Positions 1 through 64,000 of a stretch of DNA of 64,000 nucleotides are shown here, piece after piece. Where the stretch lies: assembly GCF_035594765.1 (NCBI RefSeq), contig NW_026943820.1:18608647-18672646 (forward strand), written 5' to 3'. Within the stretch, counting starts at the first letter, position 1, and every line of letters begins with the position of its first letter. The position numbers and the translations under genes are program-made. The notes under the pieces are model-generated. The model saw only the letters and a list, made by a program, of their open reading frames with translations, made no database searches and was not told where the DNA came from. The DNA is from Anolis carolinensis (lineage: Eukaryota).

Positions 1-513
1 GCATGTACTGTTGGTGACAAACATGCAATTAATCTGGACTTACTTGAGCATATACTTTGAAGTTTGTTGAGCAAAGAGGTATTAAATATCTTCTTGTACA
101 TACACACTTGGCTAGACAGCTTTCAAGCCAGCATGTATACCTTCAGGGACCATGGAGGGGAATGCAAGGAGATGCTAGAGAAATATGGGCCATATACCAG
201 CCAGAGAAGTTGGCCTTCATGGCTGGTTGGGAAAGAAGTCCAATCTAAGTGATTTCATGGTGTTACACTCCATAAGTATCGTGTAGTATTACAGTGCAGT
301 CCTTGTATGTCTGAGAAGTAAATCCAACTGGATATATTTTATATAGGTGCAGGATCACATCTCTAGTCTGGATAAAGTAAAAATAGCTATTCAAAAATCT
401 TGAAAAATCAGAACTCCCAAACTTCTGGCTCCAAGAACTTTGGGTAATAATAGTCAATCTGTACAGCCAAACACAGGACTTGTCACTGACTGTTTGCCCT
501 TCTTTGCACACAG

Positions 514-775
514 GGAAGTAAAGCCAGATGACCTAAGGGCAGCATTCTGCGCAATTGACCCGGGTCTTCCTGAGCAAACGCTTGACTCTTACATCTCTTG
601 GGCGTTCCAGCTTCCAAAGGAGCAACTGGATCCTTCTGAAACACTACATATAGATCTACTGATGCAAAGGCTTTTGAACGGAGATATTAGACGGCAAGAA
701 GTTGTTTCAGGGGATGCAAAGAATTTGCCCTCATCTGTCACAGGAGAAGAAACAGAGGCCTCTGTCAATGTCTAA
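514..775 (+). CDS. TSNAXIP1: Translin-associated factor X-interacting protein 1, terminal coding exon
   Basis: Acceptor tctttgcacacag at 513. Peptide ...AIDPGLPEQTLDSYISWAFQLP...DIRRQ resembles the mammalian C-terminus (TIDPSLDKQTVNTYMSQAFQLP...DIRR, from memory). Stop TAA 773-775; syntenic tail-to-tail with CENPT. Confidence 0.85.
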
Positions 776-2264
776 ATAGCCTATCTCCTTTCTCTCTTCT
801 GAACTTGATGGAGTAATTACATTTTAGTGAGTAGTGGCCTAGAATAAGCTTAGTCAACATAAGACCAACTGAAAAAGTGAGGCATAAAACAAAACTTCTG
901 CTAGAACAGTGCTTTGTGAACCCAAATGAGTAAGAGCTTTGTAGCATAAAACCAAATTGTTATAAATAACCCACTGGCGTGAGAGACGTATGACTTTAAA
1001 TTTCTGAGCCAGATTGTAATATTTCACAGAGGTAGCATATATTAAGACAGAGTGACAGGAAGATTAAAGGCTGCTCACACAAACTTAAATAACTTTTCTC
1101 CACAACTGGATGATGAAACCCTATACCATTTAAAAAGTGTACACTTTGTTTTGCTTTTCTAAGTTTCAGACCCATCATCAAATCTAAATAGATTCCAGGG
1201 CTACAAAATAGGGTTATTAAAAAAAACTTAAAAGTGAAAGTTACAAAAGAAGCTGCTTCCATAATTAGCCCCATGAAGTAAGAGACCCCAAAATTAGAAG
1301 CCAGATAGACACACAGAACTGTTTTAAATGCGTAGGCATTCCTTATTAGGATTTTCACATAAAATGTATTCAGTATATTTATCTCTGCCAAGTATAAACC
1401 TAGATTTAGTTCAATAGGCCAAGGTTGGCTCAGTAAGTGTTTGATACTGGCTAATTCATTGATTAGATTTAAATTGTCTTGCAGGCAAGTAGGGTTGATG
1501 TAAAGAGATATCAAGCTGTTATGTCTGACCAAATAAATGGATAGTGAGTGAATGTTGAGGGGAAAAGGCCAATTCCAATATTTTTGCTCCAGGAACTGTG
1601 TTTATGAAATACTTTGCAGAGAAAACTGTTATGAAGATTTGGGCCAGGAAATTAACTTGTGCTGATATGCAAAGCGGTGGTATGTTGTTGTTCTTGTTCA
1701 GTCAGTTACTTTGCAAAAGTGCTGCCATTCATGGGTTTTCTAAGTCAAGTAAATTTGAATTGTAAAGGAAATCTGAGTCTACTCGCTTTTAATGGTGCAA
1801 ATTTTTATTCATAAAGATAGACATTACACATTTAAGAGACTCGTTTTTTGTCTGCTTTAAGACTGCAGAAGCAGAGAAATATACCACTATATGTTTCACT
1901 TTAAAAAACCCAGAAACTAACAATAAATCCCGCCACCATCTTCCAAAAAGGACAAGGGACGGCTTACAAGCACGTAGTAGTGCAAAAATGACAAAATACA
2001 GTATAATACATATAACACTGTTAATTTACACAAAACCAATAATGTATGTATAAAACAGCATAAAAACCCTTCTAGTTATTGAGATAGAAATACTCAATAA
2101 AACACCGCAATAACTGCAGATTTACCTTAATATAATGCAATTTGTAAGCAAGATAGCATTTCTAAGATCCCTTCAAATATCAACTCATAACATTTCTGGA
2201 CCAGAGTTCTTTATCCCAAAATGGAAACAGTTTGTCTTCTGCAGAAGAGCATTTCACTGCTACT

Positions 2265-2394
2265 TCATTTTAGTTTTGGAGGTACTACTTTATTTCCACT
2301 AGTAGCAATAGGAAGCAACAGCTCTCTATACTCTAGAGGCATATGCTGCTCTATCAGTACATTTAAAGGTGTCTTCTCTGTGATCAGTCCTTGC
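2265..2394 (-). CDS. CENPT: CENP-T last exon (QGLITEKTPLNVLIEQHMPLEYRELLLPIATSGNKVVPPKLK*)
   Basis: Matches the CENP-T C-terminal extension (LPLEYRQLLIP..SGN); stop TGA 2265-2267. The 12 exons total 1410 nt, in frame. Confidence 0.95.
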
Positions 2395-3080
2395 CTAGAT
2401 AAAAAAGAGATTTGCAAGGGGGACATGTGAGTCGAATAGACACAGGATTTGCCTAAGTTCACTGATATTTGTTTGTTTACATCTGTAAATCAAAAGCCCT
2501 TCTATCAAAACCCACTATCAGGTGTAGATTGCAGCAACTTCTAAGTGAGCTAAATTTCTCTTAAGTGACAAGATAAGTCAACATAACAGGTTTGGACAGA
2601 AACAGCAGCTCTGAATCTAATATTGAGACACACTAGCCCACAAAACAGATATCTGTGCCCATTGGGCATACTATTCCAAAAGCCAGGACACATATGTTCA
2701 TACATGCAACCTGCATATTCTATTCTACTCCTCTCACCCACTGAACTCCAAAAGCAGCATGCTAACTAGAAGTCCTTTAACATCGAACTGTTTAAGTTTC
2801 CTTTTTGTTGCACACTTCATTTCTATTCAGCCTCAGTTTTCATTTCCTTATGAAATAATCCCAAGAAAGGTGAGGCTTTAATTTTCCTCAGACACATACA
2901 TACACAAAATGTGATGAAAAGGAAGCTAAGCCATAAAGACTTTGTGTTTCCAGTTATGAGTTGCTCCCTCCTTGTTGCTCAGTTCAATACCGTATGAAAA
3001 AGAATTGCCACAACATTCTTCCAGGTAGAACATGCCTTTTGTGGTATGCAATCTCCTGGAAGTCATAAACCACCTCTTAC

Positions 3081-3185
3081 CGTCTCATGAGAAGCTCCAT
3101 ATCGGCAGGCTCAGCAGTCTTGCGTCCAGCATGGTTTGCAAAGGCTTTCAGGTCATTACTCAGATGTTTAAAGTAAACGCTCACG
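3081..3185 (-). CDS. CENPT: CENP-T exon 11 (YFKHLSNDLKAFANHAGRKTAEPADMELLMRR)
   Basis: Diagnostic CENP-T/H4-like HAGRKT fold; ttttctag acceptor, CG|gtaaga donor. Confidence 0.95.
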
Positions 3186-3460
3186 CTAGAAAAGTGATGC
3201 TGAATGTCAGTTCTGCAGTTTTCAGACCGCACCCCTCACCAAGAAACTTGTCTGAACTGCATGGCCTCAACCAAACCAGGAGTCCCAGAAATACCTATTG
3301 CTTCAGGTGCTCAAGAGGTAAAAAGGTAAGACTCTAGAGTCAAGTTGTGAAGAAAAAAATGGCAGTACAACATCCTTCATATTGTATAGCCTGTGGCTCT
3401 GTTGATCAGCCTCTTCCCCCATACCATTAACTCATATGAAAGGGATTTTGCATTACTCAC

Positions 3461-3625
3461 CTCCTTTCAACAACCTTGAAAGCATCCTTGGAAACTGGCA
3501 CCTGCGCATAATGGCTAAATAAGTTTTTTATCAAGCTGCTGGGGAGTTCAGGCCCATCCTTTGTTCTGCGTGCTTTCCGAGATGGCATTGGAGCCCGTTT
3601 AACATTGTGCTGCTTCGGAGAAAGC
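3461..3625 (-). CDS. CENPT: CENP-T exon 10 (histone-fold start, LPSSLIKNLFSHYAQVPVSKDAFKVVER)
   Basis: AG|gtgagt donor; the only in-phase acceptor is tttggag; histone-fold helix 1. Confidence 0.88.
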
Positions 3626-4247
3626 CTCCAAATAATATAAAATAAGTTCAATACAAAAAGAATGTTGCAACAGAGGTGAAGAATCTGTGGTGTTTAAGAT
3701 ACCCTTGGACCCACCTCTCATCCTAGCCTGCATGGCCAATAGAGATGATGGAGGTTGGAGTCTTATCAAGAGCTGAAGGGCCACAGCTTCTTCATCCCTA
3801 CTGCACATGCATGGCATAACATTCAAATAAAAACTCAAGATGCATGATTCCCTTCCTCAGAGAAAATTCATACTATTATCACATTGCAATGTGACATCTC
3901 AGTGTCAACTTGCCTAGTTACCCAGCAGGTATACTTAGATACAGGTATAATGGCTTCTAGCACATTCGTAAGCAGATCTCCCAAAATGCTAGACAGGTAG
4001 TTTTTATTATAACCAGAGCCTTTGTGTCCGACAGCACTAGAAAATACCAACCCGCTGTTCTGATTTATTTATATTGTTGGTATGCTGGGTAGCTTGCAAG
4101 AACTTTGAAACAACTCAGAAACAACAGCCTGGCAAGAAAATATTTCTAAAGGGCCAGAGTTCTTCTGTAGTTGCTATGGTTTGGTCAATTAGAGAGATAC
4201 TTAGCAGACTCATTTTAACTTTATCAGCTGAAATCCCTTGCCTTCTG

Positions 4248-4393
4248 TGGCCCCTTCCACAGAGCTGTATAAAATCCCACATCTGCTTTGAACTGGGTTA
4301 TACGGCAGTGTAGACTCAGATAACCCAGTTCAAAGCAGATATTGTGGATTATCTGCCTTGATAGTGTGGGTTATATGGCTCTGTGGAAGGGCC
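4248..4393. mobile_element. Palindromic MITE (ggccccttccacag...ctgtggaagggcc)
   Basis: Terminal inverted repeats plus internal inverted ctgctttgaactggg; related sequence at ~39170-39320 and ~41840-42122. Confidence 0.7.
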
Positions 4394-4858
4394 TTCTGAG
4401 AGGAATTCCACCAAATTGCAATAGCTCAGAAAAGTCTGAAGACAAGTTCAGCATGTAAATAAGTTTTGCCTTTCACTGATTAAACCCAGCCATAGGTTCA
4501 TAACTATAATTTGAGAAAGGGATATCTGTTCAATGGAACTGATTTCCTGGAAAGAGACTGAATTCCAGTTTCCATTATGTTGGGAAGCTCACTATTCCAA
4601 AGCGCTGAAAGAAGCCCCATAGGAATCCAAGCATCCAAATGTGTGTTTCTTGACTGTTACAAAACAGTAGTACTCTTGCCATACTCAACTGATGTTTTTT
4701 ACTGGGATAATTGTTTTATTGCTTTGTTACTGTTATTTGTTTGTTTTATCGGGCCTGGCCCCATGTAAGCCGCCCCGAGTCCCTTCGGGGAGATGGGGCG
4801 GGGTATAAAAATAAAGTTATTATTATTATTATTGTATCCTACTGCATTGTGTACATAC

Positions 4859-4955
4859 CTGGAGGCATCCACTTTCAAAGCATGTGGGGTAGCCAACAAT
4901 GGGATGCAGTCAAAGGCTCTAGCATACACAAATGCTGGTGTCTTCCCAGTTGGAT
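4859..4955 (-). CDS. CENPT: CENP-T exon 9 (PTGKTPAFVYARAF...)
   Basis: tttctgtttccag acceptor, AG|gtatgt donor; KTPAFV motif; phase 1 to 2. Confidence 0.82.
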
Positions 4956-5351
4956 CTGGAAACAGAAACATATACTTGTGCATGCAATTGTAAGTAAAAA
5001 TTAAATACAAATCTTAGTGAGTCACAGCAAAAATTACTTGGATCTCCCTTGTTGTAGATAAGCTAGTACCATCCATCAAGTTACTGAAAGATTGGATTCT
5101 CGATGAATTTCCCAGAATCTGGATTCTCAGGATTGGGATAATGTAGCTATGAGATCCAGACAACAGAGCTTGAGTACAAATATATGAGAAATATGCAAAA
5201 TCTAAAGAATAGAGCTGTTTCTGACAAATTTCAAGAAAACTATATAAAAAATTATCTCTTCTCTGAACAGCTACAAAAATATTCTGTGCAGTCTAGCTAT
5301 ACATTTTAATTTGCTGCCATAAAAAACTATAGCCCCATCAAGTTTCCTCAC

Positions 5352-5513
5352 CAATATTCTCAAAGTCTGTTTCAGTATCAGTCATCTCCTCAGACTCAGG
5401 ATCCGTTTCAGCTTTATCTACCATTTGTGTTGCAGGTGGATTCTTCAGCTCCTTGGTATTCCTTCTGCTTACACAAGGAGTCTCAACTCTGGTACTTTGG
5501 GATATCTCATTAG
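5352..5513 (-). CDS. CENPT: CENP-T exon 8 (acidic linker)
   Basis: ccacag acceptor, G|gtgagg donor; 162 nt open, phase 1-1. Confidence 0.75.
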
Positions 5514-5880
5514 CTGTGGACCATATAATCACACAATTGCAATATGACACATTTTCAAAAAACACATATTTACAAACATTTTAAGAATTGCATAAAAGAG
5601 GTATACTGAAAAATGTACCTCTGAATTCAGTCTACACAAGAAAAAAAGAGTAATGGATATGCACCTTCTTGGCAGTGTTTTGTCTAATTTTGACTACTAA
5701 GCTTAAGCCAACCATGGCTCACATGTTCTTGGTGAGCTTTTCAGACAACATTCCTTTTTATAAAGAGGTTGGGGAGGGAAGCCAGATGTCCTAAGCAGCC
5801 TCCAGAAAGCCTCCCCATATTTCATCAAAAGGCATGAAAAGATCCAATATCCCTTCTCAGTTCTACTGCAAAGAACTTAC

Positions 5881-6075
5881 CAGTGTCCAGATGCATTTTG
5901 GAACTATTCTCAGGAGTAGGAGACCTTTCTTGGAAATCAGCCTGAGAAGGCACAATGGAAGCCTCTTCTCCATCCTGCCCACTGAGTTGAGGCTGGGAAA
6001 AGAGCTTTGTGGCAACTGAAAGCATCTCAGTGTCATTTACCAGAGTTGTCAGAGAGTCCAAGAGATCACTTTGTG
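5881..6075 (-). CDS. CENPT: CENP-T exon 7
   Basis: ttccaacag acceptor, G|gtaagt donor; 195 nt open; TKLFSQP resembles human TQPFSQP. Confidence 0.85.
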
Positions 6076-6252
6076 CTGTTGGAAACATTTCAAGAAGAGA
6101 TAACAGCTTGAAATGGTGACATTAAACCATGCACTGACCCATTTCACACAAACACTCTAAGAATGTCAAAACCTCTATTTCTATCTTTAGAAGATTAGTT
6201 ATTGCTACGCAAATACACATATGCATGACAGGCTGTGAGAAAGCGAACTCAC

Positions 6253-6398
6253 ATTCTTTATCATGCTGCAAGTTTTCATCAATGCCTCCTTGAAAATCCG
6301 TCACATTAAGGCTTCTGTAATTTTTTGGCCGACGGGTCAAACCCTTTTTTTCAGCCGGCTCCAATGGTGCTGGGGTTTTAAAAGATACCTGAAGAGAC
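6253..6398 (-). CDS. CENPT: CENP-T exon 6 (SLQVSFKTP...GLTRRPKNYRSLNV; Mis12C-binding region)
   Basis: ttctcag acceptor, T|gtgagt donor; GLTRRP resembles human GLARRP. Confidence 0.88.
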
Positions 6399-7389
6399 CT
6401 GAGAACATAATCCACAAAGAGATCCTTAGTATGTAGCACTATGGATTAAATCTCTTAGAATGACATTTACATCAGTACTGTTCCTGCACCTTTTGTTTTC
6501 CCCACTGAATCTTTATGAAGCAGTTTTCAAATCACTGCACCAACGCATCCCAGGTTTCTTAACTATGCCCCAACCAGGTCCAGGAATCTTGCAACACAGA
6601 AAAGTTCCTCCCATCCGCTCAAATAAATTGAAAGAAGAAACAATGGTATAAAGACGAATACACTACAGATTAACACCAAAAAAAATCTGCTAAAGAATGA
6701 ATTTGACTAAAAGACATGGAGCACTGAAGTTCTTTCAAATAGCAAACATTACGAAACACTCCTTGTGGTAAGAACTGTCCCACATCTGGATGTTCAGGAC
6801 TCTCAACCAAAATTATAAAACAGATGTGTCAAACACAACTTAAGCATGAGACTATTTCTTGTCTATGCAGGTTGTAGGCAGAAATGTCTAAAATCAGGTG
6901 CTAAAAGTCTCTCTGGTGTAATTAGCATACAGTGCAAGAAATAAAACATCTTTCTCTTTTAACTCTACTGAGTTAAAAAAGAAAAAGTCATATGCAGCAG
7001 GATATTATTCATACATATATGTCACATTTAAATAATTCTCCAAGCTTTAGGAACATGCTGTGGCAGTCTTCTCATGTGTCCTCACTCTATCCCCTTTCCA
7101 TGCTCAAGACAAGGAGGTAATTGTAAGTGCTTGCTTCTCACCTGGTCCCCTCATCTGAATGGCAAAGGAGAGAGTGGGACCTTAAGGTTTACAGAAATTT
7201 ATTCCTATACCTCAATACATTATGAGAACAGTCTTACTAAACATGTATCTAAGTACTGTATTTTCAAAACTTCTACCAACATTTGTAATGGTTCAATCCA
7301 TTCCTCTCCACAATACTTTTATTTACAGTGTTCAAAGATGAAATATAACTTTGTCACAGTTACAAATTGCTTTCTCCCTTTTGGCTTAC

Positions 7390-7423
7390 TTTGTCAGGGA
7401 TGTGTTTTCCAGTGCTGAATGAG
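7390..7423 (-). CDS. CENPT: CENP-T exon 5 (34 nt, HSALENTSLTK)
   Basis: ccttcctttccag acceptor, AA|gtaagc donor; joins to give SLTKSLQVSFKTP, resembling human SLTRSLNLTFATP. Confidence 0.8.
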
Positions 7424-8055
7424 CTGGAAAGGAAGGGCAAAACACTTATTAGATGGCAATGTCAAAGAATCTTTAAGTTCCATGTTAAGCATACTTAAAA
7501 TAAAAGTGAACTTACCTGTACTTTTGTACATTCGCCGGGGTATGGGGCGCAAGAACATCATGGAAAAAAGGTAAATACTGTAAAATGAGAGCACCCCCTC
7601 TCCATTTTGTGGTGAGCATGAGAAATGGTCGATGGATTCCAAAGCCAGAATCCAGGGCTATGTACCCATTCACAAAGGGGGGGGGGGGAATCACTCTTGC
7701 TATCATGCTCACGTTACAATAATGGGGCTGTACTGTAAACATTTAAACAGCATTCCTGTCCTCAAGAGATGGACCCAGTGGGGGAGTCATCACTGTTGTG
7801 GCCATGGTGATTTCTGCTTGTGAAAAATCAAATGTGGGGATGTAAAACCCATAAATGTGAAAGGCCAACCATTTTTGCACTGAATAATTCTCTAACTGGT
7901 CTACTTCTATTTGCTTTTCCTTAGTTTCATAGGATTCCCAGGGCCAACTCACTTTCAATTTATTTAATTTTACTTAAGCAGCACAACTGTGTTGTCTGTC
8001 TGGCCATTGCCTGGACACTGCAGAAACATGGAAATTATCACACTACACTTTAAAG

Positions 8056-8177
8056 TAGTAGTTCTCAATCTGTTTTGGCCTTCAACTTCCAGAAACCCTA
8101 ACAGCTAGTAAACTGGCTGGGATTTCTGGGAGTTGTAGGCCAAAACACCTGGGGACCCCATAGATTGAGAACCATTG
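8056..8177. mobile_element. hAT-type MITE, 8-bp TSD ctttaaag
   Basis: TIRs and identical 8-bp flanks; same family as 20559-20692, 26800-26934 and 27847-27975. Confidence 0.85.
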
Positions 8178-8627
8178 CTTTAAAGAGTAACTATTCCACT
8201 TTAAATTCTGTGGCTGCCTCCTGCAGAATTCTGAGGTTTGCAGTTTAATGAGACCCAGGAACCATCTGGCTAAGAATTTTAAAGGCCCTTCCCTAAACTA
8301 CAAATGCCAGAATTTCAGAGGTAGCCACAGAATTTGAAGTGGGATAGCAACTCTTCAACACACTAAATCAGCAACTTTTGTTGAACATTTCAAAATACAG
8401 TTTAGGCATTGTAAGCTGCCAAACTGGGAGGCAGGAGAAGGAAATCAATGGCTCTTGCTTTTTAAGTTTCCTTCCCCAGTTACCTTAGATAAGGGGCGAT
8501 AACCTACCAGCATTTGAAGGCCACACTCACCCGTCAGAGAGTCTCTGTATGGTAGCACATCCCATAATACAATTAATAAAATGTTAGGATTTCCAAGTTC
8601 ACCCTGGCTTTCAAAGCTCTTACTCAC

Positions 8628-8743
8628 CAACTGAGTTATCCACACCTCTCGCAAACAGACTAATCCTTTTCGACACAGGTCTGCGTGGAGCAGAATCAAA
8701 GTTCTCTTTATTAGGAGAGTCAGGTGAACTGGTTTTTAAGTTA
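8628..8743 (-). CDS. CENPT: CENP-T exon 4 (NLKTSSPDSP...RISLFARGVDNSV)
   Basis: catctttttag acceptor in phase 2, G|gtgagt donor; RISLFARGVD resembles human RLSVFQQGVD. Confidence 0.8.
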
Positions 8744-9444
8744 CTAAAAAGATGACAAGACAGGTCTTCAATACCAAGTGAGAGTAGAATGGACTTTTCA
8801 AACAAGCATGCTAACTTCCCCTACCCTCTATGGAAATAGGAACCTGTCTTCACAGGGTTTGAGAAAACTGAAGTGCCAATTTAAAGCATGTTTCCTCCAA
8901 AGCCAAGCTTATGTTTTATTTCCCCTAATGACCTGTTTACTTTCCATCAAAGAAGCCTGGCAAGCAATTGCCTGCTATGGCAATCTCTCAGAGCTCCAAG
9001 CATCTGTTGTACATTTGCCATTGAGTTACTGCTAGAACAACCTTCTTCCTTTCCTGTTTCTCACTAAAATTTCTATTACTCAAAATGACTTGTAAATTGT
9101 GTTCATCCCTCTTTTGAAATAACAGAATAATTTTCCTATTCTTGCACACAGTATCAACACAACACTTGAGCAAACCTGTTTAAGCAAATATGCAATGTTA
9201 CTCATAAAGTTAAACAGAAATAAGTTAATTAAGACTAAATTCAAAACTGGAAATTTTTAAAACTTCCTGCCAATACAAGAAAAAAAATTAAGAGTCTTCA
9301 GTATTTTGCATTACATAGAGCAGCAGTTTTACAATATGGTACCAAGTCTCTTTTCTTATTAATTTCAGAAGGATTTTCCCAAGTAAATAGCTTTAGGATT
9401 ATCATCTTAATCATGGCTTATTTGAACAGAAGGTAACTACTTAC

Positions 9445-9538
9445 CCGCAGGGACTATGCCCCAAAGGTAAATGCAAGACTGAGTCCACAGGCTGGGAACA
9501 TCTGGGTTTTGCAGGAACAAAGGGGGAAATGATTGGCC
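9445..9538 (-). CDS. CENPT: CENP-T exon 3
   Basis: ttttgacag acceptor, GG|gtaagt donor; phase 1 to 2, open frame. Confidence 0.8.
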
Positions 9539-9979
9539 CTGTCAAAAGAGCCCAACAATTTTTAACGTAATATCTGAACAAATTAAATGCTTAGCAAGAA
9601 ATTGAGTTAAATCACCATTCCTACTTGCACTTCTAAAACGAAATACTTATTTATGTTACTGTCTTAGGAAGGAAGGCGAACTCAACTTGAGTTCTGCTCC
9701 TAAACAAGGGTCACATCATTTCCATCATTTCCAAAAGAGCTGAGCAAAAATTCTATTTGTGCTGCAATTGACCTTTCTGCATCTTCCCCCTGCTTCTCCT
9801 ATCCATTGACAATACAGATTACATGTCATCTATATGTGGAAGGAGGAAATCATGTGTAGTTTGAATATGATTCCAGTATAAAAACTGTTGTTGCCCAATC
9901 CCCCTTTATTATCCGGGTAACGCTAAGGCTCTTCCTCCAAAAACCCAGTATGATAAAATTTCTGTACTTTGTAATTCTC

Positions 9980-9981
9980 TA

Positions 9982-10031
<50 letters not shown>
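9980..10031. repeat. (AAT)n microsatellite; similar (TTA)n tracts at ~12779-12818, 41477-41548 and 54861-54920
   Basis: Seen directly. Confidence 0.95.
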
Positions 10032-10327
10032 TCTTACCCCCTTCTCTTCATGGCTTCAAGGGTTACAAAACAATTAAAATACATAAACAAGCAAAACATT
10101 ACAAATACACACAAATTCTAGTAACTACCTCAGCTATCTTATGTTTTACCTGCAAGCAAGAGAGCCAAATGTTTTCTATGTCTTTTTTAGATATATGTTT
10201 TATACCAAGTGACTCATTTGAGAATAGCAGTGTGATCTTCTTTATACATTGTAAACACATTCCTCCTGTTTTTTCACTTAAGCTCCACACCTTTCCATTA
10301 CCCACATATATTCTTTCTCCTACTTAC

Positions 10328-10418
10328 GAGTCTGCAGCACTTTCTTGAATAGAAACCGCGGCGATGCGACATCCAAATCCATGGAAGTGGTGGGTCTTTG
10401 GTAACTGAACGGGAGGTC
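10328..10418 (-). CDS. CENPT: CENP-T exon 2 (DLPFSYQRPTTSMDLDVASPRFLFKKVLQT; Ndc80/Spc24-25-binding motif)
   Basis: ttctccag acceptor, C|gtaagt donor; SPRFLFKKVLQT resembles human TPRTLLKNILLT. Confidence 0.85.
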
Positions 10419-11177
10419 CTGGAGAAATAAGAAGTCACAAATATTGGAGGCAGATAGGAGCTGCAAACACCTATGGCGTTAACCTTGGAATTTTTTAAAG
10501 CATATATTCAGTACAAACATTAATACACTAACTCCTATTATCTCTGGCAAAGTAAAATATAAATATACTGTATATTAACATGGTGCCGCTGAATACTTTT
10601 CCACTCATAACAATGCCAGCATATTTCACTTCTCACTACAATCTCTGTGAAACAGATATTTGCCAAAGAGTGGGTGAAAGAGATTCCTGGTTAGCAAATG
10701 ACACTTCCGTTTTATCTGTTCACAGTTCTTTTAATCCAAAGGCGAGCTCTAAAGTTTAAGTATTAATATATTATTTATTTCCATCATTTCTATCTCGCCC
10801 TTCTCACCCGAAGGGACTTAGGGCGGTTTACAAAACTGGCAGAATTCGATGCCAGCTTACACTTAGGTGGCCATTGATTAATGCACAGCGCAACAACTCC
10901 ATTCTGATCTGCAAGTCTATTAATCATATGTCTAGATATATCTCCAGTTAGAAAAGACGCAAATAACTGTTTCTGATTAGATCTAATCTACTGGTGCCAA
11001 CTCACACTTCTGAGTTCCCATGTTGTTGTGAAAAATAAGAAATCGCTCCTGCATATTATATAACAAAATTGCCCATTTACCTTTGAAACTATTTCTGGTT
11101 TGAGATGAAAATATGTGGATTATGTTCATTACATAGCAGGGTAACTCTTTTTGCATGGGGTACTTTGCTTATAATTA

Positions 11178-11950
11178 CATTAGAGTCTCACTTATCCAAC
11201 ACTTGCTTATCCAACGTTCTGGATTATCCAACACATTTTTGTAGTCAATGTTTTCAATATATCGTGATATTTTGGTGTAAATTTGTAAATACAGTAATTA
11301 CTGTAAATACATTAATTACAAGCACCCACCCTGGCTTCCTTCAAAAACCTGCTTAAAACCTGGCTCTTCTGCTGCGCCTTTGGATAACCGAGCCCATAGC
11401 TATAGTAGTTGCACAGGCCATCTCTTTGACTTGAAACACTGCACTTTATTCCTCTGCCCCAAAGCATCTTAGAATATAACATTGTATTTTAGTTCTAGTG
11501 GTCCCTCCAGGCCATCCTCTTCTCCATCCCAGTGGTCTTTTTTTCTTTTCAGATTCATATGTTATTTGAGTGATTATATTCCTTCTGTTTATGTGAGTGT
11601 TTTAGTCAATTGTTATGTTTTGTTTTTAATTCTTATAGCGTTTTATAGTGTTTTCAGTGTTTTATTGTACAATGTTTTATGCTGATTTTATATTGGAAAC
11701 CGCCCTGAGTCCCTTTTGGGAGAGAGGGCGGTATACAAATAAACTTTTACTTACTTACTTACTTACTAACTAACTACATAGCATTATTGTGTATTGAACT
11801 ACTTTTTCTGTCAAATTTGTTGTATAACATGATGTTTTGGTGCTTAATTTGTAAAATCATAACCTAATTTGATGTTTAATAGGCTTTTCCTTAATGCCTC
11901 CTTATTATCCAACATATTCGCTTATCCAACGTTCTGCCAGCCCATTTATG
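11178..11950. mobile_element. Tc1/pogo-type MITE (agagtctcacttatccaac family) interrupted by a retroelement 3' fragment
   Basis: Family sequence at 11178-11320 resumes at ~11770. Confidence 0.75.
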
Positions 11951-12162
11951 TTTTTGAACTGCTATGTTGGCAGAAGCTGGGCCTAACAGTAGGAGCTCAC
12001 CTCGCTCCTCGGATTCGAACCGCCAACCTTTTGGTCTGGATAACTGTATTCTGTGGGGAAAAGATGCATTCTTTTTAATTGAATGGGGTAGAATATTGAG
12101 GCTAGAACAGGCCTGGGCAAGCTTGGGCCCTCTCTCTCCCCTCCAGGTGTTTTGGACTTCAA

Positions 12163-12818
12163 CCAGGGTCAACCCCCCTGTTCAAGCAGCTCCACTGGCT
12201 GCCGATTATATTCCGGGCCCAATTTAAGGTGCAGGTTATTACCTATAAAGCTCTAAACGGTTCGGGACCTGCCTATCTTTGTGACCGCGTCGTCCCCTAT
12301 GAACCCACCTGGTCGCTGAGATCTTCCGGGGAGGCCCTCCTCTTGCTTCCACCCTCCACACAACTTCGTTTGGTGGGGACGAGAGAGAGAGGGGGGGGGG
12401 CTTCTCGGCCATGGCTCCCTGACTCTGGAACTCCCTCCCCAGGGAGATTAGGTTGGCTCCCTCTCTACCTTCCTTCAGGAAACAACTGAAGACTTGGATG
12501 TTTCAGCAGGCCTTTGGAGATACAGTCATTAATTAATCAGCCCCAGAGGGTTTTTAATAATCTATCCCATTTTTATTACAATTTTACCATTTATGTGTTT
12601 TAAATGCAATTTTTATCCTGTATTTTTGTTTTAATTGATATATTGTATTACTGTTTTATCTTTTTATAGTGTGATTTGTATTTGTTGCCTATGTTTTGTT
12701 CTATGTTGTTTGGGCCTCTGCCCCATGTAAGCCGCCCCGAGTCCCCACGGGGAGATGGTGGCGGGATACAAATAAAGTTTTATTATTATTATTATTACTA
12801 TTATTATTATTATTATTA
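12163..12818 (+). mobile_element. L2-clade LINE 3' fragment with (TTA)n tail, nested in a hAT MITE (12108-12920)
   Basis: LHWLP...FKVQVITYKALNGSGPAYL...PYEPTWSLRSS, typical of the L2 ORF2 C-terminus; ttcaac duplicated at the junctions. Confidence 0.8.
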
Positions 12819-13081
12819 TTCAACTCCCACAATTCCTATCATCCTACCGGCCCTAGGAGTTATGGTGGGAGTTGAAGTCCAAAACACCTGGAGGGAGGGC
12901 AGACGTTTGCGCAGGCCTGGCCTAGACATTCCCCTCCTCTTGATGCCGCCTGGAATTGTACTGGCTTCTCTCGCTGCAGCATCTCACTCTTGACACTCTC
13001 GCTGCTCAAAGCCTCCAAGAGGAAGGAAGAAGGCAGGCTGAGGAGAAAGGCCTCATCCCCTCCCTCTCGCCTCGCTCATAC

Positions 13082-13156
13082 CTTCCGGCCTTGCTGGCGC
13101 AGAGACCTCCGTAAGGGGGTCTGCGGCTGGCTTCTCCGACTCTTACGGGCGCTCAT
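13082..13156 (-). CDS. CENPT: Centromere protein T, coding exon 1 (MSARKSRRSQPQTPLRRSLRQQGRK)
   Basis: gccATGA in a CpG island; donor AAG|gtatga; phase 0 matches the next exon. Weak sequence similarity, so assigned by position and phase. Confidence 0.7.
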
Positions 13157-13159
13157 GGC

Positions 13160-13330
13160 TCCTTTCCTGCCGTCGTCCTCCGGCAAACCGCGGAACGCCT
13201 CTCGCCGCTTTCTCCCGCCTCCGTTTCAAAGCTGACTGAGCGTCTCTCGCGATGCCTCCTCCTTCGCGCGCCTCGCGGGGGTTGCTGGGAAATCCCTTTC
13301 CCTCGCGCGGCCAATCGAGTGACGTAGTTA
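13160..13330 (-). promoter_or_regulatory. CENPT CpG-island promoter with CHR, E2F-like, CCAAT and CRE-like sites
   Basis: TTTGAA (minus strand, 13225-13230), TCTCCCGCC ~13211-13219, TTCGCGCG ~13263, CCAAT 13311-13315, TGACGT ~13320-13325. Confidence 0.65.
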
Positions 13331-13446
13331 ATAATAATGAGCAGGCCCTCCCGGTGTTTTGGACTTCAATTCCCGACTGGCTTTGGGAATTGTGGAAGTC
13401 CAAAGCACCTCGAGGGAGGGCCGACGTTTGCCAGGCCTGATCTACA

Positions 13447-13760
13447 TTGTGTTGTCGAAGGCTTTCATGGCCAGAATGACTGAGTTGCTGTGAGTTTTCC
13501 GGGCTGTATGGCCATGTTCCAGAAGCATTCCCTCCTGACGTTTCGCCCACATCTTTGGCAGACATCCTCAGAGGTTGTGAGGTCTGTTGGAGACTAGCCA
13601 AGTGGGGTTTATATATCAGTGGAATATCCAGGGAGGGAGAAAGACCTCTAGTCTGTTTGAGGCAAGCGTGAATGTTACAATTGGGTATCCTTGATTTTCA
13701 TTGAACGGCCTTGCAGTTGCAAAGCCTGGCTGATTCCTGCCTGTGGGACCCTTTGCTGGG
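13447..13760 (-). mobile_element. Penelope-like element terminal (pLTR) fragment
   Basis: Reverse complement of 46320-46612; sisters at 48172-48440 and 57546-57900. Confidence 0.8.
13534..13574 (-). ncRNA. Minimal hammerhead ribozyme motif in the Penelope pLTR
   Basis: Minus strand cct-CTGAGGA-tgtctgccaaagatgtgggc-GAAA-cgTC-agg. Confidence 0.7.
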
Positions 13761-13989
13761 TGAATCGTGACATACCAGAGGCACTATTGGTAGATCACTT
13801 GTCTATCCCGGAAGGCAAACATTAGGGAGAGGAATGTTGCTCTCCCATCGACTTTATGAAGAATCAGATACAGTCAGGCCAAACATGCCATTAAATTGTG
13901 TGAATTATAGGTCATATCACAGTAACGACACAAATGCTATCAGCCGAAATGGGTGTTTCATACAATATAATACATTGTATGTGTATATA

Positions 13990-14289
13990 CAGTAGAGTCT
14001 CACTTATCCAACGTTCTGGATTATCCAACACATTTTTGTAGTCAATGTTTTCAATACATTGTGATATTTTGGTGCTAAATTCGTAAATACAGTTATTACT
14101 ACATAGCATTACTGCTTTTGACTTTTTCTGTCAAATTTGTTGTATAACATGTTTTAGTGCTTAATTTGTAAAATCATAATCTAATTTGATTTTTAATAGG
14201 CTTTGCCTTAATCCCTCCTTATTATCCAACATATTCGCTTATCCAATGTTCTGCTGGCCTGTTTATGTTGGATAAGTGAGACTCTACTG
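13990..14289. mobile_element. Tc1/pogo (Tigger-like) MITE
   Basis: TA|cagtagagtctcacttatccaac...gttggataagtgagactctactg|TA. Confidence 0.9.
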
Positions 14290-14536
14290 TATTTGTAAGT
14301 TGTTCTGAGTCCCCTTCGGGGTGAGAAGGGCGGGATGTAAATGTCATAAATTAATTAAAAAAATATATTCCAGTTCAAAGCAGATAATGTGGGTTTTTTA
14401 TTCAGCTGTGTAGAAGGCGCTCAAGACCCCAAGAGGGCCGAAGTTCGCTCATTTATTATTATTTCATGTCAAAAGCATTGCATAATAAATAAATTTAAAA
14501 AGTGATGAAATAAAGGAAATAACAAGCAGCTAAATA

Positions 14537-14844
14537 CAGTAGTCTCTCACTTATCCAAGCTAAACGGGCCAGAAAAAGCTTGGATAAACGAATATCTTGA
14601 ATAATATGGAGGGATTAAGGAAAAGCCCATAAAACATTAAACTAGGTTATGATTTTACAAATTAAGCACCAAAACATCATGTTAGACAACAAATTTGACA
14701 GAAAAAGCAGTTCAATACGCAGTAATGTTATGTTCTAATTACTGTGTTTACGAATTTAGCACCAAAATATCACGATATATTGAAAACATTGACTACGAAA
14801 ATGGCTTGGATAATCCAAAAACTTGGATAAGCGAGGCTCTACTG
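14537..14844. mobile_element. Tc1/pogo MITE, related subfamily, opposite orientation
   Basis: TA|cagtag...ctactg|TA with the same internal sequence reversed. Confidence 0.85.
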
Positions 14845-14997
14845 TAGTTTTAGAGCAAAAGCGGGCAACAGCGTCCGCATTGTCCGTAGCTTTAAACAAC
14901 TCCTCCGTACATGAGGCAGGACATTGTGGGCAAGCATACATATGCGGAGTTGTTTGTTCTGCTCCACAGTCACCCAAGGTGGAGGATTCCTCCAGGT

Positions 14998-16023
14998 CAG
15001 GGGTCCTCAAACTTTTAAAGCTGAGGGCCTGTCCACAATCCTTCAGACTGTTGAGGGGCCAGATTATCATTTGAAAAAAAAAATACAAACAAATTCCGAT
15101 GCACACTGGATATGTCTTATTTGTAGTGCAAAAAAACAACAAGAACAATGAAAGAACAATACAATATTTAAAAATAAAAACAATTTTAACCAACATAAAT
15201 TTATCAGGATTTCAATGGGAAGTGTGGTCCTGCTTCTGGCCAATGAGATAGTCAAGTTAATTAGGGTTGTTGTTGTGTGCCTTCAAGTCATTTCAGACTT
15301 TGGGCGAGCCTAAGTCTAAAATTTATTTATTTATTATTTACTGCATTTATTTACTACATTTGTATCACACCTTTCTCACCCCAAAGGGGACTCAGAGTGG
15401 CTTACAAGTTATATGTACATACAATATATTATTAGCATAGTACAATGTTAGCATTATGTATTACTATATTGAACTATACCACTATACTGTAATATTATTA
15501 GTAATATTATATGTAATATAGAATATATAATTAATATTATTATATGGTATTATTATTAGTGTTTTATTGTATTACATTATAATATTATCAATATTATATG
15601 TATACACAATATATTATACAGTAGAGTCTCACTTATCCAACATAAACGGGCCGGCAGAACATTGGATAAGCGAATATGTTGGATAATAAGGAGAGATTAA
15701 GGAGAAGCCTATTAAACATCAAATTAGGTGATGATTTTACAAATTAAGACCAAAACATCATGTTATACAACAAATCTGGCCGAAAAAGTAGTTCAATAGG
15801 CAGTAATGCTATGTAGTAATTACTGTATTTACGAATTTAGCACCAAAATATCATGATATATTGAAAACATTGACTACAAAAATGCGTTGGATAATCCAGA
15901 ACGTTGGATAAGCGAGTGTTGGATAAGTGAGACTCTACTGTATTATAAAACTGAGGGCGGGGGCCAGGTAAATGACCTCGGAGGGCCACATCTGGCCCCC
16001 GGGCCTTAGTTTGGGGACCCCTG
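14998..16023. mobile_element. Non-autonomous hAT element (TIR caggggtcctcaaact), TSD ctccaggt, with a nested pogo MITE at 15619-15940
   Basis: Exact 8-bp TSD at 14990-14997 and 16024-16031; sister copies at ~25948-26319 and 44472-44848. Confidence 0.9.
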
Positions 16024-16189
16024 CTCCAGGTAGTGCCACCTTGCCAAGTTGTTTTTTGATCTGCCCACTCCGCTTCTTAGTCTGTTCAGTTCGCTCATGA
16101 TCTTTGGGCCTCCAACTCCCAGAAGCCCTGGCCAGAGACTCCAATAGTCAGGCATTCTGGGAGCTGAAGTCCAAAACACCCGGAGGGCG

Positions 16190-16401
16190 GCGGGCGGAGG
16201 GGGAACGGAACGCCTGCGATTGGCTCGCCTGGGCACGACGTCAGAGGCGCGCGCCGCTCCTCGGTCCCCGCGGTGCCTTGTGGGGCGGGTAGTTCCGTTT
16301 CCTGCGCGGAGGGCGCGTCTCCTGCGTCGTGGTCGCCGTCGCGGCGGCGGAGGGGCCTGCGGGGCCTGTGGGTCCGGGAGCGCGCGCCAGGCGAGGCGAG
16401 G
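16190..16401 (+). promoter_or_regulatory. THAP11 CpG-island promoter and 5' UTR
   Basis: CpG-rich; inverted CCAAT (ATTGG ~16219), CRE-like GACGTCA ~16237, GC box GGGGCGGG ~16282, TTCCG ETS core ~16293. Confidence 0.7.
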
Positions 16402-17097
16402 ATGCCGGGCTTCACGTGCTGCGTGCCGGGCTGCTACAACAACTCCCACCGGGACAAGGCGCTGCACTTCTACACCTTCCCGAAGGACGCGGAGCTGCGC
16501 CGCCTGTGGCTGAAGAACGTGTCCCGGGCGGGCGTCTCGGGCTGCTTCTCCACCTTCCAGCCCACCACGGGCCACCGCGTCTGCTCCGAGCACTTCCCCG
16601 GCGGGAGGAAGAGCTACCTGGTGCGCGTGCCCACCATCTTCCCGCTGCGGGGCGTCAACGAGCGCAAGGGCGCCGGAGGAGGGAGGAGGCCGCGCGGGCA
16701 CGCCCCCGTCCACGCCGCCCAGGCCGCCCAGGCCGCCGCCCAGGCCGCGGTGCTGCTCACCCTCCAGGAGGCCGCAGCAGGAGCGGGAAGTGGCGGCGGC
16801 GCGGCGGAGGCGGCGCAGGCCTTGAGGGCCGGGATGGGCGCCGGCAGCCCCGAGGACGTCAAGCCCATGGACCTGACGGTGCAGCTGGAGCTAGGCGGGC
16901 CGGCCGCCGCCGCTGCTGCCGCCGCCGCCGCGCTGGTGTCTCCCATGAGCCTGGCCAGCTTCCTGGCGCAGAACGGGCCCCTGGGCGCGGCCGAGGGCGG
17001 GCCCCCCGACCACTCCTACTCGCTCTCCTCCGGCACCACCTCCGAGGAACTGCTTAGGAAGCTCAACGAGCAGCGCGACATCATCGCCCTCCTGGAG
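16402..17097 (+). CDS. THAP11: THAP domain-containing protein 11 (Ronin), coding segment 1 (232 codons)
   Basis: [65 protein letters not shown] (C2CH THAP finger); VKPMDLTVQ; HCF-1-binding motif DHSY at 17008-17019; start of the coiled coil. Confidence 0.97.
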
Positions 17098-17380
17098 GTC
17101 AAGATATAGATAAATATATATTTACATTTATTTCTAGACTAGCTTGGTTACTCAGCGTTGCCTGAATTATTTTTTAAATTTTACAGAACGCATAAGGTTG
17201 TGGGTGAACTACAACTCCCATCAAGCCAGGTGAACCCCGAGAAACTCCATCAGTAATTAAAGTTTGTTAGGTCGGGCAAGTTTGCTCTAAATCAGGCATG
17301 GGCAAACTTCGGCCACACAGGTGTTTTGGGCTACAACGCCCACAATTCCTATTTTTTTCCCAAGTATACTTCCTATAAAA

Positions 17381-17670
17381 GCTGCTGAACTTACGGACCA
17401 AAAGGTCCCGGGTTCAAATCCCAGGAGCGGAATGAACGCCCGCTGTTAGCCCCAGCTCCTGCCAACCTAGCAGTTCGAAAACATGCAAATGTGAGTAGAT
17501 CAATAGGTACCGCTCCGGCAGGAAGGTAACGGTGCTCCATGCAGTCATGCCGGCCACATGACCTGGAGATGTCTATGGACAACACCGGCTCTTCAGCTTA
17601 GAAATAGAGATGAGCACCAACCCCCAGAGTCGGTCACGACTGGACTTAACGTCAGGGGAAACCTTTACCT
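17381..17670 (+). mobile_element. Sauria-type SINE
   Basis: gctgctgaactt...ggttcaaatcc B-box...agccccagctcctgccaacctagcagttcgaaaacatgc...aaacctttacct tail; sister copies elsewhere in the window. Confidence 0.85.
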
Positions 17671-17671
17671 T

Positions 17672-18477
17672 ATACGCCAATAATTTCTTATAAATTTCCT
17701 TTCTTAATTTGGTTAAATTGTTTTTAATTCTTTTGTGATATTTATCCTTAAATATTTGTTTCTTTAATTTTTATATTCCCCTCCAATTTTATTTTTTATT
17801 TCTTCTTCTCAATAGTTAAATATCACCAATTCTGATTTGTTCTAATTAATTTGTAGACTTGTTATTAGTCCAAATTCTGTTAAATGAGCCTAAATTTCCT
17901 CCCATTAGTGCAGTGAACTTTAGTAAAATGCTGAGCTGCTGAACTTACTGACAGAAAGGTCGACAGTTCGAATCCGGGGAGCAGAATGAGCTCCTGCTGT
18001 TAGCCCCAGCTTCTGCCAACCTAGCAGTTAGAAAACATGCAATGTGAGCAGGTCAATAGGTACCGTTCCGGCAGGGAAGTAACGGCGCTCCATGCAGTCA
18101 TACCGGCCACATGACCTTAGAGGTGTCTACGGACAGCGCTGGCTCTTTGGCTTAAAAATGGATATGAGCACCAACCCACAGAGTTGGACACGACTAGACC
18201 TAATGTCAGGGGGAAACCTTTACCTTTTACTTTTATTGGATGTTTCATTGATAAAAGGGTATCTATAAACGTATTTATTTTATATTTCTCTTTCATTCAT
18301 ATTCCTTTTATATTACTCTCTTCTCTTATTATGTTAACTAATAATTCTATTACAATTGTGAATAAGATTGGGGAAAGGGGACATCCTTTCCTTGTGCCTC
18401 GTGTTATATTTTTTTTCACTGTTAAACCATCATTCACTATTACTTGGACATAATTTTTTGAATATAATTTATCAATT
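17672..18477 (-). mobile_element. Degraded L1/Tx1-clade LINE reverse-transcriptase fragment inside THAP11, interrupted by a SINE
   Basis: Minus-strand peptide ITRGTRKGCPLSPILFTIVIELLVNIIRE..IKGI (GTRQGCPLSP motif of L1-clade RT), continuing as EFGLITSLQIN*NKSE; contains stop codons. Confidence 0.85.
17928..18230 (+). mobile_element. Sauria-type SINE nested in the LINE fragment
   Basis: Same family as 17381-17670, ending ggggaaacctttacctttt. Confidence 0.85.
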
Positions 18478-18479
18478 AG

Positions 18480-18617
18480 GTGAAGATGAAGGAGATGAAG
18501 GGCAGCATCCGGCGCCTCCGCCTGGCCGAAGCCCAGCTGCGTGAGGAGGTCCGCGAGAAGGACCGCCTCCTCCATGCCGCCACCATGGGCGGCCACCGCA
18601 AGCGCCACGGCCTCTGA
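18480..18617 (+). CDS. THAP11: THAP11 coding segment 2 (VKMKEMKGSIRRLRLAEAQLREEVREKDRLLHAATMGGHRKRHGL*)
   Basis: Direct continuation of the THAP11 coiled coil; GC-rich and uninterrupted; preceded by caattag; spliced protein 277 aa. Confidence 0.93.
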   Translation: MKMKEMKGSIRRLRLAEAQLREEVREKDRLLHAATMGGHRKRHGL

Positions 18618-18689
18618 GCCTCACCAGCCCCTTCTCCCTCCGGAACGCGGGAAGGACAGAGCCGCCCACTCTTTCAGGAAGCCTCTCCC

Positions 18690-19720
18690 ACTATTCCTAG
18701 GAGAACTGCGCACCTCAACACCGGTATCAAAAGGCGATCCTCTGCCAGCCAACTCCATACTCCTTGCATCATTATGTGCGATTACAACTCTGAGACAGAC
18801 TTCGGATGCTGCAGTGTGGGCGATGCTGTTGCCACGGATGAGCGCCACTCTCCTGCTCTGCTCTACGTTTTACCGGCGGGACGCCGCTTTTCCCTCTCAT
18901 TTCAAGAAACCCCAGCTGCTGTGTCCACCAGCGCATGCCGACCCTGGCTCTAAAACTCAAGTATCACCATGAGAGTGGCCCATCACGGCTTCCCTGGAAT
19001 ATTTTTTAGGAAAACAGTCTGGGCTGTTGTTCATTGGCTTGTACTCCTTGTATTATGATGAGTGATTACAACTCTGAGGCAGACCTTTAATGCCGTTCCA
19101 TCTCTAGCAACAGCAGGAAATGCCTCCTGAAATGGAAAGACACTGGTCAATGTTTCCCTTCCCTATGTGTCCGCTAGCACAGACTGGGCCAGACCCAAAA
19201 ACTCACTGTTCACATTTATGCCTATGAGACTTGTGCACTAAGACTTGTTAGAAGGACAGTCTGGGCTATTGTTTGTTGGCTTGTACTCCTTGTATTATTA
19301 TTATTATTATTATTATTATGTCTTATTATAAGTCTGAGGCAGACGCCGGATGCTGTTGCAACAGATCTCCTTTTAGCATCATTAAGGAAATGTCTCTTGA
19401 TCCCTTCAGCTCTACACTATGACAGACAGAATGCCAGTGGAAAGGCACTGGTCAACTTTTCCCTCTTATTTCAGGAAGCCTGGGCTGCTGTTTCCACCAT
19501 GGCACATTGTCCCAGACTCAAAAATTCACTTTTCACGTCCACGCCTATGAGACTTGCCTGCCAAGGCTTCACAAACATATTTCTAGAAGGACACTCTGGT
19601 TGATCGCTGGGCAGCTTGTACCCCTTGTGTTATTATGTGTTATTAAAAGTCTGAGGCCGATGGTGGGGTCTGTTGAAACTGGTCCATCTGTAGCATCCAT
19701 GAGGAAATGTCTTTTGTAAA
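18690..19720 (+). repeat. Degenerate tandem repeat (~4 units of 250-330 bp) in the THAP11 3' UTR
   Basis: Recurring blocks tagaaggacagtctggg / cttgtactccttgtattat / tctgaggcagac / aggaaatgtctc / cactggtcaa / gcctatgagacttg. Confidence 0.8.
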
Positions 19721-20558
19721 GCTGGATAGTTCCATTCCGGTCATGTAGGACTCTGAGCTGCTGCCAAATACTGAGTACAAAGCCAATTTTGAGGAAAGAT
19801 AGGTTACATATTTGATAAGCTCACGCTTGAGTAGTTTAAACTGCAATTCTCATTATACCAGGATTATTTTAGTAGATTTTTTTTTGTTTAACAGCACCAT
19901 GGAAAATATTTTTTTTCTTTATCCTTCCATAATATGAAGGACCAGGAGGAAAATGGGATTGCGGATTTTTCTTCTGTCTCTCCCAATCTCTCAGAAAATT
20001 ACTGATGGAGATTACTCCAAATATGATGTCATTTCTGGTGTGCAGATTCTGAACAGTCAAAGAGGGTAATAGACACATATGGCCTACATCACTATATTGC
20101 AGTTGTTGTTGTTACTGGTTTGCCTTTCTTCTGTAAACGGATAGGAGTTCTTGTGTTTGTGCCATAGTTGGATGGTCCCGAGCCCTTCAACAGTCGTGTC
20201 TTGTGTCACTTTTGCTAATGTTTTATTTAGCTTGATTTAAATCAGTACTGTGCAGTACATTTCCTTTTAACTTAAGTTGCAGTGCAGTCTGGCTAACATT
20301 AATGGAATTAGATTAATTTCTGATCACTGTGTCTGTATGTTAGCGCAGATGATCAGACCACTTTAATGGCACAGGTGTGGACTGACAACTCAGTTTGCAA
20401 GATTTTCAGATTGAAACAAATCCATGCTTGGAATGGATGAAAGTGAAAGAAGAGCCCGTCTTAATCTGATTCACTTTGATCAAAAAAGGATGGCACTCTT
20501 CAATCTGTTACTACATATATGTACAACTAAATAGATTCTTCTGTTTAATACTTTAGAG

Positions 20559-20692
20559 CAGGGTTTCTCAAACTATACCCCTCCAGGTGTTTTGCACTTC
20601 CACTCCCAGAAATCCCAGCCAGCTTCCCAGCTGTTAGAATTGTGGGAGCTGAAGTCCAAAACATCTTGAGGAGCACAGTTTGAGAAACACTG
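20559..20692. mobile_element. hAT-type MITE in the THAP11 3' UTR
   Basis: cagggtttctcaaact...agtttgagaaacactg; TSD ctttagag/ttttagag. Confidence 0.85.
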
Positions 20693-21756
20693 TTTTAGAG
20701 CATTTGATAAGAGTCCATTCACATAAAAGCCTACCACTATTATTACTGCCCAGCTTTTTAAAGAATGCCAGGTTCCATCCACTAAGAGGAAGGGAAAAAT
20801 AGAACAATTTCTCAGATCCTTCTGTTTTAATCAAAAATCAGATTTGTATAAAGGACAATTGGCTCATCTGGTTTGATGGACTTCCTGTATTTTTAGTGTA
20901 TCTTCAGTTGGAACTATTGTGACTTGCTGGAGTTGGCTAGTGTCAGGATGATGTTCTTTCCAGTTCATTCTTATTTTGGTTAAAGTGCTTTTTTATTTCA
21001 TGTAATAATAATCTTTAAAAACCTACAAGCATATATTGCTTACATATATTGTACAATGAAGAAGAAAAAGAAATTACTTTGTGCAAATTAAAATGCTAGG
21101 TAAAGCACTGTATAGAATCCTCCGTGGGTTTTATGTGGCCCTTGTTCTTCTTTACCATGTATAGATGAGAAGACCTGTAAGCCTCTTTCTATAGTTCGGA
21201 GCTCGTGTCATTAGCAATGCAGTTCATTGGGAAATGTAGCAGCAGAATGTAAATCCTAATTGTGTTGGATTTTGTGGATGCCCTGCAGTAGGTATTGGGG
21301 AATTGATCTGTTCTTTGAACAAGATAGTAGACTGTATCCAGTTATTTGAGTAGAATTTGCAAGAGTATTGTCCATTATATACTTTTATTTTTGGAATTAA
21401 TCTCTAACTTTTTTTCTGCTTGCTGTCTTGTGCTTCTTAGATAGGGAAGTGAAATGCAGGCACCCTGGTTACAGAGTGTGCCCTGAGGTTGTCTTTGGTC
21501 ACACAGTTTTCAGTTTGGTCTGTGTGCGTCTGTTGAAACCTTAGAGAGCACGCCAGCTTTCTGACATTGTAAATAAGACTGCATTCTACTTGGATGAAAA
21601 TGTTTCAAAGATGTGTGTCGTGACACTTGTGGTACTTTTCTACCATCATTATGCACTAAAATATGTTCAGTTGATTTAATTGCAGGACTGGTTATTTCCT
21701 GGACTGTTCTATTCTTGCTGGTTATCCTGAGGTGCTAACAAACAATGCTTAATTTG

Positions 21757-21762
21757 AATAAA
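21757..21762 (+). terminator. Candidate THAP11 polyadenylation signal
   Basis: AATAAA followed by GT/T-rich sequence at the end of a mostly repeat-free UTR-like stretch. Confidence 0.55.
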
Positions 21763-22786
21763 GTCTATTTTGTTTTGTTATGCTACAGTATGTCGTTCAT
21801 CTATGATGAATAACACATCTTCGTATACCTTTTCGTCCTCTATGACAATCTACTTGACTCTTGAAGAAAATACATTTCATGCATTTTACCTAGATTTGAA
21901 TGCCTTATTTACTTGAATCTAATGCTCACCTTTTTTGGCTAAGTGACCTCGCCATCTGAAGGGTTCCATGACATTTTTGGTCATGGAACCCTTCAGAATA
22001 CGTTTATATTCTGCCTAACCCTAACACTATCCCTGATTGGTTTAATCATAATATATTCCAAATCTTTTTACACTACTTCCAATACATTTCCCAATTTCCT
22101 ATAGAACATCAGATTTCTGAGTAAATTTACTCTGATGTTTTATGGATTATTTATTTATTTACAGTATTTATATTCCGCCCTTCTCACCCCAAGTGTCATT
22201 TATCTTAAAAACCTTTCAAGAAAGAAAAAAAATCAAAAAGAAATGTGGAATCAACATGAAAAATCTGACTATGCAGGAGTTGTTCTCGATGTAAAATGTT
22301 GAAATATGTAGCCAGTATATGTATATGTGATAAAAATAGCCGTGCTATGAAATAGCTATTATGGAGACTGTTAATCCAATTGTTGGCCTCATGTAGTTTT
22401 ATTTTAAAATCCATTTTAAGTTTGGAACCCCCCCCCCCCCTTTCTCACCCAGAGGGTACTCAAGGCGGCTTTACATACAAGTAATGATTGAATGCCTTAA
22501 AACACAATGTACACTTAAATAAATATTGAAATAGAAATTATAAGTACATTAAAACAATTAAAAATATAAAAACAAAACCATTGGACCAAATCACACCAAA
22601 TTTGGCCACTAAATACATAGTCATCCAATCAATGCCGCATGCAGATTGATTGGATGATTATGTATTTTGTGGCCAAATTTGGTGTGATTTGGTCCAATGG
22701 TTTTGTTGTTTATTCCATGGGAATTATGCACATTACATTATATATATATATATATATACACACACATACACATATATATATATATA

Positions 22787-23089
22787 CAGTAGAGTCTCAC
22801 TTATCCAAGCCTCTGGATTATCCAAGCCATTTTTGTAGTCAATGTTTTCAATATATCATGATATTTTGGTTCTAAATTCGTAAATACAGTAATTATAACA
22901 TAACATAACTGCCTATTGAACTACTTTTTCTGTCAAATTTGTTGTATAACATGATGTTTAGGTGCTTAATTTGTAAAATCATAACCTAATTTGATGTTTA
23001 ATAGGCTTTTCCTTAATCCCTCCTTATTATCCAAGTTATTCGCTTATCCAAGCTTCTGCCGGCCTGTTTAGCTTGGATAAGTGAGACTG
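22787..23089. mobile_element. Tc1/pogo MITE
   Basis: Same TIR family, inserted in a TA microsatellite. Confidence 0.85.
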
Positions 23090-23699
23090 TATATAATTAT
23101 GTCATTCTATTATTATTCTATTATTATTGTAGTATATTATCATATTATTACTAGTATATTGTTATTATATTATTTATTATTCATGACTATATTGAAACTA
23201 GAATTGAGAGAAATCAGTGTGGAAAGTGCACGAGGTACCATAGATTGTTGTACATGGAAATAAGGGTAATAAATAGTTTTTGATTTATTAAATACAGTTA
23301 TATATTGCAATTATACATTTTTGTTATTTAAACTATACATATTGCGAAATTATGTTTTTTTTTCCTCAAAGTGACACACCACCCAAATTATGCTAGGGGT
23401 TTTTTTTGGTGAATTTTGACACACCAAGCGCAAAAGGTTGCCCATCGTCTCATAGACTTAGCATGGGAATTTGGTTAACCAGTTAAAATTCATGAGTAAA
23501 CCAGGTTTTTTTTTTTAAATTGAAAAATTTCGGGGGGGGGGTTGAACTCCTAACACACACACACCCGCTACAGGCCTGCCCTTCCTTTTCCCCCTCAGCC
23601 GCTCATGGGCCTGAGGCTGTTAGGAATGGTGGGAGTTGAAGTCCAAAACACCTGAGGGGAAAGCCCACGCCTGCTCTGAAGGGAAGGGTCCCAGAGTGC

Positions 23700-23905
23700 C
23701 TTGCGGCCGATTCACCTACCAAAAGCTTGCTGGGAGCTGTAGTCGCCCCTCCCGTTTCCTCGGAAGCCGGCGTATGCGCATGTACGGCGGCCGAGGGGGC
23801 GTGGCCGGAAGAGGCGGGCCGGGCGGGGAGCGCTCGGAAGGTTTGTGCCGCGCTCGGTGCCTTCGCCGCCGCGCCTGCCGCCATTAGCCGAGTTGGAGCT
23901 GCGAG
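23700..23905 (+). promoter_or_regulatory. NUTF2 CpG-island promoter and non-coding exon 1 (donor GAG|gtgaga at 23905)
   Basis: SBS/Ronin motif TGGGAGCTGTAGT 23731-23743, NRF1-like TGCGCATG ~23775, ETS CCGGAAG ~23805, GC boxes, YY1 CCGCCATT 23878-23885. Confidence 0.8.
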
Positions 23906-24151
23906 GTGAGAGAGCGCGGAGGAGCGGGGCGGGGGGAGAAGTGCGCGTGCGCGAGGGGCCCGAGCTCTCCCGGGGGGTCGCCTCGCCTCGTTCCCGCCTC
24001 GCGTCCCTCGGAGGGGAAGGGCGTGTCGCGGGCGGCGGGGCCTACAAGGCCCCCTCAGGAAATCGGGCGGGAGGCCTTTGCCGAGGGCTTCTCTCTAGGC
24101 GTCCCCGGAGGTTTCCTCTCCCTTTGTGCGCTTGGCAAAGCACATGTGCAG

Positions 24152-25835
24152 TCATAGAATAATTGAGTTGGAAGAGACCCATGTAGGGCCATCTAGTCCA
24201 AACTCATTCTGCCATGCAGGAAAACCACAATCAAAACATCCCCGACAGATGGCCATCCAATCTCTGTTTAAAAGCCTCCAAGGAAGGAGTTTCCACCACA
24301 CTCCGAAGCAGAGAGTTCCACTGCTGAACAGCTCTTCTTACCGTCAGGAAGTCCTTTCTAACCTTCAGGTGGAATCTCCTTTCCTGTCATCTGAACCCCG
24401 AGTCCTACTTTTCAGGGCAGAAGAAAACAAGCCTGCTCCCTCTTCCTTATGACATCCTTTCACATGGCTTTCATGTCTCCTTTCAACCTTCTCTTCTTCA
24501 GGCTAAACATAAGTCAACTCTTTAAGACACTCCTCAGAGGGATTCATCATCTCCAGACCTTTGATTTTTTTAGTCTCCCACCTCTGGACACCTTCCAGCT
24601 TCTCAATATCTCTTTTGAGCTGTGGTTCCCAGAATTGGACACAGTATTCCAAGTACTTACTTACTTAAGCGATCCCTTGTAGGCCGAGGATGATGGTCCT
24701 CCAGTTATAGAGTCTTGGGGGTGAGTTCTTAGGTGGCTGAAGAGACCTATTCTTGATCTGCATGTTCTCCCACAATGAGGACATTGGTTTCCAGGTGGAA
24801 GGCGGTCCTGGTCAGGGTTGGCTTGACGCTCCTTCCTCTTGGCACGTTTCTCCTTTAAGCCCTCCATTCGTGCCTCTTCGAACTCCGCAGCACTGCTGGT
24901 CACAGCTGACCTCCAATTAGAGCGCTCAAGGGCCAGAGCTTCCCAGTGTCTATGCCACAGTTTTTAAGGTTGGCTTTAAGCCCATCTTTAAATCTCCAAG
25001 TGAGGTTTGACCGAAGCAGAATAGAGGGTCACTTTGACTTACCTTGATCTAAAGACACTACTCTCCTTTTGATGCAGCTCAAAATCCCATTGACTTTTTG
25101 AACTGCTGCATCACACTGTTGCCCGTGTTGGCTCAGCGGGTTAAACTGCTGAGCTGCTGAACTTGCTGACCGAAAGGTCGCTGGTTAAAATCCGGGGAGC
25201 GGGGTGGGCTCCTGCTGGTAGCCTCAACCAACATAACAGTTGGAAAACATGCAAATGTGAGTAGATCAGTATATACCACTCTGGCAGGAAGATAATGCAG
25301 TCATGCCGGTCAAATGACTTTAGAGGTGTCTGCAGACAATGCCGGCTCTTCGGTTTAGAAATGGAGATGAGCACCACCCCCCAGAGTCAGACATGATTAG
25401 TCTTAATGTCAGGGGAAAACCTTTACCTTCTATCATACTGTTGGCTCATGTTCACCTTGTCCACAAAGACTCCAAGATGTTTTTCACATGGACTGTTGTC
25501 GAGCCAGACATCACCCTTCCTGTATCTCTGCGTTTCACTTTTTTTCTGCCTAAGTGAAGTATCTTACATTTGTCCTTGTTGAAATTCATTTTGTTAGTTT
25601 TGGCCAATCTGATCTGTTAAGGTCATTTTGAATTCTGAACCTGTCCTCTGAAATATTAGCTATCTCTCCTAACTTGGTGTCATCTGCAAACTTGATAAGC
25701 AGGCCCTCTAAATGTTTGTCCAAGTCATTAATAAAGATATTGAATGGTATTGAGCCCAGGACTGAACCCGGCATTCCACTCGTCACTTCTTTCCAGGATG
25801 AAGAGGAACCATTGGTGAGCAGCCTTTGGGTTCCT
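24152..25835 (-). mobile_element. CR1 LINE 3' part with a nested RTE-like fragment (24655-24994) and a Sauria SINE (~25125-25430)
   Basis: RT motif GSVLG..FNIFINDLD..IKFADDTKLG; attctatga tail. The nested element encodes CPHCGRTCRSRIGLFSHLRTH, with a (TAAG)n tail and TSD tccaagt at 24648-24654 / 24995-25001. Confidence 0.85.
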
Positions 25836-26799
25836 GGGAGGGAGCTCTTGCCCTGCAGTTCCTAGCAGCCCCAGCCAGAAAGACCTATGGGGAGGGAGGG
25901 ATGTTGGGAACCATAGCTGAACAGCACCAGGGACCTCATCACTAGAACAGGGCTCCTCAAACCTTTCAAGCCAAGGGCTAGTTCATGGTGCCTCAGTCTG
26001 TTGGGGGGCCAAGCCATAGTTTGAAAAAAGCATGAATTAATTCTTAGGCACACTGAATGTATCTTATATTTGGTGCAAAAAAACAAAACAAAAACGTGAG
26101 AGAACAATATAATATTTGAAATGAAGAACACTTTTGACAGACATGGACTTACCAATATTTCAATGGGCCTGCTTTTGATTGATGAAATATTCAAGTTAAT
26201 TAGACTTGTTTTTGTTGTGTTTCAGGAGGGTGACCCTAAGTATAAAGTTTAGGGCAAGAGGCGGTCAATGACCTTGGAGGGCCACATCTGGCCCGCATGC
26301 CTTAGTTTGTGGAACCCTGGCTTAGTCACATGTATGTTTTAAGTTGATTAGGGGATAGAAAAGAGGCAGGGTACCTTAGACACCACCTACCAAAAATCTG
26401 TGGGTACTCAGGTCCCATTATATACAACAGTGTAGTAAAATTATGTCCGTTATATGTAACGGACATAGAGACTATGACATGGAGCAATAGATTCAAATTG
26501 CAGGATAATAAGAGTCCGCCTAAATGCTAGGAATAACTTTCTGGCAGTAAGAACTGTTTGACAGTAGAATAAGCTGCCTTGGAGCCTGGTGGAGTCTCCT
26601 TCTCTGGAGGTTTTTAAGCAGAAGCTGGATGGCCATCTGTTGGGAGCACTTTGATTGATTTTCCTGCACGACGGGATTGGACTGGATGGCCTTTGGGGTC
26701 TCTTCCAACTCTATGATTCTATGAATGTGAATTGGGAAATAATAGAGGGATTAGTCTGAATCCATGATGCATACAAATCGCAGTGTCATTCTTCTAGAG

Positions 26800-26934
26800 C
26801 AGTGGTTCTCAACCTGTGGGTCCCCTGATGTTTTGGCCTTCAACTCCCAGAAATCCTAACAGATGATAAACTGGCTGGAATTTCTGGGAGTTGTAGGCCA
26901 AAACACCTGGGGACCCACAGGTTGAGAACCACTG
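26800..26934. mobile_element. hAT-type MITE
   Basis: TIR cagtggttctcaacctgtgggtcccc / ggggacccacaggttgagaaccactg. Confidence 0.88.
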
Positions 26935-27846
26935 CTCTAGGGCAATGAATTAGAATTTGTAAGATGCTTTTCCTTATTTATATCTTGGTGACGAGGAATT
27001 ATATCAATAGCACAATTCCTTACCTTTAAAATATTTTCAAAACTGGTTTTCTTCCTACTTGTCCTCGAAAATAATGCTTTTGGCAAATTGAGCGATATCG
27101 GGGGGGGGGGGGGTCTACTCAAAACAAGAAGAGAAAACGAGTATTTGGAAAATCTTTTTATGAGGGCCATAGTCACAGTATGAAACATATTGTACAAAAT
27201 GTTCTTCCCTTCACCTTGCTGCTTTTTCTATTTTACCCACTGTTTTCATGGTGAGGCAACATTTGAGTGGATTTGTATAGGCTCATAGATTTCTGAGTGG
27301 GCTGGCTTCCCAAGTAGGACCCCGCTGTTAGTTAGAATAATGTTTGTGGCCAATTCATACTAGATGCAGCTATACCAAAATTACTCATTTTATTTTGAGC
27401 TCTGTGGTGAAAATGCAAGTGTCCTTCATATACTTTGAAAACAACATTTGAAGTTGAAAAACTATTGGTTGAAGTTATACTTGTTTATGTGGATGGTGTG
27501 AAACTTATTAGCGAAAAGGTGTGGTTGATGTTAGGAAATCCACCTTCACTGACCCTATCTTTGAAGGGAGCAACGAAAACTTGCATTGAAAACCACTCTA
27601 TTTTTTCAGGCTGTCAGACTGTATAGAAATGGTAGCTGCCCATATACATTGAAAAACATTTTGCATTACGTTGGAAAAGAAGTTTATGAGGGTTAATATT
27701 TTGTTTGAATACTGTATATGGATTGTAATCAAATTATTTCTGCCCTCCTTTATATTTATGTGGAAAGATATTCTGGGGTAATGTTGTAATATCTGTATAA
27801 TAATTATTGGTGTGTATATATACATTTTTAAATGCTGTCTTTAGAG

Positions 27847-27975
27847 CAGTGGTTTCCAACTTTTGGTCCTCTAGGTGTTTTGGACTTCAGTTCCCATAAT
27901 TCTTAACAACTGGTACACTGGCTGGGATTTCTGCGAGTTCAAAGCAACTGGAGGACCAAAAGTTGGGAACCACTG
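27847..27975. mobile_element. hAT-type MITE, TSD ctttagag
   Basis: TIRs and exact 8-bp TSD. Confidence 0.88.
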
Positions 27976-29773
27976 CTTTAGAGGGTTTATGATTCCATAT
28001 CAATTGGGGCAGTCTTTTTCATATTGTTGCTGAATAACGTAATCTATTGAAAACTTTCAGTAATATTTCAGAAAGACAGAAAAGGATGCTTCTTATATCC
28101 TATTGGCTGTATAATCCTAACTTGCCTTGTTGGCTCAATTTCAGTATGGAAACATTGTTTTTCCTTTTTACTAATGGGAAAATGGCAAAGAGGTTGAAAT
28201 TTGCTCTTAATACTATTGTTATTTAGAAAGAACAGCCACTTGTCTGTGATAAACATGAATCTTCTGCAGAACACATAACGAAGCATAATGAATCTTGATT
28301 GTTATTTACAGAATCCCCCTAATCCCAAACTCGAAATACTTAAAAGCAACCCTCAAAAACTTTTTACCACCAGCTGCTTAGTCACATGCTGAGCTTTTCC
28401 TCAAGGAACTCAGATGAGGGTAAGAACAATGTGGAGGACCCGCTTGCACAAGACCTTTGTAAAAAAAAAGCCCAGATGCCTCTGTACTTGTCTCCTGTCC
28501 AACCAAAGGTGGGATGCTGACTCTAGAAAACAGTTGCAAGGGCCAGAATGGAGTGACTTCATTAGCCACTTCCTGTATCCAGCTCAGAGAAAAGGAAAAA
28601 GGCTCATGGGGCAGTGTGTATTTCTGACTACTTTTCTAAAAATGTGGACAGACATCTAAGATTTCTTCTCGCAAGGGCCTAGTAAGGTGGAAAACATTCA
28701 ATGAATTCTAGGTATAGGCTATATTTCAGAGGAAGGAACTAGCAAAACCATGTCTGAAAAACCCTAAGAAATTCATGAGGTTGTCATAAGTTGGCAGCCA
28801 AGTAACTTGAAGGCACATACACACCTCTCCTTTTTGTGGTGCATCTGGAAAGGTTTGCCTCTAACCTTGGTATTGTGTTAACCTTGCTAATGTATCATAG
28901 CCTTTTTTTACTGTTGGAATTATTATTAAGCAAAAATTATATTAAAAGTTAAGAATAAATAACTGCTAGGGTACGAATACCAGTACCGTAGTCTATGTTT
29001 CAGAAAATGGAAAAGGCAATCAATCACTGAGTATATAAAAACCCTGTGAAATTCATGGGGTTGCCATAGATGACTTGAAGGCACGCACACACGCATACAC
29101 AGGGAGGGAAAATTGTATAGCTGTTAACAATTTCATACAAACATTCTAAAAACTAAGTTGAAATGGAGTTCTGCTCTCTATAGCATGTCAAATGATAGTC
29201 CCATTCAAAATCCACAAACTCCTCTGAACTGCCTATGTTTCCATGGTCACATTAATCCCTGATTAAAATGAACATGCAAGTCAAGCTGAGTATAGTTGCT
29301 TTTGCAAAACATGGGACTGATGATCTCTCTGCTCTGAGCTTTCCCTCATCAGCATCATGTTCCTTTATGCCTAATTGCTTCTGGAACAATTTGCCACAGA
29401 TCCTTTTTTCAGATAATAATGCTGGGGTGTTTTATTGTACACCCATATGGCTACTCAACAGGGTCAACTCTGGTTAATATTTCGGTGAGACCCCAACAGC
29501 AAATACAGGTTGAATCTCCCTTATCCAAAATGTTGTTTTTCTGATTTTTCTTCTTCTTTTATATTTGCATATGCATAATGAATGAGGGAAAGGGGGCTGT
29601 TTTCAGATCCAGACCCCACTGGGTTTCTTTTAAGGAGCTGTCGCTTCATCACAGTCAGAAATGTGCTGGGAGAAGGGGGGTGCTCTGGGTTCTGATGGTT
29701 TCAATCCATACTGAGTCACATTTCACTGGTCTCTCTTGTACTTTCATTGGCAGGCTCCAGCTAAGGATTCAGA

Positions 29774-29872
29774 ATGGGAGACAAGCCTATTTGGGAACAG
29801 ATCGGTTCCAGCTTTGTACAGCATTACTACCAGTTATTTGATACAGACAGAACTCAATTAGGAGCAATATAC
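29774..29872 (+). CDS. NUTF2: Nuclear transport factor 2, coding exon 1 ([33 protein letters not shown])
   Basis: Exon begins at 29754 after ttggcag; near-identical to vertebrate NTF2; donor gtaagt. Confidence 0.97.
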
Positions 29873-30717
29873 GTAAGTAGATACTAGAACAGGATTCTTT
29901 ACTTATTTTAATTCTTTACTTATTTTTCGGTACTGCTTGCTTACATCTCTTTCATCCCCCAACCACAATTCTGTATATTTCCTTAAAATATCTAGGAATG
30001 CCTGTCAGTTATTGTGAGCTTGAGAAGCAGAATTACATTTACAATTATGTCACTAAAGCTTTTGCAGTGTGTGCTAGTTCTATTTACTCTCATTTGTTTA
30101 GTTGAAAACAGCCCAGAGTCCCTTTGGGGAAACAGGGCAGTCTACAAATATAGTATTATTGTTATCATCATCATCATATTGGAGTATCTCCACCAGATCA
30201 AAGACACCATAAAACTGGTGATCTCTGCAGGTGGTGACTTCCCTCTCGGGTGCTTACTAAAGGTAATGGCAACACTTTGCCATCTTGCAGAGAGGTTGCC
30301 CTTTATACAGTTTTCCTCCCTCTCATCGATTTACTAGATATTTGTTAAGATTTAATTTATTAACATGAGCACCCTACCCATTCTATTTTCCCTACCATAT
30401 CCTCTGGGAAAAAATATTTGGAAATGACTAATAAAAATTATATACAAAAAAAGGGCTGAGGAGCAAAAGATTGAATTAGTGATCTCACAGCATTCTGGAG
30501 TAAGGAGCAGCCAGCATGAATTGTTAGGAAATGTCTCTTGAGGCATGTTTTTTGGCATCTGCCTGAGTTAGCTAACTTTGTGCTTAAGAAGCAATTGCTG
30601 TTTAATAATGGCTTGTATAGAGCCATTACATTTTCTATGGGGGATCAAGAATGGTTTGTACAAAGCAAAACCTTTCAGCCAGACTGTGACTGGATTTTCT
30701 TACTGTTATTATTTCAG

Positions 30718-30789
30718 ATAGATGCCTCATGCCTTACGTGGGAAGGACAACAATTTCAGGGCAAAGCAGCTATTGTTGAAAAACTCTCA
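30718..30789 (+). CDS. NUTF2: NTF2 coding exon 2 (IDASCLTWEGQQFQGKAAIVEKLS)
   Basis: tttcag/gtaagt; matches NTF2. Confidence 0.97.
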
Positions 30790-31179
30790 GTAAGTATTTG
30801 CAGTAGCAGTTAATGTGTGATAGATTTTTATTCAGTCTGAAATTTGATAGATTTGCTTCTCTGGGCGAGATAATCTCTAGCTTTACATCTGATGTCATAT
30901 TCATTGCACATTCCTCATACAGTACAGTTGTCACTTCCTACGTGGTGGTTTCAATAGTGTTTATCTGTATGATTTCATTAACTTCTATAGCATCTCATGT
31001 AAGCAATACCTAGCTTTTGTGTGTACCTTAATCCTGAGGTTTTAATAAAAGCACACCTTTGGGTCATTGAATACCATATCTCCTTGTCTTGAACTTAGTC
31101 AATCAGATACACATTTCTTTCACATACAGAACTGAAATTGTGTGAGAGTGAGTTAAAGAGTTTCTTGTTTCCATTACAG

Positions 31180-31278
31180 AGCCTTCCCTTTCAGAAAATA
31201 CAACACAGTATCACAGCGGAAGACCATCAACCCACACCTGACAGCTGTATACTCAGTATGGTAGTAGGGCAGCTTAAG
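31180..31278 (+). CDS. NUTF2: NTF2 coding exon 3 ([33 protein letters not shown])
   Basis: ttacag/gtatgt; matches NTF2. Confidence 0.97.
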
Positions 31279-34200
31279 GTATGTGCTACTTTCAACCTTG
31301 AACCCTATGAAATGGTGTTTTAGAGCTCCGTTAAGGCCCATTTTGGGTATAAACCATAGTTTGGGTGCCATAGATAGGATGTGGGCTTACATGTTTCCCT
31401 TTCATTATTTGATGATCTTGGCAGAAAAAGAATGAGTACCCATAGAGAAATGTGTGTAAAAGTTTGAAGGAAAGCTGCTGCTTTACATTTAAATCTTTGA
31501 TCAATCTGGTATCAAATATCTACCCCCACTACCCCAAGCGAGACAATCTGTTTTTGATTGAATTGTGGAAACCAAGTGGCTTTTCCATTTGGTTGAAACA
31601 AAGGTGATAAACATTATGACTGAGGTATAAAGTTCCTCATAACCTCAGTGGTAGCTGTTGAGCAAGTCCCATCTATTGGTTGCAAGTAACTGAAAGTGGG
31701 ACCAGTGCTTTTATATGCAGTTGTTGCCTCTCTGACAGCAGAGTTTAAACAGAAACCTGAACAAATATTGTAGGGATTTTGGTAAGAATGTGTCATGTAA
31801 TTGTGAGCCTATGACTCAGACTGTAGACAGCAGCCATTTGGGAGCTTCGTTCATTCGAAAAGCTGTGTGATGCCTATGGTCACATCCTCTCACTTTATTT
31901 CAATGGGTGCCCTGTGAAAAAAGAAAACCAACAAAGAATCTTGTGTTGACAGTTTCAAAAAAACAAAGCATTTATGATGTGAAGAAACGACAGCAGCAGC
32001 AGTTTTAGCACATCAGAAGCTTCTTGAGCTAACAAGAGTGGAGTGAATGAGCTTCAGCAATATAGGAGCAGAGTCAAGCTTTAAAAGTTATAAAAGACAT
32101 TATTCAAAGATCTGCATTTCTATATAGGAAAGTTAGGACCTAGTTATCTAGCTATATTGAGACATCTTGTCTCTCCATACTCACAGGAGAAGAACAAAAT
32201 GGGATTGCCATGCCATCTGAAAACTTTGAATGAAAAGAGGCATGTCCCTGAGAAGTATCAGTACAAGAAACAAGAGAGAGAGTAGAGAAGCAGGCAGAGA
32301 GCAATGGGGGAAAGGCTTTCCCTGTCGGCTAACTCATTTGCCTTTCTATTTCCTTAATAAGGGCTATAAACCTGTGCAGGATATAGTTGAGTTCCAACAC
32401 CTTGTAATACTGCAAATATTTTTTTGGGGGGGGGGGGGGGGGAATGGCAATTATAACCTTTTTGAAAAAGTTATTCAGTTTGTTTTCAATTGTCCTTTGC
32501 CCTGCTGATACTGCAAGGTCACAAATTCCCAGCCGTGAAACAGTGAGCAGGGGGAAACATAAGCACAAACACATTCCCTGACTGATAAAAGACTAGGGCA
32601 ATAAACTACTTGGCTAATAAAAACAAGTAAATAAAATTAAAGCAGGAGCGCTCTGCCGAAGCAGCCTGCCTCGGCTCACGCCAACCGGAAGTCTGCCACC
32701 TTTTTGAAAAAGAAAAATGATGTCATATCCGTTTGGCAAATGTGAATCTCCATGAACATCTGAAGATACCTTTTGAAAACCACTAGTCAAGGAAAGGCAT
32801 GACCTTGTTAGAAGTCAACCCTTTGAACAAGTGATGTTTATAATCATTCACATAATGGCACACAGATAACTCGGCTGTTAAACTGAAGAATCATGTCTTT
32901 GAACTACCAGGAAACAAAGACATGCCACTACAAAAATATATTTGGTTAGCAGAGTTTTCAAGATGTTTCTTTGAAGTTGAAATTGGAATTGTAGTTGCAG
33001 TTGCCCAAAAGATATACACTCCCTTGAAACTTATTAGTTTAAAATATGCATTCAGAGATTAAAAAAACAAAAGTCTTCCTTAGAAAAATAACGTATCTTG
33101 TTTACTCGCAAACATTTTGTATTAATTCACCATACATGCACATTTCTTATTAAAGTTCAGTTATAGATAGGATGTAGTTTCTCTGTGTTGAGAAACCATA
33201 GTCCAAAGTATAATTGTACTCACTGCTTCTCAAATTAAGCATATAGTAAACTGTTGCTGCATAAATTCAAATGACAGCTGCTTCCATTGAAGTCCAAACA
33301 CATACTGATAACAAAATGGAGTTTTGAGTCTAAACATGCTCAATACAATCACATCTCTATCCCCTCCCACACCAAAGAGGTCAGTCAAACTGGAAAATCA
33401 ACATATACATATAATACAGATTAGCAAACATACATTAACAAATAAATAGTGAAGGCTTAAAAAGTTGCTATTTCCAACAAAAATCACTTTGTTATGACCG
33501 AGAAATTTGTGCTGATAAATTAGTCTTACTGTCATTACAATTCTGTAATTTTAGTGCTACAGATATAACACAACTGCCTCTCTGGAAATTATTAAGACTG
33601 TAGTACAGCTCTGGGTGTAGAAGACTATCTTGTTCTCTGGAAGCAACTAGAAGCAGTGTTAAAAATCAGAGAAAACAGGTTCTCCCTCCATGCCTCTTCT
33701 CCCATTTTCCATCCGCAACATCTGTCCCCTTGAAAAAAATTGTTTAAGAAAGGGGGTATTTGATTTTTATTCTTGTTACCCAGTTTGAGTGACATAATTT
33801 GGACAGAAAAGTAAGTTGTATATTAAATAAATCATGTACTAACTGTGAAGCATTTATGGAATTTCAGGTCAGTATGGAGAGCAATGTATTTAGCTTATAG
33901 GTGACATATTTAACTGTGTAGAGTCGAGAGGTATATTGCAGTTTACCTAGGAAGACTGAGGAAGAATTAGGAATGAAAAGCATTGTATGAACATCCTTGG
34001 GACACAGAGTCCTTGTAGGTCTGTAAGTGGGCACTTTTAGCTAGCAAGACACATCTGTTGTATAGGTCCATTAATTTTGCGAAAACTGCCTTTAAATGAC
34101 CTCACAGCTCCTTCTGCTCACTGCTAACTTCATCCTTCTGATAATGATGGTTCTGGCTGTCCTTTGATAAACTGCAACCTTCTCCTCATTTGGCCTGTTA

Positions 34201-35449
34201 TTCCAAGGAGAGGAATGGCTTTTCAGCCCGCAATTCTCATGGCAACTTCTGGCCTCAGAGGGAAAACCAGCAGCATGTCCTTTGGTTGGGAAAAATACAT
34301 GACATGACCTGGTATATTTTGATAACTAGTGTGACCACATTTGTGAGAATTCTTATCCATCAGTTAAAGGATGTTTATTTGTATTCATCTGTAATGTGCA
34401 TCCATTATAATCTGTGTGTAATCAATAAAATCTGTTATTTTATCACACAGTCTTGTTTCGTTTTGGTAATTCTGTAATTTCTTATTGACTAGTGTTCAGT
34501 TTGTATGAACAGAAGGATATGCCAGCAGAGGATATGCCAATCTTGCATACAGAAACTAGATGAAACTTATTATCTCAAAGTTATATTTCTTCCTGAGTTT
34601 GTCCAAATATAATGTAGTAGAAAAGAGCTTGTGCTTCTGCAGTTTGTAAGAAATTTGTTTAATACATTTTCTCAGGCAGATCTAGAGAGGATGAGACAGC
34701 AGAGAGCATTGGTTTTTCCTTTACTTTCTGAATGTTCAGTTGAACACTGCCTCTAACGTTATTCATTATGCATTGTGTATTTATTGCATCACTAAACCTG
34801 GTTCAGTAGATCAGAAACACAAAGAAGGCATGTAGACAGCTGTTCAAAATGAGAAACCAGATTCATATCAACATACCAGAATATTAGTGTTACTTGGTGT
34901 ATCTTTACAGATAAACAATTTTTAGTAGGCTTAAAACTCACTTTTCAGTTTATTTTTTTAAGTTAGGACCCAGTTCCACTCAATGGCATTTTATTTTTTA
35001 AAAGTTCTCTTATGTAAAGAGCTATGAAGAACTTTGGAGAATATATGCCAAATGGAGTAGATACTGCACTGTGCAAGAATTAACAAAAGTAATGCAGATT
35101 TATGTTTTCATAGTTTCAGAGAACAGAAGCTGCTAGTTTTTGCAAAATTGGTGGTCATTATTTAAAACACGAACAACCCATTATATAGGGAAACCTCTTG
35201 CAAAACAGTTAAGATGAAAAGATATAGCTTGTAGCTGTGATGTAAATATTAGACTAGTAAGTAACTGAATAGATTCCCTTTCCACTTGTTACATTGCTTC
35301 TTGTCTACTTGTCCATCAACAGTTCAAGTATCAGTGTGGCACATTCTGGGTACACACAGTAAATGCACTCTTAATAAACCCCAAGTGAAACAGGCATCCT
35401 GTGTTTTCAGAACCTGTCCATTTAATGGTTTCTCTCCTCTTCTGCTCAG

Positions 35450-35560
35450 GCAGATGATGACCAAGTTCTAGGTTTCCATCAGACCTTTTTGTTGAAAAGC
35501 TTGCAAGGTGCTTGGGTTTGTACCAATGAAGTCTTCAGGCTAGCGCTCCACAATCTTTAG
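35450..35560 (+). CDS. NUTF2: NTF2 alternative (duplicated) last exon A: [36 protein letters not shown]
   Basis: Strong polypyrimidine acceptor tttctctcctcttctgctcag, phase 0, open and indel-free against exon B; AATAAA at 35781 and 36016. Confidence 0.8.
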
Positions 35561-37390
35561 CTTCTTGCCTCCTCCTCCCTCTGAACTCTGCAGTCCTCAC
35601 TGAGTAAGAAGCCTTCTGCTTGCTCCTGTCTCCCAGTTGACCTTGAAGCCTGAATAGCATGACTGCTGCTTGTGTGTTATCAATGCAGGACTGCAGAATG
35701 AAAACTTTGCTTGACCCAGAATTGTGACTCCTGAATTAAGAAAGGTGTGGGTTCTCTTAGGAAGCAAATGCTGCAAAATTAATAAAGCATAACTGTTTTG
35801 TTTTCTGCCAGTCAGTTGCCTGCTTAACATATGCCAGACTTTAGAAACGTGGGACATACATGTGGCATACAGTGAATGCTTACCTCTATATGTCTGGAAA
35901 TTTCTGTCTTCTCTAAAGCCTGTAGGCATATTTGCAGTTTATCTCGCAGAGCGAGGCAACAATCCACAAACAAAGGCAGAATACTTTCTAAAGTACCAGA
36001 TGGTCCATGAGTAATAATAAAAAGTCAAGTCTCTGCTCCAAAATACCTAAATTACAACAGTACTTTAGAGATGGGAAAGCAAACAAAGGAGAAGCATCAG
36101 CATCAGAGCTGCAAATATACAAACTTTACTTGAAGTAAAGATGAAAATTAAAGGTCTAACCCAAAGGCTTCATAAAAAGTTGGGTTTTAAATAAAGAGTT
36201 GGCCTAGTGTTTTCAAACTGTAACTCTAAAAATATTATTGAATCACACAGCATGAATATGTGGTTATGCTACATTTATCTGATTTGAATTTTAATATGTA
36301 AGGGAAGGAACAAATGGTATCATTGTGTGAAATGCTTGCTTGTGAAAGGACTTGCTTCTTGGGAAGTAGTTTTATTTTTCTCCACCGCTCTATCAAGATG
36401 CACTTGTAAAGGATTTTCACTAATTTCAGTCTTAGCGGAAGTAGTTTACCTGAACTCTGGGTTGGGGGAAGAAAGGGGCCATGGATGGGCATTCAACACC
36501 TAAAAATTGCAATGGAATTCAGATCTAACAATAGTTTTTATAACAATATTTTTATAAGATAGACTTTATGGATGCAGTACAATATTTCCATTTCAGTGCA
36601 AGAGACAACCCACAATTAACTTGGAGAAAGCATGATATTCATGTGCAGATGTAACTGATAGTTTCCTCTTGTCTTTTCCAGAGTTTATGTGGTAGCCTAA
36701 CAACAGATGTATTGAATTATTATCCATCTTTTGTAATTATGCAAAAAATACTATGGGACCAAAAAGTTATTTCAGGCATCCTTCTGTCTTATTTTTGGAA
36801 GCAGAAGCAATTTAGCCGTTTGCTTTTGTGATGACCATGGTAGAAGTCCCATTTTGTGACATGTGGTAGTGGAAAAATATGTAGCAGACTCCTCCTGTAT
36901 TTTTTTATAATATATATCCTCTTGTACATCATAATCTTCAAGCTTGAACAGAAAATTATTATTTGTTTTAAATGACACTCTCTTGTGGAACTCAGAGCAA
37001 AGTGTTTCAGAATCTTAAGGCACAAAGGGAACCCTAGTTGATAAATTCTGTTTAAAATTTACATTGCAAAAAGAACAACACTTTCAAATTTCAATAAGCA
37101 CAGATTATAGCTCAGTAGTAATTGCTACTGTGAGAAGGGATCACCTCTAAGTTTGCTAGTAGCTTGAATATTGTCCATGACATAATAATGATGCACTATT
37201 CAAACTGAGAATGCACGCCCAAATCCTAGGATATATTAAACCTTTTTGGTGGGTTGGCGGAAGGGTGTGTGATTGTTTTATATTGTTTTGCTGAATGGAG
37301 TCGTATGCATGACAAATCTGTCACTAGTGCCAGAATTCTCCTGCTAGAATATATCTGTTTCTAAAGTGTATTTTTCTTCTGTCTTCACAG

Positions 37391-37504
37391 GCTGATGAAG
37401 ATCCTATTATGGGATTCCACCAGATCTTTCTATTAAAGAACATCAATGATGCTTGGGTTTGCACCAATGACATGTTCAGGCTAGCATTGCACAACTTTGG
37501 TTGA
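37391..37504 (+). CDS. NUTF2: NTF2 canonical last exon B: [37 protein letters not shown]
   Basis: Acceptor ttctgtcttcacag; gives the canonical 127-aa NTF2; AATAAA at 37899 and 40957. Confidence 0.97.
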
Positions 37505-39960
37505 GACAGCATCCCTGAGGCATCTGTCCTTTTCTTTTCTCCTCTCCTCTTTGCAGATATTACTCACACTCATGGAACATTCCAAATATCATACACAAAT
37601 TTGCAACACTATGGCAAGCCAGCAAGACCTGTGACGTGCCCCTCCGAAGAGTTTTTGTTGTATCACTAGAAGAGCTCCTTGTGCATGATGTTTGGAAGTT
37701 AGACTTAGCTGCATTTGACAAGGGAAATCTTTGTGTCACCGGCATGTCTTGGGAAGAATCCATAACACAAAAGGTTGTGTTTCTGTACTGACAAGTTTTC
37801 TAATACTCCAAAGAAACAAAAGGAAAGAAAAGAACAGCAGCTCGAATCCAGCTCAGATATTTTTTTTGTCGTTCAGATGTTTCAGTGCTACATAATACAA
37901 TAAAACCATGCAATTTTCCTAACAGTTTAAATTGTTGGATGTTCAGTCTGTAACTAGAGAGTCCTTCATCTCCAACTATATCCAAATACCTGGTTTGGGA
38001 GCAGGTGGCTGGACATACATTTGAAGTTGTGAAAAATGTTCATAGCTGTTTTGTAGGACTTTTTTGGTAGTTGTGAAAGTTTTGGATATATCAATTGATG
38101 GATTGTTCAAGTACTGAACATTGCGTCCTCATGAAAATCACAACATGGATTTATATTGATTATGTGTATGCAGATCAGATCATTACACTGAAACTTTAGT
38201 ATTTTCTTTTGTTTTTAGTACCAAATGGATTGAAAAGTGATGCATAAAAAGTGACAATGCAGGATGTACTGTGGATAGGTTTCCTTTTTATGGACTGTTT
38301 TCCAGACTACCATATTTACTGTTTTGTTCAAGAGCTGGGGACCTTTTTTCAAAGTAACGTGTAACTTTGTCCCCGAAGACATTGGCAACCACATTTTAAT
38401 GCTCACCTGTGTCTTGCTCTGGGTAATATCCTGAGCTGTCCTTCAGATTTTTTGTTGTATCAGGGGCATGCATCAATAGTAGTGTCTTAATTAGTTAAAA
38501 AGCCTCAATACATATAAACAGCTCAAACAACTCTAGAAAAATATTCTTTCCCTCTGTGGAAAGCTTCAGAGAGGTAAATAATCCCCCCCTCCCCAAAATG
38601 GCCAGATCCTGGAAGGATATTTATTCAAGCATTGTTAAAGGCTTTCACAGCCAGAATCACTAGAATGTTATGGTTTCTGCCTATGTGTGTTTGTTTGAGT
38701 GTTTATTAGCGGGAGCTGAGCAGTCTTGTATTCACAGGCCTTTGACATTATTGTATTTTCTACAGAGCAGTTCCAACATATGCTGGGGACCTGAGCTGGC
38801 ACACAGTCTTCTATTCAAGATGCTGATAAATACCAGAAGAAATGTGCCGTTTTTGGCTCTGCAAAAGAAATCTGTTTGATGTGCTCATTGATGATCTTGC
38901 ATAAGGGCAGCTCTTGTCTGTACCTATATGGCTACAAACAATTCAAAGCAATGTTTTAAAGTGTGTTCAAATACAGAAGTTTATTTCTATACTACCCGAA
39001 TGATCCAAGCTTTTTAAAAAGTCACTTTTGGATTTACTCTTCAGTGTGTCATGTAGATTCTTTGCACTGATGCTTCTGCATCCTTGTATTTTCATGGTGT
39101 TGTTTCCTTACTCAGGGAAAATCCAAATAATGGCTACTCTTCCCAGCAAGGACGCATTCTGAAGAACAACGGCTGGATCTACACTGCCATATAATGCAGT
39201 TTGAATCTGTACAATATGGTCAGTGTCGACCTATATAATGCAGTTAAACTGTATTGTATGAGTCCCCACTGACTATATAATTCAGATTCAAACTGCATTA
39301 TATGGCAGTGTACATTCAACGTATAGCTCATACCACTAGCCCTGCTTGCCAGTGGTGTTGCTGGCCAGTTCTGGAAACTTGTTTGGGCAATGAGGCTTAG
39401 GCTGGCATCTATGTCTTAATATGTGTGTAGACTTCATTTGTGACCATCCCAATATTTGTGGAATATATTTCCAAGCTTGTTAAGGATTACAGCATTTTGG
39501 TCTTCAAAGCAGATGACAGAAAGAAGAAGATTTTCTCCTTGCAAACTCACTAGTAGGACACAGGCGTCTTCTGTGTGAATCTCAAATGACTTCACCTTGT
39601 AAGAAGGTTGGAGGAAAGAAGGTATTGCATTCTTCTGTGTTTTGAACTAATTGTTGTATAGGCCTTAATAAGAGCAGTGTCCAATAGCCATATAGACACA
39701 AAATGCCTTACAAAAATTAGTTAAATGTGACTTTCACGGGGAACACATTTTGTTTAAAAGGGGGCCTTACTCATTCTTTTTGATGGAACAGCTCAGGTGA
39801 GCTCAGGTGAGTTGTCCTGTTCACATGATCTTCAGCCTCCAAATACCAGCATGTGCTACTGTCTTCAAAATAATGTTCCTACTAAAGGAAATACTAAGGA
39901 CTGTAGATGAATAGGTTATTCAAGAAACTAAGAGAGGCCATCCAGCCTGCTCTACTTAAT

Positions 39961-40276
39961 CATAGAATCATAGAATAGTAGAGTTGGAAGAGACCACATG
40001 GGCCATCTAGTCCAACCCCCTGCTAAGAAGCAGGAAATCGCATTCAAAGCACCCCCGACAGATGGCCATCCAGCCTCTGCTTAAAAGCCTCCAAGGAAGG
40101 AGCCTCCACCACGGCCCCGGGGAGAGAGTTCCACTGTCGAACAGCTCTCACAGTGAGGAAGTTCTTCCTGATGTGAGAGCTGTTCGACAGTGGAACTCTC
40201 TCCCCGGGGCCGTGGTGGAGGCTCCTTCCTTGGAGGCTTTTAAGCAGAGGCTGGATGGCCACTTGTCGGGGGTGCT
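39961..40276 (-). mobile_element. CR1 3' end with an inverted duplication (fold-back)
   Basis: (catagaat)n tail; arms 40048-40152 and 40172-40276 are reverse complements. Confidence 0.9.
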
Positions 40277-41473
40277 AATGGAAACCATTGCCTTGTAAAT
40301 TGTATTCTTTGTAGGAGAGGGAGAAAAGCTTCCTCCAGAAGGGATGGTAGTGTTTCTGCTCTGAGATAATGAATGATGTCTAGATTGTGGCTATTAAAAC
40401 TGCTGGTTCAAATAATGCAAATTCTTTCACCCGGATACAAATGTTAAATGAAATCAAATCATGTATTGGCACACAGAAACCTGTGCAGTTAGTGACGCTG
40501 CTTATGTGAAATAGTCTACCAGCCATATATTGACTTACTACTGGGTTGCCAGTTTTAGTCATTCTTGGAGAGCAGCAAAACCAGGACTATTTTGCTCCTT
40601 TTAGGACAGTGTCAGTCTTGGTGAGTCACAAGTTGTATAATTCTTGGGCTCATATGAGCCTTCTGTATAACTCCTACTGCCTGCTTCCTTTTTGGCTATG
40701 CAAAAACACATTGCATATTTTGCTTATGGATATGTATTTCAGCATGGGAGAGCCGTGAACTGTAAAAAGATTACATTTAGGTAAATACATTGCCTAATGC
40801 GCTGCATAATTGCAGTTTATAAACGGAGTGGAGTGCAGTCTTATTTTAGAGCTTGGATTGCAGAACAGCAATACATAAGCTGAAGTTATATATAGTAAGA
40901 CTACCTATCCTTGTATAATTTTGCTTTGTCACGATTGTACCAGTAGTAAACGTATAAATAAAGGATCTTTAACTAATAGTGTTGCTTTAAAACTAAGCTT
41001 AAGGAATGGTGAAAACTAAGGAAGCAAGGTAAGATTGGTATTAAACTTCAAAAATCAAAAACAGTAGGAATAGGTGACCATTGCTATGTTTTGTTCATTA
41101 AGTAAGAGCCATTTGGTTCAGTGATAAAAGGGACAGGACAAAATTTCAAACCATCAGAGTATCCATATTGTTTATTGGGGTGGCCCTCTCTTCTCAGCTG
41201 AAAAATACCTGTCTGTTTCATTTTGGAAAGAGGCTTGTACTTTCAGAAGAGATGGATAAAAGAGTTCAAATCTTCACAGTTTAGTGATTTCTGGAAGGAA
41301 AGTAGAGTCTTGCTAGACTAGAGAAAGACATTTCCTTTTTTGTCATTGATGTATGTAAAAAAACAAAAACCCATGGAGAGTTGTTTTTCTTCGCCATTTA
41401 CATCCTTCTGAGAGCCGGCATGGCGTGATGGTTTGAACACTAGGGTCTACTTGGTGGCGGGGTATAAATAATG

Positions 41474-41549
<76 letters not shown>

Positions 41550-41559
41550 CACTGCTATA

Positions 41560-41835
41560 GGTAAAGGTTTCCCCTGGTGTTAAGTCCAGTCGTGTCTGAC
41601 TCTGGGGGTTGGGGCTCATTTCCATTTCTAAGCCGAAGAGCCAGCGTTGTCCATAGACATCTCCAGGTCATGTGGCCATAGGCATGACTGCATGGAGCGC
41701 CGTTACCTTCCCGCCGGAGCGGTACCTATTGATCTACTCACATTGGCATGTTTTCGAACTGTTAGGTTGGCAGGAGCTGGGGCTAACAGCGGGTGCTCAT
41801 TCCGCTCCCGGGATTTGAACCTGGGACCTTTTGGG
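41560..41835 (-). mobile_element. Sauria-type SINE
   Basis: Reverse complement of the 17381-17670 family. Confidence 0.85.
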
Positions 41836-42469
41836 TCCCTGGGATCTGCTATATAATCCAGATTATCAAGATAATCCACATTATCTGCTTTGAGCAAGAT
41901 GATATGAGTCATTACTGCTAGATAATCCAGTTCAAAGTAGATGATCTGGATTTTATTTGGCGGTGTAGAAGGAGCCTCAGGCTGGATCTGCACTGCTCTA
42001 TATCCCAGGATCTGATCCCAGATTATCTGATCACCCCGGATTGTCTGGCAATGTAGACTCGTAATCCAAATCAGATAATCTGGGACCAGGTCGTGGGATA
42101 TCGGGTAGTGTAGATCCAGCCTCAGCCTCCTCGTACTCGGCAGGCCTTGCTCCCCAAGAAATACAAATCTCTCTCCAATCTTCATGGAAGGAGGATGGGG
42201 ATGATGATTTTTTTTTGTGTGTGTGTCAGGAGCAACCGGAGTTGCTTCTGGAGTGAGAGAATTGGCCATCTGCAAGGATGTTGCCCAGGGGATGTTTTGA
42301 TGTTTTACCATCCTTGTGAGAGGCTTCTCTCATGTCCCCGCATGGAGCTGGAGCTGATAGAGGGAGCTCCTCCACACTCTCCCCGGGTGGGATTCGAACC
42401 TGGCAGCTTTCAGGTCAGCAACCCAACCTTCAAGTCACGAGGCTTTTATCCCCTAGGCCACCAGAGGCA

Positions 42470-43095
42470 TGAAAGATAGATGGCAGGAAAGAATGACAGA
42501 TGGAAGGAAGAATAAGTGTAAGGAAAGAGGGATGGATGGATAAATAGAAGGCAAGGAATGGAAGGAGGGAGGAATGGAAAGAAGGCAAGAAGGTGGGATG
42601 GAAGGATGGAAGACAAGAAGTATAGATGGATGGAAAGAAAGAAGGGCCCGGGCTGTGGCGCAGGCTGGAGAGCAAGCCAGTTGCAATGAATCACTCTGAC
42701 CAGGAGGTCATGAGTTCGAGGCCCGCTCGGAGCCTATGTTTGTCTTGTCTTTGTTCTATGTTAAAAGGCATTGAATGTTTGCCTATATGTGTAATGTGAT
42801 CCACCCCGAGTCCTCTTCGGGGTGAGAAGGGCGGAATATAAATGCTGTAAATAAATAAGGAAGGAAAGAAGGCTAGATGGAAGGAAGGAGGGATAGATGG
42901 AAGAATAGATGGTAGATTAGATGTAAGGAAGGGAAAAAAAATGATAAATTGAAAGAAGAATAGACGGAAGGAAGGAGAAATGGATGGACGTAGAAGAAAG
43001 GATAGATGGAAGGAAGAATAGGTGTGAGGAAGGAAGGAAGGAAAAATAGATAGAAATAAGGAAGGAAAGAAGGCAGGCAAGGATAGATAGATAGA
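42470..43095. repeat. Purine-rich degenerate (GGAA/GGAT/AGAT)n satellite with a tRNA-derived SINE at ~42648-42858
   Basis: Low-complexity purine tract; SINE head has A-box tggcgcaggctgg and B-box gagttcgaggccc. Confidence 0.75.
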
Positions 43096-43097
43096 TA

Positions 43098-43420
43098 CGG
43101 TAGAGTCTCACTTATCCAACACTCACTTATCCAACGTTCTGGATTATCCAACGCATTTTTGTAGTCAATGTTTTCAATGCATTGTGATATTTTGGTGTTA
43201 AATTCGTAAATACAGTAATTACTACATAGCATTAATCTGTAATGAACTACTTTTTCTGTCAAATTTGTTGTCTAACATAATGTTTTGGTGCTTAATTTGT
43301 AAAATCATAACCTATTTTGATGTTTAATAGGCTTTTTCTTAATCTCTCCTTATTATCCAACATGTTTGCTTATCCAACGTTCCGCCGGCCCGTTTATGTT
43401 GGATAAGTGAGACTCTACTG
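43098..43420. mobile_element. Tc1/pogo MITE immediately upstream of the EDC4 promoter
   Basis: TIRs and TA flanks. Confidence 0.9.
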
Positions 43421-43454
43421 TAGATAGAGCCGGGATGATGATGATTCCTGTGTT

Positions 43455-43614
43455 AAGCATCTGCTTTGAAGCGGAACTCAGTAGCCGTGCTGCTGTTTGC
43501 GGGGGGGAAGGAGCGGGAAGCAGTGACCGGAAGCGGAAGCGGGCTGCGCGTCGGGGTTTGGCCTATCTGGGTCGGCGAGAGCGGTGTGTTCCAGGCGGCC
43601 TGGCGAGGGGCTCC
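43455..43614 (+). promoter_or_regulatory. EDC4 promoter / 5' UTR
   Basis: Short CpG island with tandem ETS/GABP sites ccggaagcggaagc ~43527-43540 and TTTGAA 43465-43470. Confidence 0.65.
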
Positions 43615-43690
43615 ATGGCCTCGGCCAGCATCGACATCGAGGATGCGACGCAGCACCTGCGAGACATCCTCAAGCTGGACCGGCCCGCAG
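43615..43690 (+). CDS. EDC4: Enhancer of mRNA decapping 4, exon 1 (MASASIDIEDATQHLRDILKLDRPA)
   Basis: Conserved EDC4 N-terminus; CAG|gtgaag donor. Confidence 0.95.
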
Positions 43691-43895
43691 GTGAAGCCCG
43701 GGCCGGGAAAGAGGGCGGGAATGCGGCGGGCGGGGGGTCCGGGCCTCGCGGCCTTGCCTGGAGGCTGGAGCCCGGGAAGGAGAGGGAGACCCAAGCACGT
43801 CTGTGGAGGGAGTCCAGTCAGGCCTGGACTGGAGGAGTCGTGTTCCTGGGCTGCCCATTGGAGGGAAGGCTGAGAGGAGACATGACAGCCATGTA

Positions 43896-44219
43896 CAGTA
43901 TAGTCTCATTTATCCAACATAACCTGGCCGGCAGAATGTTGGATAAGCGAATATGTTGGATAATAAGGAGGGATTGGGGAAAAGCCTATTAAACATCAAA
44001 TTAGATTATGATTTTTACAAATTAAGCACCAAAACATCATGTTATACAACAAATTTTACAGAAAAAGTAGTTCAATACGCAGTAATGTTATGTTGTAATT
44101 ACTATATTTACAAATTCAGCACCAAAATATCATGATATATTGTAAACGTTGACTACAAAAATGTGTTGGATAATCCAGAACATTGGATAAGCGAGTGTTG
44201 GATAAGTGAGACTCTACTG
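43896..44219. mobile_element. Tc1/pogo MITE nested in a CR1 fragment (~43805-44450)
   Basis: TIRs and TA flanks; CR1 peptide EGRLRGDMTAMY interrupted at a TA and resuming as KYVRGS. Confidence 0.88.
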
Positions 44220-44464
44220 TATAAATATGTGAGGGGAAGTCATAGGGAGGAGGGAGCAAGCTTGTTTTCTGCTGCCTAGAGACTAGGATGCGGAACAATG
44301 GCTTCAAACTACAAGAAAAGAGATTCCACCTGAACATCAAGAACTTCCTCACTGTGAGGGCTGTTCAGCAGTGGAATTCTCTGGTGGAGGCTCCTTTGGA
44401 GGCTTTTAAGCAGAGGCTGGATGGCCATCTGTCGGGGATGCTTTGAATGTTATTTTAATAATAA

Positions 44465-45420
44465 TCTATATCAGGGGTCCCCAAACTAGGGGCCGGATGC
44501 GGCCCTCCAAGGTCATTTATCTGGCCCCTGCCCTCAGTTTTAGACTAAGTCTGAAATGACTTGAAGGCACACAAAAATAACAACAATCCTAATTAACTTG
44601 ACTATCTCATCAGCAAGAAGCAGGCCCACACTTCCCATTGGCATCCTGGTAGGTTTATGTTGGTTAAAGTTGTTCTTATTTTTGAATATTGTATTGTTCT
44701 TTCATCATTTTTTGTTTTTGCATTACAAAGAAGATGTGCAGTGTGCGTAGGAATTTGTTTGTATTTTTTTTTCAAACTATAGTCCGGCACCACAACACTC
44801 TGAGGGACCGTGGACCGGCCCTCTGCTTTAAAAGTTTGAAGACCCCTGATCTATATATATAAAAGGAGAATGGCATCACTCCACCGGGCAAAACAACAAA
44901 ACTAAAGACTCCCCAACCTAGAAAATTGACAACACAACCCCTCAGCCACGTCTCTACGTTCTTACAAACAAACTAGACATCCCCAACCTCCATGGGGCCT
45001 AAAAAATCCCAAAAACTGGAACGCTCCATCTGTGCCAAAGGCCAGCTCACGCACGGACAGAACAACCCCAACCCCCCCTCCCTCAACTGCCGACTGAGAA
45101 GGAAAAGGAAAGGCCCCGACTCCATCAGGCATGCTGGGAGTTGGAGTCCAAAGACACCCGGAGAGGCCTAGCCTGCCTTACCTCCTTCCACCCCTGCTAC
45201 TTCAGGCTCCAGCAAGGCTATTCAGTCCTGTTCAACCTGCCCAACCAAGATTTCCCCTACATGGAAAACCCTCATATTTTGAAGCCATCAGGCCATTCCA
45301 TCCCATTCAACCAGCCCAAGGAAGGAGGCCCCTATATACAAAGCGGCCAGACTTTGAAACAGCAAGGCTATTCAGTGCAATCCCAATTGGCCACAGCAAC
45401 GCGTGGCAGGGCACAGCTAG
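44465..45420 (+). mobile_element. Non-autonomous Helitron-like element with a hAT inserted in its 5' end (44472-44848, TSD atctatat)
   Basis: 5' a|TCtatatatataaaa; 3' hairpin gccacagcaacgcgtggc then CTAG|t. Confidence 0.65.
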
Positions 45421-45659
45421 TAATAATAATAAGTTTATTTATATCCCACCTCCATCTCCCCCAAAGGGGACTTGGGGCGGCTTACAAAATCAAAATACAA
45501 GTGATGATAAAATATGAAACATCAAAGGACAACAACAAGAACCAATAATAAAATATACACAATAGGCGAAAAAACACAACACAGAATTAAAACATCAAAT
45601 TAAAGGCCCTCTCTCTCGTCCCCACCAACCGCACTTGTGATGCTGGCGGAAGCGAGAGG

Positions 45660-46612
45660 CATCATCAGAGGTTTTGAGCTTTGTTGGAAACTAGCCAAGC
45701 GGGGTTTATATATCTGTGAAATAATGTCCAGCGTGGGAGAAAGAACTCTTGTCTGTTGGAGGCAAGTGTGAATGTTTCAATTGGCCACCTTGATTGGCAT
45801 TTAATGGCCTTGCAGCTTCAAGGACTGTCTGCTTACTTTCTGGGGGAATCCTTCTTTAGGTGGTGTAGCTGGCCCTAATTATTTTCTGTCTGGAATTATC
45901 CTTTTTTTTAAGTGTTGTTCTTTATTTACTGTCCTGATTTTAAAGGTTTTTTTAATAGTGGTAGCCATATCTTGTTCATTTTCATAGTTTCTTCCTTTCT
46001 GTTGAAATTGTCCAGTAATTCAACCAGAGAAGTCAGCCATAGCAGAGCAATTGATGAACCAACCTGGACGCAGCATTTTAATTGAGAACAAAGAAATGCG
46101 GGGCCACTCTGACAGCCATCATGTCAGACTACACAGAGAAGCCATTGAAATCCACAAGCATGTGGACAATTTCAACAGAAAGGAGGCAACCATGAAAATG
46201 AACAAAATCCTGCTACCAGTATTTAAAAAAACTCTAAAATCAGGACAGTAAAGAACAACACTCAGAAAACAGGAGAATTCAAGACAGAAAACAATCAGGG
46301 GCAGCTAACAACTCCTGACAAAGGATTCCCCTAGACAGTAAGCAGCCAGTCCTTGAAGCTGCAAGGCCATTAAATACTAATCAAGATAGCCAATTGCCAC
46401 ATTCACGCTGGCCTCCAAGAGTTCTTTCTCCCACCCTGAACATTCCACAAATAAATCCCACTTGCCTAGTTTCCAACAGAGCTCACAACCTCTGAGGATG
46501 CCTGTCATAGATGTAGGTGAAACGTCAGGAGAGGATGCTTCTAGAACATGGCCATACAGCTGGGAAAACTCACCGCAACCCGGTGATTCCAACCATGAAA
46601 GCCTTCGACAAC
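45660..46612 (+). mobile_element. Penelope-like element: inverted 5' segment plus GIY-YIG C-terminus and pLTR
   Basis: Peptide HHVRLHREAIEIHKHVDNFNRKE (GIY-YIG endonuclease end); 45660-46014 is an inverted copy of ~46160-46500. Confidence 0.85.
46489..46529 (+). ncRNA. Minimal type-I hammerhead ribozyme motif in the Penelope pLTR
   Basis: cct-CTGAGGA-tgcctgtc atagat gtaggt-GAAA-cg-TC-agg: stem I cct/agg, stem II, intact core, GUC cleavage triplet. Confidence 0.7.
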
Positions 46613-47517
46613 ACATTTATTCTAGTTGCTCAACTTTTTATAATTTATACTTTTATGCATTTTATTCCTTTTATGACTTTCATTTACATACTACTTACGA
46701 AATAAGAGTAAAATGTTCTGGAAACATTCTGAGTAAACAAATACTTTTGTAGCAACTCTGAGATTATGCTGGCCTTTTAATACTGAAGTATCTCTTTCCC
46801 CAACGGGAACCCACTCACCAGTTAAAGCCTTGTTTTATTTCCACTTCCAGTCTTTATGCAGGCCAGAATCACAGATGAGTTAAAGATGAGTTTCAGTTAA
46901 AATTTCAAATCCTTGGGGGTGAGGTATGGTTGCATTCTGTTTTTTGCCACATAAGACCCACTTTTACTTTAAGGTTTCATAGAGGACATAGAACCTGCTT
47001 CATCGTAGTCTTGTTTACATTAAACTTTCTGTGTTTTAAAAAAATAATGTTATTTTTGTTTGTACTATTTTTATATTTGTGCTTGTAACATTTTCCCGAA
47101 TCCAACCTACATTGAACTACGAAGAATATTGTTGCTGACATATTGTAATACATTCTGAACTCATCTGTGTTAACTTATAGATTCAGTAGGTGAAGTCACA
47201 GGCTGAATTCTAGATGTTATTGGTTTGAAGTGATTGCTTAACTGACAGCCTGTGGCGTACAATAGACTAGTCAGATAGGATTACAAGCCATAGTTTGAAG
47301 TGTGTTCAGAAACATTTGTTTGTTTATGTTCCATAATTTTCCCAAGCTTACAAAACGTAAAACAGACAAAGCAAAAAAAATAATCTTATGTCCTATGCTA
47401 ACTATGATTTCATTTCAGTTTTTATAACCTTGCAAATAACTTCAAAAAGGCAGTGAAAAACCTGTTGATACTGTCTTTGGTGCCCATGTAACCCTTGTTT
47501 TGTTTCATTTCATTCAG

Positions 47518-47674
47518 GTTCTGTAAATGAAAACCAAAGATCATCTAGTTCATACAATGGAGACCTCAATGGTTTGTTGGTACCAGATCCCATAGCAAGT
47601 GGAGATGGTGTTTCCTTGGCCAAGCCTATCCCTCAAACAGTTCCTCTGGGAGCACTGCAGGAGAAGCAAGTCAT
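47518..47674 (+). CDS. EDC4: EDC4 exon 2 (...SYNGDLNGLLVPDP...LQEKQV)
   Basis: ttcag/gtaagt; YNGDLNGLLVPDP conserved. Confidence 0.93.
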
Positions 47675-49163
47675 GTAAGTATCTTGTTGGATGGAAGATA
47701 GTCAAGGCTGAGAGCACTGTTTGTGTTTAACCTGGGTCTGTTACAATGAGCTTGGTTCGGAGTTACCTCTTCTTCAAATATTTCACTTCCAGCAGTATCC
47801 TAACTTCCTGTTCAACACATGTAGCTTTTCTGGAGAGCCCCAGATTTACATTATTTTGCTGCCCCCACAAATGAGCAAGGGTATTTTGACTGTTCGCCTA
47901 ATGGGGGTAAATCTGTGCAGTTATAGATACTGTAATTCCAGGTTGGGTTTGTAAAATACAGTTATATTAATAGTTTACAAAATATGTTTCATTATACCTT
48001 CCACCATGAGTCCAAGTTGAATCAGACAGTTACTATCAATGATGAACAACAGCAACAGACCATAACACTATTTAACATGACTGCAAAAACATTGCTTTTG
48101 TGGGACATCCTACAGCACATTTTGCTATAGTTTTTCAATGGATATCTGATAGTCTCAACCAATTCATAATAGGGTTGCTGTGAGTTTTCTGGGCTGTATG
48201 GCCATGTTCCAGAAGCATTATCTCCCGATGTTTTGCCCACATCTATAGCAGGCATCTTCAGAGGTTGTGAGGTCTGCTTGGAAACTAGACAAGTGAGGTT
48301 TATATACCTGTGGAGTGTCCAGGGTGGGAGTCCAGGGTCTGTTTGAGGCAAGTGTGAGTGTTGCAGTTGGCCACCTTGATTAGCATTGAATGGCCTTGCA
48401 GTTTCCAGGCCTGGCTGCTTTTTGCCTGTGGGAATCCTTTCAACATAATTTGTGCCAGCCACAAAAATGAACTTTCTGGAATATAACAACTACTTTCAAA
48501 GTAAGTACCACATAATAAAACAGGAAATAACGCTTTCAAACTAGAAACAGAAAATCTTTCAAATTTTGTTATATAGTGTAATCAGTATCTAAAATGTACT
48601 TATCGTGATAGCTTCCAAAATGTAGTGTGATTCAGTGGTTGGCTATGTTTAGAATTTGCATATGTCATGTATGTTATAAGCAAATGCCATGTCATCTCAA
48701 AAGTGTCTTTGCTTGTTTTATCACAGTTTAGGCAAAGTTTGGATGTCAGTAGTTGAGTTTTTTGGTCTAGCATTATTTTCACGAGTGGGCTAAAGGAAAA
48801 TCCTCTGCTAAATGGTCCCATCACAGTAGCACAAATGCCTTTTCAGTCTTGAGACTTTAGTGACCACCACCCAGATTTTTTAAAACTGTTCTCTTAGTAT
48901 ATTTATTTGCAAATAATTATATACATTAATAAAATGTAAAAAAGAAAACCCAAAATACCTGCCATTCAAGGCACATTCTTTTTGAGGTCCAGGAAACAAG
49001 TGTTGTGTTGGACCAAATCAGGAAGACTTGCTCAAATAAACATGTTTTTTAACATGAATGAAAACAAAACCAGTGGTAGCTGGAACATAGCAAACTGTAC
49101 ATAGCAAAAGTGTTACATACTTAAAGTTATTTTATTTGACTTTGTTTGCCTCTCCCCATTTAG

Positions 49164-49275
49164 CTGCCTCTCTGGAGATGATAGCTCCACTGGAATGGTT
49201 ATCACTGCTAAAGATGTTGAAATAGTTGCCAGCAGTGACTCCAGCATCACCAGTAAAGCTCGAGGGAGCAACAAG
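49164..49275 (+). CDS. EDC4: EDC4 exon 3 (CLSGDDSS...KARGSNK)
   Basis: tttag/gtaaaa; in frame. Confidence 0.93.
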
Positions 49276-49927
49276 GTAAAAATCGAAACATCTGTCTCTT
49301 CAGTATTATACTAACTGACTTTCCCCAGCCACTGCCTTCCAGATTTGTTGAACAGCCAGTTTACATTTTAGGTCCTATCAGTCAATAATTTATGAACGCA
49401 ATAGTTTGAAGGAGCAAGCTTCTTTTGATTTTTAAGGCTCTTCATCCAGTGATCTATTCCCCCACGTCCAGCTTGTCTTGTGTACATTTCTTCATTGTTG
49501 CCAGAATAACTTCTGCTATAGATTTAGTTCTGATAATATTAATTAGGCATAGTAAATTTGACCAAGTTTATATTGTACTGTTTGAAACATTACTCATATC
49601 ATGGTAAACTAAGCATTAGACATTTCCCCTCTCTTTCTGTATGCTTGTCTTGAAGGACATATTGTGGCTCTGATGACCGTGATCAGGAACACATGATTCT
49701 CCATAATGTTGTTAGACAGTAATTTCCATCAGCGGTAGCCAGCAGTGAGGAATGGTGGGGCTGCATTTCAGCAGCTTATAGAGAGCCACATGTTGTCATC
49801 CTCCTCCTCCATCCCCCACACACATACAAACACTTCTTGCCATAAAACTTTCTGCCACTATTTTTTTGCCAGTGTTGGAGTGACTTTGACACTTAGTTTG
49901 GTTTTGTGTTCCTTGTCCCCCACTTAG

Positions 49928-50027
49928 GTAAAAATCCAGCCAGTGGCCAGATATGATTGGGAGCAGAAATACTACTATGGGAATCTAATAGCTGTGTCAA
50001 ATGCCTACCTGGCATATGCCATTAGAG
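49928..50027 (+). CDS. EDC4: EDC4 exon 4 (VKIQPVARYDWEQKYYYGNLIAVSNAYLAYAIR)
   Basis: cttag/gtaagt; conserved. Confidence 0.95.
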
Positions 50028-50180
50028 GTAAGTCAGCTGTCCCACACTGCTTACCATGCAGCATAATGATTTTAGTTCATCTTTCTTCGCATTGTGTTTC
50101 CTTGTAATGGCCTTGTGTTGGGCTGAGGACATTGCTGTTCCTTCCCCGTGTTGACAAGCATTTTTCCTATTCCACAATAG

Positions 50181-50370
50181 GTGCCAGCAATGGCTCTGCC
50201 ATGGTGCGAGTCCTGAGTGTCAGCACAGCGGAGCGGACTTTGCTGAAGGGCTTTACTGGTGGTGTTGCAGACTTGGCTTTTGCTCACCTCAACTCCAATC
50301 AGCTGGCCTGTCTGGATGAAGCTGGCAACCTTTTTGTTTGGCGCCTGGCCATGGAAAATGGAAAAATTCA
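50181..50370 (+). CDS. EDC4: EDC4 exon 5 (WD40; ...LLKGFTGGVADLAFAHLNSNQLACLDEAGNLFVW...)
   Basis: aatag acceptor; ends at U12-like donor gtatcc. Confidence 0.93.
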
Positions 50371-51728
50371 GTATCCCAGTTAGGATTACACTTTGTGTGA
50401 AAGTGCTCTAGTGTTGGTAGATATGTGGGTCAGTCAAAGCAGCTGTCCAGTTAGCAAGCAGCAGCAGATTCTCGCGACTGGGAGTAGCTGGGGGAGCTTT
50501 GGAGGTCAGAGTTATATGTGCAGTGCAATTTGTCTTAGACCTCCTTAACTTAGGTATAGGAATGACACAGTTCCTTCGCTTGACTTATTGTCAGCTTCTG
50601 TACATGGGATGGGGAGAGTTGTCATCTTGCCATTGTCCTTAAGCAGTTGATTGTACTGTCCCTGCCCTGATCAGCTGATGCTATTTATAAGCAATAGCAC
50701 CCTACTCATTAAGCAACATAGTGATGTATTAGAGTTCTAGCTATTTCTGTCAGCTAAGATCAGAGTTAAGACATGTCATCTACACAGCAAGCAAGACTGA
50801 TTCACTGGTTGTCAAACTTTGATCCTCCAGATGATTTGCAGTGTTAAATCCCAGGAGCCCCAGGACAGCATGTTCAGGGACTCTGTTGAGCTGCGCTCCG
50901 TAATATCTGGGAAGCCAAAAGTTGAGCAGCAATGTTCTCAGAGAGTTGGTTCAGGCCTAACATTTTTGGCTTAATAAACCATGACCTGTTGAGCTGAGAA
51001 CAAGCAGTGAGCTGATAACCAAATTTGAGCATTGTCTAGGAATGCTTAAAACACATTTATCTGTTACATTTGAATTGGGAAAGTGTGCTTTATTTCCAGT
51101 TTACTCACCAGCATGTTTGCTCCCATGCTGTTTTAGTAAAATAGCATTAAACAGTATTGGCTTAGTTCAGATATAAAAGAAATTATGTTTTGAATAAACC
51201 GAAGTACTGTAGATGCACCAAATCCAGTGCATGGACAAGGAGAGGTGGAGCCTGTAAGACTGGTAGAAAGGAGACAGCAGTAGAAAGGAGACACCAGTTG
51301 CAATCCATGAGTGGTTGTAAATTTTGGATCTTTAAAAAATAATGGGTCAAGCTAGTGGAAATCTAGATATTTTGAATTTGTTTTATGTTCAGTGAGTTGG
51401 GAGCAGGAAAGTATTGGAAGTGAGGAATAGCAAGTGGGCTGCTTCTGATGGGTTTGGGAGGGCATGAGAATGTTAGTAGCATTTAAAGCTAGATTATCAT
51501 TAGAAGGAGTATTCCTCAAGGTCTTATGGTATATGAAGATTTGACAGAATTATAGGGTCACAATGCTACTTGCTGTGACTGTTTGGAAAACTTGATCCAG
51601 TTTGCTCTTGTCTGGATTAAGTGATGGGAAGTGTTTTAATAAAATTCCAAAATATCTGAAAGTTACATTTATTGGAGGTTTTATATATAAAAAAGAATTC
51701 TGTAGCTCTTCCTAAACATATTGCTCAG

Positions 51729-51876
51729 AGAAGAAATTTTAGTGAACATCAAACGACCCGATGGGACTCCTCTGAATAGCTTCAGGAGGATCATATGGTG
51801 TCCTTTCATCCCTGATGAGAATGAGGACGGCTGTGAAGAAGGCAGTCAAACTCTGGCTCTCTTGCATGAGGATCGG
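51729..51876 (+). CDS. EDC4: EDC4 exon 6 (EEILVNIKRPDGTPLNSFRRIIWCPFIP...LALLHEDR)
   Basis: ctcag/gtaagt; conserved. Confidence 0.93.
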
Positions 51877-52854
51877 GTAAGTGGCTCTAATCTCCCCAAA
51901 TCTCGAGAGGATATTGGGATACCAAGAAGAACAGTTCTGTGTAACACAAAGACTAAGTCAGGGCCCAGTATGCTTTAATTAAAGGCAAGGTTACTGTTAG
52001 AGCCGGCTCAAAACTGGTTAGATCTCAGTGGATTTTTTTCAACATGGCTTCAGTCATATTTAGATTCCTTTAAGGAGTATACATGAGGACCCATAGATTC
52101 ACCCAGCACTTTACATGACTGATATTGATTATTGTTGCAGCTAATACCTGCAGCTATTGCTGTTTTTTTAACTGATTTTAACCAGGGAGTTTTGTGAAGT
52201 TAGATATTTATGTTGGCTGTTATTGTTTTCTGTTATTGTTTCTGCAATTTTTGTATTTTGTGTGTTTGTACCTTTGAGTGTTTTGTAAGACAGCCCAAGT
52301 CAGATGGTGGTGGGGTATAAATTAAAAAAATTGTAATTATTAATATTAATATTGCAGGTTAAACTTATGTGGTCCGAGGAGTGAGTCTCGATCATTCGTT
52401 GACACTTATACATAGACTGCATATGTGCTTTGTAAAGACAATTGTGAGATTATATTAAGTTAGTTTGTTCTTTGCTCATCTGTGTTTCATCAGGACCTGG
52501 CAGAACTAGAAGGTTCTGAATTCCCTCATTCTTACATTTTTAATTTTAAAAAAATCACATTTTTATAACTCAAAATGCTGTTTCTTACCTAAGGTATACA
52601 GGAGGAAATGGGGAGGAGGCCTCCAGGGTGCTTTAGGGCCAGGAAAAGGACTATTTGCTTAGGAAATGCATCTCTATAATTTGCTATTTTGTTTATGACC
52701 ACATATGTATAGCAGAAAAAAGTAAGGATAATACGACTTCAAACAAACCCAGTGCTCTGTTTGCAATTATTGCAATGCAAGGCAATAACTGGGATGGAAC
52801 ACCCGATAGAACTGTAGCATGTGCTATGTGTCTATATTGCTCTCCATTCTGTAG

Positions 52855-52959
52855 GCAGAAGTCTGGGATCTTGATATAATCCGAGCCAACCATAACTCCT
52901 GGCCAGTGGAGGTGACTAACATCAAAGAAGGCTTCATTGTGGTGAAAGGTCACAGCACG
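52855..52959 (+). CDS. EDC4: EDC4 exon 7 (AEVWDLDIIR...GFIVVKGHST)
   Basis: gtag/gtaaga; conserved. Confidence 0.93.
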
Positions 52960-53796
52960 GTAAGAGTTGTGCTGCTTTTCTGGTATAAGGGCTGATATTC
53001 AGTATTGGCATATGTGTACTTTAATTCTTTAAACACATGACATCCGATGTTCTATTCATTTGGCTGCTGAAGGCAGTAGCAAGAGGTTGTGTGAACTGGT
53101 GTCTTACTTGAGAATTAACAATATATAATAAGCCAGAAATCCTGGCCCATTAAACTGCAGTATAGATTAACTATCTGCTGGTATACGTAGCCTGCTTGTT
53201 CTGTATTTGTGTATGCAGAAGAATAAGCCAAGGAAAGAGGGTGGATGGTTTTGAACTTTGAACTGGAATTCTGAACAAGGGTTCCCAAACGAGCAAGTTT
53301 TATGTCTCCCTTTCTTTCTAGGCTGAATTACTGTTCATTTGTGTTTGGATGTCATCCAAAGCTTGTTTGTTTATCATTCCACATCAAAGCAGGAAAAGAC
53401 AGTCTGTGTGTAGTAGTATGCAATATAAGTTCATTCACAGCGAATCTCTATGAAGACAGAATTCCTTTATTATTATGTGCAGACACAAGACTTTTGCTTT
53501 GACTTTGAACTTTAATATTCCCAAGAGCAGGTACCATAAGACACAAATCTCCATGACTAGACTAGCAGAGGGAAATATAGTTTCTGTCATTTTCATCTTG
53601 CACGTGCTGCAAAGTAATTTGCACCAATGTTTTTTATTGTTCTGATAATCATATGGATAGCAAGCTGGACTTTCCTGTGTCTCCTCATAGGGCTGGATAG
53701 TACAGGTTTATATCTTGGCTTAACTCTATTAATTGTACTGGGCATAAAATACAGCTTTTGAAAAATGGAAAGTCAGATAGTAGCACCCTGTAAATA

Positions 53797-54094
53797 CAGT
53801 AGAGTCTCACTTATCCAACATTCACTTATCCAACGCATTTTTGTAGTCAATGTTTTCAATATATCGTGATATTTTGGTGCTAAATTCGTAAATACAGTAA
53901 TTACTACATAGTATTACTGCATATTGAACTACTTTTTCTGTCAAATTTCTTGTTTAATGTGATGTTTTGGTGCTTAATTTGTAAAATCATAATTTGGTGT
54001 TTAATAGGCTTCTTAATCTCTTCTTGTTATCCAACATATTCGCTTATCCAACGTTCTGCCGGCCCGTTTACGTTGGATAAGTAAGACTCTACTG
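53797..54094. mobile_element. Tc1/pogo MITE
   Basis: TIRs and TA flanks. Confidence 0.9.
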
Positions 54095-54525
54095 TACAAG
54101 CATGGCGATACTCAAAGTTATTGGTACAGAATGAAGTTACCCACTTTATTGGTGCAAATGTACTTCAATTATGGACATCAAAATCAGGGTTATTGATGGC
54201 AGCGATGTATCAGATGACACCAAAATGAATCTGGAATAGGAAAAGGGCTGATGCATTCCCCACCCCCATCTCACCTCCCCTCAGTTTCTGGTTTTATTTT
54301 CAGTTTTAACATTTGGATATCCTTTGAGATGCATTAGCAATTAGTATCACTACTAAAGTAAAGCCAGACTACTAATCTGTGAGAGAAATTGTATAATTAA
54401 ACCAGTATGTTTAAGCTTTGCATCGAATATCAATTCTTTCATTGTATTCTCTATTGCCTCCAGTGAAGTTGCATTTCTAGGTTAAAGGTTTAAAAAAAAA
54501 ACTATTTTTTATCGTTTCTGTTCAG

Positions 54526-54635
54526 CGCCTCAGTGAAGGAGCCCTTTCCCCTGATGGCACTGTCTTAGCCACAGCAAGCCATGATGGCTTTGTTAAGTTC
54601 TGGCAGATTTACATCGAAGGACAGGATGAGCCAAG
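54526..54635 (+). CDS. EDC4: EDC4 exon 8 (RLSEGALSPDGTVLATASHDGFVKFWQIYIEGQDEP)
   Basis: WD40 repeat; ttcag/gtaatt. Confidence 0.95.
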
Positions 54636-54860
54636 GTAATTTCAGAAGCAGAGAATGGGCACCTGGTTGGTATGGCCCTGATTTTCCTTGGGTTACAGGG
54701 AAACTCTACAATAATTTATTTGGTTTTAAATGCTGTTTATGTTTTATTTTATAGATGGTTTTATGTGGTACATATATTGATTTTTGGATTCGTATAGTTT
54801 TTAATATGTTGTAAGTCGCTTGGGGTGCCTTTGTGGGAGAAAGACAGAATACAAATAAAG

Positions 54861-54920
<60 letters not shown>

Positions 54921-54990
54921 GCAGGAGGCTTTCAGCACTGCAGCTAAGGAGGAGCAGTCTTGTCAAATTGTCTTTTTGTTCCTTGCTTAG

Positions 54991-55074
54991 GTGTCTCCAT
55001 GAATGGAAACCCCATGATGGCAAGCCCCTGTCTTGCTTGCTGTTCTGTGACAACCATAAAAAACAGGACCCAGA
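54991..55074 (+). CDS. EDC4: EDC4 exon 9 (CLHEWKPHDGKPLSCLLFCDNHKKQDP)
   Basis: cttag/gtaaga; conserved. Confidence 0.95.
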
Positions 55075-55487
55075 GTAAGAAGTGATCCTGGCTTTTTCCC
55101 CCATTTTCAGCAACTATTGAAACTGGCCTGCTTGGGAAAGTAGCTGCATGCATCTTGCATTTTGTCCTGGTGGTGGAGTGTTTGTGTCATTGTTTGTAGC
55201 GAAAGAACAGAATGTTGAAATGTGGGTTTTGCAGTGGTGATGCCCACTCTGTAGCCTTAAATATCCACAGTTGCTCTGTTTGGCCTTCAAGTGGATGCTT
55301 GCCAGAGAAGACCCTTTCTATTTACAGTCAACATTGGATGATATCTTTCTGTATTTCCAGTCTCCTGCTCTGCATTTAGCTTCAGTTCTGGATTAACATT
55401 GCTGATTTTGCAACAGAGATGGGGAACTTCTATGTGGCAGGTTATATTCCCTGAAGATTAGTCTTTTCAGCGGGCTGAAACCTGTAA

Positions 55488-55730
55488 TCATAGAATCGTA
55501 GAGTTGTAAGAGACCTGCCAGTCAACCCTTTTCTGCCATTGAAGGAAAAGCTTAATTAAAGAACCCCTGAAAGATGGCAATACAGCGTCTGCTTAAAAGG
55601 CTCCAAAGAAGGCGCTTCCACCATACTCCAAGGCATAGAGTTCCACTGTTGAACAGCTATTGTGGACAGGAACATCTACCTAATGTTCAGGTGGAATCTC
55701 CTTTCCTGTAATTTGAACCCATTGCCCAAT
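55488..55730 (-). mobile_element. CR1 3' fragment
   Basis: atcatagaatc tail plus agagttccactgttgaacagct...caggtggaatctc; another copy at ~26470-26722 (+). Confidence 0.8.
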
Positions 55731-55974
55731 TGGTTTTGCTAGTTCCTTCCTCTAAAATATAGCTTACTGAACCTGGTATTCTTTCGTAATCGCCCATCTA
55801 AGTACTATATTTTTCATCTTGCTTAGATTTCAATATCAGATGGGATCTGGTGGCCTTGAAATATTTGTCACAAAATTTATGTTAGAATTCTGAGAAAAAG
55901 GCAGAGTTGAAATTAACACAATTGCCCTTTGCAATCTCCCTCATATTTTCCCATGCACCCATTCATTTCTACAG

Positions 55975-56070
55975 AGTTCCATTTTGGAGGTTTCTCGTCA
56001 CAGGAGCAGACCAGAACCGAGAGCTGAAAATGTGGTGTACCGTGTCATGGACTTGTTTGCAGACTGTCCG
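55975..56070 (+). CDS. EDC4: EDC4 exon 10 (VPFWRFLVTGADQNRELKMWCTVSWTCLQTV)
   Basis: tacag/gtgagt; conserved. Confidence 0.95.
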
Positions 56071-56868
56071 GTGAGTATTGTCATGATCATCAAGCTATGT
56101 ATTATAGGTGCCATTACTTTGGGGGTGGGCTTCAGTAGGCAAGGCCTTTGTTGCTATCTCTTTCTCCAGTGACCTTTCCCCCTTTTATGCTCAGTATTAG
56201 CATTGATCAGAATGAATTTCTATCTGTGCAAGTTCTGTTGATATTGCCCAACTTAGCTGCTCCTTTTAAAATGTGAAGCTACTCTGAGTGGCTTTAGTAC
56301 ATCTAAAAATATGCTCCTGGATGTGTAGAATCTTTCCCTAGCTTTTTTAGCCCTACTTTATATAAGAGCTAATATAGTGTAATTGCTAAAGCTAAAGGAA
56401 ATCTTCAGTTCAAACCACAGCTTGGCCACAAATGTATAAAACCAGTAAAGAAGAGCACGTATTTTATCTCCTCCTTGTTGATATAGTGATATCCAAGGTG
56501 TGTTTCAAATGTGACACTGCTGGTTGTTGATTTGGAAGCAGTTTGAATGTTAAAGAAATGCTGTTTCAATGATTAGTTAAATGATTTATTTTCAGCTGTA
56601 TAGGAATATACATTTCATAATAAATGTTGAGACAGAAGCAGGAAATTCTAGAATTACTTGAATGTTTTCAGGCTCTATTCAGTCTTGGAATGAAAGCTTG
56701 GATTTTAAGAGAAGCAATAGGAGGCAATTTTCATCTCTTTTAGACATTTATCAAAATTCTGAAAAAGGCACATATGTGGAAATTTTGACAGTTGGCACAG
56801 TTGCTTCAATGGAAAGCGATTGCAAACAACAGCCCAGAAATAATGTGTGCATGTTGTGTCAATTTCAG

Positions 56869-56971
56869 ATTTTCGCCAGATATATTCAGCTCTATGAGTG
56901 TCCTACCTAGCCTGAAGGCTTGCCTGGATCTTTCTGCTGAGTATTTGATTTTGAGTGATGTGCAGCGAAAG
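56869..56971 (+). CDS. EDC4: EDC4 exon 11 (FSPDIFSS...LDLSAEYLILSDVQRK)
   Basis: ttcag/gtaagc; conserved. Confidence 0.95.
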
Positions 56972-57293
56972 GTAAGCATTAACATCTGTTCACTTACTTG
57001 GAGAATGCCTGAGTCTGGTAACAGCTTCTTGATTAATGTAAATACTTTCATTATTTTTACATTTTATATTTTAAGAGGCAACATTTGCTCATAGTATAAA
57101 CTTTTCAAAAGTCCTCTTTTTGAAAATAGGAATAGATAGCCATCCAGAATTGATCTAGATCTGTTGGATATCTGAACTGCTGGTTTAGGGGCAGTTGTGT
57201 GTGTGTGTAAAGCTGGAGGTGTGTGTGTGTGTGTTTGTGTACTATTTGCAGCTTATATTTCCACAAGATGCCTTCATGATGCCTTCCTCCTAG

Positions 57294-57474
57294 GTCTTGT
57301 ATGTGATGGAACTTGTCCAGAACCAAGAGGAGGGCAAAGCATTTTTCAGCTCCATCTCAGAGTTCCTGTTGACTCATCCAGTCTTAAGCTTTGGTATCCA
57401 GGTGGTCAGTCGCTGCCGGCTGAGACACACAGAAGTCCTGCCAGCAGAAGAGGAGAGCGATGGCCTGAGTTCAG
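57294..57474 (+). CDS. EDC4: EDC4 exon 12 (VLYVMELVQNQEEG...RLRHTEVLPAEEE)
   Basis: cctag/gtgagg; conserved. Confidence 0.95.
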
Positions 57475-59008
57475 GTGAGGGGCAGGGAAGCTCCCATTTC
57501 GAAGTTGGGGAAGGACAAGAATGTAAAGGAGGGTAGAGCACATAGAGTTGCTGTGAGTTTTCCGTGCTGTATGTCCATGTTCCAGAAGCATTCTCTCCAG
57601 ACATTTCACCCACATCTATGGCAGGCATCCTCAGAGGTTGTGAGGTCTGTTGGAAACTAGGCAAGTGTTGTTTATATATCTGTGGAATGTCCAGGGTGGG
57701 AGAAAGAACTCTTGTCTGTTTGAGGCAAATGTGAATGTTACAATAGGCCACCTTGATTAGCATTGATGGGCCTTGCAGTTTTCAAGCCTGGCTGATTCCT
57801 GCCTGAGGGAATCCTTTGTTGGGAGGTGTTAGCTGGTCCTGATTGTTTCATATCTGGATTTCCCCCGTTTTCAGAGTGTTGTTCTTTATTTTTTAATACT
57901 GCACATACTTTTTATATAGAAGGACGCCGACTTAGTTTCTGGCATAAAATCCTTCTGCTTTATAGAGTTGCTGCCAGTCGGTATCAGCCATACTGAGCTT
58001 GATGGACCACTACTTTTAGCATGTTGTTGTTCATATTCTATTATTAGTGTAAATACCTGGCCTTATCTGAGTATACCTTTTTTCTTCCACTCAGAGGCGT
58101 CGCTTTGCCTCTCCCATGGCCCTGCCCAAGACACGGAAGCCAGGTCAGAGGGGCCACTTCCCACTCACTTCCATCTTTGCCTGGCCCTCTGAGAAGTCCT
58201 CCATTAGAAAAGTTTCCATGGCAAGAGAGGCTCTCTGAGAGGGACTCCCTGCTGATGCTTTAACCTTCTTCCATTGATCACTCTTTCTTTGAGCACTGCA
58301 GCGTGAGTGTCATCAGCTGCCAGTTTGGGTCATGTTAAAAATAAGGCAACAAACAAAAGGCATAGGTTTTTTTCCCATTTAAAACCTGCCAATATTTTAA
58401 ATTATCCATGTACTAAGTTTGGTCAAGATCCATTAAACCATGTAGGAAATTTTGCACTTCAAATAATACATACATATATTATTTCTTGGCCTTAGCCATT
58501 GCAAAATACACTCAACACATTCTCTGTTCAGAGCTCTTAACATTCTTGATGCGTTGTGATATCCATTTTGCTACACCTGCCATAGATCTTGATGTTTCTG
58601 CTCTAAGCAGAACTACATTAATGTTGGATTTAACTCATAGTCTCTTTCCAAATACTGCAGTGGTTTGCCTTCCATTGTTTGATAAGGTAAATAGGCTTGT
58701 AGGACAAATATTTTGGACATGTTTTGCAGAATGTGCAGCTCTGTCATACCTGTCATGGGAGAACAACTAGGTTTTATTACTAAAGCACTTGTGGGAAATT
58801 TAGCAAAAAAAAAGTTGAATTCCTTTAAATATTACCCTGATTGCACTTACTGTGGTTGTATGTAAAAGATCCCATTTGATTTTAAGGCATTATAATTGTT
58901 TGGAAAGTCGAGGTCCTGTTATCATCTGCAGTCTTGGCTGGTTCATGCTCTGCTGCTGACAGCAAGCTAAGTGAGGAATCGAATTACATTTCTACTTATC
59001 TTTTCCAG

Positions 59009-59081
59009 AAGGCACGCAGGGTACAGGAGCAGTGGAATCAGCTGCAGGAGTGCTTATCAAACTCTTCTGTGTCCATACTAA
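59009..59081 (+). CDS. EDC4: EDC4 exon 13 (GTQGTGAVESAAGVLIKLFCVHT)
   Basis: ttccag/gtgagt; NAGNAG (CAGAAG) acceptor allows an alternative start at 59012. Confidence 0.92.
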
Positions 59082-60064
59082 GTGAGTGTTTTGATACCAG
59101 TTTCTGATTTCTTCGTTGACTTCAGGCAAGGAGACCCTGTCTGTGCATCTTCTTTGGTTTTTGACAGCCAGCAGAAAGGACATCTGCCTTTCAGCTTCTC
59201 TGATTTTTCCTCTGCGTTCCCTTCAGTATAGGATGTAAAGATGGCTTCCCCTAAAATAGAACAGGTCTGGCTTTGTATGTGTGGAATGTATACCATAAGT
59301 TTTGGGATATTATTTCCAAATGCAAACCACTGAATTGCATAGGATGTCAAATGAATACATCCATGGAAATACTCTGGAGTCATATCTAGTTCAGGAAAAA
59401 TAAAAGCAAATTCTTCACATTTTCAGTTAGATTAGTATTTTTAATTTATTTGTCTCCCTTTCTCTCTGAAACCTTTATTACTGATATTCTTCCAAACAGA
59501 AAATTTGAGCTTGTTCCATTTCTATCAATCCTTATCTGTTCCGTTTCAACTCTTTAGATAATTATCTTGGAACACAGTTGAGTTTGTATTTGACAATATT
59601 ATGCATAAAATATTATGGAGATATCTAATTTTCTGGATTTGAAAACCAGGTATCTCCATCAATTTAGTTTTCTCTTGTCAGATTCTTCATTTTAGTTTAT
59701 TAATTTTTAAACCTACAACCTCATTATATTCTTCCAGCATCCTTAATAAGGGCCTCATACTTTCATTCCAACACTATCATTAAATTATGTGCAAAAGCTC
59801 TTGAATACACAAAAGTTATTTTATAATAAAATTCATTTGAGATCTAGAACCTCTGACTGTGGTCAGTGGGCTAGATGTAAGCTTTCCTTTCCACACTGCC
59901 TTATGAGGCAGTGCTGTGTACTATAAATATTCTGTGAAGCAGATGTCCTAGAAATATTTGTCCTGGCATGAAACAGCATCACAAATTTAGCAAAATATTG
60001 ATGGGAACTTTAGCAGATTCAGGAGAAGTTTGTAAACTGAAAATATATGCCTGATTTTTGACAG

Positions 60065-60156
60065 AGCCCTTCAGGATGTACAGATCAGGTTCCAGCCTCT
60101 TCACAGTCCAGACACAGCTGCTCCAATGCCTTCCCATGGCTCCCACGAAGATTTTG
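60065..60156 (+). CDS. EDC4: EDC4 exon 14 (ALQDVQIRFQP...HEDF)
   Basis: gacag/gtgagt; conserved. Confidence 0.92.
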
Positions 60157-61229
60157 GTGAGTATTTTTCTTTCAGTCACTGATTTCTGGGTAGACCCTTG
60201 TACGTGAGCCTGAACTTGTTGTCTGAACTTATACTTACAAGAAATTCTGCAACTGGAAAGCTGGTCAATTTTGTATCCATTTTTGTTTGCTTGACTACAA
60301 GCTTTGAGTTTGAGAGTTCATGTTTCTAACCATATACTGGGGAAGACATGTTCAGAAATTGAAGAAGTGCTTTAGCCTAAGGGAAGATTGTATGTTGTGA
60401 TATCATGTAAGAGCATTCTGCTTTTCAAATCTTCCTTCTGGATAGATAACTTGTGAGAGTCCCCAATACTGCATTTCTCCACATCAACCTCCTCCTGCTT
60501 GGTGCCCTCCAGATGTCACGGGCTATAATTCATATGATGCATGGCCAGTGGCTTCATTGGCTAGCATTGATGGGACTATATATAAAAGCATGTGAAGTTG
60601 AGCAGGTTGAGCAAGGCTGCAATACCAACTTAGCCAGAAGTGTGTGTAGGCCTCATGGGATTCACTATGGCTTTCCTCTTGAAGGGACATATGAAGAGTT
60701 GTACTTTGAAGTTTTCATTTTAAAAGTGTCAGTCACTGAAATCTAGAGAACTTGTTCTTTATGTTAATTTATCTTTTTTGTTGGCAGTGTTAGCTTCAGG
60801 ATCAGAGGGAAATCTTATGACTCCCCCATATTTCCCTTGCTGTCTTGCTTAGTAGAGTATAATGACAAATGTTCTCAACATTGGGGGTATAGTTAGTACT
60901 GCCTTTGATGGCTTCTAGAACACAGGCCTTGTGGCTTTTGTTCTTCAGGATTTTGTTGCCAAATGATCTCCAGCATTGCCAATTGAGATGATCATGTAGC
61001 AGTGTACGTTTTATTGATTAGCTTATCGGCCATATCAAAACATTTGACAAACACATTTAGCACATACAACCCACATTACAATCAAAGTTTTAAAAAGCTG
61101 TTAACAACAGGGGGTCAAGATCCTGAACCAGATCAAATATCTACATCACCCCTCCAATTTACACCAATTGACTCCAGATATGCTGTTCTCAGCTGAGTTG
61201 CTTTAAATATTAAAAGGACCATTTTGTAT

Positions 61230-61620
61230 GTTATTTTAACATTCTGGTCAGCCAATGAAATGTAGTTTTAATATAATGATCCTAGTGTGTCTTTTGTATA
61301 ATGTATGACCTGAGGGATTGGTTTCTCTCTTTCTTATGCAAGTTACAACTAAACAGTACAAGTGTGATATCTTCCACCTCTGCCACTCCACAGATACAAA
61401 ATTGTTCATTATATGGAACTTGATTAAACCTTACATGTTTGAAAATTGCATCCAGCTGTTCAAAACTAATTCTGGTAAATACCCTCCTGAGGTGTTTAGA
61501 CATTTCTGTCTATAGATATTGAGCTGTTTGAAAAGTATGTTTAAAATGACTCAGCCATTTCAATGAGCCAGCTTTCTGAGCTTCTATATCTAATATTTGT
61601 TGTGCAACAATATTTGGATC
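61230..61620 (-). mobile_element. Old LINE C-terminal fragment
   Basis: Minus peptide FCICGVAEVEDITLVLFSCNLHKKER resembles a degenerate LINE zinc knuckle. Confidence 0.5.
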
Positions 61621-62018
61621 TAGTTCTTCTAGGAGATTTGGATTTAGGGTTGGAAGTCCACAACTCCTAATGTGTTTTGTCAGTTGAGCTAGCCAAGAGG
61701 TCTGATGTTGATTTTTTTTTTGTCTGCTCTAATCATGCAGCAGTGGTGGGAAAGGCTTTATTCCGCCCGAGACCTTAGGTTGCCACTGCATCATTACTGG
61801 ATTGAGCAAGGGGTGACCTAGCATAAGACATCTTCCTACATTCAATATGCCATTTACTTAACCCTGACTTCAGCTACTGAGTATCCAGTAGCAGCCAGGG
61901 GGTGTATTTAATATGATTTTAGTTACATGCTAGCAGAACAGTGTGATTGTAAATAACTCCGATTTCTCTCCTTGCCCTTGGTTTGAATTGCTCTTGACCT
62001 GTATGGTGTGTTTTGAAG

Positions 62019-62215
62019 CATTCCCAGACCACCTCACTGACCTGGGTGCAGAAGGCCTGGGGTCAGAGAGAGGATCCGTGCATGGCTCACAGCCGGATTT
62101 ACATCGCATTTCTGAGTTATCTGTGCCTGTGGACTTCCTCTCCCCGTCCAGCGATACCAAACCAAAGCTCATGACTCCAGATGCATTCATGACTCCCAGT
62201 ACATCTCTGCAGCAG
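62019..62215 (+). CDS. EDC4: EDC4 exon 15 (...HGSQPDLHRI...KPKLMTPDAFMTPSTSLQQ)
   Basis: Acceptor ttttgaag (an in-phase alternative, ttcccag, gives start 62028); donor CAG|gtatct. Confidence 0.88.
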
Positions 62216-63299
62216 GTATCTGTCTTGGTCTGGCAGGATCAGAGGGGAAATTGTGTCTTCCTGCATACTTTTCTTGCTGCTTTCATTAGGAGGGACCGTG
62301 ACCGTTTGCATATTTTCTTTGCTTATCAGGGGATTTTAACATTGTCTTTACCTAATCAGTGTGCAGACAGAATTCCAACTTCAAGGGTTTGTACTTGATT
62401 CGGTAAAGGCTTTAAGGGACTTGGCAGTTGGTCTGAGAAAAATAGTGATTTCAGATATTTTGGAGAAGGATATTGATCCAGCTTCTCTAGTAGTTTCCAA
62501 GTGCAAATACAGAAAAAAATATATGTGCTTACAGTAAAGCAGAGCTTGAATGGAAATTTGAATAGCATTTACCCAGAAAAAAATATTCTGAATAAACATT
62601 TGTTATTGTTTGTCTAAACATAAAACCTCAAGGTCATAACATAATTTTTTCCAAGATTGTACTGGTGTGGTTAGACTTGTGATTTTCTAGAACAGATGGC
62701 TATGAATGTATCTAAACAGGACTGGTATCATAATTTTAGATTTATTATTTTTATTTATGCTGCCCAAATTTCTTTTGGCACCTCACAAAATAAATATTAA
62801 CAACCATATAATGAAACAGTTAAATCTTAAATTTCAGGAGCTACAAGGTAAATTCAACAGCAGAAGAGCAACATGCAGAAACCTAAGAAACACAAGCACA
62901 TTTTTGAAACTGAAAAAAAACCCAGGAGAATGGTTCCAAAAAAAATTATATCGTAATCACAATGCTGGTTTTCTTAAAATTCTCTCTTGAGTTCATAGAT
63001 AAAAGAATTTGGGAGAGAAAGGTTGACTCCCCATTGAGCTCAATGGTGAGGAGCTCTGGCCATTGAAGCGCACTGATCTTTGCAGGACTGCACAATTCCC
63101 AAGTGGAAATAGAAATAAGAATGTAGATTATGAACACTGAAGATTATTTTGGGAAGCACACAAGTCTTTAATTATTCTAATAGTGGTTGCAATCATGTAT
63201 GTAATGCCATCATAAAGGGTAATGGTAGTTTTTATGGTGGATAAAAGTATGTTTACCTCAATAAAATGACAGCTAACCCTAATGCATTCCTTGCACCAG

Positions 63300-63388
63300 A
63301 TCACAATGTCGCCTGGAAGCAGCATTAGTTCCCTCACAGCTGTCACTTCCATGAGCAGTTCTTCAGTCAGTGATCCTCCAGTTCCTAG
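63300..63388 (+). CDS. EDC4: EDC4 exon 16 (ITMSPGSSISSLTAVTSMSSSSVSDPPVP); gene continues beyond the window
   Basis: accag/gtgagt; Ser-rich linker. Confidence 0.88.
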
Positions 63389-64000
63389 GTGAGTCCCAGG
63401 TGAAGACTTCTTTCTGGTCTCTTATTGTTTTCTGTTACCCAGGGGATGAATATTCATTCAGAAGCCCCACTCAAAATGAACTAATTCTGTAGGATTCTGT
63501 TTAATGCAGATTGTTTCTCTTAGCCAAGTATTACATTGTCAAATATGCTGCCCTGGTCCCAGAGAGTAGTAGCCTTTCTATCCGGCCTCATTCTCCAAAC
63601 TTTTCCTAGAACGAAGGAGGAATGGACTTTAAAGTGGAGGAATCTTGTTACTTATAACCTAGCTGTAATGCAAGAAAGAGAACATGATAATATGAGAGCG
63701 ACTTGTTGTTAAACTATAATTCCCATCATCCCTACTGAGTAGAGCCAATAGTTAAGCGTCATAGAAGTTGCAACCGACAGTCTGCAGAACTGGCCTGATA
63801 CAGTTGTTAGTTGCCCATCTCTGATACAGAAGAACACTGAAACAATTAGACATTATTTATCACATAAGGAATTTGTGAGCAAACAGACTAAGACTTGTTC
63901 GTGGTTAAGACCAAGTATCGTAGTTACTAGATTATGCAGTGATTGATTTAGATCTGCCACGTCTATTTAATTACTTACCTTTTTTGTCAGTTACTATAAG

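What the first reader, a model, noticed from the sequence alone, without database searches (positions are those of the whole stretch)
17096..18487. Apparent de novo intron in THAP11 created by a LINE insertion whose target-site duplication contains AG|GT
Seen: the THAP11 ORF breaks at ...LLEVK and resumes 1.38 kb later as VKMKEMKG..., with the remainder intact. The insert is flanked by a 10-bp direct repeat with one mismatch (AGGTCAAGAT 17096-17105; AGGTGAAGAT 18478-18487); GTC and GTG both encode Val. Splicing from GT at 17098 to AG at 18478-18479 removes 1382 nt and rebuilds GAG|GTG AAG ATG with no residue gained or lost (277 aa). The antisense L1-like RT fragment supplies a U-rich, AG-free ~100-nt stretch before the acceptor, with a branch-like ttcac at ~18433. 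The insert has collected stop codons and nested SINEs while the downstream coding segment stayed intact, which argues for an old, fixed, spliced insertion. Known: mammalian THAP11 is single-exon and essential in mouse; intron gain is very rare in amniotes; duplication of an AGGT proto-splice site by a TE is the classic proposed route. Inference: a rarely observed, clean vertebrate example. The donor GAG|GTCAAG is weak, and retention gives a stop two codons later (ATA TAG), removing most of the dimerisation coiled coil, so retention could regulate THAP11 dose.
Basis: partly seen in the sequence, partly recalled or inferred. Interest (0 to 1): 0.92.

Follow-up and report, generated by a model that had tools for sequence, protein, structure and literature searches.

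The report
Retrotransposon-born intron in lizard THAP11
In one anole lizard, a LINE-1-type jumping gene landed inside the essential, normally intron-free gene THAP11 and is now cut out of the message exactly, a rare vertebrate case where the birth of a new intron can be read from the DNA.

Summary
Confirmed. THAP11 of an Anolis lizard (probably A. carolinensis; inferred) is split by 1382 nt (GT 17098 to AG 18479) between 10-bp direct repeats holding AGGT. A contig from one RNA-like run (X20, depth 54) skips exactly this stretch; a DNA-sized run of another study is continuous across the intron-exon 2 border. The site is uninterrupted in A. sagrei, Sceloporus, other squamates, birds and gar. The closest outgroups read GTC like the left repeat, while the joined contig reads GTG like the right repeat: a spliced product, not an empty allele. 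Exon 2 has 7 synonymous and 0 replacement differences from A. sagrei. The insert is an antisense L1-like RT piece starting at the right repeat, later split by two Sauria SINEs. Corrections: no L1 3' end, poly-A or canonical nick site is recognisable, so the 'TSD' is likely rather than shown; regulation by retention has no support. The mechanism is textbook; I found no published amniote case. First-stage readers noted similar, unchecked candidates elsewhere in this genome (CCDC96, TLR21, IRG).

The parts
16402..17097 (+). THAP11 coding exon 1 (232 codons: THAP domain, Ala/Gly-rich linker, DHSY HCF-1-binding motif, start of the coiled coil); 74% GC
17096..17105 (+). Left copy of the 10-bp direct repeat, identical to the ancestral site in A. 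sagrei and Sceloporus; holds the donor AG|GT
17098..18479 (+). New GT-AG intron, 1382 nt, phase 0, 39% GC; skipped in the X20 contig
17106..17194 (.). AT-rich stretch of unassigned origin; no ORF2 similarity above shuffled controls, no poly-T run
17195..17260 (.). Short multi-copy repeat piece (MITE-like), with ACTACAACTCCCA at 17208-17220
   Evidence: (very high depth in X1)
17288..17352 (.). Short multi-copy repeat piece (MITE-like), many copies in the window and in A. sagrei
17380..17675 (+). Sauria-type SINE copy 1 (5'-truncated; ends in ACCTTT repeats); 92% to another copy in the window, 85% to copy 2
17676..17901 (-). L1-like ORF2 RT piece B (RT motifs 6-7 region), with stops and a frameshift
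   Evidence: E about 7e-11 to A. carolinensis RT proteins P0292, P0293
17900..18230 (+). Sauria-type SINE copy 2, inserted inside the RT just after the FADD-equivalent motif (left edge approximate)
18231..18479 (-). L1-like ORF2 RT piece A; similarity begins at the right repeat (5' truncation point); supplies the AG-free U-rich 3' end of the intron on the + strand
   Evidence: 64% to P0293, E 1e-30
18378..18477 (+). 100-nt AG-free, 46% T stretch with branch-like TTCAC at 18415 and 18433 (branch use not shown)
18478..18487 (+). Right copy of the direct repeat (derived synonymous GTC to GTG); holds the acceptor AG|GT
18480..18617 (+). THAP11 coding exon 2 (45 codons and stop; C-terminal part of the coiled coil); transcript contig runs on past 19200

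Best explanation
After this anole lineage split from A. sagrei, a 5'-truncated L1-like element inserted antisense into the single THAP11 coding exon at GAG|GTC AAG ATG and duplicated 8-10 bp of the target. The left copy became the 5' splice site (the unchanged ancestral exon letters), the right copy, joined to the L1 letter T, became the 3' splice site TAG|G, and the antisense of the A-rich ORF2 gave a U-rich, AG-free run with branch-like sites in front of it. The major spliceosome removes 1382 nt and rebuilds the ancestral 277-codon frame, so THAP11 stayed functional. The intron then decayed neutrally (stops, frameshift, two Sauria SINEs, MITE-like pieces, probable deletion of the L1 3' part). 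Shown: structure, absence in outgroups, joined contig, L1 origin of the 3' half, selection on exon 2. Inferred: target-primed insertion as cause of the repeat, loss of the L1 3' end by later deletion, branch point, splicing efficiency, fixation.
For: Joined contig, depth 53.8, 1080 nt laid with 0 mismatches, no cover on unique intron bins (X20 record 25). The joint falls at 17095/18478, so the contig carries the right-copy GTG, whereas A. sagrei and Sceloporus have GTC. DNA-sized run X1 is continuous over 18210-19200 and X18 over 17071-17295. Uninterrupted site in 12 fetched loci, from A. sagrei to gar. Flanks collinear with A. sagrei and Sceloporus, where the gene sits beside CENPT. Exon 2: 7 synonymous, 0 replacement differences from A. 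sagrei in 33 codons; 4 polarise to this lineage. RT similarity starts at the right repeat. Large deletions are reported to erode fixed LINEs in Anolis (PMC3787681). Coiled-coil loss in THAP11 was not viable in HEK-293 cells (bioRxiv 10.1101/813352).
Against: The joined form was seen in one run only, whose RNA status is a guess by the tool; the two other RNA-like runs did not cover the junction. No L1 3' end or poly-A tail, and a non-canonical nick site (PMC5381506 says vertebrate L1s end in AATAAA plus poly-A). The donor is weak (7 of 11 matches to the U1 complement, +3C, +5A) and six internal AGs have better pyrimidine runs. Only one other Anolis species could be compared.
Confidence: 0.8

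Rival explanations
1. Same spliced new intron, but born by double-strand-break repair: an internal L1 RNA or DNA fragment (plus filler) was captured at a staggered break, and gap filling made the direct repeat. The L1 endonuclease played no part.
For: Only an internal RT piece is recognisable; no poly-A or L1 3' end; the left junction is not T-rich; 1-2 nt microhomology (AG) at the right junction. Break repair with short direct repeats is a listed route of intron gain (PMC3443670).
Against: An 8-10 bp repeat with a 5'-truncated L1 abutting it in the expected place is ordinary for retrotransposition; 5' microhomology is common in L1 insertions (own knowledge); LINEs in Anolis lose large pieces after fixation. 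A fold-back at the left junction is not above shuffles (z -1.75).
Confidence: 0.12
2. The insertion is polymorphic or there is a second, intron-free copy; the X20 contig comes from an empty allele or a processed copy, and the interrupted copy is a null allele or pseudogene.
For: RNA status of X20 is not on record; a genome-wide search for a second copy was not possible; GTG occurs at this codon in more distant squamates, so the codon is labile.
Against: X20 carries the derived right-copy GTG, not the GTC of the two closest outgroups; it matches this locus over 1080 nt including 3' UTR with 0 mismatches; its 51 Mb of contigs is transcriptome-sized; the X1 contig crosses the acceptor without a break; the insert is old (two SINEs, stops), which fits poorly with a null allele of an essential gene; exon 2 shows no replacement change.
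Confidence: 0.04
3. The intron arose first by another route (small duplication of the AGGT segment or a different element now unrecognisable in 17106-17380) and the L1 piece entered it later.
For: The 5' 280 nt of the intron are not assignable to L1.
Against: L1 similarity begins at the very base of the right repeat; a later insertion would have had to land exactly on the acceptor and replace its pyrimidine tract and branch point. The intron interior does not resemble the flanking exons.
Confidence: 0.04

Closest known systems
Intron gain by transposon insertion at an AGGT proto-splice site (model in Yenerall and Zhou 2012, PMC3443670; cases listed in Oryza, Drosophila, Oikopleura, Zea)
   Same: Duplicated AGGT gives donor and acceptor; coding sequence unchanged; the element becomes the intron.
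   Different: Here in an amniote, from an L1-like non-LTR element, in an essential single-exon gene; that review's table lists no vertebrate for this route.
Introners, including non-LTR retrotransposon introners (Gozashti et al. 2025, PMC12130899)
   Same: A transposable element spliced out of a coding exon by co-opting target-site splice signals.
   Different: Introners are families that made many similar introns in a genome; this is one old, decayed copy and repeated gains by the same family were not tested. The paper does not mention Anolis or amniotes and cites an apparent lack of recent gains in vertebrates.
Transposon-derived new introns in notothenioid slc26a2 (PMC12357937)
   Same: Lineage-specific vertebrate intron gain with recognisable transposon content.
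   Different: Teleost, putative elements described with direct and inverted repeats; here an amniote and an RT-coding L1-like element.
ATP2A1 intron by tandem duplication of an AGGT segment (Hellsten et al. 2011, PMC3265369)
   Same: Both splice sites come from a duplicated AG|GT; precise gain.
   Different: There the intron body is duplicated exon and over 420 million years old; here only 8-10 bp are duplicated, the body is foreign, and the gain is within a genus.

Membership tests
U2-type spliceosomal intron | GT...AG ends | tested here: met
U2-type spliceosomal intron | Removed from the transcript | tested here: met
   X20 record 25; one run, RNA status guessed from size and cover pattern
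U2-type spliceosomal intron | Branch point and pyrimidine tract before the AG | tested here: inconclusive
   TTCAC at 18415 and 18433, 100 nt AG-free, 46% T; only 8 of 14 pyrimidines next to the AG; lariat not testable
Intron gain by transposon insertion at AGGT | Intron absent at the orthologous site in nested outgroups | tested here: met
Intron gain by transposon insertion at AGGT | AGGT-containing target duplicated on both sides, splice sites inside the copies | tested here: met
Intron gain by transposon insertion at AGGT | Intron body derived from a transposable element up to its borders | tested here: inconclusive
   Met at the 3' border (RT begins at 18479); the 5' 280 nt are unassigned or later repeats
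Intron gain by transposon insertion at AGGT | Protein unchanged by the gain | tested here: met
L1 insertion by target-primed reverse transcription | L1-type ORF2 RT sequence | tested here: met
   clade called from similarity to A. carolinensis RT proteins, no tree built
L1 insertion by target-primed reverse transcription | Short target-site duplication and 5' truncation | tested here: met
L1 insertion by target-primed reverse transcription | L1 3' end with poly-A tail at the primed junction | tested here: not met
   No T run after the left repeat; no ORF2 C-terminal similarity; a minus-strand AATAAA near 17128-17133 is not diagnostic in AT-rich DNA
L1 insertion by target-primed reverse transcription | TTTT/AA-type nick site | tested here: not met
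   The primed end would be ...AAGAT/GAAG; target preference of this lizard family is unknown to me
Introner family | Several similar introns from one element family at unrelated loci | not testable with these tools
   No genome-wide access; other candidates exist only as unchecked notes
Intron gain by tandem exon duplication | Intron body resembles the flanking exon | tested here: not met
   Only the 10-bp repeat is shared

The most novel reading that the evidence does not exclude
This is one of several L1-made introns in the anole lineage: antisense, A-rich L1 supplies a ready U-rich AG-poor 3' end, so any insertion whose duplicated target holds AGGT can be spliced at once. Lizard L1 would then act as a low-rate intron generator, and the near absence of intron gain found in mammals would not hold for all amniotes.
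Probability: 0.35. Interest if true: 0.9.

Novelty: new member of a known kind. Interest (0 to 1): 0.74.

Why it matters
Precise intron gain is called very rare in vertebrates, with none documented among human, mouse, rat and dog (PMC3265369), and the AGGT transposon route had no vertebrate entry in the 2012 review. This locus offers the whole set in one genus: the empty site in a congener, both target copies, a recognisable donor element at the acceptor, a joined transcript contig, and an essential gene that enforces correct splicing. It makes a long-standing model directly testable in an amniote (which parts of the L1 make a weak, unmodified exon sequence work as a splice site?), gives a clean phylogenetic marker within Anolis, and points to a genome-wide screen in lizards.

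Tried and rejected
Hairpin over the donor (17098-17139): z -1.75, 14 of 200 shuffles as good, chosen after the fact; in wider context z -0.36; rejected. ORF2 continuing into 17098-17385: not above shuffles. Faster synonymous change near the new intron as compensation (9 lineage changes in 65 codons against 4 in 89): p 0.08, inconclusive; no CpG loss. TSDs around the two SINEs: none convincing. Rfam 15000-24000: nothing. THAP11 of other anoles: none besides A. sagrei in two searches; the retention product is not in the protein collection; DNA for the best L1 protein is not on record. The Phrynocephalus model with introns is an annotation over frameshifts; the site itself is contiguous. Paper searches found no report of this intron (open-access library only). 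The spliced model was searched exon by exon by reference; the joined protein was not sent to any search tool, and was only counted locally for frame and length.

Full report
What is there. The window holds THAP11: ATG at 16402, THAP domain, best relative Anolis sagrei THAP11 at 80%. The frame runs 232 codons to ...LLE at 17097 and resumes at 18480 with VKMKEMKG..., 45 codons to the stop at 18615-18617. The 1382 nt between begin GT and end AG and are bounded by AGGTCAAGAT (17096-17105) and AGGTGAAGAT (18478-18487); read-through stops after ...EVKI. Position 17098 is the only nearby GT giving an open frame to the natural stop, and 18479 the only acceptor that loses no codon. The match of intron bases +3 to +8 to the ancestral exon has a chance of about 3e-4. 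The species is not given; Sauria-type SINEs (ending in ACCTTT repeats, PMC13295347), best RT matches in A. carolinensis and many public runs from 2012 to 2025 suggest A. carolinensis. This is inference. I could not see whether a public gene model already has the two exons; no such protein came up.

It is a gain. The site is uninterrupted in A. sagrei, Sceloporus, Pogona, Phrynocephalus, Podarcis, Crotalus, Paroedura, two galliform-type bird loci and gar; gene ranges equal three times the protein length plus the stop, except for the frameshifted Phrynocephalus model. Flanks on both sides are collinear with A. sagrei and Sceloporus, where the gene lies beside CENPT, so this is the orthologue. 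A. sagrei and Sceloporus read GAG GTC AAG ATG: the left repeat copy is the unchanged ancestral site, and the right copy carries a derived synonymous G.

It is spliced. In run X20 (51 Mb of contigs, RNA by guess) one 1199-nt contig at depth 53.8 lies on 16739-17095 and continues directly on 18478-19200 with no mismatch; unique intron bins have no cover (tables 2 and 8). With the four shared letters AGGT this equals removal of 17098-18479. Because the joint falls there with no mismatch, the contig has GTG, the right-copy letter that splicing keeps; an ancestral empty allele would have GTC. In DNA-sized run X1, a different haplotype from another study, a 1109-nt contig runs unbroken from inside the intron across the acceptor, and another lies at 17694-17952. 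X18 has a depth-3 contig across the donor border, which could be DNA or unspliced RNA and says nothing on regulated retention. Limits: one run shows the joint; contigs give neither strand nor level; the tool drops human-like records silently.

The gene is alive. Against A. sagrei, exon 2 has 7 synonymous and 0 replacement differences in its first 33 codons, and the last 32 codons of exon 1 have 10 and 0; 4 of the exon 2 changes polarise to this lineage. In HEK-293 cells no THAP11 null or coiled-coil-deleted clone could be obtained (bioRxiv 10.1101/813352), and mouse loss is embryonic lethal (PMC13631171). Retention would remove the larger part of the coiled coil, so splicing must be adequate (inference).

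What the insert is. On the minus strand, RT similarity starts at 18479 and runs to 18231 (64% to A. carolinensis protein P0293, E 1e-30), is interrupted by SINE copy 2, and resumes at 17901 to about 17676 (E 7e-11), with stops and a frameshift. SINE copy 1 follows (17380-17675); the two SINEs are 85% alike and 92% and 85% like another copy in the window. Left of it lie two short multi-copy pieces and about 90 nt of unassigned AT-rich DNA; none of it scores above shuffles against ORF2. So about 470 nt of RT survive, and well over 1 kb of ORF2, the 3' UTR and the poly-A tail that end vertebrate L1s (PMC5381506) are not recognisable. The acceptor TAG is the antisense of the first aligned L1 codon (Leu, CTA), so its AG is shared by target and element: the duplication is 8 bp plus 2 nt of microhomology, or 10 bp. 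The primed end is not TTTT/AA. Later deletion is plausible, since large deletions are reported to erode fixed LINEs in Anolis (PMC3787681), but capture at a break cannot be excluded.

How it works. Shown: donor and acceptor sit in the two target copies and the joined product restores the frame. Inferred: the donor is weak (7 of 11 to the U1 complement, +3C, +5A) but is the only usable GT at the edge of a 74% GC exon against a 39% GC intron; lizard L1 ORFs are about 42% A, so the antisense strand is U-rich and gives 100 AG-free nt with two branch-like TTCAC, making 18478-18479 the first AG downstream. Six internal AGs have better pyrimidine runs, yet X20 shows only the correct joint; definition of the GC-rich exon 2 may explain this.

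Comparison with what is known. The route is the transposon-at-AGGT model (PMC3443670), whose listed cases are plants, flies and Oikopleura. Non-LTR introners exist but are a small share of families, and that survey notes an apparent lack of recent gain in vertebrates (PMC12130899). Vertebrate precedents I found are teleost (PMC12357937) or ancient and by exon duplication (PMC3265369). From memory, a few mammalian gains are reported (for example in Sry of a marsupial and in retrogenes or domesticated genes); I did not check these. It works like an introner insertion; membership of an introner family is untested. Canonical L1 insertion is met for RT, repeat and 5' truncation, and not met for tail and nick site.

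Verdict. A real, spliced, genus-level intron gain from an L1-like element in an essential amniote gene. Known kind of mechanism, unusually complete example in a group where it is thought very rare. Overall about 0.92 that it is a genuine new spliced intron, 0.8 that it arose as described. Unchecked first-stage notes on CCDC96, TLR21, an IRG gene and one more gene in this genome are leads for a wider pattern, not support. The joined protein was not searched; exons were searched apart.

Noticed in passing
window 17208-17220: The new intron contains an exact ACTACAACTCCCA, the ZNF143/THAP11-type motif (motif identity from my own knowledge), inside a MITE-like piece; 2 matches in the window against 0.03 expected. 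Earlier notes say many repeats in this genome carry it, so a self-regulation reading is speculative.
   Followed up: partly
window 18750-19700; L001 11300-12440: The THAP11 3' region holds three to four diverged copies of a unit of about 240-285 nt (71-84% alike), also present in A. sagrei and not matched in Sceloporus; no Rfam match. The X20 transcript contig covers the first part.
   Followed up: partly
window 18656, 18663, 18734, 18737: Differences between runs in the 3' UTR (three substitution sites with C>A and C>T at 18663, and a 4-nt insertion), showing X1, X19 and X20 are different haplotypes.
   Followed up: no
window 17256-17261: ATTAAA inside the intron, 160 nt after the donor: a possible premature polyadenylation site that would give the truncated protein.
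   Followed up: no
window 17002-17097 and 18480-18578: Lineage-specific synonymous changes are about three times denser next to the intron than in the THAP domain, including otherwise invariant codons (p 0.08); possible tuning of splicing signals.
   Followed up: partly
L010 2001-3022: The public Phrynocephalus forsythii THAP11 model uses apparent false introns over frameshifts in a GC-rich stretch; likely assembly error.
   Followed up: partly
window 16268-16304; L002 4804-4840: A 37-nt block upstream of the THAP11 start is identical in Sceloporus, a candidate element of the CENPT-THAP11 divergent promoter.
   Followed up: no

Follow-up and report, generated by a model that had tools for sequence, protein, structure and literature searches.

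An ancient second copy of the last NUTF2 coding exon in Anolis carolinensis and its probable role as an alternative C-terminus of nuclear transport factor 2

The analysed stretch of DNA (the window) comprises 64,000 nt of the Anolis carolinensis genome (GCF_035594765.1, NW_026943820.1:18,608,647-18,672,646, forward strand) and includes coding exons of NUTF2, the gene of nuclear transport factor 2 (NTF2), an essential carrier, which brings RanGDP back into the nucleus. The features of the locus are collected in Table 1. The canonical, B-type last coding exon is called exon 5b here, and the A-type exon that precedes it is called exon 5a. No third copy of the last NUTF2 exon was found elsewhere in the 64-kb window.

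Table 1. Features of the NUTF2 locus, in positions of the window.
Feature	Position	Strand	Remarks
NUTF2 first coding exon, M1-Y33	29774..29872	+	donor GTAAGT
NUTF2 coding exon, I34-S57	30718..30789	+	donor GTAAGT
NUTF2 coding exon 4, S58-K90	31180..31278	+	phase 0, donor AAG/GTATGT; upstream exon common to 5a and 5b
Exon 5a 3' splice site	35421..35449	+	branch-point-like TTAAT, polypyrimidine tract, AG
Exon 5a (A-type), coding part	35450..35560	+	36 codons, NTF2 residues 91-126; TAG at 35558-35560
Pyrimidine-rich trailer of 43 nt, 3' of the 5a stop	35561..35603	+	partial conservation in gull and turtle
GTAAGA, 5'-splice-site-like motif	35604..35609	+	GTAAG recurs near the 5a stop in other species
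Blocks conserved in window, gull and turtle	35610..35800	+	one block encloses the window's AATAAA at 35781-35786
Second AATAAA after 5a	36016..36021	+	surrounding sequence not conserved with gull or turtle
Exon 5b (B-type), canonical last coding exon	37391..37504	+	residues 91-127 and TGA
AATAAA after 5b	37899..37904	+	395 nt past the 5b stop; coordinate derived from the offset

The translation of exon 5a gives 36 amino acids followed by TAG, free of gaps and stops, and that of exon 5b gives 37 followed by TGA. Upstream of each exon lie a polypyrimidine tract and an AG, and the phase relative to the donor exon is 0 in either case. A search against PDB sequences matched the 5a product to NTF2 residues 91-125 (1OUN-type chains, E = 1.1e-13) and the 5b product to residues 91-127 (E = 9e-22). 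The two exons, of 111 and 114 nt, are identical at 78/108 nucleotides (72%), with 8, 4 and 18 differences at codon positions 1, 2 and 3, respectively, and at 24 of the 36 residues. The similarity is confined to the coding part and the acceptor, and the flanks do not align. Both translation and alignment agree with the original prediction, made from the letters of the window, that 35450-35560 is an indel-free and stop-free paralogue of 37391-37504 that shares its phase and has a strong acceptor. The six substitutions named there (P95Q, M97L, I102T, D117E, M118V and F126L) and the lack of G127 are all present, but the list was incomplete: together with E93D, I96V, N107S, I108L, N109Q and D110G, there are 12 substitutions over residues 91-126. 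Exon 5a retains A91, D92, D94, W112, F119, R120 and L121. Tandem-duplicated, alternatively spliced homologous exons are recognised by adjacency, homology, equal phase and similar length, all of which were found for 5a and 5b.

The order exon 4, A exon, B exon, with an intact A exon, was observed in six gulls, a turtle, two frogs, a cyprinid, a catshark and a chimaera, and EDC4 is the next gene at three of the loci. The A exon is intact in all 13 non-mammalian loci examined, which span roughly 450 My, and the comparison of these sequences places the duplication before the split between cartilaginous and bony vertebrates. It may or may not predate the cyclostomes, as the cyclostome proteins, which were compared instead of lamprey DNA, are of a single C-terminal type only, and this is weak negative evidence. 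The A-like copies of trout and gar appear degenerate, and the exon is accordingly not indispensable in every lineage. No trace of an A-type exon was found at the NUTF2 locus of the leopard cat, the only mammalian locus used, and protein searches found no mammalian A-type protein. Judging from these comparisons, exon 5a appears to have been lost in mammals, from which the original prediction did not know it either.

The A-type protein is annotated as "nuclear transport factor 2 isoform X2" in lizards, a swallow, frogs, the axolotl, carp, skate and sharks, and it is the sole NUTF2 model in more than 100 birds. According to RefSeq/UniProt, it is listed beside the B-type of the same gene in Pristiophorus, Ambystoma and Lithobates (X1/X2), with further A-type X2 entries for Lacerta agilis and Hirundo rustica; the X1/X2 isoforms of other species are computed annotation models. 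The possibility, raised at the outset, that the exon is annotated in sauropsids is therefore borne out, and it extends to many other vertebrates. The full-length A-type proteins of carp and skate were recorded exactly from Logan contigs. A contig that encodes the A-type protein without interruption must be intron-less, which hints at a spliced mRNA. None of the protein searches returned the A-type product of the window itself. Public annotation already contains the exon, so that its existence is no discovery; exon 5a is real and unstudied rather than new. No publication on the A-type isoform was found in a literature search that reached few subscription journals. The age of the exon, its constraint, its apparent loss in mammals and its layout, possibly safe from nonsense-mediated decay (NMD), seem to be undescribed in the searchable literature.

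The maximum likelihood estimate of omega was 0.15 for the A exons and 0.066 for the B exons, and omega = 1 was rejected for A (2dlnL = 54.9, p = 1.3e-13). Pairwise dN/dS among the A exons ranged between 0.03 and 0.23, the A exons of the window and the gull differ by 12 synonymous versus 3 non-synonymous changes, and the synonymous sites of the A exons are close to saturation. The states diagnostic of the A-type throughout the lineages are Q95, L/I97 (L in the window, I in sharks), T102, G110, E117, V118 and an aliphatic residue at 126; E117 and V118 are retained in 44-45 of the 47 sequences. These codon-level results demonstrate protein-level purifying selection on both exon copies. Selection on the second exon had been proposed from the window alone, with a lack of conservation or a dN/dS near 1 given as the marks of a dead copy; the exon is conserved across jawed vertebrates, and its omega is far from neutral.

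The near-identity of codons 111-122 of the window's 5a and 5b, synonymous sites included, would fit a dead exon copy, either in slow decay or held similar to 5b by gene conversion. Such an origin is hardly credible, as the A exon is intact at every non-mammalian locus listed above, its splice acceptor is conserved, and the exon can still be aligned whereas its flanks no longer can. The dead copy was rejected because omega = 1 is ruled out for A, a result that presupposes correct assembly of the loci. The codon tree groups all B exons in one clade (UFBoot 99), separated from the A exons by a branch of 0.86. Reciprocal monophyly of the A and B exons means that conversion has not homogenised them, and conversion from 5b was rejected on this ground. 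Conservation and purifying selection of both copies across species are further marks of tandem-duplicated, alternatively spliced homologous exons, and both were found here. Overall, 35450-35560 is very probably functional and a homologue of the last NUTF2 coding exon that goes back to an ancient duplication, and the prediction of two paralogous exons encoding alternative NTF2 C-termini is supported.

Donor 31278 would join either acceptor 35450 or acceptor 37391. Its joining to 35450 would yield an NTF2 of 126 residues, with residues 1-90 unchanged and residues 91-126 of the A-type, ending at the TAG at 35558-35560. The last 11 intron bases before 5a (cttctgctcag) recur with few or no changes in chimaera, catshark, frogs, turtle and gulls. 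GTAAG lies 42-51 nt past the A stop in six of eight species (window, gull, turtle, cyprinid, chimaera and catshark), and the frogs have another motif at another distance, GAG/GTGTGT at 23 nt. The chance of GTAAG at such a spacing is about 0.01 per lineage, and it was seen in three deep lineages. In the shark-chimaera and frog-frog alignments, conservation stops just after the donor-like motif; conservation between window, gull and turtle reaches about 230 nt past the A stop, which also fits a short conserved 3'UTR. The window's 5a donor (TGA/GTAAGA) is weak on the exon side, with about 3.8 bits versus 5.5-9.6 for the constitutive NUTF2 donors according to a rough matrix. None of the sequencing runs listed is recorded as RNA. 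In the four runs aligned to the locus, coverage of the introns is even and no splice joint occurs at 31278, 35450 or 35603; they are evidently DNA and silent on expression.

Based on these sequence features, exon 5a is probably a stop-carrying internal exon that is spliced on to 5b at an NMD-safe distance. The evidence leans modestly towards an exon 5a that ends at 35603 and a donor at 35604 spliced to 5b, which would serve as 3'UTR and would also give the 5a mRNA its positionally conserved poly(A) signal. Polyadenylation after the AATAAA at 35781 may occur too, either alone or as a second route.

The original prediction regarded 5a as a terminal exon with its own AATAAA signals. The hexamers exist at 35781 and 36016, +221 and +456 nt from the 5a stop, but the terminal status is doubtful because GTAAG is conserved about 43 nt past the stop and the poly(A) hexamers are not conserved in position. 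As a true alternative last exon, 5a would never be spliced onward, cleavage and polyadenylation would follow one of these two hexamers, and GTAAG would be a U1-binding or other regulatory element. Besides the two canonical hexamers, this reading can draw on the conserved block around the first of them, where three-way conservation is raised to about 35800, and on a related species, which has only 3/705 differences in 35677-36381 versus about 1.6% in the other intron pieces. We nevertheless regard it as rather unlikely. An alternative last exon should have no functional 5' splice site after its stop, whereas 5a is followed by the conserved GTAAG, a putative donor, whose fixed spacing is difficult to reconcile with an exon that is purely terminal. 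Moreover, no AATAAA is present in the gull or the turtle at the place homologous to 35781, the turtle has none within 1.3 kb, and the first hexamer after the A stop of other species lies at 177-1389 nt. The B hexamer, in contrast, is conserved in position in four lineages: the first AATAAA/ATTAAA follows the B stop by 375-395 nt in the window, gulls, turtle and chimaera (298 nt in catshark, 586 nt in the cyprinid and 69 nt in Lithobates). Also, the RefSeq isoforms of Bombina join A to B.

A stop codon within about 50-55 nt of the last exon junction does not trigger NMD. Between the A stop and the putative junction there are 43 nt in the window and 23-51 nt in the other species, so that the 5a mRNA would escape decay. 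This spacing also bears on a poison exon, in which 5a would merely add a premature stop that lowers NUTF2 output by NMD, the peptide being irrelevant. The in-frame stop upstream of 5b and the possible donor downstream of it would suit such a role, which is nonetheless very improbable: the constraint is on the protein, given an omega of 0.15 with synonymous sites near saturation, and the A-specific residues E117 and V118 are held almost throughout. As the main function, the poison exon was rejected, since the stop lies within 50-55 nt of the putative junction and the constraint is at the protein rather than the nucleotide level.

Four full-length A-type proteins of other species carry the PF02136 domain (precomputed). 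The NTF2 pocket for Phe72 of Ran is lined by A91, M97, F119 and L121, and E42, D92, D94 and the C-terminal peptide are further contacts (PMC3549806). From this contact list, exon 5a retains A91, D92, D94, F119 and L121, and M97 is replaced by L. The involvement of D92/D94 and of the C-terminal region in Ran binding, as originally stated, agrees with these contacts, which also include residue 97. A model of a bird A-type/B-type heterodimer scored 0.84 versus 0.01 for the best control, a score that may be high because the predictor has already met solved NTF2 dimers and that gives no information on affinity. Of 78 solved complexes, 51 reach the mark used for this score, as do 2 of 108 mismatched pairs. 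The partners have a pLDDT of at least 89, and 89% or more of the contacts are common to the runs. The predicted interface takes in residues 98-106 and 115-122 and hence the A-specific positions 102 and 118, which had been assigned to the dimer interface from the start.

According to these models, the A-type isoform would be a folded, dimer-competent NTF2 with alterations at positions 102 and 118 of the dimer interface, at position 97 of the Ran Phe72 pocket and in the C-terminal peptide. Given these changes, the likeliest functional difference would be in the stability of the homo- or heterodimer or in the handling of RanGDP. We put forward more tentatively, judging it somewhat more doubtful than probable, that NTF2-A works as a second RanGDP importer, distinct in function, with changes that retune the dimer interface (T102, V118), the Ran pocket (L97) and the C-terminal peptide. 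It would have been kept for more than 450 My beside the canonical form, by means of a stop-carrying exon whose stop-to-junction spacing is under the NMD limit, and lost by mammals. If so, the loss in mammals would mean that the nuclear-transport field, working with rat, human and yeast NTF2, has never met NTF2-A.

To our knowledge, NTF2 has so far been treated as a single-isoform protein. The present results indicate that a second NTF2 C-terminus under strong selection is encoded in most non-mammalian jawed vertebrates, with its changes located at the predicted dimer interface, in the Ran pocket and in the C-terminal peptide. Such an isoform pair, differing in a segment of 36 residues, would be a clean natural experiment on the way in which nuclear import capacity depends on the stability of the NTF2 dimer and on Ran binding.

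Compared with canonical NTF2 of rat and human (1OUN, 1A2K), a homodimeric RanGDP import factor, the A-type is identical over residues 1-90, retains the seven residues of the C-terminal segment named above, carries PF02136 in its full-length forms and is predicted to dimerise with the canonical form. It differs from canonical NTF2 in the 12 substitutions within 91-126 of the window's A-type and in the loss of G127. The RefSeq isoform X2 models of Lacerta agilis (XP_033014822.1), Lithobates pipiens (XP_077314144.1) and Callorhinchus milii (XP_042196111.1) have the same exon and the same 126-residue architecture, and the Lacerta/Podarcis protein shares with the window a 13-residue stretch in exon 2 and KSLQG in exon 5a. 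Unlike the window exon, these models are computed annotations of other genomes.

Likewise, 5a resembles composite or stop-carrying penultimate exons, whose stops lie less than 50-55 nt from the last junction, in having its stop 43 nt before a conserved donor-like motif and a last exon with a poly(A) site downstream. It departs from the known exons of this kind in that the use of its donor is deduced from conservation.

Ancient tandem-duplicated, alternatively spliced homologous exons, which give mutually exclusive substitutions, have been surveyed (PMC4465641, PMC9741552). NUTF2 is in none of the homologous-exon papers that were found, and the pair, being missing from mammals, is absent from human-centred catalogues. 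Exons 5a and 5b are like mutually exclusive homologous exons in that they are adjacent, of the same phase, of near-equal length, of early vertebrate age and both under purifying selection, and the isoforms are identical save for one homologous domain segment. Unlike mutually exclusive homologous exons, the NUTF2 pair encodes the C-terminus, each exon with its own stop, and the exclusivity at the protein level stems from the stop of 5a and not from barred joint inclusion.

NUTF2, the gene encoding NTF2, carries in the window two paralogous copies of its last coding exon: the canonical exon B and, upstream of it, exon A. Both have a polypyrimidine tract and AG directly 5', and both are in phase with exon 4, which finishes on a whole codon followed by GTATGT. 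A search against all PDB sequences matched A to NTF2 residues 91-125 (E = 1.1e-13) and B to residues 91-127 (E = 9e-22), and B differs from rat NTF2 only at residue 102. The exons of the window were each searched singly, natural proteins from databases serving for the full-length comparisons. The two copies are identical at 78 of 108 bases without gaps, with 8, 4 and 18 mismatches at codon positions 1, 2 and 3, respectively, and their regions can be aligned solely over the coding part and the final few intron bases. No third copy of the last exon was found within the 64-kb window. Translation, phase and PDB matches bear out the two tandem paralogous exons of the original prediction, which nevertheless named only six of the 12 substitutions present.

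Coding exons of NUTF2 and the donor-like motif downstream of exon A
Feature	Position	Strand	Remark
Upstream coding exon	29774-29872	+	
Upstream coding exon	30718-30789	+	
Upstream coding exon (exon 4)	31180-31278	+	
A exon, coding part	35450-35560	+	36 codons, then TAG
GTAAG	35604-35608	+	43 nt past the A stop
B exon, coding part	37391-37504	+	37 codons, then TGA

The 11 bases TTCAGGCTAGC, covering codons F119-A122, are the same in A (35528-35538) and B (37469-37479). They are near-invariant from shark to bird and occupy the same place in the gull (L001) and turtle (L010) loci and in the compared loci L007, L012 and L013. R120 (AGG) and L121 (CTA) have six-fold codons, and the identity holds even at their synonymous positions; GCTAGC, at these bases, is a palindrome. 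This points to a nucleotide-level constraint common to A and B, perhaps a splicing enhancer or RNA pairing. Residue 71, in exon 4, is Glu in the window (31219-31221; SITAEDHQ); in the other vertebrate NTF2 compared, it is Gln almost throughout, with a few Ser, Thr or His and no Glu.

The A peptide was searched exhaustively against 1.84 billion representative proteins. It matched proteins at 80-94% identity, canonical NTF2 reaching about 69%, and A-type proteins were found in birds, lizards, a caecilian, frogs, axolotl, reedfish, cyprinids, chimaera (elephant shark, Callorhinchus), sharks and skate. A Lacerta/Podarcis protein is the closest match of both the exon 2 and the exon A peptides of the window. 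Among the thirteen genomic loci compared, including that of the leopard cat, the order exon 4, intact A, B was present in six gulls, snapping turtle, two frogs, a cyprinid, a catshark and elephant shark, with 2-27 kb between A and B. EDC4 is the adjoining next gene in elephant shark, the cyprinid and the cat. The snapping turtle has a genomic A exon, though databases record its B-type product alone. The last intron of the cat (1.8 kb) yielded no match to A by tblastn or by a nucleotide profile of the exon, and the A-type end was absent from every mammalian protein among the matches listed. Protein records of lamprey and hagfish contain one C-terminal type alone. The A-like C-termini of Oncorhynchus mykiss (database proteins P0096, P0170) and Lepisosteus (P0140) are far more diverged, with NKFF or SEVF instead of NEVF and a broken GFHQ, which suggests that exon A may be decaying or under relaxed constraint in some ray-finned fishes.

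When nine A and eight B exons were placed in a codon tree, the B exons formed a single clade (UFBoot 99), and the branch to the A exons was long (0.86). Because A and B separate in this tree, the duplication happened once, before the gnathostome radiation, with no subsequent homogenisation. Pairwise dN/dS among A exons was 0.03-0.23, with synonymous sites near saturation; maximum likelihood gave omega values of 0.15 (A) and 0.066 (B), and omega = 1 was rejected for A (p = 1.3e-13). The final eleven intron bases 5' of A show little or no change between elephant shark and the window. A dead exon copy, which the original prediction would have recognised by lack of conservation or by dN/dS near 1, is therefore ruled out by the low dN/dS and omega, the tree and the conserved acceptor bases, with conservation reaching from shark to bird. 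Exon A is real, ancient and under selection, as the core of that prediction held, and it is almost certainly used.

The terminal status of A is doubtful. The predicted AATAAA signals do lie 221 and 456 nt 3' of the A stop in the window, but gull and turtle are without AATAAA at the homologous place, although the surrounding block is conserved. The first poly(A) hexamer follows the A stop at 177-1389 nt, depending on the species, whereas it follows the B stop at 375-395 nt in the window, gulls, turtle and chimaera. GTAAG recurs past the A stop at 42 nt in turtle, 43 in the window and in catshark, 44 in chimaera, 47 in gull and 51 in the cyprinid; the motif of the two frogs is GAG|GTGTGT, at 23 nt. 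At the rate in the same loci (about 0.0008 per base), GTAAG would fall by chance in a 13-nt span with a probability of about 0.01 per lineage, the independent lineages being three (sauropsids, teleost and chondrichthyans). When chimaera is aligned with catshark, or one frog with the other, conservation ends right past the donor-like motif, and in two RefSeq isoforms of Bombina, X2 and X3, A is joined to B. A terminal exon with a short conserved 3'UTR and its own poly(A) site is possible, and the donor at 35604 is weak on the exon side; the spaced GTAAG, the unfixed A hexamers against the fixed B hexamer, the conservation edge and the Bombina joins argue that A is most likely an internal, stop-carrying exon. 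As such, it would span 35450-35603 and be spliced onward to B. A stop within about 50-55 nt of a junction spares an mRNA from nonsense-mediated decay, and the A stop would be held within that distance.

The block GCA(A/G)AATTAAT..(G/C)ATAACT (35765-35800 in the window; also in L001 and L010) lies about 210-235 nt past the A stop in window, gull and turtle, and the window alone of the three has AATAAA inside it. Models in which donors within or at the end of A splice it into B are those of Bombina bombina X2 and X3 (P0101, P0120) and Antrostomus XP_010171357.1 (P0001); one is in frame, a tandem A-B chimera, and another leaves the frame and ends in a 14-residue tail. In Phaethornis (P0205) and Scyliorhinus torazame X8 (P0235), a non-homologous last-intron exon precedes B, which is out of frame. 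According to annotated isoforms, the last intron of NUTF2 hosts more than one alternative exon.

Among the sequencing runs listed for this genome, none was recorded as RNA; four were compared over 31175-37170. Since introns were covered as evenly as exons and no joint occurred at 31278, 35450 or 35603, the runs are DNA and have no bearing on expression. For a related species in them, the differences number 7 in 393 bases around A and 3 in 705 in 35677-36381, against about 1.6% in other intron pieces; these counts are too small to serve as evidence by themselves. All four runs give an interspersed repeat between exon 4 and A (32575-33575) a contig depth of hundreds to tens of thousands, and loose ends are numerous there.

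Exon A is already in databases, so that its novelty there was not upheld, in line with the caveat that it might be annotated in sauropsids. RefSeq lists A-type proteins as "nuclear transport factor 2 isoform X2" (or X3, X5, X6) alongside the B-type isoform of the same gene in Lacerta agilis, Hirundo rustica, nine frogs, Ambystoma, Rhinatrema, Carassius gibelio, Amblyraja, Mustelus, two Scyliorhinus species, Pristiophorus and Callorhinchus. UniProt contains A-type proteins of birds, 74 of them passerines and 37 not; in the B10K bird annotations A-type is the sole NUTF2 model. Two of these exact full-length A-type proteins (carp and skate) are also recorded from Logan contigs. Only a contig free of introns could hold such a frame without a break, so these records hint at spliced mRNA. 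Literature searches found no description of the A-type isoform and no study of its function.

The comparison of 47 A-type and 83 B-type C-termini, which are not independent samples, gave Q95, L/I97, T102, G110, E117, V118, an aliphatic residue 126 and no residue 127 as diagnostic A states; loop 107-110 is variable among A and fixed among B. Turtles, lizards, snakes and marsupials also have an 'NTF2-like' type (P0186, P0188, P0171, P0202, P0191, P0250), which carries V91, ends in LALYNFA and is distinct from both exon types; judged from its names, it is probably a separate paralogous gene. A predicted complex of bird A-type and B-type chains (first 90 residues shared) scored 0.84, and the best control 0.01. 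Of 78 solved complexes, 51 attained that mark, as did 2 of 108 mismatched pairs. The A/B score may reflect memory of solved NTF2 dimers and carries no information on affinity. Partner pLDDT was at least 89, and at least 89% of contacts agreed between runs. The predicted interface includes residues 98, 100, 102, 104, 106, 115-116, 118, 120 and 122 of both chains, and with them two diagnostic A substitutions, 102 and 118, as originally proposed for the homodimer. PDB 1JB4 and 1JB5 are, we presume, the dimer-interface mutants M102E and M118E. Common to A and B are A91, D92, D94, W112, F119, R120 and L121. In the NTF2-RanGDP structure, A91, M97, F119 and L121, among others, line the pocket for Ran Phe72; E42, D92 and D94 lie around it, and the hydrophobic peptide at the C-terminus makes a further contact (PMC3549806).
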